From a virus (Duplodnaviria; Caudoviricetes), in the IMG/VR virus record IMGVR_UViG_3300030376_003034, positions 1 to 40,682 of that record: 40,682 bases of DNA. One strand, given 5' to 3'. Below are positions 1 through 40,682 of this stretch, piece after piece; position 1 is the first letter of the stretch; the number at the start of each line of letters is the position of its first letter. The notes below the pieces were generated by a model. That model saw nothing but the letters and a program-made list of their open reading frames with translations, was not told the origin of the DNA and ran no database searches. The position numbers were made by a program, and so were the translations under genes.

Positions 1-98
1 ACTCCATACAAATATGCTGTGCCTTGCGCTATATCACCATATCCAAAATAAAACTTTATACCTCTAATTGCATCACTGGCAGCCTGCTGATAAATATC
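1..98. repeat. Terminal direct repeat, copy 1 (assembly overlap of a circular or terminally redundant genome)
   Basis: 1-98 is identical to 40583-40680; joining the ends keeps the tail-fibre reading frame intact. Confidence 0.95.
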
Positions 99-2549
99 AA
101 AGCCAGCATTGAAGTAACCAGCCTCCGCATAACCTCCATTGCTGCTGAATTCAACGTATTGTCCGAAGATTTGTGGTGGCACTTGGTTGCTATCGTCAGT
201 GTAGTTTCTGCCAACCAACCTACTAACAAGCCTTATTCCCTCATGGCTGGCATGACCGACACTATTGCCAACCTTCATATAGCTATGATTAGGGTCTTGA
301 ACTGGAGAAGTGTTATCATTGCCCCTTGCATATGTATATTGATAGTGGCTGCTTGAAATCTCATTACCGCTGGTATCCAAGAACCTAATTCGCAACTCAT
401 CGTTATCGGTGTTTGGATGCAAGTGCAGAACAATATCAAACGTATCAAACTCAGCTGGTAAGTTATCAAAGGTTATTGAAGTAGTATTTGAGGTTATGTT
501 TACTGTTGATAAAGCTACATAACCAAGCGTTCCAGAAGCATTAGGAAGTAAGACCGTTCTATCACCTGTTGGGTCTTCAACATTCAAAGTTGTTTCATAG
601 GCATCGGCTGTAGCGCCTTCAAACGAAACGCCACCAGATATGAGAATATCACCAGTAACTTCAACACCATTGCCGTAGGTACTTAGCTTAGTTGAGCCAC
701 TATTAGTTAATTGGTCTACTTGTGTGAGATTTGTCAAAGCAGAGCCATCAATAGCTGGCAACACTGATGGAAAACGAGCGTCTGGAATAGTGCCAGAGGT
801 CATACTCGTAGCACTGAATGACAGAAGAGAAAACGTGCCGTAGCCAACAATATCAACAGTATCGTTCAAAGACGCACCAGAAGCTAAAACTACTGAGGTA
901 CCGTTTGTTGCTGTGAAATCGGTGCCATTAATGAGTTTAATACCATTAAGATACACATCTAAGAAGCCAGCATCATACTCTGCCGCAAATGTAGTTTGCC
1001 CTGCGGTTGCTGTGTACGTTTGACGTTGTGAAGTACCGTTTAGAGTACCCGTGGCAATCACAAAGTTGTTTCCATTGTAAACTCGCATCAAGCCTAAACC
1101 TGACGTGTCGAACCACAAATCACCAGTATTTGGATTGGATGGGGCTGAGCTGCCTACCTGATAACGCTGTGCAAAGCCGTTTATCTGTGACAGATTACTG
1201 CTGCTTGCAAGTGTGTTTATGTTTGCAATATTAGTTGAATCGGCAACAGTAGTAATATTTGACAAGTTAGTGCTATCAGCAACTGTGGTAATATTTGCCA
1301 AGTTGGTCGCATTAGCTACAGTTCCAATGGTATCCGTACCAGTGATGTTTGCAGCTACGTTTCCTATATCGGTCGCATCCCCAGCAACTGCTGTGATGTT
1401 CGCTAGGTTCGTTGCGTTAGCTACTGTGTTGACTGAGGTGATGTTGGATGCCACCAGAGACAGGTTACTGTTCACCACTGATATTGTGTTGCCCATACCA
1501 TTGCCATGCACTGTGCAGTAGTACAGCAGTGACGAAGGTGCGTTGCTTGCCACATCTATTGTCACTGTTGCGCCAGCCTGACCAGCTGTGCCTGAGACGG
1601 TAACGCCTGTGGTGTAGCTGCTGCTGCCTTCTTTAAAGGCCAAGGGATGACCGGAGACACTGGAATCTGCAACATTGAATATGTACGTGTTGCCCCTATC
1701 AAGGGTCAGTGTCGGATTGGCTACACCATCTATATAAAAGACCCCATTTGCAACAGTAACTGCAAAAGTGGTACTCACACCAATTGCGTTAACAAGCGCA
1801 TTAATACCAGTGATATTTGAAGCTATCGTATTGATGTTTGTCTGCTCACTGGATGATGGCTTTACGTCTTCCCATGCACTTCCTGAATACGCTCTGATGC
1901 CACTACCTGTCTTGTAGTACAAGTCACCAACATCTAGTCCAGTCGTTGGGTCAGACGCAGCTGCACCATGATACTGACCTGTGAACGTGGCTAGGGCATT
2001 TGCTGCTTCTGTTGAGTAATGCAAAGCTGAATAACCAGTGGTTTGCCCATCTGAGAGCGTAAACTGAGTATTGTGTGCTGTAATTGCAAGCTTCTCTGCA
2101 TCAGCAGCATCATCAGCTGCGTCTCCTGCGGATGAGGCTGCATTAGTTTCTGAGGTCGATGCAAGTGACTGTGCAGATTCAGCTGCAGTCTTAGCAGCTA
2201 GTGCCTTAGCGTTGTAATGCAATGCAGAGAAGCCAGTAGTCACACCATCAGTGAGTGTAAACTGGCTGTCTTCAGCTTGCGCTGCCAGCTTCTGTGCATC
2301 GTCTCTGTGGTTTTGCGCTGTGTTACGAGCAGTCTCAGCCTGTGTTTTGGCTGTTTGCGCTTCAGTCTTTTCGTCTTCAGCCTTGGCATTGTGATGCAGA
2401 GCAGAGAAGCCTGTTGCTCCAGTGGACAGAGTAAATTGGCTGTCCTCTGGGTTTGTAGCTAGTTTCTCTGCATCTGCAGCGGCGTCAGAGACAGAGCGTT
2501 CTAGGGTCTGGCTAGTACCTGAGCTTGTGTAAAATGAACTGTTAGACAT
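1..2549 (-). CDS. Long tail fibre / receptor-binding protein, about 853 aa; continues across the window junction to its stop at 40570
   Basis: Not in the ORF track. Hand translation from ATG 2549: MSNSSFYTSSGTSQ...; Ala/Thr/Asn-rich repeats, GDLYY and GDLWFD motifs, TYTATAGQTTF..DVYLNG motif; ends ...YLYGVRNA* at 40570; followed by a tail assembly chaperone gene. Confidence 0.85.
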   Translation of the reverse strand, partial: MSNSSFYTSSGTSQTLERSVSDAAADAEKLATNPEDSQFTLSTGATGFSALHHNAKAEDEKTEAQTAKTQAETARNTAQNHRDDAQKLAAQAEDSQFTLTDGVTTGFSALHYNAKALAAKTAAESAQSLASTSETNAASSAGDAADDAADAEKLAITAHNTQFTLSDGQTTGYSALHYSTEAANALATFTGQYHGAAASDPTTGLDVGDLYYKTGSGIRAYSGSAWEDVKPSSSEQTNINTIASNITGINALVNAIGVSTTFAVTVANGVFYIDGVANPTLTLDRGNTYIFNVADSSVSGHPLAFKEGSSSYTTGVTVSGTAGQAGATVTIDVASNAPSSLLYYCTVHGNGMGNTISVVNSNLSLVASNITSVNTVANATNLANITAVAGDATDIGNVAANITGTDTIGTVANATNLANITTVADSTNLSNITTVADSTNIANINTLASSSNLSQINGFAQRYQVGSSAPSNPNTGDLWFDTSGLGLMRVYNGNNFVIATGTLNGTSQRQTYTATAGQTTFAAEYDAGFLDVYLNGIKLINGTDFTATNGTSVVLASGASLNDTVDIVGYGTFSLLSFSATSMTSGTIPDARFPSVLPAIDGSALTNLTQVDQLTNSGSTKLSTYGNGVEVTGDILISGGVSFEGATADAYETTLNVEDPTGDRTVLLPNASGTLGYVALSTVNITSNTTSITFDNLPAEFDTFDIVLHLHPNTDNDELRIRFLDTSGNEISSSHYQYTYARGNDNTSPVQDPNHSYMKVGNSVGHASHEGIRLVSRLVGRNYTDDSNQVPPQIFGQYVEFSSNGGYAEAGYFNAGFDIYQQAASDAIRGIKFYFGYGDIAQGTAYLYG

Positions 2550-2554
2550 TTCTA

Positions 2555-3163
2555 TTATTCCCCAAAGCGGTATGCTGGTTCGATGGACTGGGTACCACCA
2601 TTTAGTTCTTGATCGTTTGACTGTTCCTGCAGCTCACTTAGAAACATATTGTACTTGTCCTCGAAGATGGACCCACGTTCATCCAAGTAGAAATCTGCCG
2701 CATATGTGAGCGCAGCATAGGTTACAAGGTCAGACGCTATTGTGGTTAGGTCGTTTTCATCAGCATCATTAACCAAAGCAGGAAAGTCACTGTAGTAGTA
2801 CAAGGTCAGTGTTCCAGTAGTTGGCTGAGGATGAAGCAGTAGCCGCTGTTGTTCTCTCGTGAACATTTGCGGTGTGCCAGTTGTTACATTGTCTTGGAGC
2901 TCTCTGTACCTGTTCATTGTTACACGGGTGAGCTCATGTTGATTCATATACAGAGATATTATCTCTAAAAAGTCATTAGGCAGGATTACAGAAGCTGTCT
3001 GAGAACTAAGACTATAATCAGCTTTCTTCTCGTTAATGGGTATACGCAGCTGCCTTGTAATCCTTTTGATGCCTTGGTCAATGAAGGTTGTAGTGAGGGC
3101 TGCGGTGATATCACTGCGATTCAACAGAGCCTCGAAGTGTGTTTTTAAATCACCGTAGTTCAT
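2555..3163 (-). CDS. Head-to-tail adaptor protein (putative)
   Basis: 202 aa; 'LPNDFLEI', 'GTPQMFT', 'LHPQP' pattern typical of podovirus adaptor proteins; lies between capsid and tail fibre. Confidence 0.65.
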   Translation of the reverse strand: MNYGDLKTHFEALLNRSDITAALTTTFIDQGIKRITRQLRIPINEKKADYSLSSQTASVILPNDFLEIISLYMNQHELTRVTMNRYRELQDNVTTGTPQMFTREQQRLLLHPQPTTGTLTLYYYSDFPALVNDADENDLTTIASDLVTYAALTYAADFYLDERGSIFEDKYNMFLSELQEQSNDQELNGGTQSIEPAYRFGE

Positions 3164-3165
3164 GA

Positions 3166-3339
3166 CTAAGCCCCTCTAGTTTTCTTCTTTGCTTTTGGTT
3201 TAGTTGCAGTCAGGGCTGCTTTTCTAAATGCTTTTGCTGTAGGTGCACCCTTGGTGCCTACCCTCCGCATCTTTTCACCTGAGCCAGCTTTAATTCTAGC
3301 TCTCTTCTTATGGATGTTGTCATATAGTCCCTGACCCAT
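3166..3339 (-). CDS. Small Lys/Arg-rich hypothetical protein (57 aa)
   Basis: MGQGLYDNIHKKRARIKAGSGEKMRR...; ATG at 3339 preferred over the track's start at 3357. Confidence 0.7.
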   Translation of the reverse strand: MGQGLYDNIHKKRARIKAGSGEKMRRVGTKGAPTAKAFRKAALTATKPKAKKKTRGA

Positions 3340-3340
3340 A

Positions 3341-3382
3341 TCAATATCCCCTTCCACCCTTTTTCTTTGTTTTCTTCGCCAT
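3341..3382 (-). CDS. Putative 13-aa basic micro-protein MAKKTKKKGGRGY
   Basis: ATG overlaps the upstream stop (TAATG); the ORF fills the gap, ending 1 nt before the next ATG; composition matches the neighbours. Confidence 0.5.
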   Translation of the reverse strand: MAKKTKKKGGRGY

Positions 3383-3612
3383 TAACTTCTCCTGCTTTTC
3401 TTACCTGAGCATTTCCATTTCTTACGTGACAGCCTCAGTGGGCTGTTAGGGTCTCTGGCAGCAGCTGGGTGCTTCTTCATCTGTCCATATGACCGTGCAC
3501 AATAGCTGTCACCTTTCTTAGTACTAGGGGCTATGGTGTAACCCTTCGCACCATATCTGACTGTTCTGTTGCCAACCTTCTTGCTGTATTTCTTAGGGCC
3601 GGTGTATGGCAC
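3382..3612 (-). CDS. Small basic protein, DUF6321-like
   Basis: 76 aa; 'SYCARS.G...DPNS.....RKKWKC' motif recognised from marine phage proteins. Confidence 0.65.
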   Translation of the reverse strand: MPYTGPKKYSKKVGNRTVRYGAKGYTIAPSTKKGDSYCARSYGQMKKHPAAARDPNSPLRLSRKKWKCSGKKSRRS

Positions 3613-3929
3613 TACAATCTCTTCTCTGTAGCTAAGAACCCATCTAGGTTTTCTTCTTTGAGCTTTTTAACAATCTGGGCTGGTGTGATGTTCCTGTCAG
3701 TCAGGATATCGAAGCCTTCGCGCATCCATTTTTCAACGACAACAGTCGGGATAGATGCCAGCTTCATAAACTCACCCTCTCTGGTTTGCGTACTATTGTG
3801 ACGCATGTCAGCTAGGTTCTTGAGGAAGCTATCGGGAATATGTTGGGTGTGCTTGCGGTGGATACCGTCTGCATCATCATGGAACGTGGTATCAATGCCA
3901 ATCAAGTCTGGTTGGTTCTTGTCTGGCAT
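3612..3929 (-). CDS. Hypothetical virion-associated protein (105 aa)
   Basis: 'ASIPTVVVEKW' motif; post-capsid position; abuts both neighbours. Confidence 0.7.
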   Translation of the reverse strand: MPDKNQPDLIGIDTTFHDDADGIHRKHTQHIPDSFLKNLADMRHNSTQTREGEFMKLASIPTVVVEKWMREGFDILTDRNITPAQIVKKLKEENLDGFLATEKRL

Positions 3930-3930
3930 A

Positions 3931-4083
3931 CTACTTCCCCACCTTTTTCATTGCGTCTGCATGTGATTGATTGAATGTCTTTCCGTTTCGCATTGCTTTA
4001 CGCATTTCAGACATATGCCTTGCTGTATGATGGACGCTATGCCTTTTTAGTGCGTCTTCCTGACGCTTAGTAAGTTTCTTCAT
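3931..4083 (-). CDS. Small His/Lys-rich hypothetical protein (50 aa)
   Basis: Not in the ORF track; MKKLTKRQEDALKRHSVHHTARHMSEMRKAMRNGKTFNQSHADAMKKVGK*; AAGGA RBS upstream; stop 1 nt before the next start. Confidence 0.7.
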   Translation of the reverse strand: MKKLTKRQEDALKRHSVHHTARHMSEMRKAMRNGKTFNQSHADAMKKVGK

Positions 4084-4105
4084 CGTCTAATCTTCCTTGG
4101 AGTGA

Positions 4106-4150
4106 TGGTGACAGCCTCAGTAAGGAGAGCAAAACCTGAGACTGCCACCA
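4106..4150 (-). promoter_or_regulatory. Stem-loop after the capsid gene (15-bp stem, 15-nt loop GUUUUGCUCUCCUUA)
   Basis: TGGTGGCAGTCTCAG pairs with CTGAGGCTGTCACCA, including two G-U pairs; no U-tail follows. Confidence 0.7.
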
Positions 4151-4162
4151 ATTAGTTAGAAC

Positions 4163-5047
4163 TTAGGACAAGCCGGTAAGCATACCGTCTGCGCTGAAGT
4201 TCATGTGCTTCAGTGAGTATTCACCCACTACAGCATGAACAGAGCTGTCACTAGTCTTAGCCAACAGTTCACGAGTGAACGGACGTAAGACCATTGAACG
4301 CCACATTGATGGGTCAATGAGGAACGCATGTGTGGTCAGCTGGTTACGGTTAAGGGTCACGCGAAGTTCACCAAAACTGGACACATACAGGTCGATTACA
4401 TTTACCAATGCAGTGCCTGTATCAAAGTCACGAGTACGCCCAGATGATGCAGCAAAGCCTGACACGATAGTTGCGTCAGCTGGCTTAATCATAAGTACGC
4501 TTGGGTCTGACCCGTTATCGTAGCAGTCCTCATGCAACTCAAGAAGTTTTGCCTCTGTCATTGCGTCAGTTGCATTGCTTCCTGCATCTACAGATGTAGA
4601 AATCTGCTGAGTGGCTGAAGCCATCTCACGAGCTGTTGATGAATCACCAGTTACAGCTGCGTTATCAACACCAACATAAGCAAACTCTAAGTCTTTCTTT
4701 ATGGCTTTCAAAGTTTTAGACAGCTGATATGCGGTCTCTTTTGCACGCCCGTAAAGCGCTATGGAGTCTGCTGTCGCAGTCACTTCAAAAGTTTCCGATA
4801 GTATCTGTGTGTTGTTAGTACGCATTGTTGTTGGTGATGTCGTACCTGCAGAGAAAGATGCACCTTCAACCTTTGCATTACCTGCACCGGCCCTGATAGC
4901 ATCTTCTTGCCATTCAAATACGCGAGCTGCACACTTCTCCTGTTTGATTAGTGTGGTAAAAGGTGTCTCGGTCGGGCTGATTGAAGTGATGATCGGACTG
5001 ACATCTTCTTTAATGCCGATTTGATCATAAGTTGTAAATTGAGCCAT
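4163..5047 (-). CDS. Major capsid protein (DUF5309 / SU10-MCP-like)
   Basis: 294 aa; 'KEDVS.II..ISP.ETPF', 'FEWQED', 'NNTQI', 'KKDLE' motifs; follows the scaffold gene. Confidence 0.85.
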   Translation of the reverse strand: MAQFTTYDQIGIKEDVSPIITSISPTETPFTTLIKQEKCAARVFEWQEDAIRAGAGNAKVEGASFSAGTTSPTTMRTNNTQILSETFEVTATADSIALYGRAKETAYQLSKTLKAIKKDLEFAYVGVDNAAVTGDSSTAREMASATQQISTSVDAGSNATDAMTEAKLLELHEDCYDNGSDPSVLMIKPADATIVSGFAASSGRTRDFDTGTALVNVIDLYVSSFGELRVTLNRNQLTTHAFLIDPSMWRSMVLRPFTRELLAKTSDSSVHAVVGEYSLKHMNFSADGMLTGLS

Positions 5048-5079
5048 TGGATAAATCCTTCCTAATTAAGGCTGTTGGG

Positions 5080-6102
5080 TTATTGTTCCCAGCGCGACAT
5101 AATTAGAGCTACTGCATCATCTGGGTCAGAACTGTTGGCAGCTTTTGCTGCAAGTTCCTTTTCCTTCTGAGAACGCACGGCCTGTTTAGTGGGTGGTGCT
5201 TTCTTAGATTTGAGTACACGTTTCTGAGGTTTAAGCTTTTTAGTTGTAGCCACCTGCTTACCTTGGTCATACATCATGCTCTTGTGCAAAATCTGTATGA
5301 CCACAGGGTCTACGTACTGATCTACTTGTTCCTGTGGTAGTCCCTGACCTACAGCATACGCCCTGATATCGTTGTACAGGTTGTTGCTCCAGTTAGGTAC
5401 TTCCTGCTGCAGTACTTTTACGGCTTCAGATGCTTGTTGCTGCAGGTTTGCTTGCTGCTGCTTCTTCATTTCACCATAAAAGTTATCTGCCTCTTCAGTT
5501 AAGAACTTGAGGTTGTCATTTGCCTCTTTAGCTTCCTTACGAAGCTGGGCAAAATCAGCATCATCTAGCTGCTTACTAGCTAACATCATATCGACTTCTT
5601 GATATGGCTTAGCTCGCTCTTGAGCTTGTTCTAACATCCGTTGCAGTACTGTGTGTGTTTTCTCAATAGATGATTCAGCTTCTTTTCTTAGTCGAGCTGT
5701 TTCTTGAGACTTGCGAGTAAGAGACTGTTCTTGACCATGCAGACGCTTAAGAGAAGCGATACTAGCTTGCTGAGTTTCACCATCGACTACAATCTCAACG
5801 AGTGCATCATCTGACAGCTCTTGCTGCTCAATGACTTCATTGTCCTCGTCTGGTTCTTCTTCAGCTTCATCTTCTTCTAGGTCGCTTTCACTTTCGGCTT
5901 CTTCATCCTCAAGTTCTTCCTCTTCAATCACCTGTTCCTGCTCTGTCTCTTCGAGCTGGTCGGGTGTCGCCTCTGCCTCGTTTTCAGATACCTCTTTCTG
6001 AGGGTCTTCCCAACGCTGTAGAATGGCTGCTTCAGCATCTACCTGCCCGAAAGCATCCAATGGTAGTTCCTGCTGTACTGAGGGTTGTGTTTGGTCGCTC
6101 AT
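5080..6102 (-). CDS. Capsid scaffolding protein
   Basis: 340 aa; very acidic N-terminus, 'VVDGE', 'LTRKSQE', coiled coil and basic C-terminus; lies between portal and capsid. Confidence 0.75.
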   Translation of the reverse strand: MSDQTQPSVQQELPLDAFGQVDAEAAILQRWEDPQKEVSENEAEATPDQLEETEQEQVIEEEELEDEEAESESDLEEDEAEEEPDEDNEVIEQQELSDDALVEIVVDGETQQASIASLKRLHGQEQSLTRKSQETARLRKEAESSIEKTHTVLQRMLEQAQERAKPYQEVDMMLASKQLDDADFAQLRKEAKEANDNLKFLTEEADNFYGEMKKQQQANLQQQASEAVKVLQQEVPNWSNNLYNDIRAYAVGQGLPQEQVDQYVDPVVIQILHKSMMYDQGKQVATTKKLKPQKRVLKSKKAPPTKQAVRSQKEKELAAKAANSSDPDDAVALIMSRWEQ

Positions 6103-6109
6103 TGTAGAC

Positions 6110-6373
6110 CTACTCCTCTTCGTTGTTGTTACGGTTCATAATGTTATCCTTCACAGCCACGCTCTGTTGTAGTGTCTGGTGGATATCGACTAGGCCGCGA
6201 TACTGGTAAAACAGTTTCTCACGTTCCTTAGTTTCCTCTGGCTTCGAGTTGACGAAGGACTGAAAGGCTTGCTCAACGAGCTTATTCGTAACTGTAGCGA
6301 ATATCTCATTGCTGAGGAGCTGTTCAGCCTGTTCGCCCTCTCGTACCAGTTGCTCTTCTTTAGGGTCGGACAT
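6110..6373 (-). CDS. Hypothetical protein between portal and scaffold (87 aa)
   Basis: AAGGAG RBS; tightly packed with neighbours. Confidence 0.7.
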   Translation of the reverse strand: MSDPKEEQLVREGEQAEQLLSNEIFATVTNKLVEQAFQSFVNSKPEETKEREKLFYQYRGLVDIHQTLQQSVAVKDNIMNRNNNEEE

Positions 6374-6382
6374 GGTCTCTCC

Positions 6383-8416
6383 TTATCCTGTTGGTGATAC
6401 AATCCCACGCTTATCTTCGGTGGTCTTGAGTATTTCCAGCTCGCCCTCATCAATGAATTGCTTATGAGCAAACTGTGCTTCTTTGAGGTCCATAGTGTCG
6501 GACGCCAAAGCGTGTTGTGCCTGTGCTTTGAGCTGTTCGAGCTCTAGCTTCATGGCAGCAATCTCTGTCTCTGTTTGTAATTTCATTTCAGCTACGGCTG
6601 TCTGACGCTCGTTAATCTCAAGCTGCTTCATCGCCATCTGCTGCTGCATCTGTTGTGCAGGGTCAGGCTGCGGTGGTGGCAGCTGGTCAGGCCGTGTGAT
6701 GTAATCGTCTACATTCACAATATCCTGCTTCTCCAGTACAGCTTTCATTAGCTTGTATCTGTTCTCTGGTGTGTAGAATGGTTGTAGCGCAGGGTCCTGA
6801 CTAAACAGCTGGTGTACTGCAAGGTACTTAGCTGCTTCACGCTCTTGTTCGCCATAGCCTAACTTAAGCTCGACTATGACATCACGTTTATCTTCCCAGC
6901 TGGATGGTTGTATTTCTACATAGTTGCCGGCAAGCTCTACTACTTTTGTCTGGTCCTCGTTCTCAACCACAAGCCTGTACACTTCATGGAACAAAGGCTT
7001 GAGGAACTGATTGCTAAAATTACGAGCTATAATCTTCTGCCGCTGCTGTGACATTGTAGCCAGCTGCTCAATCATGGCAGAACTATTTTGCTTGCTTATA
7101 GCATCCTTATTTAAGCCCTTACTAAGAGAGCTAATACCACTGGTGTCTTCAGCGTCATCTTCTAGAAGCTGCAGAGTTTGGAACACAAACGGGTTTAGTG
7201 ATGCTTGTGGCAACGGGGCTATAGCGTCAGCTCTGGTGACATTCACCAAGCCCCCTATTTTATTATTGCTGAGCTCGCGAGGATTTGTTAAGCCGCCCTT
7301 AGTAACCATATAGCGAGGGTTATTAGTTATAACTGCATGGTCCAAGATGCTGCGTGTTAGTACTGAACGAGCATTCTGTGTTGGTATCAACTTATCTGCG
7401 AAGTTGGCACCGTAGAAACTGTGTGGAATTGGAATAGGTGTGAATACGCAGAAAGGCATTCTGTCAACTTCATACATATCCAATAGCGCATTACCGGCCT
7501 TACATACTTTATGCAGCCGTGCATAGCCTGTTCCGTCTGGGTCCAGCATGATGTAGCACTCATACACCATAACGCTGCGTACTTGGTCCTGATAACCCTT
7601 GGCATTGAAACCACGGTCTGCGCCTATTTCATCATGACGAGCGAGTACCTCAGGGTCTGTCTCCATCTCAACGTCACTGTGGTCATCACCTATCTCAGCT
7701 ATCAGCTCTTCGCTGTAACCCATCTCACGCAGCTCAGTGATTGTCTTGCGCTCTCTGTGTGCACAGAAGTTCACGTTATCCAAGCTAGATGCCTGTGGCT
7801 CAACTATAAAACTCTCAGGAGCCATGCTTTCGATGACTACTTGGCTTTTATTTACCTCCACAGACACCATACCGCTGATAAGACCTATCTCATCAGTCTC
7901 GCTGTCCTCTAGCTCTATGCCATCCTCAGACAGCAGCATGTCGAGCTCATCCTGTGTGACACGTTCAAACTCTCTAGATTCATACTCAGTGCGCTGGTCC
8001 CAGTACACTTTGGCTATGCCGCAACGTGCTACAAGTCCATCGTGAATCACATCTGACATCACAGAGTAAGCATCATTTTGTCTGAACATGACGTAGTCTG
8101 TGTATTCTGAGCAGACCTTTGCGGTCTCCACGTCATTAGCATTTTGTGGAGCAAACTCAACTATACGTCTGCCGGCTGAGAAGGTTTCCAGCAGCGCAGC
8201 TTTCATACTGTTTACTGCGTCATATACATCCTGACTAACATACTTGCTGTTGCCATCATGAGTTGGTTTAGGTAGGGCTGCGTTATAGTATTCTGTTACA
8301 CGCTCACGTTCCACTGATAGCTGGCTATCGTAGTAACCTACAGACCGTGATATATTGTTCTCGACAATCGACACAACCTGTTTATCGTCTAATGGTTTGT
8401 AATCTTCTATAGCCAT
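6383..8416 (-). CDS. Portal protein (P22/SU10-like, long C-terminal coiled coil)
   Basis: 677 aa; 'SKYVSQDV.DAV', 'G.AKVYWD', 'PIPIPHSFYG'; directly after terL. Confidence 0.85.
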   Translation of the reverse strand: MAIEDYKPLDDKQVVSIVENNISRSVGYYDSQLSVERERVTEYYNAALPKPTHDGNSKYVSQDVYDAVNSMKAALLETFSAGRRIVEFAPQNANDVETAKVCSEYTDYVMFRQNDAYSVMSDVIHDGLVARCGIAKVYWDQRTEYESREFERVTQDELDMLLSEDGIELEDSETDEIGLISGMVSVEVNKSQVVIESMAPESFIVEPQASSLDNVNFCAHRERKTITELREMGYSEELIAEIGDDHSDVEMETDPEVLARHDEIGADRGFNAKGYQDQVRSVMVYECYIMLDPDGTGYARLHKVCKAGNALLDMYEVDRMPFCVFTPIPIPHSFYGANFADKLIPTQNARSVLTRSILDHAVITNNPRYMVTKGGLTNPRELSNNKIGGLVNVTRADAIAPLPQASLNPFVFQTLQLLEDDAEDTSGISSLSKGLNKDAISKQNSSAMIEQLATMSQQRQKIIARNFSNQFLKPLFHEVYRLVVENEDQTKVVELAGNYVEIQPSSWEDKRDVIVELKLGYGEQEREAAKYLAVHQLFSQDPALQPFYTPENRYKLMKAVLEKQDIVNVDDYITRPDQLPPPQPDPAQQMQQQMAMKQLEINERQTAVAEMKLQTETEIAAMKLELEQLKAQAQHALASDTMDLKEAQFAHKQFIDEGELEILKTTEDKRGIVSPTG

Positions 8417-8419
8417 GTT

Positions 8420-9991
8420 TTATACCATTTCAATGTAAAGCTCATCTGGTGTCTCCACGGGCTCCCACGCGCCTTCATGAATGTAGTTGGCAAGTGCCAA
8501 TGACATTACGCAGTCATCAAAGCAGCTGGGTTCTGCTTCCATACTGCCACTCTCAGTGACCACATATGTCAGCATTTCTCGTATTGTTGTTTTGCTATTT
8601 AGCTGCAGCTCATCCTCACGCATTGAGGCTCTGAGCTGGTCTATGATTAGAGGTTTTGTCTTAGCTGTGGTGCTAAACCCCAGCTTTACAGTCTCACGGT
8701 CAGTTAGCTTGTCGTGTTGTACTTCTGTGTAGAAGTTAGGATAGTTGTAGTCTTTGCCTAATCTCGTACACGTAAGTATTCCATGACCGTTGTTTTCAAC
8801 GATGACCATCGCCTCGTTATAATACGTGCCCAAAGCATATAATATATCTGCGAAGTAATCTGGATGTACTTGACCACGCCAAACAGCCACCTGCTTCTTC
8901 TTACTGTCCAGAACCGTTGCCACTGACCAGTCACCATTTCGGACACCCATCGCCACATCAGCTCCAATGACATATCTTTCACCTTCATCATGTTTTATGT
9001 AAGTGGTTAGCTCGCCCCTGCTGTGGTTGACCCATTCGCCATCCTCAAGAGCGAGCCTTTCCTGCACATCGTTTGTTTGATCCAGCAGCTCTATAAGCTG
9101 GTCAGGATTAAACACAGGCCGGCCTGTAGTCAGGAATGCCTCGTCTGGGTAAGACGGGTACTCTTGTCTGAATAGGTCGATGCCGTTTTGTGCTATTTTA
9201 CGCCTACGAAACATAAGCTGTTCGTCATCTAAACTATGCTTATCGACTAGCTCTTGTTCATCTGGTGTGCGCTCAAACTTCTCTGTGACTTTCTCTCTAT
9301 ACTCAGGGTCAGTGAACCAAGGAATGAACACGGGTAAGAACCCATTTGTACCTTCCACGGCTCCTTTCCATAAGTTGTAGAAAACGCCATTTACTCCGTT
9401 TGCCGTGCTCTCGACAAATACTGCGGTATCATCTGTATTCGGAACTGCTTGGATAAGGCCGTTCCAAGTCTCCTCAGCCGTTGATTTAGGCCAGAATGCG
9501 AGTTCTGATGCGTGTACGCAGGAAAGGGTCTCACCTCTTCCCACGGCCTCGCCACCTGCTGTTGCGACAACATAACTACTATCGAGAACGTCAAAGCTCA
9601 ATTCCCTTCTAGATGAATACTTCGTATGAGGTTTAAGGATATCAGGGCAATGCTCGTGAAACCTTTTGGTCATGTCGAACAGAGCTCTGGTGCTATCGGC
9701 ATGGTGTGTAATAACCATAGCCTTGCGAGCCTTTTGTTGGCTCACAGTGAAGTACAGATAACCGCCTACATATGTAGACAGCCCCTGCTGCCGCGCTTTT
9801 AGGATAATGACCCTTATGCGGCCCTCACTGGCAAGCTGTTTGCTTATTGCCTCATTAAGTACCTGTTGTGCATCGTTCAAAACTAAAGGGGCTATATCGC
9901 CCCTCTTTGTTCTTATCTTCAGTGCAGCTTTTGAATAGAACCCGTACTCAGTGAGCAGTCTCTTTCGTACTGCTTTCAGTTTCTCGTCCAT
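8420..9991 (-). CDS. terL: Terminase large subunit
   Basis: Walker A-like 'IILKARQQGLST', Walker B 'VHASELAFW', 'VESTANG', nuclease motifs 'IGADVA' and 'DDCVMS'. Confidence 0.93.
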   Translation of the reverse strand: MDEKLKAVRKRLLTEYGFYSKAALKIRTKRGDIAPLVLNDAQQVLNEAISKQLASEGRIRVIILKARQQGLSTYVGGYLYFTVSQQKARKAMVITHHADSTRALFDMTKRFHEHCPDILKPHTKYSSRRELSFDVLDSSYVVATAGGEAVGRGETLSCVHASELAFWPKSTAEETWNGLIQAVPNTDDTAVFVESTANGVNGVFYNLWKGAVEGTNGFLPVFIPWFTDPEYREKVTEKFERTPDEQELVDKHSLDDEQLMFRRRKIAQNGIDLFRQEYPSYPDEAFLTTGRPVFNPDQLIELLDQTNDVQERLALEDGEWVNHSRGELTTYIKHDEGERYVIGADVAMGVRNGDWSVATVLDSKKKQVAVWRGQVHPDYFADILYALGTYYNEAMVIVENNGHGILTCTRLGKDYNYPNFYTEVQHDKLTDRETVKLGFSTTAKTKPLIIDQLRASMREDELQLNSKTTIREMLTYVVTESGSMEAEPSCFDDCVMSLALANYIHEGAWEPVETPDELYIEMV

Positions 9992-10469
9992 GCTGCTGCT
10001 CTTCTTCGTTTAATAAGCCCTCTAGGAAACTCTCAGCTTGACTGATAGCCATTTCGGACTTTGTTGCTGGCTTCTGTTTAGTAAAATCAAGAACCAATCG
10101 GGCTGCTTGCAGCCGGTCTCTGGTGGCATCAGGTGAACGCATTATCTCCACAGCTGTGGTCAATGCCTCTACTGCATACTCATTCTCGATACCGTGTTTC
10201 TTAGCCATAATCTTCACTACCTCTTCTGCCCCTTTGCGATTATCTTCACGCACTGGGGCTATAGTTTCTTTGCGATACCCATCGGGTACGCCTAAGGGTC
10301 TGCCGGCATTCTTACGGGGCCTAGATGACCACTCCTTACGTAATGCACGTCCCTCAGGCGTCTGCATTAATGTAGAAAAGTAGTTATTCTTGGCTGCCTT
10401 TTGCGGCATAGGTCCATTGCCGTACCTAGGTGGAGCCTTGGCACGTTGCTTTCTTGGTTTATCTGTCAT
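9948..10469 (-). CDS. Putative terminase small subunit
   Basis: Overlaps the terL start; basic N-terminus, 'AGRP.G', 'RLQAARLVLDFTK.KP'; AGGAG RBS favours ATG 10469. Confidence 0.6.
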   Translation of the reverse strand: MTDKPRKQRAKAPPRYGNGPMPQKAAKNNYFSTLMQTPEGRALRKEWSSRPRKNAGRPLGVPDGYRKETIAPVREDNRKGAEEVVKIMAKKHGIENEYAVEALTTAVEIMRSPDATRDRLQAARLVLDFTKQKPATKSEMAISQAESFLEGLLNEEEQQHGRETESSTKETAH

Positions 10470-10484
10470 ATACACTCCTGCAGC

Positions 10485-10561
10485 GGTTCCTTAGCTCAAC
10501 TGGATAGAGCAACTGCCTTCTAAGCAGTAGGTTGCAGGTTCGAGTCCTGCAGGGACCGCCA
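10485..10561 (+). tRNA. tRNA-Arg (anticodon TCT), 77 nt with encoded CCA
   Basis: Full cloverleaf: GGTTCCT/AGGGACC acceptor, GCTC/GAGC D-stem, ACTGC-CTTCTAA-GCAGT, GCAGG-TTCGAGT-CCTGC, G-CCA. Confidence 0.95.
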
Positions 10562-10562
10562 G

Positions 10563-13500
10563 TTATGCTGAGAGAGCACCTCTACCCATTGACAGAGCTG
10601 CTTGTTCCTCTTCTTCTTCACGCTCACCTACAGCAAGCATAGCCATGATTGTGGCTACGACAGCAGCAAGTGGAGCTGAGTAGAATTGCACAATATTCGA
10701 TGTCGGTGATGTAGCTGAGTTAAGCAACTTCTGCACAAACGCAGCTGCATTAGGTGCCTGTCTTTTAAAACCGGCTGGGTCTATAAAGTATGCAGATATT
10801 GCGTCAGCTAAAAGCTCTGAAGGCCTGTGCAGATAGGTAACTTCATGCTGTCGTATAGCATAATCAGATATGCGATATGCCTCTAACTTTTCGTAAACTT
10901 GGCGTATACGAGCTTGGTCTACAACCTCACCTGCATCATTTCTAATATCCAGTACACCTTTACGCTGCAGGTTAACAAGTTCATCTACAATAGACTGAGC
11001 TTGCTGCTGATCCATTTGCATTTGCTTTTTATCAGGGTTCTTAACTTTCTTATCTGCAGCAGCATACATAACTTGCACTAGATAAGAACGTAAACTGTTA
11101 GCCGTAATGCTTGGGTCTGCCATAACACCACCTTCAGTGATGCGAGGGAAACCTGAGAAAGACTTAGTGCGTTCCCCTATTGGGTCAGATGACATTCTCT
11201 CGATGCCATGTCCTAACTCATGGAATGCATTAAATATAGCATGTGGCAGGTCTACGCTTTTCTCTTTGTTGCCTTTAGGGTGTGTATACTGATCAAGGAC
11301 AGCTATGACACCAGCAACCTGCTTCTGGTCTACAAGGTCAGTCAGTTTTCTGTTGGGGTCTCGTGGCTCTAACGCGAAGCCACCTATAAACTTATTACTG
11401 GGAGCTGACCTGCTCGTACCTACCCTTGCAGCTGTATCTTTAAACATCCTGCTGGGGTTAGCATAAATCTGAAATGTATAGCCTAATGCTTCACCAATGA
11501 GCTGAGCTACACGTCTGTCCTGTACACCATTCTCAAAAGGCGTTCCAGCTTTGCCTACGGTGATAGGACCACCTTGGCCTAGTACAGCTTCAGCTGCGCC
11601 TAGTTGGTCTCTTACTTCACCTTGGGTTGGCGGCCTAGAACTTCCGCTTCTACCTCTGGGGGTAAAGTTGAAATCAGCTCTGGTTGCTGGGCGAAGCTGA
11701 CCGGCTTGAGGTTCGCTAGTCCTGCTATCAGGGCGTCCATCGCCTCGTCTGGGCACTGCTCCACTATCGAGCCTGTCTCGCTCTGCATTGCTGAGTGCTT
11801 CTTGGATTTGCTCATCTGTTATACCTTCTCTGGTTGCAGCAAGTTTAGCTGCGTCTAGATAATCGTTGTCTTCACCCTTACCTTTTGCAATGCCCATCTT
11901 CTCAGCAAGCTGCTTTTCTGGGTACCACATTAAGGCTTGGAAGTCGGCAGTATTTATATCATATCCCTGCTCAGATAACAACTCACGAGCCCTCTGCACA
12001 ACCTCACGCATGTATGAACGCTCAGGTCCATCCAAAGGGGAAGCCTGTAGCTTGTCAAACATCTTGTCTTTGTGTGTTCCAACAGCTGCTATCCACTTAG
12101 GCTTTACGTGATTCTTGCCAGTTCTGTTCTTATAGCGATTAAAGAACCGCTGATATCCAGCTGCTAGTTCTGCTATAACTTTATCGAAACGCTCAGGGTC
12201 TGTGTACAGCCCTCTACGTGTCTCACCTGTAGCCTCCAATGCCTCATCAACTAGACGCTTCATGTCTTTATCTTTGGTATCGATAATGCCACGCTTGATG
12301 ATGTTTCTACGTTTTAGGATGTTCTTTTCTGTTGATGGTGCCTCGAAAGGTCTGCCCACTAGCCGGTTCCACATACGCATCCACCAGATGTCCATGGTCA
12401 AGGGCTCGAAGTTACCACGTAGGTTCTGATAGAAGCCTTGCCCAATCTTAGGACCTAGCACATAGCTACCTTTAACGATTGTATCTACGCTTTCCTGTGA
12501 GCCTATAGTTATGTTGGTACCATTAGCTTCGTTAAATCTTTTTATGAACTCGCGCAGTTCCGCTACGGTGTAGTCATTATCCATAAACTGTTCTAGTGAC
12601 ATGTTCTGGCCTGACCGTTGCCAAGCATTAAAGAACTTGAAGCTATTACGCATAGCTTTGTTGCGTTCACCGCCTTGCTTGAAGTCCTCAGGCATGACGC
12701 CTGTGTCCAAGTAAGTTCTAAACGCATCAAGGGCGTACTTGAAGTTCTCTGTTACCGCTTGCCCGTTAGATGTAACAGCCAGTGCGAAGTCAAAGGCTTG
12801 TTCATTTGCATCAATGCGAGGCTCAATGATACGCAGTACGTCCTTAGCAGCTCTCAGCGTTGCGTCATACCAACCTATTGCGCTGTCATCTTTCTGCAGA
12901 GCCTGTAGACCTTCAGTTGCCATCATACGTGCAATTCGTTCTACGTTCTCAGGTGTGTATTCTAGTGGTGTATCCTGACCAGCAACTTGTTTCCACTTTT
13001 CAAACACATTGCCATAAGCAACCTCTAGCTTAGTTCTCTGCTCTGGAACAAACGTGCCTTCTTTCATCTCTGCAAGTTCTGCGTCTGTAGGCATCATGCC
13101 AACAGATGTCATACCTATGTCATCACCAATACCGAATGGGTCACTGGCCTCTGACAGAACCGGCTGCTGCTGCATGTTTAGGATGGGCTGCTGCTCTGGC
13201 TCAACTCTTATTGTGTCATAAATGACATGTTCTTTACCTTTGCTAGTTCTAATCTTAGCAACAGGGTTGCCTAAAGTCATAACACCATGACCAGATGGAC
13301 GCAAAAACGGCTGGTCTCCTGCCTTGATGTTAGATTGGTCTTTATCTAATGTTGTAGGGACATCCAGCTGCAAGTCTAAGGTGTAGTAATGCTTTTTAGG
13401 CTCACCTCTTTTCGGACTATGCACAAAAGCAACTAAGAACTCTTGGTCATTTTCACCTCTGTCGTGACCCTGTGGACGTTCACTCCAGTTCCACAGATTC

Positions 13501-16136
13501 ATGGTCTTTTTGCCATTTTTAGAAGTGTTAAACTTCTTATATAAGTTAGTTCTAAATGGCCTACCTAAAGACTTATCATCTGCTTTACCTTCCAGCTGCT
13601 GAGTAGCATCAACTTCCATGCCACCGAAGCCTTTAGGATTGATGTATATACGTGCACCGTCATATGTATTACCTGAGATGATATCTCCTTGCGGCACAGC
13701 GATATACTGACCCTCAGCATCAAACTGACCCAGTACTTTCTCTGACTGCAAAGGTGGTACAGGACGTACAGCCTGACCTTCGCCAATCTCTGGCACTGCC
13801 ATGAAGTTGGTTTCTACGTCTGCATCATTAGCCTGTTGGCCTACAACACGATTAATGTACGGCATCAGATATGTGTCAGCCAGCTCAGGTTGCTGCAGCT
13901 TTGCCTCTGCTCGCGCTGCGATATCCATTGCACGTTCAGCTGGGTTAGAACCTAAGTTGCTGCGTAGGTCTGCTAGAGCTTCGATAAGCACAAGTTTGTC
14001 TAGAGGTGCAATATTAGCATTACCATTTACAGCTTCTACGAGTGCATCATTAGCAGCTCTGTTGTCTTCAATGCCCCTCAGGTAGCCAGCTGATTCAGCC
14101 GGTGAAGGGTTAGCTGCTTGTGCTTGTGGTGCGATAGGTGTTTTGTCGCGTGTGACGCTGGTCTGGTTCTGATCCAGAGCAGTTCGCATAGCTGCACCGA
14201 TAGCTGTGAGGTTTGTTACTCTGCCACCTTCTTTGATGCTGCGAATCATGTCATCTGCATCACGTCTAACTGTAGGCATTGATGCTTTCATCTCTTCCAA
14301 CAGCTTTACAGCTTGCTGTGGTGACAGACCCATCTCTTTCAGCATTGTGTCTAATTGCAGGAACGGTAAGTCACCATTCTGTGCATAGAGCTCTTTGTGT
14401 ATCTCTTTTGCTCTTCTGGCATCAGCAGATGCAGCTGCTTTTAATGCTTCAGCTTCACGTTGACGTGCTCTGCGAACAGACGGAGAGCCGCTTGTATCGA
14501 TACCCTCAGAGGCTTCTACGTTGTCACTGATGTATTTTGCAACACGGCTTCTACGGCCCGTCAGGGCGTCTACAGTGCGTCCCGTTAAAACGGCTGCACC
14601 TTGTACCGCTGGAATAAGGGGGTTTACAGAGGCACCATACAGGGTACCTAGCACCCGTGTTGGTGTCTCAATAAGGCTGCGGTCAGAGTAACCTACGTTG
14701 GATGGTACAGGTGATAGCTGGTCTGTGTACTGAGACAGGCCGCCTATGTAACCTTCGTTATGCAGTGTAGTCAGCTCATTCATCTGCCTCATCAGAGACA
14801 GCATCCGCTGACCTTCCTGTGTGTTACCAACCAGCCTGTCAACAGCTTGCATCTCTTCGACACCGACTGTGCTCTTGGCTTTGTTACGTGCTTCTCGCTG
14901 CGCTGCAATAGCCATGACCTTATCCATGACTACAGACAGCTCATCTTGGTCAGTTATGCCTAGTTGTGCTTTGAGGTCACGAGCGAGCTGCTTGAGCTCT
15001 TCGGTCATTTGAATGTGCGCTTTATCAACAGCCTCACGAGCACCCTTTGTGCTACTCTTGCCTACATCACGCAGGTTTAGGTCATTAGCTTGTGCGATAC
15101 GGTCTAGACGCACTGCAAGCTCTGTAGCTGCCTGTGGGTCATTACCTACCATCACTGGGTTCAGTACCTCACCAGCCTCAGTCAGCTGTTGTGCAGCAGC
15201 TTCGCGTGTGCTTGAAGCTGTAGGTGCAAGATTAGTGACTGCGGATGTACCGCCACCTATGCCTGTTCCTAAGGCTCCTGCTTCTATCTGCCGGTCAATG
15301 ATTTCCTGTGGTGTATACTTGCCGCCCTGTGCAGCTGTAGTAGCTACCACAGCAGCATCTTGTCCCATTTCTGTGGCACCTTCTCCAACAGCAGCCTTGC
15401 TCACTTTGGATGCATATGCCTGTGCAGCATCACCAAAGCCTTTCTGTGAAAGCTCTTGGATAACTTCCTCAGCTGTCATATTGGATAGTTTATTTGTGGG
15501 TATAACTTTACCGGCACCAAAGCGGTCAAGAAAGGCAATAAGTGCGCCTGTTCCCAGAGCTACATTCTCATCATAATTGCCACCTAGCTTCTGCTCTTGC
15601 TCTAATGCAGATTCGCCGGTACCCATCAAGAATGAGCCGCCTGTAGCTGTTGCCGCTGTTGTAAAAGTTAGCCATGCAGGGGCAGAAAACAGCGCAGGAA
15701 CTAGACCTGCAATCGCCATACCACCGCTAGGCAAAGTCTCAAGCAGCTTCTCACCAAAAGCAGGTAGTAAGTTACCTTCTCCTTCTTGGTAATATTCACG
15801 CAGAGTTTTAGGATACTCTGGCTGATAACCACCTTCAGCAATGTCTTGCTGCTGGTTAGCAACAACTTGCGATCCATACTTTTCTATACCTTCGTTGCCT
15901 GTGCGTCTTCCAGCTGCTTCAATACCTTTGCCCATCAACATTTGAAGCTGGTCAACACCAAATGCAAGTGGACCATCAGTTCCCTGAGGTTGAGGTGCAG
16001 CTGGTTGTTGTTGTTGCTGCTGTGGCTGACTTCTGAGCTGCTTGTAAGCGTTAGCAACTGTGTCAAACTCAGGCGTACCTTTCCTGTTCTGATTAGCGAC
16101 TAGCCAATCAGCGTACTTCTGCATTTGCTGTGACAT
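10563..16136 (-). CDS. Large internal virion / DNA-ejection protein, multidomain (HhH-GPD-like and zincin-like motifs)
   Basis: 1857 aa; third of three Ala/Gln/Gly-rich genes after the nozzle; hydrophobic segments; GPKIG..TMDIWWMR..FQALMW and HELGH..ELLAD motifs. Confidence 0.7.
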   Translation of the reverse strand: MSQQMQKYADWLVANQNRKGTPEFDTVANAYKQLRSQPQQQQQQPAAPQPQGTDGPLAFGVDQLQMLMGKGIEAAGRRTGNEGIEKYGSQVVANQQQDIAEGGYQPEYPKTLREYYQEGEGNLLPAFGEKLLETLPSGGMAIAGLVPALFSAPAWLTFTTAATATGGSFLMGTGESALEQEQKLGGNYDENVALGTGALIAFLDRFGAGKVIPTNKLSNMTAEEVIQELSQKGFGDAAQAYASKVSKAAVGEGATEMGQDAAVVATTAAQGGKYTPQEIIDRQIEAGALGTGIGGGTSAVTNLAPTASSTREAAAQQLTEAGEVLNPVMVGNDPQAATELAVRLDRIAQANDLNLRDVGKSSTKGAREAVDKAHIQMTEELKQLARDLKAQLGITDQDELSVVMDKVMAIAAQREARNKAKSTVGVEEMQAVDRLVGNTQEGQRMLSLMRQMNELTTLHNEGYIGGLSQYTDQLSPVPSNVGYSDRSLIETPTRVLGTLYGASVNPLIPAVQGAAVLTGRTVDALTGRRSRVAKYISDNVEASEGIDTSGSPSVRRARQREAEALKAAASADARRAKEIHKELYAQNGDLPFLQLDTMLKEMGLSPQQAVKLLEEMKASMPTVRRDADDMIRSIKEGGRVTNLTAIGAAMRTALDQNQTSVTRDKTPIAPQAQAANPSPAESAGYLRGIEDNRAANDALVEAVNGNANIAPLDKLVLIEALADLRSNLGSNPAERAMDIAARAEAKLQQPELADTYLMPYINRVVGQQANDADVETNFMAVPEIGEGQAVRPVPPLQSEKVLGQFDAEGQYIAVPQGDIISGNTYDGARIYINPKGFGGMEVDATQQLEGKADDKSLGRPFRTNLYKKFNTSKNGKKTMNLWNWSERPQGHDRGENDQEFLVAFVHSPKRGEPKKHYYTLDLQLDVPTTLDKDQSNIKAGDQPFLRPSGHGVMTLGNPVAKIRTSKGKEHVIYDTIRVEPEQQPILNMQQQPVLSEASDPFGIGDDIGMTSVGMMPTDAELAEMKEGTFVPEQRTKLEVAYGNVFEKWKQVAGQDTPLEYTPENVERIARMMATEGLQALQKDDSAIGWYDATLRAAKDVLRIIEPRIDANEQAFDFALAVTSNGQAVTENFKYALDAFRTYLDTGVMPEDFKQGGERNKAMRNSFKFFNAWQRSGQNMSLEQFMDNDYTVAELREFIKRFNEANGTNITIGSQESVDTIVKGSYVLGPKIGQGFYQNLRGNFEPLTMDIWWMRMWNRLVGRPFEAPSTEKNILKRRNIIKRGIIDTKDKDMKRLVDEALEATGETRRGLYTDPERFDKVIAELAAGYQRFFNRYKNRTGKNHVKPKWIAAVGTHKDKMFDKLQASPLDGPERSYMREVVQRARELLSEQGYDINTADFQALMWYPEKQLAEKMGIAKGKGEDNDYLDAAKLAATREGITDEQIQEALSNAERDRLDSGAVPRRGDGRPDSRTSEPQAGQLRPATRADFNFTPRGRSGSSRPPTQGEVRDQLGAAEAVLGQGGPITVGKAGTPFENGVQDRRVAQLIGEALGYTFQIYANPSRMFKDTAARVGTSRSAPSNKFIGGFALEPRDPNRKLTDLVDQKQVAGVIAVLDQYTHPKGNKEKSVDLPHAIFNAFHELGHGIERMSSDPIGERTKSFSGFPRITEGGVMADPSITANSLRSYLVQVMYAAADKKVKNPDKKQMQMDQQQAQSIVDELVNLQRKGVLDIRNDAGEVVDQARIRQVYEKLEAYRISDYAIRQHEVTYLHRPSELLADAISAYFIDPAGFKRQAPNAAAFVQKLLNSATSPTSNIVQFYSAPLAAVVATIMAMLAVGEREEEEEQAALSMGRGALSA

Positions 16137-16137
16137 A

Positions 16138-17214
16138 TTAGTTTCCTACGATGGCATCTGCTGCGCTATAGTCGTATCCTTGTTGTGCAGGGGCTTCACC
16201 TTCTCTACCTGCTTGCATAATCTGACGAAGTTGGTTAACAGACGCCTCTGAACCAGCTGGGGGCTGGAATGAGTGCCCATCAAATCCATGAATCAGAGTA
16301 TTATAGACCCACTGGAACATCTGCAGGTTATAACGAAGCTGAGCAGGTGATTGGTCTTGGTCCAAATTACCGAACACAGACTGTAAGAAGTTAAGTTCTA
16401 AGTTAGATACTTGACCCAACGCACCACCTGTAGGTGAGTTGTCTCTCATATCCTGCAGCTTATCAAAGCCAGCATTCGCTTTAACAGCATCTAGAAGACG
16501 CTCTAGGTTCTTGGCATCAGTAGCTGGTAATATCTTCAGATAAGAACCTACACCAGCTGAGAAGTTGCTGATTAGTGGTATAGCTCTGCCTATGGCATCA
16601 TTAACAACAATAGAACCAAGCATTGCAGCTGGATTATCACCACCTTTACCTTTACCCTGAGCTTTCATCAGAGCTTGCAGACCTTTGTTATATGAGTTCA
16701 ACTCAGCTTGATACTGTGCTGCATCTGTTGCGCGGTTAGCATCTTGAATACGTCCATAGGCAGCTAAGCCTTTGTCCATTGCATTCAGACCACCGTCAGC
16801 TGCGCCACCCATAATCGCGCCACCCACTCGCATTAGCATCTCATTTGTTCCTATGCGGTTGTTAGCTGGTGGTGTTGGAGGTGTAAGGCTGAACGGTGTC
16901 ATTTTACGCTGCTGGTCTGTTGCACCGACTGCGCGATTTGTTTGCGGTATAGTTAAACGAGGTGCCTGTGTACCGTCAGGACGCATTGTTAGTAGCGATG
17001 GGTCTGCACTTTTAGCTGCTTGCGTGTAGACATCGTTCTGCATTGATGATGGTGTTGTACGGGGAGCAGGAGCAGGTGCATTTATGTTTGACAATATAGC
17101 TCTGCCAGTAGGTACAACTTGGTTATTATAAAAGCTATTGATTGCGTCAGACAGAGGGTTATTCATAGGGCCGTATAGGGCTTCCTGTTGTCTTCTATAT
17201 TCATCAAATGTCAT
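16138..17214 (-). CDS. Internal virion / ejection protein
   Basis: About 358 aa; 'KANAGFDKLQDMR..SPTGGALGQVSN.E' motif; GAGGGG RBS favours ATG 17214. Confidence 0.65.
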   Translation of the reverse strand: MTFDEYRRQQEALYGPMNNPLSDAINSFYNNQVVPTGRAILSNINAPAPAPRTTPSSMQNDVYTQAAKSADPSLLTMRPDGTQAPRLTIPQTNRAVGATDQQRKMTPFSLTPPTPPANNRIGTNEMLMRVGGAIMGGAADGGLNAMDKGLAAYGRIQDANRATDAAQYQAELNSYNKGLQALMKAQGKGKGGDNPAAMLGSIVVNDAIGRAIPLISNFSAGVGSYLKILPATDAKNLERLLDAVKANAGFDKLQDMRDNSPTGGALGQVSNLELNFLQSVFGNLDQDQSPAQLRYNLQMFQWVYNTLIHGFDGHSFQPPAGSEASVNQLRQIMQAGREGEAPAQQGYDYSAADAIVGN

Positions 17215-17225
17215 CGTCAGCCCCC

Positions 17226-18260
17226 TCAAAATCCATATGGGTTGTCACCGAAGCCCATGCCTCTAGAACCCATATTCGGAGCAAGCCCCTGTGCTTGCAT
17301 CACTGCTGGCTGCATAGGCGCAAATTGAGCACCTAACTGGTTGCCAAAACCGTAGCCTGACATCATGCCGCCTACAGTAGCTGAAAGTGGGTCAACCATG
17401 TTGGCTGGCACTTGTCCTACGGATTGAGGCGAATTGTTTAGTATGCCGGCATTGTATTTTGAGTACAGGTCCATCTGGAAATCACGGTCTCCCTCGAACC
17501 TTGCCCTGTCATCATTCATGCGGCCTTGTTCATCAGCTCGCAGCATTTCACCAGTTTGAATCATCTGATTAGCACCAGCATTCTGCATACCTTGATTATA
17601 CAGAGCACCTAGGTTCTGATTGGCAGTTGTCATGTTAGCAAGACGGTTCTGCTGCTCTGTCAGGGACCTGTTCATTAGTCTGTCTTGAATGTTTGCTGTT
17701 GTATCAGCCATGCGGTCTTGGAAACCGCGCTGAGCGATTGCTTCAGCTACACCTCTTCGGCTGCTGTTAGTGTTACCTGTCTGTGATGAACTCACGCCTG
17801 CCTGTGGCAGTGTGTTTTCCATAAGGTTGCGATAATCATCGCGCATTGCTTGAGCAATTAGAGGGTCAGCATTGTTAGCTGCATACTGCTGTGCGTTACT
17901 AAGCATGTTTTGAGAGGCTTGGTTATATAAGTTACCGTAGTTCTGACCAAAGCCACGTCCAATGTCCATGAAACCTGCAGCATCATTAGCCCCCATCTGA
18001 CCTGTATTCATCATGCTGTTGATGCCGTCTGTCTGCTGTTGATTTAGACCGGCATATGTGGGGCCTTGGTAGTAACCTTGGTCTAAAGCATAGTTAAGAC
18101 CTTCGGTGCCACCCTTATACATATCGGATATGTAAGGCTTGGCTAGATTAAACCCAGCCATCTGCGCTTGAATGGCAGCATCCTGAGCTTTTTGCTGACT
18201 TCTTGCTGCACTATGAGCTAACAGACCGCCAGCTATAGTGCCAAAAGCTGCTAAAGACAT
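17226..18260 (-). CDS. Internal virion / DNA-transfer (pilot) protein
   Basis: 344 aa; Gln/Gly/Ala/Met-rich, hydrophobic Gly-rich N-terminus, 'TNSSR' motif. Confidence 0.65.
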   Translation of the reverse strand: MSLAAFGTIAGGLLAHSAARSQQKAQDAAIQAQMAGFNLAKPYISDMYKGGTEGLNYALDQGYYQGPTYAGLNQQQTDGINSMMNTGQMGANDAAGFMDIGRGFGQNYGNLYNQASQNMLSNAQQYAANNADPLIAQAMRDDYRNLMENTLPQAGVSSSQTGNTNSSRRGVAEAIAQRGFQDRMADTTANIQDRLMNRSLTEQQNRLANMTTANQNLGALYNQGMQNAGANQMIQTGEMLRADEQGRMNDDRARFEGDRDFQMDLYSKYNAGILNNSPQSVGQVPANMVDPLSATVGGMMSGYGFGNQLGAQFAPMQPAVMQAQGLAPNMGSRGMGFGDNPYGF

Positions 18261-18277
18261 ATCTTAATTCCTCTTTG

Positions 18278-18556
18278 TTAGACATCAATCCATGATGTTC
18301 CGTTGTAAAGCACCAAACCCTCAGAACCATCGCCCAAGGGGTCCCACGGGCTGAGGTTGTACTTTAACATTCCTTTAACTGGGTTCTTTGGTGGTTCATC
18401 GAGAACCTCCACACCTGCAATTACAAGTGAACGTATAGAGTTCTCAATACGCTGTAGCTCATCCTGTAAGTATCGAATGATACTTTCTTCTAGCTGCGGT
18501 GTAGAGCCACGCTGGTAGCCACTTAACACTACATTTGTTTTCTCATTGACTGCCAT
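18278..18556 (-). CDS. Small tail-associated protein (92 aa)
   Basis: Follows the nozzle gene; 'YLQDELQRI', 'WDP.G.G.EGLV.YNG..W'. Confidence 0.6.
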   Translation of the reverse strand: MAVNEKTNVVLSGYQRGSTPQLEESIIRYLQDELQRIENSIRSLVIAGVEVLDEPPKNPVKGMLKYNLSPWDPLGDGSEGLVLYNGTSWIDV

Positions 18557-18557
18557 T

Positions 18558-20183
18558 TTAGACCCTGCCTGTGGTAGTTATATCCACATCAAAGCCAGAG
18601 AACTGAAAGTCTTTATAATCATTACTTCCTACAGTCATTTTGTAGCTCAGGTATCTGCCGGCAGCCCTTGCATCAATTTTATAGTCACTGCTGATGTCGA
18701 AAGTTACTGACGCAGTGTAGTTTGGGTTCTGGTTAGGTATATCTGAGGCACCAAACTCCAGAGAAACTGTGGTATCTGATGTATTCTTTGTGGATATTTG
18801 CGGCAGCATTCTAGTTACTACCTTATAGCCATCTAGAGGCTCTCTAATCTCGTCTAAATCAACGCCTACACGCTCAAGTACTATTGGTTTTGTAGCTGTA
18901 GCATCTAAGTCAAGTGCTACTGAGCCTTCATCAGCCAAGTCTAGGGCCCATAGCTTGCTGGATGCTATGCTGTTAGCAGCGTCCTGATTACCTACCATAA
19001 GGGTATGCCGGTTAAAGCTGTCCTCTTGGTCATAATACGAGCCACCTGTAGCAGCATAGGTGCTTGTTGCATTGGCATAGGTCGCAACTGAATTTACGTT
19101 TGCCTCAGCTCCTGCTGACACATTAGGCAAATCAATGAATGACCAGCAGTCATTCTTGTAATTGTAAACTGCAGCGCGGTTGCAGCGAGCTGTGTCTGGG
19201 AAGTTAACCAGACTGTCACCTGATTGATAACAAAAGTATACCTCAGATAACTCATCGTTGTGCTGCACAAAGCATCTGTCTGCATTCTTCTTGTTTAGCC
19301 CTTGGAATACAAACTGGCGTACTTTTTGGTCAGCAATAGACTGGCGTGTTACACCATCTGTTACATAAATATCTGTATTACCAAATACAAAATGTTTGTT
19401 TTCAATCTCAACAACACAATTCTGATTAATGACACCTTCATCACCAAACAGTTTACGAAAGTTAAAAATGAATGTACCGCCAACAAACTCCATCAGGATT
19501 GCTTCAGATTCACTATAAATAACGAAGTTAGTGCCAAGCTCGCGACCATCCACAATGGGGGTTTGCATCTGCACTAGGTCATTAAAGCCAGCTGATTTAG
19601 TTGTATCTGTCTCATCCCATGAATCTGGTACAGAGTTAGCATCTACCAGATTTGAGAAACGTACTCTGTTAGGGAAAGTGTTGACACCTTCTGTGGTGCC
19701 TAAGGCAAGCAGGAAGTCACCAAACGGCCTGAGTGCATTAGTGCGGTGGTTGCTGGGCCAGTTGGGAAGGTCAGCAAAATTGGTGCCCAGTGGGGCCCTA
19801 TATACAGGCACCCTGTCTGGTCTGTTAATGTAGGTTACGTCAGCCAGTGAGCATAAGGTAAACGGACGTGGGTCTGTTGAGCCAGTGATAGAGCCTGACC
19901 TATTTGTAAAACTGCCAGCTTGATATTCGTAAATCTCGTATTCATCGGAGACAACCAAAACACTGTCAAAGCCAGTTGAAGGTGTAACACCAAAAGCACC
20001 TCTTGGGTCAAACCCCATGCTGTCTTTTGCTGTTCTAAAGACTGGTGAGCGTTTTACGCTGCCATCATCAAAGCGCACATTAACTGCCTTGGTGAAACCT
20101 GTTATTGGCAGGTTGTAGGGATTAGTGTCAGTTATAACACCTGTCTGGCCTAGGTTACGGATAGGGAGTGTTGTCTGTGGCAT
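18558..20183 (-). CDS. Tail nozzle / head-stabilisation protein (P22 gp10-like role)
   Basis: 541 aa beta-rich; 'NVRF.DG', 'RVRFS', 'AVYNY..D.WS', C-terminal 'GRYLS'. Confidence 0.65.
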   Translation of the reverse strand: MPQTTLPIRNLGQTGVITDTNPYNLPITGFTKAVNVRFDDGSVKRSPVFRTAKDSMGFDPRGAFGVTPSTGFDSVLVVSDEYEIYEYQAGSFTNRSGSITGSTDPRPFTLCSLADVTYINRPDRVPVYRAPLGTNFADLPNWPSNHRTNALRPFGDFLLALGTTEGVNTFPNRVRFSNLVDANSVPDSWDETDTTKSAGFNDLVQMQTPIVDGRELGTNFVIYSESEAILMEFVGGTFIFNFRKLFGDEGVINQNCVVEIENKHFVFGNTDIYVTDGVTRQSIADQKVRQFVFQGLNKKNADRCFVQHNDELSEVYFCYQSGDSLVNFPDTARCNRAAVYNYKNDCWSFIDLPNVSAGAEANVNSVATYANATSTYAATGGSYYDQEDSFNRHTLMVGNQDAANSIASSKLWALDLADEGSVALDLDATATKPIVLERVGVDLDEIREPLDGYKVVTRMLPQISTKNTSDTTVSLEFGASDIPNQNPNYTASVTFDISSDYKIDARAAGRYLSYKMTVGSNDYKDFQFSGFDVDITTTGRV

Positions 20184-20194
20184 TACTACCCCCT

Positions 20195-20920
20195 CTAATT
20201 CGGTTGTAAGACGTTTGTTAAACCTGTTAATCCAGAAATCATTACTGAGCCTTTACTCGCAGAGCCACCATCGGGTGCATGGGCTGAAAACCCAAACCAT
20301 CTGTGGTCGCTGTTGATGTCCTGCACAGCAAGCGTAATGATACCAGTATGATGTGAGCCACCAGTGTAAGTTATGCCTGTCAGCTGACCACTATCGGCAA
20401 AATCAATACGGTATGCCCTTCCACCGCCGGACCTGCCATTGAAAGCCGCATCCCATCTGAAGACTACTTCAGTGACGTTTGTGTCATTTGTTCCACCGTA
20501 GAGGATAACTTGACCTGTATTAGCATGGTTGTCTTCATTTTGTGAGATACCAATATTGAGCTGGGTTATGAAGTTCTTACCTGCTCGGAAGACTGGCTGA
20601 TAGTACACGGTTGATGAGCTGTGACCTAAGTTACTTGGCGCAGCTGTTGAGCTTTGCACCAGCAACCCTCTGCCATGTTGATATGGCGAAGGGAAACGGT
20701 ACTTGGCATCGAAAGAAATGTCTCTGAACTGCGTGTCCTGAGTGCCATAGAAGTCGCTGAGGCTTATTGAGCCTGAGGCTGGTACACTGGTGGTTGCCCC
20801 TGTGTCTGGAACTTCTGTTCCACCTTTGTAATATTCTGAAATCCCAACTGGGTCAGTGCCACCAAACTCAGTTTGCAGCTGCCCTAAGCTGATAGGGCCA
20901 GTTTCTGGTAATGTAGCCAT
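20195..20920 (-). CDS. Short tail fibre tip / adhesin-like protein
   Basis: 241 aa; N-terminal 'LP..G.ISL..L..EFGG...ISLSDFYG' module typical of fibre-tip proteins. Confidence 0.55.
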   Translation of the reverse strand: MATLPETGPISLGQLQTEFGGTDPVGISEYYKGGTEVPDTGATTSVPASGSISLSDFYGTQDTQFRDISFDAKYRFPSPYQHGRGLLVQSSTAAPSNLGHSSSTVYYQPVFRAGKNFITQLNIGISQNEDNHANTGQVILYGGTNDTNVTEVVFRWDAAFNGRSGGGRAYRIDFADSGQLTGITYTGGSHHTGIITLAVQDINSDHRWFGFSAHAPDGGSASKGSVMISGLTGLTNVLQPN

Positions 20921-20924
20921 GAGA

Positions 20925-21443
20925 TTAGATTCCTGAGAAGGCCGTGATGTCCTGCTCTACATCGAGTGCGCCAGCGGAGGTCATACGGATTTTGGTATCA
21001 CCACCGTACTTAAATACTAAGTTGTTGCCATCGAGCTCTATGGTCCAGCTGCCGAACTGTATGGCATTACCGTTGGTGTTCAATGTGCCACCTAGAGTGG
21101 GGCTGGTCTGAGAAGACAAAGCTGATGAACTAGCAAAGTCAGTGATGCCTGTGAGGGCATTTAAGTTGGCTGCGGTTACAGTACAGCCATCTAAGATGTT
21201 GAGCTCAGCTACAGTAGCCGTGATGCCATCCAAGGTATTTAACTCAGCAGTGGTGGCTGTAATGCCATCCATGGTGTTCAGTTCTGCCTGTGTTGCGGTA
21301 ATTGCACCTGTGATACTAGGAAACGTGGCTTTGATAGTACTCTTGATCAGCCGCATGTGGTCATCGGCCTGTGCGAGACCATCAGTTGCAGCTGGGTTGG
21401 TAGCTACAAGTCCATCTATGTAAGTGGAAGTCTCTAATGGCAT
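20925..21443 (-). CDS. Short tail fibre / tail structural protein
   Basis: 172 aa; 'DDHMRLIK', tandem 13-aa ITAT.AELN.LDG repeats; GAGGA RBS. Confidence 0.6.
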   Translation of the reverse strand: MPLETSTYIDGLVATNPAATDGLAQADDHMRLIKSTIKATFPSITGAITATQAELNTMDGITATTAELNTLDGITATVAELNILDGCTVTAANLNALTGITDFASSSALSSQTSPTLGGTLNTNGNAIQFGSWTIELDGNNLVFKYGGDTKIRMTSAGALDVEQDITAFSGI

Positions 21444-21471
21444 AAGATTGTCCTCTGATTAAAAAGGTCTG

Positions 21472-21494
21472 ACAACAACAACAACAACAGCAAC
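21472..21494. repeat. (ACA)6 microsatellite in the leader of the first structural gene
   Basis: acaacaacaacaacaacagcaac. Confidence 0.85.
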
Positions 21495-21740
21495 CTTTAG
21501 CTTTGTTTTGAAATTGACGATTGTTATTGACCCATGGGGGTCTGATATCTGGCAGATGGTACCAGCTGCAGCAGCTGCTAACAGCTAACTGGCTGTAAAC
21601 TATGGATATCCTAACGTTGCTGACTGATAATCAGCAGCGTCTTTCAGTCCCAGCCTTACAGACATTAGGGACATTAGCGAACATTATTAGAGTGAGGTCA
21701 TTTGTCTTTAATGCAAATCGGGACCTCAGCAACCAATAGT

Positions 21741-21820
21741 CAACCCAAGTCAACCTAAGTCAACTTAAGTAAACCTAAGCTGACTTGCAGTAACTTGCAG
21801 TGACCTGCAGTTTTCTGCAG
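21741..21820. repeat. Eight imperfect 10-bp tandem units
   Basis: caacccaagt caacctaagt caacttaagt aaacctaagc / tgacttgcag taacttgcag tgacctgcag ttttctgcag. Confidence 0.85.
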
Positions 21821-21898
21821 CCATGGAATCAAATGCAAGTGAGCAGACTTTAGTCAGCATACTACCGCTTGTCACCTTAGGTCTCTTTAGTATATCTA

Positions 21899-21914
21899 TA
21901 GGGTGGGACACCTT
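21899..21914 (-). promoter_or_regulatory. Phage RNAP promoter AAGGTGTCCCACCCTA, here followed by TAG; faces the structural module
   Basis: Exact 16-mer also at 30651, 33204 and 37556; CAC..TATAG end resembles T7/SP6 promoters. Confidence 0.8.
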
Positions 21915-21993
21915 TAGCTTGTCCTTAACTATGAGCCACACAGGGATTATAGCACTTGTAACCTTAGTGCACACTGTGTGGCTCACCCATCAC

Positions 21994-22224
21994 TTATGTT
22001 AAGTGGCCTTTTGTTGTCTCTTCTTCTTCTTCTTTAGCTACGTTCCTACATAGCTTGCTTCTGACGCTGCTCATAGGCAGCTCAGTGAGTATGGCTGTAG
22101 ACATTTCATCTAGCCTCTTTCTACAAGCAGTTATGTTGGTGTAGGGACCACGTTTGTCCTCAGCAACCAGACACTGAGGACCATTGAATCCAATGAAGCA
22201 GAACAGGAGTGATGCATAGAACAT
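21994..22224 (-). CDS. Small 4-Cys protein with hydrophobic N-terminus (76 aa)
   Basis: AAGGAG RBS; MFYASLLFCFIG...C...GPY....C...C. Confidence 0.65.
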   Translation of the reverse strand: MFYASLLFCFIGFNGPQCLVAEDKRGPYTNITACRKRLDEMSTAILTELPMSSVRSKLCRNVAKEEEEETTKGHLT

Positions 22225-22227
22225 GGG

Positions 22228-22374
22228 TCACTCCTTGTTGGCTTGAGGTATACTGGTACCCGTAAGCCTCTTCTGCTCACGCAGCCCACATATAGCGCAG
22301 TACCACACACCGTTAAGTACGATGCATGGCTTACACTTGGGGTCAACGCAGTGTTGATATCTTGGGTGGGTCAT
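22228..22374 (-). CDS. Small zinc-finger-like protein (48 aa)
   Basis: Not in the ORF track; ATGA overlap with the RNR stop; MTHPRYQHCVDPKCKPCIVLNGVWYCAICGLREQ...; fills the gap. Confidence 0.6.
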   Translation of the reverse strand: MTHPRYQHCVDPKCKPCIVLNGVWYCAICGLREQKRLTGTSIPQANKE

Positions 22375-24326
22375 GAAGCTATCCTCTCTTCTATGTCCAC
22401 TACCTCACAGACACCTGCACTACAGGCCAGCTCTTGGCTGCCTTTAGTGTTGTCTGTGGTCTCGTATGCAGCCAGATGTGTCCAGTCGATGCGTATAGGC
22501 ATTGCCTCTATGAGTGCATCTATGTCCTCGATGGTTGCATCTTGGTAGGGTGCTTGTTGGTAGGTGTGGTCGGAGTGAGGCAGGAAACTGATGCCTGAGC
22601 ACACATCGAAGTGCTCATAAACCCATGCTCCAACATGCATCCACTCATGGTCTCTCACTGAGATAGTCACTGATGGCTTATGCTCACACCAGTATCGTGC
22701 ATAGGTTAGCCACAGCTCCAGCTGCTCAAGGGCAGTCATGTCGTTGCGTGTCACACTGTTCAGTGGTGCCTTGATGGGGAAACTAAAGACAGTAGTGGTG
22801 TCTGGTTTCATGACACAGGGCTCATTGACTATGCCTTGGTCCTTCATGAACTGGGTCAATGGGTCCTTGTTGTCACCACGTACTGTGCGGATGTACATGT
22901 CGCTGTGTCTGGCGTGAATACCAGATGCGCTATCTACCAGCTGCGATACTGTCCCACTTGGCTTCACACATGTGATAGCTGTGGACCTAGGTATGCCCAG
23001 CTCAGCTGCTACCTCTTCATTGATGCGTACAGCCTCACCCTTCATCTGACCTAGAGCCCAACCGAAGTTCTCACCATACACTGCATCCTTACCAGACAGC
23101 AGCTGGTTGTCCATGATACCTGTAAGGCTAACACCCAGCAGCCGTTCCTCAGCTGTGTTGTCGTGCCAAATGGGGCGCAGGTACTGAATGTTGGTTAATG
23201 TTGACTGCCATGTGCCTAGCTTGGTAGCCAGCCGCACCTTGCGCTCTAAGTCACTGACCTTGTCACCGGCCTTCACAACTACCTCAGTCAAGTTACAGAA
23301 CTGGTAGGGTCTCAGGATAATCTCTGAGCATGGGTTGGTACCGAAGTCATGGTCTACGTCACGCCTCTTGTTCTCAGCTGCTTTCTTCTTTGCAGCCTCA
23401 CGGTTGAACATGCCGCGCTCACCTGACTTTGATTCAACAAGTGATAGCCACTCCCTCATGAATGTCTCCATGTCGGGCTTGTGCTTGTAGGTAGCTGAGT
23501 TGTTAGCCAAGGCTCTGTGTGGTGTATCCTTCCACCATTCGCCACCCTTGGCGTGTCTCATCTGGTCATCATTGAGGTTAGACAAGCTGATGAGTGCGCT
23601 GCGGCGAACACCACCTACGACAACTATCTCACCTATCTTACATGCAATGTCATGTGCCTCGATGGGATACAGGCGTCTGCCGGCAGCCTTGCGAAATGTA
23701 GACACAGTGAACTTGAACAGGTCAGCCAGTGGCTGTGGGCCGCTGCTGCGTCCACCAAAAGTCTTCAAACGTGCACCAGCTGGCCTCAGGCTCGTCAGGT
23801 CCCACTTAGGAACCTTGCCTTGATACAGCATCTGGATTAGTGACTTGAACGCCGTAGCCCAGCCCTCTTTACTGTCTTCTACTTTCATGGTCACAGTCAC
23901 GTCCTGCATGTTAGCAGGGATGATTGGCAATTGATCTACAGCATTGCGCTCACAACTGAACCCAACACCTGTGCCACACATAAGTATGTACAGCATCTCA
24001 TCAAAAGCCCGTGGGTCATCTAATGGCAGGTAGCTGCAGTTGTAGGCAGCCACATGGTTGCGCTCCAGAGCTGGACCAGCAGTCATCAGTGCTCTCATGC
24101 TGGGCATAACGTCTAAGTTTAAGATAGCTGTGTGCAGCTCATCGTATTCATCAACAGACACTACATAGCCGTGCTTCTCTTCTAGCCACTCAGTCATGTA
24201 GTCCATGTAGCGTGTTACAGTCTCAGGCCAGTCTTCTCTGCGTCCCTCTTCCTCTATCCAGCGAGCATACCTGCTTTTGTGAATGAAGCTCTGATAATCA
24301 GTTGGTAGAAAGTTTGATATAGTCAT
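22371..24326 (-). CDS. nrdJ: Class II (adenosylcobalamin-dependent) ribonucleotide reductase
   Basis: 651 aa; 'AYNC', 'GGVRRSA', 'TNPCSEI', 'TCVKPSGT', C-terminal 'CSAGVC'; no NrdB-like gene seen in the genome. Confidence 0.88.
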   Translation of the reverse strand: MTISNFLPTDYQSFIHKSRYARWIEEEGRREDWPETVTRYMDYMTEWLEEKHGYVVSVDEYDELHTAILNLDVMPSMRALMTAGPALERNHVAAYNCSYLPLDDPRAFDEMLYILMCGTGVGFSCERNAVDQLPIIPANMQDVTVTMKVEDSKEGWATAFKSLIQMLYQGKVPKWDLTSLRPAGARLKTFGGRSSGPQPLADLFKFTVSTFRKAAGRRLYPIEAHDIACKIGEIVVVGGVRRSALISLSNLNDDQMRHAKGGEWWKDTPHRALANNSATYKHKPDMETFMREWLSLVESKSGERGMFNREAAKKKAAENKRRDVDHDFGTNPCSEIILRPYQFCNLTEVVVKAGDKVSDLERKVRLATKLGTWQSTLTNIQYLRPIWHDNTAEERLLGVSLTGIMDNQLLSGKDAVYGENFGWALGQMKGEAVRINEEVAAELGIPRSTAITCVKPSGTVSQLVDSASGIHARHSDMYIRTVRGDNKDPLTQFMKDQGIVNEPCVMKPDTTTVFSFPIKAPLNSVTRNDMTALEQLELWLTYARYWCEHKPSVTISVRDHEWMHVGAWVYEHFDVCSGISFLPHSDHTYQQAPYQDATIEDIDALIEAMPIRIDWTHLAAYETTDNTKGSQELACSAGVCEVVDIEERIAS

Positions 24327-24637
24327 CTGTTGTCACCATTCCCTTGCAGCTTTCCTCTAGCTGCTCTGTCTATTAGTTTCTGTATGTTTGATTCAGCTGC
24401 TGCATCCAAGCTGAGGTGCAGGTCTGTGGCTAAAGCAGCCAAGTACCAGAGCACGTCACCTAACTCTCCCTGCAGGGCTTCACGGTCATAAGGCGTACCG
24501 TCCCTGACCGTCTTCTTGAGTTTGTTCAACAGCTCACCCACTTCCCCAGCCAGACCCATTGCTGGGTATGTAACTTTGTGGTCATTTGGATATATTGCTG
24601 TGGCAGACGCTTTGCGTTGATAATCATGTAAGTCCAC
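24323..24637 (-). CDS. MazG-like nucleoside triphosphate pyrophosphohydrolase
   Basis: 'GLAGEVGE...ELGDVLWYL' ExxE...ExxD motif. Confidence 0.85.
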   Translation of the reverse strand: MDLHDYQRKASATAIYPNDHKVTYPAMGLAGEVGELLNKLKKTVRDGTPYDREALQGELGDVLWYLAALATDLHLSLDAAAESNIQKLIDRAARGKLQGNGDNR

Positions 24638-24881
24638 AGCCGCCCCTCTCCATCTTGATGAGCCGCTGCAGATACCATTCAGCTTTCTCTAAGTCTTGGA
24701 TGCCGCCCTTGTATTCGTAACGCCATAAGTATTTGAGAATTGCCCCACGGTAGTAGTGGGCTAGGTTGTCACCTAACATGCCGTCAATAGCATCTATGCA
24801 TTCCATGCTTTCTGTTTGCGTGTAATGCTCAGGGCTGTTCACGTTGTCTTTCTCTACATAAGTTTCACCGTTATATTTCAT
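24624..24881 (-). CDS. DUF3310 / T7 gp1.7-like putative nucleotide kinase
   Basis: 'DNVNSP.HY', 'ECIDAI', 'KYLWR...K.G..DL.KA.WYL'. Confidence 0.8.
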   Translation of the reverse strand: MKYNGETYVEKDNVNSPEHYTQTESMECIDAIDGMLGDNLAHYYRGAILKYLWRYEYKGGIQDLEKAEWYLQRLIKMERGGCGLT

Positions 24882-25609
24882 GCTGCTGGCTCCCAGAGAA
24901 TTGGCTTGTGGTCAGTGTGGTTCCAATCAGACCAGCGAAGGATACGGGCCATGCGAGCTTGCATGATTGCATCATCACGGGTCAGACCTACTCTTGTGAA
25001 AGCTCTCTCCACATCTCTCCACGCTGGGCGTGGTCCAAGGATAGTTTCTGCTCTCTTTGCACCTATAGTGGGGCAGCCGGCATAACCGTCTGTACTGTCA
25101 CCTGTAAGTGTCTGGGTATAGAACCACCTGTCTGCATCCTGCTCGCTAATCTCAAGCCGTTCATCAGTATGGGGTCTGTATAATTTGCAAGGGATAGTCT
25201 TGAGGTCCTTGTCATCAGAGACCACAATGCACTTACCTTTGTTTTCAGGTTGGGTAGCTAAGATGCCTAACACATCATCAGCCTCTAGCCCTTCACGCTC
25301 AACTGATGGCAATATCTCTTTGAGGTATGCAATTAGTGACGCATAGCCTAGTGGCTTACGTGTCTTCTTCCTGCCTGACTTGTATGTGGGATTAAGGTCT
25401 TTTCTAAAGTTAGACTTACTGCTGAAACACAACAGCATGTTCTCCGTACCACATGCCTCTGTCATCTTCTTTAGTTCTTCTCTGAAGATACGTTTGGCAG
25501 CTTTCATATCGGTGGTTAGGGACCATACATCATCACCCCAGTCTATTTCTTCTTCGGTTGCTAACACACTGCGGTATGCATATATGTCAGCATCAATCAA
25601 TAACTTCAT
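24878..25609 (-). CDS. 5'-3' exonuclease (T7 gp6-like)
   Basis: 'LLIDAD', 'YK.GR', 'LEADDV', 'DKDL', 'GDSTDGY.GCP.IG'. Confidence 0.9.
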   Translation of the reverse strand: MKLLIDADIYAYRSVLATEEEIDWGDDVWSLTTDMKAAKRIFREELKKMTEACGTENMLLCFSSKSNFRKDLNPTYKSGRKKTRKPLGYASLIAYLKEILPSVEREGLEADDVLGILATQPENKGKCIVVSDDKDLKTIPCKLYRPHTDERLEISEQDADRWFYTQTLTGDSTDGYAGCPTIGAKRAETILGPRPAWRDVERAFTRVGLTRDDAIMQARMARILRWSDWNHTDHKPILWEPAA

Positions 25610-25808
25610 GATTCACTCCTTTAAGCCACTCAAACCCTTCATCAGTAATCATCCAATGATTGGTGAAGTGGTCTTCGTTTAGCCGTAATGTTATGAGGCC
25701 CATTGAGGCAGCAATGCCGATATACTGGGCTTGTTCTCTGGCGAACCTGCTCTTAACCAAAGGCGGATCATCAGCCGCTTTGAGCACACATAAAAAAAGC
25801 CGCATCAT
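25593..25808 (-). CDS. Hypothetical protein (about 71 aa)
   Basis: Fills the gap between polymerase and exonuclease; ATG 25808 avoids a 116-nt overlap with the polymerase; start uncertain. Confidence 0.55.
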   Translation of the reverse strand: MMRLFLCVLKAADDPPLVKSRFAREQAQYIGIAASMGLITLRLNEDHFTNHWMITDEGFEWLKGVNHEVID

Positions 25809-25824
25809 GGCGGCATTCTCTTCG

Positions 25825-27642
25825 TCAGTGGGTGTCGGCCCATGTTCTTCCGACTGTGAAGTCAGCAGATATGGGTATCTTTTCTTTGAACCAGACTTTG
25901 CCAGCCTCTTCCGCGCTTCCTCGAACGATATTACTGACATGTTCTGTATCCTTTTCTCTTATCTGAATCTGCACTTCATCATGAACCCATGCCATGATGT
26001 TGGCATCGAGCTCAGCTTCATCTAATCGTTTCTGGATGTTCAAAAGCCACGCAGCGGAGATGGTTGCACCAGCTCCTTGTAGAAGGCTGTTGAGAGCCTT
26101 GTGAGGGCTTCTTATTTTTATGTGCCTACCATCTAGGCCCTTTACATAGCCGCGCTCTGCTGCGCCTTCTACGGCCCTTCTCAGGCGTCCTACAGCTGGC
26201 ATACGTTCATTGAAACGCTTGAGCAGTATTGCACCCTCTTTGGCACCACCATTAACCACCTCACCTATCTTGGCAGGACCTGCTCCATACAAGTAAGCAT
26301 AGATAAACCGCTTAGCTTGGTCTCTGCTGTCGAGCCCTGCAGCCTTCTGGTTAACTGTGTGTACATCGCCGTCTACAACCTCACGGCTGTAATCATCATT
26401 GTCCATGTAGAAGGCTAGGCAGCGCAGCTCTAAGCCAGACAGGTCTGAGCCCATCAATATGTAACCGTCCTGCACTGTGAACAGCTCACGGCACTGCTTA
26501 CCAAAAGGCAGACGTGTTGCAGGTACCTGAGCTAGGTTGCAGTTACGGTGGGTAGCTCTGCCGGTGACTGTGGATGGGGCTATGATACTGTGGTGTATCT
26601 TACCGTTCTTGGTCAGCTTCATCCAAGCCTGATTACCCTCAGCCAGCTGCCCAATGCGCTTCTGAATCATGAAGAACTTAGCGAGCTTCTGTGCTTCTGG
26701 GTACTGAAGTGCAGATAGTACACTCTCATCAATTTGGGCATGACCCTGAGCTGTCATCAGCTTGGGCTTCCAGTTGTACTTCTTACGTAAGCAGAACTCG
26801 ATATGACGCCGACTGTTAGGATTGAACTCAATGGTCTTAACCTTCATGAAAGGCTCACCAGCTACATACCCTTTAGTCTTGTTGTTGCGCTTAGGTATGA
26901 ATTGTTCTTCTACATCCCATGGCTCAAACAGTGAGTGCAGCTCGCTCTCTATGTTGCTGCGTAACTCTGAAAGCTCACCATAGAGCTTAGATGCTGCTGG
27001 CATGTTAAAGGTCCAGCCAAACTTGCCTATCTTGTCACACAAGGTTGCCAGCTCATGGGCAAAGTCTATAGCTACCTGACTGTGCTCTTCTGGTGCCAGC
27101 TTCTTGTACAGCTCGTGAGTGACCTCAACATCCTGTACACAGTAGTCTAGCATCTCTTGTGAGAAGGTTTCCCAGCCCCCAGTATAATCGCCTTTGTGAA
27201 GACCAATCCGCATACCCCATGCGGCAAGGGAATGCGAGCCGTGCAGACGTTTCGGGAGGACCTTGTCTGCGCTGAAGTTCGCTTCATAGTCTTCGTTAGC
27301 AAGGTCAGCTCTGAGCAACCTTGAGAGCACTAAGGTGTCAGTGACCTTACCTTCGGGATTGAAGTGATTAGGGTACACTTTCCGAAGGCTGGGAATGTCG
27401 TAACCGATGATGTTATGACCAATGATTTCTGCAGCTGCATTCAGTCTGCATAAACCAAAGACCATTCCCTCTTCTTCATAAGAATCTATGAAGCCATCAT
27501 CGATATTCTTAATGACCAGACAGTGTATTTTATCTGGGTCTAAACCGTTTGTCTCAATGTCGAAGGCCAATCGTTCATTCTCACATGTAGTTGGGCCACC
27601 AGCATCATGCCGGTCTGCGCGGTGTTTAATCCCTTCCTGCAT
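25825..27642 (-). CDS. DNA polymerase family A (T7 gp5-like)
   Basis: ExoI 'FDIETNG', 'GHNIIGYD', motif A 'DLSGLELR', motif B 'RDQAKRFIYAYLYG', motif C 'WVHDE'; GGAG RBS before 27642. Confidence 0.95.
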   Translation of the reverse strand: MQEGIKHRADRHDAGGPTTCENERLAFDIETNGLDPDKIHCLVIKNIDDGFIDSYEEEGMVFGLCRLNAAAEIIGHNIIGYDIPSLRKVYPNHFNPEGKVTDTLVLSRLLRADLANEDYEANFSADKVLPKRLHGSHSLAAWGMRIGLHKGDYTGGWETFSQEMLDYCVQDVEVTHELYKKLAPEEHSQVAIDFAHELATLCDKIGKFGWTFNMPAASKLYGELSELRSNIESELHSLFEPWDVEEQFIPKRNNKTKGYVAGEPFMKVKTIEFNPNSRRHIEFCLRKKYNWKPKLMTAQGHAQIDESVLSALQYPEAQKLAKFFMIQKRIGQLAEGNQAWMKLTKNGKIHHSIIAPSTVTGRATHRNCNLAQVPATRLPFGKQCRELFTVQDGYILMGSDLSGLELRCLAFYMDNDDYSREVVDGDVHTVNQKAAGLDSRDQAKRFIYAYLYGAGPAKIGEVVNGGAKEGAILLKRFNERMPAVGRLRRAVEGAAERGYVKGLDGRHIKIRSPHKALNSLLQGAGATISAAWLLNIQKRLDEAELDANIMAWVHDEVQIQIREKDTEHVSNIVRGSAEEAGKVWFKEKIPISADFTVGRTWADTH

Positions 27643-27880
27643 TAACGCTCTCCACTAGTGTTGGCTGGAGTGTCAATCCGACTGCATTGAAACATGCTTC
27701 TAAATCTGTAATCTTTGGGTTGGTTCTAGTACGCCAGTTTCGTAGGGCTTCTCTGCAAATACCTGTGCGTCTACAGATATCTGCATCAGTTATTTGCTGC
27801 CTGTACATTTCTTCGTAAAGCGCACGTACTAATGGGTGGCCTGTGACTTTAGGCATACGGTAACGTCTGTATAATCTCAT
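27626..27880 (-). CDS. Cro/C1 (XRE)-type helix-turn-helix protein
   Basis: 'ITDADICRRTGICREALRNWR...NPKI.DLE.CFNAVG'; AGGAG RBS. Confidence 0.7.
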   Translation of the reverse strand: MRLYRRYRMPKVTGHPLVRALYEEMYRQQITDADICRRTGICREALRNWRTRTNPKITDLEACFNAVGLTLQPTLVESVNAGRD

Positions 27881-27891
27881 TGCTCTCTCCT

Positions 27892-29511
27892 TTAAAACAT
27901 GTCGGCAGCGTCAAGCAGTCTGCCTGTAGACCTCAAATACTTGACACGCCCTGCCATGCCGGTCTCACCGGTAAAGCGGTTCTTTAATACGTGGATGTAT
28001 CTGTGGTCCCCGTCTGGTTCGTCTGGGTCCACCTGTAGTGAGATAACGAAGTCACTCAGCTGCACAACACTATGGCTGCCACGCAGCTGCGAGGTCCGAA
28101 CCTTGGCACCTTCTTCATGCCCTTTGTCGCCCTCAGGACGCCTTAGGTGGCTGACCATAACTAGACCTATGTTTAACTCACTTACCAGTGTCCTCAGGGC
28201 TGTACAGGCAAGGTCTATAGCTTTGCGCTCATCAGCCACTGCAAGCCCAGATATCATGATGCTAATGTGGTCTAAGATTATCCACTTCACGTCCAGTGCT
28301 TTAACCATGTAGTGGATACGGGCAATGATTGTATCTACCTCACTGCTGCCGAAGTGGTCATACATATAGAGAGGCTGGTCTGTGAACATGTCATCAAAGG
28401 CTGCATAGATATCTGCATCCTCGACACCTTCACGGTCCACTGTGATGTTCTTGTTCATGTGTATGCCAACAAGAGACATGACAGTCTTTTTGTTGCTCTC
28501 TTCCAGCATAATCATGCCGACTTTCTCACCCTGCTGATGCAGGTGGTAAGCTATCTCTTTAGCCATGGTTGACTTGCCGACACCAGAACCTGCGCTGAGA
28601 GTGACCATCTCACCCAGCCGAAGACCCAGAGTTACCTCTGTCAATCGTTTGTATGGGTAAGTAATTGCAGAGGCTGCTTCCACAACACTCAAAGACTGTC
28701 TGACATCGGCTGCAGCCACAATGCCATCAGGCCGGTAAGTCTTGGCCTCGAAGATGGCACTGATTATCTCTTTCTGCTTCCCTTGCAGAAGACACTCGTT
28801 TGCGTCCTTGTATGGCAGGTGTGCTATCTGCACTTTTCCTACCGGCAGTAGCTCAGCTACCTGCATGGCAGCATCACGTCCTGCATCGTCCATATCAAAA
28901 GCCAGTACGACTTTGTTGAACCCGTTGACGTAATCCCAGTTGTCTTTAATAGCGCGAACTGCACCAGCTGCGCCTTGCGGTAAACTCACACAGGCTGTCT
29001 TCTGCATTAGCTGCGCTATAGAGAGCATATCTACTTCGCCCTCTGTGATAATCAGTCTGTCTCCGCTAGACCACTTATGTGATCCGAATAGCGGCAGCTG
29101 CCGGCCCTGACCCAATAGTTTGAAGTCTTTATTCTTGAACCTAATCTTCTGAGCTACAGGCTTGCCGGCTTCGCTGTAGTACGTAGCAATCTGCACGGGC
29201 TCACCATTGTAGCTGCCCACGCTGTACCCCAGACGCTTGCAGGTCTCCTGCGTTAGTCCTCTGGATGGGATTGCTTCATACGTTCCCTTGAGTAAGTCTT
29301 TTTGGACTGCACTCTTCTCTGCCTTAAGATTGTCTGCTGCAGCTGCTTTGCCATCGGGTTCCTTCTTGTGTGTGGTGCAGCTGAAACAGTACGTTGCTTC
29401 GCCTCTTTCACCATTGTCATACCTCGCTAGTGCATCTGAGCTGCCGCAGTCTGGGCAGGGCTCATGTCTAATGAACCTTCCCTCGTCTTTTAGTTCCTGT
29501 AGTGATTGCAT
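27892..29511 (-). CDS. Primase/helicase (T7 gp4-like)
   Basis: Zinc finger CPDC...CFSC, TOPRIM 'ITEGEVD' and 'FDMDDAG', Walker A 'GSGVGKST', 'ILDHI', 'LRGS', 'KNRFTG'. Confidence 0.95.
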   Translation of the reverse strand: MQSLQELKDEGRFIRHEPCPDCGSSDALARYDNGERGEATYCFSCTTHKKEPDGKAAAADNLKAEKSAVQKDLLKGTYEAIPSRGLTQETCKRLGYSVGSYNGEPVQIATYYSEAGKPVAQKIRFKNKDFKLLGQGRQLPLFGSHKWSSGDRLIITEGEVDMLSIAQLMQKTACVSLPQGAAGAVRAIKDNWDYVNGFNKVVLAFDMDDAGRDAAMQVAELLPVGKVQIAHLPYKDANECLLQGKQKEIISAIFEAKTYRPDGIVAAADVRQSLSVVEAASAITYPYKRLTEVTLGLRLGEMVTLSAGSGVGKSTMAKEIAYHLHQQGEKVGMIMLEESNKKTVMSLVGIHMNKNITVDREGVEDADIYAAFDDMFTDQPLYMYDHFGSSEVDTIIARIHYMVKALDVKWIILDHISIMISGLAVADERKAIDLACTALRTLVSELNIGLVMVSHLRRPEGDKGHEEGAKVRTSQLRGSHSVVQLSDFVISLQVDPDEPDGDHRYIHVLKNRFTGETGMAGRVKYLRSTGRLLDAADMF

Positions 29512-29935
29512 CTGTGCTCTCCTTCAACCACTGGTCTGGTATTGTCTTATGGGCCCACTGAATGCCATGCTTGTCGCAATACATTGCGTAGGTAGTTGGA
29601 CTACCTTTGTAGAGCTTTGCGTTGGCATTACTGAACACCAGACGGATGTCGAGCTGTGGGCATTGTTCCCTGATTAGCAAGTGCTTGTGACGGTCCTCTG
29701 TCACCCAGCGTCCTTTAGTCTCGACAAAGAAAAAGCCGCCTAACTTGGGCAGCTTGAAGTCTGGTGTGTAGTGAGCCTGTCTCTCAGGCCAAATAAACTG
29801 GATACGCTCAGTCTCGTACAGGACCTCTAAACCGCACTCCTTAATCTGCTTAGAAGTCTTGTCTTCGAGCCCTGAGCGATATCCATTCCTTATGCCTCTA
29901 GAAGTCTGCTTTGAAGCCTTCTTCTTTCTGGTCAT
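29468..29935 (-). CDS. Endonuclease I / Holliday-junction resolvase (T7 gp3-like)
   Basis: 'YRSGLE', 'YTPDF', 'ETKG', 'DIRLVF'. Confidence 0.93.
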   Translation of the reverse strand: MTRKKKASKQTSRGIRNGYRSGLEDKTSKQIKECGLEVLYETERIQFIWPERQAHYTPDFKLPKLGGFFFVETKGRWVTEDRHKHLLIREQCPQLDIRLVFSNANAKLYKGSPTTYAMYCDKHGIQWAHKTIPDQWLKESTDAITTGTKRRGKVH

Positions 29936-30443
29936 TGTTTTGTTCGCTTTCTGTTAAGGCTTTAAAACCACCTTCGACAGCATCAAAGCCACCATCATCA
30001 CCGCCCTGACGTTCAGCCAGTTCGATAACTTGAATTGCACTTAGCTGCAGCGACACGCCTGTGTTCCCAGCTTGGTCATAGGTGTTGATTGCGCCCTTCA
30101 ATCGCAGTACAGAGCCACCCCAAATCTGGGGTAGTCTGTCAGGCATTATATACTGACCCTCGCTGTCATAGACTTTCGGCTGGAACTTAGACTTTGCATT
30201 GATGATTATCTCACCTGTCTCATCGTCCACTTTCCAAGGCATTCTAGCTTTGTCAGCTTTCTTTGCCCCAAACTCATCCATGGCTACATCTTGGACCATC
30301 TTCATCAGCTCTTTGGCTTGGTCAGCCGGTACACGTAAGCCTGTCTTATAGACACCCTCACTGCTGTACTCCGTATCTGCTTTGTTGATCCACGGATATA
30401 CCGCGAAGCCTTTATGGGTTTGGAAAGATTGTTTTGTTGCCAT
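29898..30443 (-). CDS. Single-stranded DNA-binding protein (T7 gp2.5-like)
   Basis: 'YPWINK.D', 'IWGGS', 'GVSLQL.AIQVIEL', acidic tail ending in Phe; AAGGAG RBS favours ATG 30443. Confidence 0.88.
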   Translation of the reverse strand: MATKQSFQTHKGFAVYPWINKADTEYSSEGVYKTGLRVPADQAKELMKMVQDVAMDEFGAKKADKARMPWKVDDETGEIIINAKSKFQPKVYDSEGQYIMPDRLPQIWGGSVLRLKGAINTYDQAGNTGVSLQLSAIQVIELAERQGGDDGGFDAVEGGFKALTESEQNNDQKEEGFKADF

Positions 30444-30615
30444 TGTAGGATTCTCCTTGTTCATCATTTTGGCTTGTTTGTTTCGGATGCCTGACATCGA
30501 ACCCAGAAAGCAAAAGACCCAGCCGTGATGCTCTCGCGGCTAGGTCTGCTGGTATTGCTTTGTCTTTTAGTTTTCTGAGTTTGAGTTCTTCAAGCACCCT
30601 CTCTCTAGGATGCAT
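30412..30615 (-). CDS. Small hypothetical protein (67 aa), first gene after the RNAP
   Basis: GAGGT RBS; downstream of a phage promoter; 'IP.DL.ARA..LG'. Confidence 0.65.
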   Translation of the reverse strand: MHPRERVLEELKLRKLKDKAIPADLAARASRLGLLLSGFDVRHPKQTSQNDEQGESYNGNKTIFPNP

Positions 30616-30650
30616 ATTGTGACCTCTTTTTTATCTGTTTCACATTACGC

Positions 30651-30666
30651 TAGGGTGGGACACCTT
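30651..30666 (-). promoter_or_regulatory. Phage RNAP promoter driving the replication genes
   Basis: Exact 16-mer AAGGTGTCCCACCCTA; overlaps the RNAP stop codon. Confidence 0.8.
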
Positions 30667-33173
30667 TACGCAAAACAATAGTCACTCTCCATTATCAGCT
30701 TGATGTCGAGACTGCCCTTTGATGGCACCTTAGGCATCTTGCTGGCATCAATACTATGTCCTTTCAATTCTAATTGCTCTTGTACCTGCCGCCTGATGTC
30801 GCTCAGGATGCAGCCATGTTCATACTGGTTAACAAATGACTTACGTACCACACTGAACAGCTTATCTGTGTCAGCTGGTACAGTGCCAAAGCTGTCATGA
30901 ATGAGACACCAGTTACGTATGTTCTGCTGCAGACCTTCCAACACTGTGAACAGTAGATGACTTGAATCTAAACTGTGAATGATGTTGGGACTTATAGCTG
31001 ACGCACACTTGCTTTTGTTAATGACTTTGTAGTCATCCTTGTTTAGCAGCAGCTGCGCTCTTGACCGCCCTGTCTCAGCCTCTTTGTCATACAGGTAAAT
31101 CTTCAGACGCTTACGCTTACTCTTGTAGTATGAGTTCACTACTGGGAAGCCGATAGGCGTGAACCAGCTGACCGGCTCATTGTACTTAGCCATAAGTACA
31201 GCTAGGTCTTGGAAGAAAGACATGCCGGCAGCTGCACTGGTGATGACCTGTTGTATTGCATCCCAGTTATGCTGCGCCAACAGCCTAGCTGCTTTCAAAG
31301 GGTCACTGAACGGGTGCTTGTCTCTTGTGCCATCTGCTACTTCGTTTTGCAGGGGCGTCATTAAGTCATCCTTAATCTGATCAGCGAACCCATACTTCTC
31401 AGAGCTGTAGCCGTAGGTCATGACGTTGCGTTTGACTATCTTGCGAGTGATGCCGAAGCGCAACCATTCTTGAGCTTCTAAGCTGTCATCAGCTTGCATA
31501 GATTGTAGTACCTTATCAGCAACCGCCTGATAGACATCCTGTGGCCTGTCAGCCGGCACTAGATTGACTAGCTTGCCATCATCATAGGAAAGGCTCAGAG
31601 CTGAGTAATGTTGTACACCGCTGTTGCTGCCGTCCAAATTTATAGGAAGCCCTGACACATAATCCTCACCCTGCATCCAGAAGCCATAGAACTCCCTGCA
31701 GGCTGCAAGGAATGCCAGAGGCTTGTCAGCATCCGACCAGTACAGCTGGTTATCATTGCCGGCGTAGGTGCCATCAAAGTCGTTACCTATTTCAGCTATC
31801 CTATCAGCATTATCCATCACCCACTGAACACGCTCTGAAAAGCTCTGCTTGCTTATCTTGTTGAAGTCACCACAATTGGCAACATGCACTGCAATCCACC
31901 ATGCACCTCTGCTGCCTATGGGCTTAGCCTCTGCCATGGTGAACATAGCTTTAATGTGGTCACTGCGCTGCGTGTTGAAGTTACATACAGGATAGATGCG
32001 GCCCCGAAAGTCAAAGCTGTGAGGCAGATAGAAGTGTTCATAATCTAAGAGTGAACGGGCTTGCTTGATATCAGTAGCCATGATTGCACGGTTGCCATCG
32101 ACTTGCCGGTTCAGTCCTCTTATGTGCGAAGCCTTAATCCTGTGGCCCTTCTTCTGTTCATCAGTCAGGTCATCATAGTTCTCTGGGAACTTGTAAGCCG
32201 GCAGATGGTTGCGCCTAGGGAAGCTATCAGAAGGCTTGAGGTCATTCTCCCAGAGCCACTCAACAGCTGCTAGAGCATACTCATTGATACGCCACTTTGT
32301 GCGCTGTACAGCATTGATAGCATCAATAGCTGGCTGCATCCGGCCTGACCTGATAGCTGAAGCTGCCATCCGCTTTTGCTGCGGGGAAGCTCTGCGAATC
32401 ATTGGGGTCATGAAGGCCAGTGATGGGTCTAAGTAGCAGCCGCTGTTGATTGTCTCCCACCCAGCTGGCTCTGTGACCATGGGTGTAAACACAGGCTCAT
32501 TCCAGCTCACGGTCTGATTCAAGTCAGCTATCTCTGTAGAAGCCTTCTCAGTTAGACCTATACGAGGAATTGTCTTATGCTTCTTTATCTGGGTCCACAT
32601 TTCGAAGATACCACTGGCTTCCAATACCGCACTGAATACAGGGGATGCAGCTTGGATGACCCTATCGTGGTCCCACTTCTCAGGCTGGAAGCCCTCTTTA
32701 GCTGCAATGGCTCTTACAGCTTTCTTACGGTGTTGGCTGCTGCTGTTTTTCTTTATAGCCAGATTGGTTATACGTTTAGCCAGCTTCTTGTCATGTTGGT
32801 ACAGCCCAGCTGCAAAGTGTTCCATCTCGATGCGCTGACCTATGGTTCTAAGACACTTGGTCCTAGTTGCGTTCAGTCCTACACATTCCATGGCACACAC
32901 TAAGCCGGCATAAGCCAGCAGCTCAGTGTCTATATCTTTGAGGTCCTTTAGCCACTTATATGGTGACTTATGTGGCTGACCGTTATCAATACGTTCCTGT
33001 AGGTTGGACTGTACAGCAGGGATTGCATCCTGCAGCAGCTTACTATGGCTACCTGAGACACTTAGGTCCTTAAGCTTAGCTTGGCGTTCAATGAACCTAT
33101 CGTGACCATCAGATAACATCTGGCTTTCACGCTGCAGCTGATGCAGCGAGTTGGCTGTAATTCTATTAGACAT
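30666..33173 (-). CDS. Single-subunit DNA-directed RNA polymerase (T7 gp1-like)
   Basis: 835 aa; 'DFRGRIY', 'LDGSNSGVQH', 'RKIVKRNVMTYGY', 'PNIIHSLD', 'IHDSF'. Confidence 0.97.
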   Translation of the reverse strand: MSNRITANSLHQLQRESQMLSDGHDRFIERQAKLKDLSVSGSHSKLLQDAIPAVQSNLQERIDNGQPHKSPYKWLKDLKDIDTELLAYAGLVCAMECVGLNATRTKCLRTIGQRIEMEHFAAGLYQHDKKLAKRITNLAIKKNSSSQHRKKAVRAIAAKEGFQPEKWDHDRVIQAASPVFSAVLEASGIFEMWTQIKKHKTIPRIGLTEKASTEIADLNQTVSWNEPVFTPMVTEPAGWETINSGCYLDPSLAFMTPMIRRASPQQKRMAASAIRSGRMQPAIDAINAVQRTKWRINEYALAAVEWLWENDLKPSDSFPRRNHLPAYKFPENYDDLTDEQKKGHRIKASHIRGLNRQVDGNRAIMATDIKQARSLLDYEHFYLPHSFDFRGRIYPVCNFNTQRSDHIKAMFTMAEAKPIGSRGAWWIAVHVANCGDFNKISKQSFSERVQWVMDNADRIAEIGNDFDGTYAGNDNQLYWSDADKPLAFLAACREFYGFWMQGEDYVSGLPINLDGSNSGVQHYSALSLSYDDGKLVNLVPADRPQDVYQAVADKVLQSMQADDSLEAQEWLRFGITRKIVKRNVMTYGYSSEKYGFADQIKDDLMTPLQNEVADGTRDKHPFSDPLKAARLLAQHNWDAIQQVITSAAAGMSFFQDLAVLMAKYNEPVSWFTPIGFPVVNSYYKSKRKRLKIYLYDKEAETGRSRAQLLLNKDDYKVINKSKCASAISPNIIHSLDSSHLLFTVLEGLQQNIRNWCLIHDSFGTVPADTDKLFSVVRKSFVNQYEHGCILSDIRRQVQEQLELKGHSIDASKMPKVPSKGSLDIKLIMESDYCFA

Positions 33174-33203
33174 TCTAATTCCCCTTGGTGCTCCCAGTTA
33201 GTC

Positions 33204-33219
33204 TAGGGTGGGACACCTT
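33204..33219 (-). promoter_or_regulatory. Phage RNAP promoter directly upstream of the RNAP gene
   Basis: Exact 16-mer, 30 nt before ATG 33173. Confidence 0.8.
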
Positions 33220-33244
33220 TAATGGTTGCAAAAGTGACTAGGTT

Positions 33245-33517
33245 TTATGCAACTAGGGGTTTATATGTGTGGGTGTTTAAGGAAGTAATTAGGCCAATAA
33301 ATGCATATGCTAGATTCAGTGTAGATATGCGGCCTCTGCTAATCTTGCAATTACGTACATAGGTACAAATCATGCTCAAGCGTCTATAAGTGTGTTGTAA
33401 GAACCGGTTTATACGGCATAGTAAGTAGAGTTCAGATGCAAGGTCACAAAACGGTGGGGCAGTGGACCAATCGGCATCAAAAGTTGATCTTTGTCGTTTG
33501 TAAGTTTGATGAGTCAT
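33245..33517 (-). CDS. Possible hypothetical protein (90 aa) in the integrase-RNAP interval
   Basis: Strong AAGGAG RBS 7 nt before ATG 33517, but the downstream sequence is AT-rich and not obviously protein-like. Confidence 0.35.
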   Translation of the reverse strand: MTHQTYKRQRSTFDADWSTAPPFCDLASELYLLCRINRFLQHTYRRLSMICTYVRNCKISRGRISTLNLAYAFIGLITSLNTHTYKPLVA

Positions 33518-33579
33518 CGCGTCACTCCTTTCATGACACAAAATGTAACAATTGTTGCTTGTTTACAATACCAACCAGT

Positions 33580-34032
33580 TTAACCCCCAATGGTTACGTC
33601 AGTTGACACTTTTCTGCTGGAAGCCATTTCATAATTCTCCATGGCATTCATCCAATACCTGAGAGGTTTATTCTTTACTGTTTCAACGTGAAACTCAGTG
33701 TAATTATAGAATTGCTTTATTAAAACGGCGGTTCCTTTATAGCCTTTGCCATCCTCTTCTATCCACTTTTCGGCTAGGCACTCTTCTACCATTTTACCTG
33801 CAGCCTGACGGGTTATGAAAAGCTCTCTAGAGATTACTGCTTTTGTGTAAACTCGGTTGTCATGTGATGCTACAAACATCAGACGGGACATCGCATTTCT
33901 TACGGGTGTAGAATTGAAGTAACGCTGGATTTGCGTCTGTGTACGCCCGTTTCTGTTTTGGTAAATCTCGATTTGCCAGTAAGCCAATGACAGCGCGTAT
34001 TCTTGAAGCAATTTGTTGTGTATATTATCCAT
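33580..34032 (-). CDS. Winged helix-turn-helix transcriptional regulator (putative repressor)
   Basis: 'KAVISRELFITRQAAGKMVEECLAEKWIE' HTH plus wing; AAGGAG RBS; directly downstream of the integrase. Confidence 0.6.
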   Translation of the reverse strand: MDNIHNKLLQEYALSLAYWQIEIYQNRNGRTQTQIQRYFNSTPVRNAMSRLMFVASHDNRVYTKAVISRELFITRQAAGKMVEECLAEKWIEEDGKGYKGTAVLIKQFYNYTEFHVETVKNKPLRYWMNAMENYEMASSRKVSTDVTIGG

Positions 34033-34046
34033 TGCGAATGCTCCTT

Positions 34047-34895
34047 TTATGACAGCAGCGCGGCTGTTTTCTGGATAGTTTCCTTTTTGATGTGAATGTA
34101 CTTCTTTGTCGTATCCGACCTTTTATGTCCTAGCCATTTACCAATAACATCGCTGTTTAAATTCAACTCATTTGCCATCTTTGATGCAACAGTGTGTCTA
34201 AATACATGGAACACAAATTGTTTATCGTTCGGTGCAATACAACGCCTCATTTTATTCCATAGTATATAAAACTTGTCAGCATAGTAGGATGTCAAGCCAC
34301 CATGGAAAGCAAAACGCCTGACAGCATCAGCTGCCTCTTTATTATATACAGCTACCTCACGGGCATCACCGTTCTTGGTCTTGTGAAGCAGAACATGTGT
34401 ATTACCATCCTCTTCGTACACATATGCTTCGTCTGAGTTAGCAATCTTGAGCACCTCACTGTGCCTCATGCCGGTGTAACGAGCTATAATGCACATGTCT
34501 GCAAACCACCTTGGCACGTCAGACCTTTTGCAGAATGTCTCTATCTTCTCCAGCTCTTCTTCTGAGAAGAACCGCAACCGGCTTTCCTCTTTCTTTGTGG
34601 TGATCTTAAAATAGTTGGCCCCAAACCCACTATCTCTAGCGAACCGCAAAGCCTTGCTAATCGCTGCAATGTGCCGGTTACATGTTGCATCACTGAAACC
34701 CTTTTCTTTGAGCTTCCTGATGTATTCATATACGTGGGGTGCCTCGATGTCTGAGACAGCCAGATTGCCAACCTTGAAGGCGAAGTTCTGCAACCGGCTG
34801 ACACATTCATTATGGTGTTTCTGTGTACCATTCCAAATGTCCTCACTATAGTTATTCACTAGGTCTAAGATGTTCATGCTGTTTTTATGCTGCAT
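34047..34895 (-). CDS. int: Tyrosine integrase/recombinase
   Basis: Catalytic R (TGMRHSE), K (KTKNG), HxxR (FHVFRHT), H (LGH), Y (TKKY); 'S.ATCNR' core-binding motif; GGGAG RBS favours ATG 34895. Confidence 0.92.
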   Translation of the reverse strand: MQHKNSMNILDLVNNYSEDIWNGTQKHHNECVSRLQNFAFKVGNLAVSDIEAPHVYEYIRKLKEKGFSDATCNRHIAAISKALRFARDSGFGANYFKITTKKEESRLRFFSEEELEKIETFCKRSDVPRWFADMCIIARYTGMRHSEVLKIANSDEAYVYEEDGNTHVLLHKTKNGDAREVAVYNKEAADAVRRFAFHGGLTSYYADKFYILWNKMRRCIAPNDKQFVFHVFRHTVASKMANELNLNSDVIGKWLGHKRSDTTKKYIHIKKETIQKTAALLS

Positions 34896-35271
34896 AACAG
34901 ACGCTCCCTTCTCTTCCATTGTAAGGGAACTTAAAGCCAAGGCTGCGGTACCATGCCTTGAGCTGGCTCTGGGTCAGGCCATCGTTACCCTGACGCTCCG
35001 CAGAGATGTGTACAGTCATGCCATGGGCCCTAGCTATAGACAGGAACCACTTAACACAGGCGGTGCCGTTACCGTACCCCTTCCTGAGTGACTGTATGTA
35101 GCCAAGTGTTATGACACCATCATTGAAGTCATCAGTCATCTCTATGACGCACTCGTAGTCAGGTATGTATTGCAGGAAGTGATTGAATGGATGAGGCTCG
35201 CTGCTTCTCAATATTGTATCAACGAATGCCTTTGTACGTGGGTGACGCTCTAACCTTGTTTCGTTAAGCAT
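34885..35271 (-). CDS. GNAT-family acetyltransferase (early gene)
   Basis: Motif A-like 'RKGYGNG' after a beta strand, and C-terminal 'L.AWYRSLGF'. Confidence 0.7.
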   Translation of the reverse strand: MLNETRLERHPRTKAFVDTILRSSEPHPFNHFLQYIPDYECVIEMTDDFNDGVITLGYIQSLRKGYGNGTACVKWFLSIARAHGMTVHISAERQGNDGLTQSQLKAWYRSLGFKFPYNGREGSVCYAA

Positions 35272-35608
35272 ATCTCTCTCCTGATATTGCCATAGTTGCG
35301 TTGGCTAAATTGTGTGGTGATTGCTCAGTGTCGGACCAGCTCTGACCTACCTTGCGAGTACGCCAAGGGTATCCCCTGTCACATTCAACCTGATGAGCAA
35401 TCCATACTGAATCAGCAACTCTACGGGCTGCTGCTGACGGTGCATTGCCCTTCAACAGCTTTCTGTATGTATTAAGCAGGTTGACTGTATCCCACTCCTG
35501 TGGGCCCTCTCTGAGGGCTTCCTGTACCTTCAGTGGCAGCAGATCATATGCTTCCATCTGAGTGTAGCGAGGCTTGTATCTGATAGCACGTTGGCGTGAG
35601 TTACTCAT
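35264..35608 (-). CDS. Early hypothetical protein, DUF6525-like
   Basis: 'MEAYD.LP..VQEAL.....W' pattern; TAATG-coupled to the upstream gene. Confidence 0.5.
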   Translation of the reverse strand: MSNSRQRAIRYKPRYTQMEAYDLLPLKVQEALREGPQEWDTVNLLNTYRKLLKGNAPSAAARRVADSVWIAHQVECDRGYPWRTRKVGQSWSDTEQSPHNLANATMAISGERYA

Positions 35609-35931
35609 TACACTAACTCCCTTCCGACTGAATCAAACTTCCTTGGCTGGTGCCATTCGGCTCTCATGTAGCCATCATAGTCGTAGACTACTTCTTCCAT
35701 CTGCCGCGCCTTTGTTAAGCACGGTGTAATCATGGCTCGCTGCTTGTCATAACCACTGCCATCACAGTCGCTGCCGGTTAGACGGAATACTATGACCCCG
35801 TCCACTGTGTTAGACTTCAGCTTCTTCTCAAGTGCTACAGAGCTGTTGATCTGGTAGTGCACCCATGACACTCGTTTGGTGGACCTGCCTCTGAGGGCGT
35901 TCTTTAGAAACTTGCGTTGCTTCTGATTCAT
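35608..35931 (-). CDS. Early hypothetical protein (107 aa)
   Basis: TAATG coupling at both ends; 'DCDG' motif. Confidence 0.7.
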   Translation of the reverse strand: MNQKQRKFLKNALRGRSTKRVSWVHYQINSSVALEKKLKSNTVDGVIVFRLTGSDCDGSGYDKQRAMITPCLTKARQMEEVVYDYDGYMRAEWHQPRKFDSVGRELV

Positions 35932-36161
35932 TATGCAATCTCCATCTCTAACAATGTGTCTTTTATGAATGACTTAATCATGACCAGCTTTGACCATGAG
36001 TACATATAACGATGAGTGTCTTGACTATAGACACTTGTACTGTGCGTGATTGGGTCAAACTCCACCAAGTACGGCCTGTCATCGACAGCGATGATGAACG
36101 TATTGATAGAACGGTCCTTAAATTGCTTAGGGGTGTGGTTTGCTAGTAATTCCATTTTCAT
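35931..36161 (-). CDS. Early hypothetical protein (76 aa)
   Basis: AAGGAG RBS before ATG 36161. Confidence 0.65.
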   Translation of the reverse strand: MKMELLANHTPKQFKDRSINTFIIAVDDRPYLVEFDPITHSTSVYSQDTHRYMYSWSKLVMIKSFIKDTLLEMEIA

Positions 36162-36172
36162 AAGTGCTCTCC

Positions 36173-36403
36173 TTATTGAACCTGATGTTTCATTGAGATA
36201 CCGTCCCACTGTGAACGAGTGATACGGAACTTGATGAGTTGGACTGGGCAGCAGAGGCTCACATACTTGCGGCCTCTCTTAACCATCATGTGACGCTGAC
36301 CGCAGAGGGGAGCTGTAGGGAAGTAGAGTGATACGTCCCACAACTGTGCAGTACGCCATGATTTCCATGGCAGCTTCTTATAACCTTTCCACTTTCTAGG
36401 CAT
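36173..36403 (-). CDS. Early basic hypothetical protein (76 aa)
   Basis: TAATG-coupled; GAGGAG RBS. Confidence 0.7.
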   Translation of the reverse strand: MPRKWKGYKKLPWKSWRTAQLWDVSLYFPTAPLCGQRHMMVKRGRKYVSLCCPVQLIKFRITRSQWDGISMKHQVQ

Positions 36404-37110
36404 TAGACTAACTCCTCAACTGGTGTCAGGGGCTGGTTAGGCTTGTGTGCAGCAATGCGAGCCTCTGTGCGTTCAATGTATGTTTGCGCTATCTCTGCAT
36501 CGTCAAAGCACTTGTGTGCCAATGCCTGAGCTTTTTGCACTTCCATCTTAGCCACGAGTTCTTCCAGACGGTCAGTGTGTGTCTCGTATGGCATTGAGTT
36601 GGAACCGAAGCACTGGTTGTTATGAAAGCCAAAGTCTTTGGTGTAACCGTGTGAGGCAATGCGGCCTGACTGCACGTCAACCTTGTGCTTACGTGCACAT
36701 ATCTGGCAGGTGCCAACGTGTGTGGCTGAACGCTCAGTCTTTGGAGCTGCTGCCTTAGGCTTGGCAGCTGGCTTGACTACAGGCATGGCATTCATGCGCT
36801 CACGCTCACGAAACAGGTAAGCCACACGGTGTGCATTCTCATTACCTAATCCAACACGCAGCGCAGCTAAGTGCTTCTCATAGCGGTAATGGCGCAGCTC
36901 CATAGGGAAAGCGAGCCAGATATTGATGCCAGCTTCTTCGAGAGCCTTGAGGTCACGCTTATCACGTAAGCACTCATAGGCACGTTGGATACGTGTGAGG
37001 CAGTCTTTCTTAGCTTGCTTGGTAGGGAAGCTCTCAGCTGCAGACAGTTCGTGTGCTACTGAAAGGTTGTATGCAAATGTGTTCTTTGCTGGGTCTGTAT
37101 AGTAAGTCAT
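36403..37110 (-). CDS. Early protein with CxxC-H-C putative zinc-binding module (235 aa)
   Basis: ATG 37110 overlaps the upstream stop (TAATG); 'GTCQIC...IASHGY...C.G...PYE'. Confidence 0.7.
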   Translation of the reverse strand: MTYYTDPAKNTFAYNLSVAHELSAAESFPTKQAKKDCLTRIQRAYECLRDKRDLKALEEAGINIWLAFPMELRHYRYEKHLAALRVGLGNENAHRVAYLFRERERMNAMPVVKPAAKPKAAAPKTERSATHVGTCQICARKHKVDVQSGRIASHGYTKDFGFHNNQCFGSNSMPYETHTDRLEELVAKMEVQKAQALAHKCFDDAEIAQTYIERTEARIAAHKPNQPLTPVEELV

Positions 37111-37397
37111 TATGCTGCTTCCTTTTCTGCTAAGAGACAAAGGACGTACAGCTGAGATGCCAGCTTCGTTGGGGACCACTTCTGTGACATGCCAAGCTCT
37201 AAAGCAGTGGTCAGGGACATACCCATGACAACGTCACTGAGATGGAAGTCATCGCGTGTGGGGAAAGCATCAGCCCACTTGGGCTCCACCTTTAGCCAAT
37301 GTTTGTAGAAGATATCTTCAGTCTTCTGAGCATATGCCTCGTAAGCATCGTCACGCTGCTGAAGTAGCTTTTGGATCTGGTCTTGATATGTAGTCAT
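37110..37397 (-). CDS. First early gene, hypothetical (95 aa)
   Basis: GGAG RBS before ATG 37397; follows the sigma70-type promoter and structured leader. Confidence 0.7.
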   Translation of the reverse strand: MTTYQDQIQKLLQQRDDAYEAYAQKTEDIFYKHWLKVEPKWADAFPTRDDFHLSDVVMGMSLTTALELGMSQKWSPTKLASQLYVLCLLAEKEAA

Positions 37398-37427
37398 TTG
37401 ACACTCCATGTTTCTCACTATGCGAAA

Positions 37428-37497
37428 CACTTGTGTCTAGTGAACCTTCGGTTCGAGACCCCCAACCTGCTGATTAGAAGTCAGCTAGTCACAAGTG
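37428..37497 (-). promoter_or_regulatory. Structured 5' leader: 13-bp closing stem enclosing an anticodon-like hairpin and a GAACC-GAA-GGTTC hairpin
   Basis: CACTTGTGACTAG / CTAGACACAAGTG (1 mismatch); inner GCTGA-CTTCTAA-TCAGC. Confidence 0.65.
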
Positions 37498-37505
37498 GTG
37501 GTATT

Positions 37506-37534
37506 GTTATACACTAGTCTCAATAGATAGTCAA
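37506..37534 (-). promoter_or_regulatory. Host sigma70-type early promoter TTGACT-N17-TATAAC
   Basis: 5/6 match at both -35 (37534-37529) and -10 (37511-37506), with 17-bp spacer. Confidence 0.75.
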
Positions 37535-37555
37535 ACAATTAGTGTCTGATTAGCT

Positions 37556-37571
37556 TAGGGTGGGACACCTT
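37556..37571 (-). promoter_or_regulatory. Phage RNAP promoter upstream of the early region
   Basis: Exact 16-mer AAGGTGTCCCACCCTA. Confidence 0.78.
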
Positions 37572-37577
37572 AGTTTG

Positions 37578-37610
37578 AAAAACACCGTCCACCATGGTGA
37601 GGCAGACGGT
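37578..37610 (-). terminator. Rho-independent terminator ending the late/lysis transcript
   Basis: ACCGTCTGCC-N7-GGTGGACGGT followed by GTTTTT; 8 nt after the stop at 37619. Confidence 0.7.
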
Positions 37611-37618
37611 ATCGTGTG

Positions 37619-37984
37619 CTATTTCTTAGGCTGGCGCATAGTTTCAGCCAATCCACCACCGAAGTAGAACCCTACAATCAGTAGCATTATCTCTCCGATC
37701 CAGAAGTCACCTAAGATGGCCTTTACGCCCTCTATATCGCCTTTGCCGGCAAGGGTCATGCCCAGCGTTATGGCAAAGCATATGAGGAACGTGAAGGTAA
37801 ACATCAGAGCAAGGTAGCGTTGGGCCAGCTTAAATGGGGCATAGGCGTTCATAAGGTCAATCTTAGCCTTACTCTTAGCTGCTATCTCTTCTTCACTACT
37901 GGTGTGCATTGAATCAATAAGGTCCATGCCTTTCTGTACAACATCGCCTGAGCCCAGTATTTTGCCAAGGATAGGTAAAATCAT
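37619..37984 (-). CDS. Holin-like membrane protein (3-TM / GTA-holin-like)
   Basis: 'LID..HTS.EE', two hydrophobic helices, 'IVGFYFGG'; adjacent to the endolysin. Confidence 0.65.
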   Translation of the reverse strand: MILPILGKILGSGDVVQKGMDLIDSMHTSSEEEIAAKSKAKIDLMNAYAPFKLAQRYLALMFTFTFLICFAITLGMTLAGKGDIEGVKAILGDFWIGEIMLLIVGFYFGGGLAETMRQPKK

Positions 37985-38394
37985 GAGTAGCTCCTGATTA
38001 TATCTGCGTTGCGCTGCGCCCTGTTTGGCACAGTAGTCGCGTAACGGCTGTTTAACAGCTCACCAGCTGCGTTCTCCATGTCACCTATACTCAGGTACTT
38101 TAGTGTTTTAGTGAACAGCATGAGCCGGCTTATACCCATGTTGAAACACAAGTCTATAAGCACTTCCTGTATGCCGGCAGGTGTTTCATCCCACCAGCTA
38201 ATGTTCTTCTCTAGCTCGTGAATACACAGGTCAATATCTTCATCCAGCATCTGCATCGCTGTGATATCTGATATGCCACGGTCCTCAATGTTCCTTCCCA
38301 CGCCCAGCGTTATCTTATTTGCGGTACAAGTGTAAGGGAATAGCCGCAGCCCCTCTTCTTCTATAAGTCTTTTGCGTACTGCTTCTCTGTTCAT
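37981..38394 (-). CDS. Endolysin, T4-lysozyme-like (GH24)
   Basis: E-x8-C-x5-T triad in 'EGLRLFPYTCTANKIT', 'LIDLCFNMG', 'NRA.R'. Confidence 0.88.
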   Translation of the reverse strand: MNREAVRKRLIEEEGLRLFPYTCTANKITLGVGRNIEDRGISDITAMQMLDEDIDLCIHELEKNISWWDETPAGIQEVLIDLCFNMGISRLMLFTKTLKYLSIGDMENAAGELLNSRYATTVPNRAQRNADIIRSYS

Positions 38395-38396
38395 TT

Positions 38397-38873
38397 CTAT
38401 CTCGCTATTACAAAGGCACCCACAAGCGCAGCAATCATGAGAGCTACTACAGCCACAGCTACAACGATTGTTTTTAGTGTCTCTTCAAACTCATGCTGTT
38501 TGCGTCTACGTTCCATAGCTGCTTTCTTTGCAGCCTCTTTAGCTTCTTGGATACGCTTGTTACGCTCTGCCAATATGCCGGCCCATGTCCCATGTCCAAA
38601 GCGCATGTCTATCATGGTTGCAACTTGCTGCAGCTTCTCTTGTGCCAGTTTATGGTCAATGATTTCCTGAGCTACTGAGGTAGTCGAGAACTGGCTTGCA
38701 CCAGCCTTTTTGTTTCTAGCTTTCTGCAGCTCCTGCTCACCTCGAAACAATAGGTCTATTTCTTGACCAACCTCAGCTACTGATTTGTATGCGTTAATGC
38801 CCTGCTTGATGTGATCAGTCACCTTAGTGACCAGCGCAATGCCGGTCAGGGCTGCTGTCACTGGGTCAACCAT
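38397..38873 (-). CDS. Membrane-anchored coiled-coil protein in the lysis cassette (158 aa)
   Basis: AGGAG RBS before ATG 38873; MVDPVTA..., C-terminal transmembrane helix. Confidence 0.7.
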   Translation of the reverse strand: MVDPVTAALTGIALVTKVTDHIKQGINAYKSVAEVGQEIDLLFRGEQELQKARNKKAGASQFSTTSVAQEIIDHKLAQEKLQQVATMIDMRFGHGTWAGILAERNKRIQEAKEAAKKAAMERRRKQHEFEETLKTIVVAVAVVALMIAALVGAFVIAR

Positions 38874-38883
38874 GTCGGAGCTC

Positions 38884-39027
38884 CTATCTTTTAGTACGCC
38901 AGAGTTTAACGAGTAGGTACACGATAGACAGTAGACCAACCACTAAAGCCACCCACTCGTTAAGAGCAGGTAGCCACAAAGGGGCAGAAACACCCCCTGT
39001 TGCTATGAGAATATCGTTTTGGTTCAT
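38884..39027 (-). CDS. Putative small holin (47 aa)
   Basis: Not in the ORF track; ATGA overlap; MNQNDILIATGGVSAPLWLPALNEWVALVVGLLSIVYLLVKLWRTKR*; 'LNEWV' plus TM helix plus basic tail recalls T7 gp17.5. Confidence 0.7.
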   Translation of the reverse strand: MNQNDILIATGGVSAPLWLPALNEWVALVVGLLSIVYLLVKLWRTKR

Positions 39028-40268
39028 CCCACATACACCTTTCTGTGGTCAATGATTCCAAAGTTGGTTCCGTTATTACTTGTTTCGAAGTCGATGAAGT
39101 GACGATGGCTTCTGCTAAAGTGACCTAGCTTTCCAGATATAGTTCCACTGAAAGTAGGTGTGTAACTTGTGCCAGTTTCTATCAGATACCCTTTTGATAC
39201 CCCTTCGTAGAAGGCTGGCATAATAACGTCATTAGGTATCCAAGTGGCGGCCCTTGTAAAATTACCTTCACCACCAAACGTGTGTGTGTATTTGGGCTTA
39301 TCATTTTCAAATAACACACCATCCAAACTATATGGGTTAGCTGATGTGTTCATACTCATGATTTGACCGGGGGTAGTTTGTTGCCAACCGAAAAGCTTGT
39401 TGCCGTTCTTACCCCACAACATACAACCCAATCCACTTCCAGTGAAATTGGCTGAACTGCCGACAGCTCTTTGATAGCTGTAAGCACTGGCACTGAATGA
39501 AGATGTAGTAAATTCGTTAATATCATCGCCAGTCTGACCACTTATAAGTATCCTAGTAGCATCAGGATTTGCGACTACATAAGCAGGTGTAGTTTCGTAA
39601 GCAGAAACACTAACAGTTTCTCTAGTGCTGTAAGAAGTAAAGTCATAGCCAGTGCTAAAAACTAAACTATGATATCTGTCAGTAGTAGAACATACAAAGT
39701 TAATTCTAGTGCCATCAGAATTTACAAGAAGTCCCCGTGGTGTATTAATCCCAAAACTTGTTTTATCAATGCCACCTCTAGCACCAGTCATAGCACCTAT
39801 TCTTATTACATCAGTTGAAGTATTAAAGGGTTTTGCGCTTGATAAGTCGTATGGTCGCTTAAGTTCAAGTTTGATTATATTATCCAACCCATACCAAATG
39901 CCTATAAACCCAAGACCGTTGTTATAGAAGTGCATCCCACTCAACTGAGCGTTCATACCATTTTGTGTATTATCAGCAACCCATGTATCTGTATCATGTA
40001 CACTTGCTTCACTACTGTCATAGCTAGGAATAAAGCTATATGTGAACTTCTTTCTGGCTGGAGCATTACTAAATGAAACAGTCGTGTCTGCTGTAAGTGT
40101 GCCAGCGTCAAAGAAGTTATCATCACCACTAAGGTCGAGTGATACAGCCCCTGCACTTGCCACTGTAGCTTTTTGGAACAATGTTTCACCGCTTGCGTTA
40201 TCAAGCGCACCTGCTGGAAGGTCAAAGTTACCAGATATTACATCAGCGAAATCTCTTGCTCTGGTCAT
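39024..40268 (-). CDS. Second tail fibre / receptor-binding protein (possible beta-propeller)
   Basis: 414 aa Ser/Thr/Gly-rich; 'MTRARDFAD' N-terminus; repeated 'N.DGTR/NPDATR/KNGNK' and 'PYDLS' elements; follows the chaperone gene. Confidence 0.55.
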   Translation of the reverse strand: MTRARDFADVISGNFDLPAGALDNASGETLFQKATVASAGAVSLDLSGDDNFFDAGTLTADTTVSFSNAPARKKFTYSFIPSYDSSEASVHDTDTWVADNTQNGMNAQLSGMHFYNNGLGFIGIWYGLDNIIKLELKRPYDLSSAKPFNTSTDVIRIGAMTGARGGIDKTSFGINTPRGLLVNSDGTRINFVCSTTDRYHSLVFSTGYDFTSYSTRETVSVSAYETTPAYVVANPDATRILISGQTGDDINEFTTSSFSASAYSYQRAVGSSANFTGSGLGCMLWGKNGNKLFGWQQTTPGQIMSMNTSANPYSLDGVLFENDKPKYTHTFGGEGNFTRAATWIPNDVIMPAFYEGVSKGYLIETGTSYTPTFSGTISGKLGHFSRSHRHFIDFETSNNGTNFGIIDHRKVYVG

Positions 40269-40573
40269 TGTGATACCTCCGGTTTATCAGGCCACACCAC
40301 AGTAGTTGGGTCATTGTATGTATTGGTTATGTCACGCAGCTGCTGTCGATAGGAAACATATGCGTTCTTGATTCCGTCAGGAACGTCTGCACATTGTGTC
40401 CAATCTGTTTCTGCAAGCTTCTTGTTACGCATTTCCCTTAGCTGCAACATCAATCTTGCTGCAACGGTTGGATTAGCGTTTTGCTCTTCTTCTGTAAATG
40501 CTATTTCAGCTGCAGTAAGCTCTACTTCTTGAGCAGCGGCAGAAACAGCAAAATCAACAACTAGTTTATTCAT
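40265..40573 (-). CDS. Tail fibre assembly chaperone
   Basis: 'RN..LAETDWTQ..DVP.....Y..YRQQLRDIT........WP.KP'. Confidence 0.85.
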   Translation of the reverse strand: MNKLVVDFAVSAAAQEVELTAAEIAFTEEEQNANPTVAARLMLQLREMRNKKLAETDWTQCADVPDGIKNAYVSYRQQLRDITNTYNDPTTVVWPDKPEVSQ

Positions 40574-40680
40574 GCGTTACGTACTCCATACAAATATGCT
40601 GTGCCTTGCGCTATATCACCATATCCAAAATAAAACTTTATACCTCTAATTGCATCACTGGCAGCCTGCTGATAAATATC
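40570..40680 (-). CDS. 3' end of the long tail fibre gene (continuation of 1..2549)
   Basis: ...AQGTAYLYGVRNA*; TGA at 40572-40570 overlaps the chaperone ATG. Confidence 0.85.
   Translation of the reverse strand, partial: DIYQQAASDAIRGIKFYFGYGDIAQGTAYLYGVRNA
40583..40680. repeat. Terminal direct repeat, copy 2
   Basis: Identical to 1-98. Confidence 0.95.
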
Positions 40681-40682
40681 GA

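Follow-up and report, generated by a model that had tools for sequence, protein, structure and literature searches.

A predicted OGG-fold DNA-glycosylase-like domain in an exchangeable cassette of a phage ejection-slot protein

All three subfamilies of 8-oxoguanine DNA glycosylases (OGGs) read and stack the guanine ring through a Gln/Asp-x3-Phe/Trp pair, given in PMC3397491 as Gln315/Phe319, Asp194/Trp198 and Asp218/Trp222. Base excision is also a known bacterial defence against modified phages, with Dag1 and Brig1 as examples. Dag1, according to its preprint (bioRxiv 10.1101/2025.10.29.685425), cuts 7-deazaguanine DNA via K118, D132, D184 and W188. Our literature search found no report of a virion-borne helix-hairpin-helix (HhH) glycosylase, or of a phage that delivers a base-excision enzyme from its virion. 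The window analysed here is a 40,682-nt stretch of Caudoviricetes DNA (IMG/VR record IMGVR_UViG_3300030376_003034), in which a preliminary description had proposed an HhH-type glycosylase-like domain at 11900-12880, inside a putative injected virion protein.

Layout of the ejection-slot protein

The domain lies within a polyvalent protein of 1857 aa (10563..16136; minus strand, as are all features below) that occupies the largest, gp16-like ejection-gene slot. Its gene comes after two ejection-like genes of 344 and 363 aa (16138..18260), which match phrog_4287, 'DNA ejection protein' (E 3.9e-15), and phrog_2534 (E 3.7e-6). The order nozzle-like gene, 92-aa gene, ejection 1, ejection 2, 1857-aa gene, putative TerS, TerL and portal is kept in related loci; these matches and the synteny bear out the placement of the gene among the ejection genes. 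No close cultured relative was found: portal matches reach at most 30%, and a DNA search with the ejection genes lying upstream came back empty.

The core of the protein, aa 1 to about 785 (13782..16136), is the sole part present in some relatives: the products of L283, L290 and L317 have 764-772 aa and align with aa 1-773 only. Beyond it lies a separate variable module (aa about 790-975; 13212..13769), which has no Pfam match and is missing from L270, followed by an exchangeable cassette (aa about 983-1476; 11708..13190) delimited by comparison with L270 and L268. The cassette holds the predicted OGG-fold glycosylase-like domain (aa about 1060-1440; 11817..12959), an expanded relative of DUF7178. 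The zincin (MPTase-like) module (10706..11708) carries H-E-x-x-H at aa 1639-1643 (nt 11222-11208) and E1774 (nt 10817-10815), and its presence in the same chain, as first described, is upheld by the invariance of H1639, E1640, H1643 and E1774 in 101 of 101 full-length homologs. The protein has the polyvalent hallmark of a zincin fused with unrelated enzyme domains inside a virion gene cluster, and its homologs carry LPD38, LPD23, ART-PolyVal, methyltransferase or SNF2 domains. No LPD model matched the glycosylase-like domain.

Fold and nearest kin

The AlphaFold2 model of the domain has a pLDDT of 94.2. When it was used in a VIA search, the top 22 rows were all HhH-superfamily chains: 19 are titled glycosylase or endonuclease III, two are queuine-salvage proteins and one is PUGT, and these last three presumably share the HhH fold. 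The best match was Thermotoga OGG2 (3n0u; Z 10.4, rmsd 4.5, 194 aligned of 209), and the first unrelated row had Z 6.0. OGG1 (human and Clostridium) and AGOG scored Z 7.3-8.4, ROS1 and NTHL1 8.4 each, PUGT 7.0, and the queuine-salvage enzymes 8.8-9.3, within 1-2 Z of OGG2 and AGOG. VIA cautions that helical proteins can commonly reach Z values below about 13, so the fold case rests on family consistency. With a model of a compact DUF7178 member (pLDDT 87.7), HhH-superfamily chains likewise filled the top 25 VIA rows, 3n0u scoring Z 9.1 and the first unrelated row 4.6, and its best Foldseek rows were OGG2 and AGOG (E 0.027-0.033). Foldseek against the PDB returned nothing at E<=0.001 with this model or with the window's own domain. 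On these predicted models, aa about 1060-1440 very probably adopt an HhH glycosylase fold, in agreement with the preliminary description.

The queuine-salvage protein DUF2419 came second in the VIA search with the domain, third with the compact model, and first when Foldseek's own list was re-ranked. This would suit a guanine-type N-glycosidase acting outside duplex DNA, on free modified nucleotides or host tRNA queuosine, and so blunting signalling or translation. The domain, however, keeps a hairpin Lys, arginines at D+5 and D+9, and a plug loop, features typical of DNA-binding HhH enzymes, and this reading is quite improbable.

Sequence profiles were compared at several levels. No glycosylase match for the domain was found in Pfam, PHROGs, NCBIfam or PADLOC (which has no match of any kind, its library predating Dag); neither PF00730 nor any other Pfam model matched at E<=10, and phmmer and hmmsearch of the PDB with the domain gave only noise. 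The domain contains no cysteine, and hence no Fe-S cluster, and no EndoIII or MutY profile matched it, which rules out EndoIII as nearest kin. In HHalign, the domain was not significantly similar to EndoIII (0.1%) or OGG1-like proteins (0.5%). By segment, the HhH region aligned with an OGG1-like profile at E 0.001 (reversed control 0.55) and the C-terminal part with OGG2 at E 0.0015 (reversed control 0.14), the latter matching neither EndoIII nor MutY; these links are weak, with probabilities of 5-21% over 20 comparisons and one reversed control at E 0.03. The OGG1 A-domain (PF07934) had no match in any part of the 1857-aa protein, whose modelled region is helical, and 0 of 121 genomes matched it in a profile search. 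PF23802 matched one of 401 genomes of one phylum, and a homolog search from the compact domain returned only two proteins.

The strongest alignment was with DUF7178 (PF23802): it reached 97.7% (E 2e-12) once the inserts had been removed, against 95.8% untrimmed. The DUF7178 side comprised 24 Pfam-positive members and reversed controls stayed at <=1%; a smaller alignment (A2) reached only 22.8%. The two families align in register over WY, S, N, K, F, N, T-x-D-x-W and QA-x-x-W, indicating homology over the whole core. The PF23802 gathering score was not reached: 16 of 50 domain members match the model, only at E<=1 (best 0.00096), and the 1857-aa protein misses it entirely. For phrog_3842, 36 of the 50 match at E<=0.1, and the Atlas score against DUF7178/phrog_3842 was 0.96. 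We found no paper on DUF7178. The preliminary description is thereby refined: the domain is closest to DUF7178 and to the glycosylases of 8-oxoguanine, with EndoIII further off.

That the domain is an active HhH enzyme of a different chemistry, or directed at a different target, is unlikely on this evidence. It could excise methylated or otherwise modified pyrimidines as ROS1- or EndoIII-like enzymes do, serve as an AP lyase only, or be a PUGT-like base-modifying transferase protecting the entering DNA, and ROS1, NTHL1 and PUGT are indeed among the fold matches. A stand-alone member in Methylobacterium hispanicum (L142) also has a gene for a cytosine methyltransferase some 2.4 kb away, but this neighbourhood is a single case. 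OGG2 ranks first in both wide fold searches, the C-terminal segment sides with OGG2, and the Q-x3-W motif described below is invariant and is retained by a canonical DUF7178 found in the same slot.

Conserved motifs

The motifs first noticed in this region were all located within 11900-12880: GWY at aa 1088-1090, ALAVTS at aa 1118-1123, LGPKIG...TMDIWWMRMWNRL at aa 1227-1259 and DFQALMWY at aa 1398-1405. K1230 (nt 12449-12447) and D1249 (nt 12392-12390) are 19 residues apart, as originally counted. The proposed xxDxHxxR context holds for the Asp and the Arg; Trp replaces the His (D-x-W-x-x-R). The bare G-x-K...D spacing occurs in 77% of 2000 shuffles of the 1857-aa protein, no more than chance, and was dropped as evidence, so that conservation and fold carry the glycosylase claim. 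A fuller pattern was found in 0 of 2000 shuffles, an unfair test since it was drawn from the same protein.

Conservation was measured over 136 diverse homologous domains from a representative search, at about 32-67% identity. Lys and Asp are conserved, as the preliminary description required of a glycosylase: W1089, Y1090, S1123, G1228, K1230, F1235, N1238, T1247, D1249, W1251 and R1258 are invariant in 135 of 135 covering rows, and Q1400, W1404 and E1407 in 132 of 132. With the query counted, K and D lie 19 residues apart in 132 rows and 18 apart in the other four. Two pairs gave a dN/dS of 0.22 (against L002) and 0.16 (L006), and two further pairs were saturated. The homologs number 1806 representatives at E<=0.001, and Limnohabitans phage DC33 (PQ492659; protein XLZ15523.1), a named isolate on which we found no paper, keeps all key residues. 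The domain seems more conserved than its flanks, an impression left unused because the homologs were picked on the domain.

The invariant pair W1089-Y1090 (12867..12872) is common to DUF7178; with E1407 and K1408, these two residues are candidates for lining the N7/C8 edge. The T-S-N-G loop (aa 1122-1125; 12762..12773), with Ser in 135 of 135 and Asn (111) or Gln (24) next, is likely the plug filling the gap left by a flipped base, by analogy to the NNN motif (PMC3397491); in HHalign it aligns with the corresponding loop in OGG1-like proteins at a non-significant score. The helix-hairpin-helix G1228-x-K1230-x4-F1235-x2-N1238 (12423..12455) has the spacing of OGG2, and model helices 184-188 and 192-200 flank G-P-K, with the Lys at 191; K1230 is the predicted nucleophile. 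In profile alignments the Lys and the Asp each fall on their counterparts, with the Asp 18-19 residues after the Lys as in HhH glycosylases. D1249-x-W1251 (12384..12392) would supply the catalytic Asp and the phosphate-contact position, which is His or Trp in OGGs: CacOGG1 has Trp243 there (PMC3397491), and OGG1-like genome proteins have D-R-W at the matching site.

A variable helical insert of about 100 aa (aa 1265-1363; 12048..12344), with 24 K/R and 15 D/E, is missing from compact DUF7178 and on its own draws unrelated helical bundles in fold searches. Beyond it, Q1400-x3-W1404 (11925..11939) aligns with the OGG2 D-x3-W in the C-terminal HHalign comparison and is the predicted guanine-reading helix. 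Since this motif aligns with the helix by which 8-oxoguanine glycosylases read guanine, the predicted enzyme would probably act on a non-standard guanine, and not on a pyrimidine of the EndoIII type.

Module exchange, proposed function and known systems

Among 41 informative relatives, the slot holds one of four glycosylase-like modules in 31, an ART-like domain in three and neither in seven, which have the core (about 765 aa) alone or core plus zincin. The cassette (13190-11712) is 95.7% identical in nucleotides to that of L270, and its flanking neighbours differ; in L268 it is replaced, identity ending at 13149 and restarting at 11708. Sister phages with 98% identical terminase differ in slot module, and sister tips with different content occur at at least six places on the terminase tree. 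The L268 replacement gives weak HHalign links (E 0.04 to OGG2, 0.03 to this domain family), so it is called a glycosylase on the strength of K, D and H-x3-W being invariant across 15 sequences, together with a 0.93 Atlas score. In the replacement module families, too, K, D and [QH]-x3-W recur.

We propose, at a probability of about 0.35, that the domain is an injected glycosylase/AP lyase that cuts non-standard guanines, oxidised or host-altered, from the phage's own entering DNA. The groundwork is the invariant K, D and Q-x3-W, the swappable cassette and the position in the ejection-gene slot. The protein would probably enter the virion as the gp16-like component and face the cytoplasm at the point of DNA entry, perhaps freed by the zincin. 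T7 gp16-C sits in the cytoplasm and binds entering DNA without sequence preference (PMC8954989); by this analogy and the synteny, a few copies of the enzyme would lie along the route that the phage's DNA takes. The enzyme is probably active: it would flip a base, fill the resulting gap with N1124 and read the base via Q1400/W1404, D1249 breaking the glycosidic bond and K1230 forming a Schiff base that can nick. A guanine derivative is the somewhat favoured target; the weakest step is to take the phage's own DNA as the target and to leave the gap to the host's base-excision repair. The breadth of the family (1806 representatives) suits a common lesion. FolE is absent from this genome and from 50 carrier records, and QueC from 51, so there is no sign that these phages have a 7-deazaguanine pathway themselves for the enzyme to harm.

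Repair of 8-oxoG is countered by the missing sensors (the OGG1 A-domain glycine and the OGG2 C-terminal lysine), and the repair reading more generally by the tie of queuine-salvage enzymes with OGG2 and AGOG. Hosts usually possess their own Fpg, which also counts against it. That the module gives way to unrelated glycosylase-like ones, to an ART-like domain or to none at all is more in keeping with an arms race than with routine repair. The missing sensors, the queuine-salvage scores and the differing slot content of sister tips favour an injected weapon, Dag1 in reverse, which would excise 7-deazaguanine-type bases from foreign DNA (a modified host chromosome, resident prophage or co-infecting phage) and nick it, sparing the plain-G phage genome. 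Dag1 has the same K, D and D/Q-x3-W set, queuine-salvage enzymes handle a 7-deazaguanine, and the carriers lack FolE and QueC. That absence, seen in carriers only, is probably the norm for small podophages and barely discriminates. Neighbouring modules are swapped too, the zincin module itself being exchanged in L270, so the glycosylase-like domain is not alone in being swapped. Moreover, the domain is very widespread, and 7-deazaguanine DNA is uncommon in bacteria. We hold the weapon reading to be possible but doubtful.

An essential structural part of the ejector is ruled out, since the module is missing from some relatives. A non-catalytic DNA grip for ejection would resemble T7 gp16-C in its sequence-independent binding (PMC8954989), and the zincin could trim cargo from the chain, so that the domain is cut off at assembly and never delivered. 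Yet the seven relatives without the module do not need it for ejection, catalytic-type residues are invariant and recur in the replacement families, and both variants are very unlikely.

A broader and tentative conjecture is that podophages stock their ejection protein with a set of swappable guanine glycosylases for injection, each tuned to a guanine chemistry of the host, which erase defence-added adducts on the entering genome or destroy host or rival-phage 7-deazaguanine DNA. If true, it would be a phage-side mirror of Dag1/Brig1 defence and give a function to DUF7178 and its unnamed sister families. If the domain is active as proposed, a widespread unannotated family gains a function acting before phage gene expression; the guanine-reading helix narrows the candidate substrates to a short list, and near-identical phages with different modules are natural comparisons.

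Among described enzymes, OGG2 (T. maritima Tm1821, 3n0u; M. jannaschii Ogg, 3fhf/3knt; PF22175) is the best fold match for both models. It shares the G-x-K-x4-F-x2-N spacing, the Asp after the hairpin and the small-acid-hydrophobic-D/Q-x3-W-Y helix, with Gln here for Asp. Unlike OGG2, the domain has Gln at the site of Asp194 and, where OGG2 has His, Trp at D+2 and Gly at K+4 (G1234 in 128 of 132), is internal to a phage protein without the C-terminal Lys 8-oxoG sensor, and bears two inserts. With hOGG1 it shares the K-D spacing of 19 (Lys249/Asp268) and Gln-x3-aromatic, and with CacOGG1 D-x-W (PMC3397491); unlike OGG1, the modelled region has no A-domain or Gly42 sensor. It is about twice as long as DUF7178/phrog_3842. 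The whole protein resembles the polyvalent proteins of Iyer et al. 2017 (PMC5512222) in its multi-domain build, zincin peptidase and virion gene cluster; the word 'glycosylase' does not occur in the main text of that paper. With Dag1/Dag2 (Getz et al.), compared by residue pattern alone, the domain shares the predicted HhH fold, the K/D/D-x3-W set and, as its presumed target, a modified guanine. Dag1/Dag2 are stand-alone bacterial defence genes, whereas the domain described here is phage-borne cargo in a virion-gene slot.

Predicted fold and relatives of the domain

All motifs quoted in the preliminary description were found in the product of ORF 10563-16136 (minus strand), a large protein of 1857 aa that carries the glycosylase-like domain (aa ~1060-1440). 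The reported spacing of 19 residues between the predicted nucleophile K1230 and the predicted catalytic D1249 is correct, but says little as evidence, as the bare spacing arises at chance level, in 77% of 2000 shuffles. When 6204 candidates (1021-3250 aa) were searched with aa 1040-1445, 562 homologs passed E ≤ 0.001, and 1806 representatives (50% clustering) match the same query. In an alignment of 136 sequences out of the best 150 of these representatives, W1089, Y1090, S1123, G1228, K1230, F1235, N1238, T1247, D1249, W1251 and R1258 are invariant in all 135 covering rows, as are P1367 and R1373 in 133/133, and Q1400, W1404 and E1407 in 132/132. Two unsaturated pairs out of four gave domain dN/dS values of 0.22 and 0.16.

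None of the sequence libraries searched gave a name for the domain. Its AlphaFold2 model (54-row alignment; pLDDT 94.2, pTM 0.89) places helices on either side of G-P-K, forming a helix-hairpin-helix (HhH). With this model, Foldseek found nothing in the PDB; among viral models it gave 13 matches at E ≤ 0.001, in unnamed or polyvalent-type phage proteins. VIA-align against 48,161 chains ranked HhH-superfamily chains 1-22, led by Thermotoga maritima OGG2, an 8-oxoguanine glycosylase/lyase (Z 10.4, rmsd 4.5, 194/209 aligned). Other Z values were 8.8 for a queuine-salvage enzyme, 8.4 for NTHL1 and ROS1, 8.3 for AGOG and 6.5 for MutY, the lowest HhH chain; the first unrelated rows were helical bundles (Z 6.0), matching the insert only. 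DUF2419 (queuine salvage) and PUGT are presumably members of the HhH fold family. Because Z values of such size can be common for helical proteins, the fold call rests on this family consistency. The DNA-glycosylase-like fold suggested earlier is supported by the 22 leading chains, whereas its endonuclease III type was rejected, as the domain has no Cys and HHalign gave 0.1%.

Atlas neighbours of the domain were clusters of DUF7178 (0.96). Among 50 aligned members, 36 touched phrog_3842 at E ≤ 0.1 and 16 touched DUF7178 at E ≤ 1; the domain itself is not a member of this Pfam family. A compact DUF7178 located within a 3606-aa frame seeded a 24-row alignment, all rows Pfam-positive (24 of 32 loci; one removed for stops, the others as near-duplicates). 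HHalign matched it to a diverse domain alignment at 95.8%, and at 97.7% (E 2e-12) with both inserts removed; reversed controls gave ≤1%. With the compact model (pLDDT 87.7), VIA ranks 1-25 were all HhH chains (OGG2, Z 9.1; first unrelated chain, 4.6), and OGG2 and AGOG were the best Foldseek rows (E 0.03). The HHalign link and this fold ranking identify the domain as an expanded relative of DUF7178 whose predicted fold is OGG-like.

Predicted active site and substrate

OGG2 sequences in the PDB, together with the consensus of 26 genome proteins, have G-x-K-x4-F-x2-N, Asp at K+18 and a terminal D-x3-W-Y. The domain shares G-x-K-x4-F-x2-N but has its Asp at K+19 and Q-x3-W-Y instead of D-x3-W-Y, and OGG1-like proteins from genomes show D-R-W, along with Q-x3 followed by an aromatic or aliphatic residue. 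PMC3397491 describes a pair that stacks on the guanine ring and bonds N1, namely Gln315/Phe319 in hOGG1, Gln278/Phe282 (with Trp243) in CacOGG1, Asp194/Trp198 in OGG2 and Asp218/Trp222 in AGOG, and a catalytic pair, Lys249/Asp268. In 20 HHalign comparisons of register, with reversed controls at E 0.03-0.78, the HhH segment matched OGG1-like proteins (E 0.001), and the C-terminal segment and trimmed core matched OGG2 (E 0.0015 and 0.0033), weakly backing an OGG active-site register.

According to a preprint (bioRxiv 10.1101/2025.10.29.685425), Dag1 cuts 7-deazaguanine DNA via K118, D132, D184 and W188. We infer that the substrate base would be of guanine type. 8-oxoG itself is not established as the substrate, because the known sensors (OGG1 Gly42, OGG2 C-terminal Lys) have no equivalent in the domain and the OGG2 His at K+4 no counterpart. 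An enzyme for another base, or a transferase, is an unlikely alternative, and a nucleotide or tRNA N-glycosidase is about as unlikely.

Genome context and a swappable slot

The window (40,682 bases; 99% complete by CheckV) is a podophage, with genes for a T7-like RNA polymerase, DNA polymerase A, primase-helicase and integrase, and encodes an SU10-type portal, capsid and adaptor. Of the two genes upstream of ORF 10563-16136, one matches a PHROG family annotated 'DNA ejection protein' with E 3.9e-15; for the other, the annotation of the matching family is 'released from the phage upon host infection' (E 3.7e-6). The order nozzle-like, 92-aa, two ejection-like genes, ORF 10563-16136, putative TerS, TerL and portal recurs among the close related loci listed. 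The largest ejection gene of T7-like and P22-like phages (gp16) stands last in a small operon of such genes, and the C-terminal part of gp16 is cytoplasmic and DNA-binding (PMC8954989). Gene order and the gp16 parallel suggest that the 1857-aa protein would be packaged and ejected; a domain that is non-catalytic or undelivered has a low probability.

A tRNA-Arg(TCT) (10485-10561, plus strand) lies opposite the virion genes, between the large-protein stop and the putative small terminase. Four intergenic copies with an identical 16-base core (21885-21914, 30637-30666, 33190-33219, 37542-37571) are likely minus-strand promoters for the phage RNA polymerase. An identical 98-base end repeat (1-98 and 40583-40680) suggests a complete circular assembly, though the record is classed as linear.

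Relatives were chosen by terminase, independently of the domain; of the best 80 of 294 matches, 39 were too fragmentary and 41 informative, several loci being near-duplicates. The slot held the domain's own family in 24/41 (18 long, 6 short-insert, with K, D and Q-x3-W retained in the five listed of six), canonical DUF7178 in 4/41 (E 1e-25 to 1e-29), a second module in 3/41 (best BLASTP against the window domain E 0.43, no meaningful match) and ART-PolyVal-like domains in 3/41, all close relatives (L337, L342 and L310; the Pfam cut-off is passed by one and missed by two). Three had the core only (~765 aa); in four the core is joined to a zincin-like part, an assignment that for L306 comes from BLASTP alone. 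The second module may also be glycosylase-like, as judged by sequence: all 15 sequences aligned (15 of 22 loci) keep K, D 18 residues further on, and H-x3-W. It occurs at L268:5738-7276 and in L269, L277 and L346-L367, mostly within large phage proteins, lies at Atlas 0.93 to DUF7178-like clusters and has no informative Pfam match.

Slot content differs between sister tips of the terminase tree at at least six places (window versus L268/L269, L277 versus L278, L271/L293 versus L273-L275, L301 versus L297/L299, L337 versus L344, L342 versus L343). At the DNA level, an exchangeable cassette at ~13190-11708 (minus strand) is 95.7% identical to L270 and is replaced in L268, where the 3.7 kb downstream is 95.8% identical. 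Adjoining modules, zincin included, are swapped independently of it. This is direct evidence that several glycosylase-like families are exchanged in one slot between sister phages.

A further exchangeable module of the 1857-aa protein (13212-13769, aa ~790-975) is missing from L270 and has no Pfam match. The HExxH motif of the zincin, like its third ligand, is unchanged across 101/101 full-length homologs; Iyer et al. (PMC5512222) proposed that such peptidases cleave polyvalent proteins into working units.

Among other carriers, Limnohabitans phage DC33 (PQ492659.1) is a named isolate whose 3125-aa protein has an HExxH motif and the domain with all key residues intact; its record is classed as Inoviridae, a misfit with a 39-kb genome carrying such genes. 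A stand-alone member in Methylobacterium (L142:9719-11419 and L158:9779-10696), in the region following polA, may be a host capture; the L142 copy retains K, D and Q-x3-W and has a cytosine methyltransferase ~2.4 kb upstream. In L103 and L154 the domain is broken over two reading frames, by frameshift or assembly error.

Proposed role and known systems

We tentatively propose, at a probability of about 0.35, that an ejected guanine-lesion glycosylase/AP lyase would act on the phage's own incoming DNA. This reading is preferred because a gp16-like carrier means few copies on the DNA path and because the family is widespread. Attack on foreign 7-deazaguanine DNA is a close rival, doubtful in itself, to which the Dag1 parallel, the tie of queuine-salvage enzymes in the fold ranking and the module swapping lend support. 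FolE is absent from the window genome and from 50/50 carrier records (19 of them ≥90% complete), and QueC from 51/51, in a sample of carriers only, nine of which have compact DUF7178 rather than the window domain's family; this absence fits action on the phage's own DNA and attack on foreign DNA alike.

The literature searched, which covered few subscription papers, yielded no account of DUF7178 or of any HhH glycosylase carried in a virion. The passages of PMC7824862 consulted mention only T4 endonuclease V, and PMC5336643 lists a stand-alone phage HhH-GPD gene. One of the uncharacterised domains of Iyer 2017 could overlap the window domain; LPD models did not match it. The observation is real, and the domain is a predicted variant of a known enzyme kind, with putative activity. 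What the window adds is the predicted guanine-reading helix (Q1400-x3-W1404) and the exchange by sister phages of glycosylase-like families in one slot.
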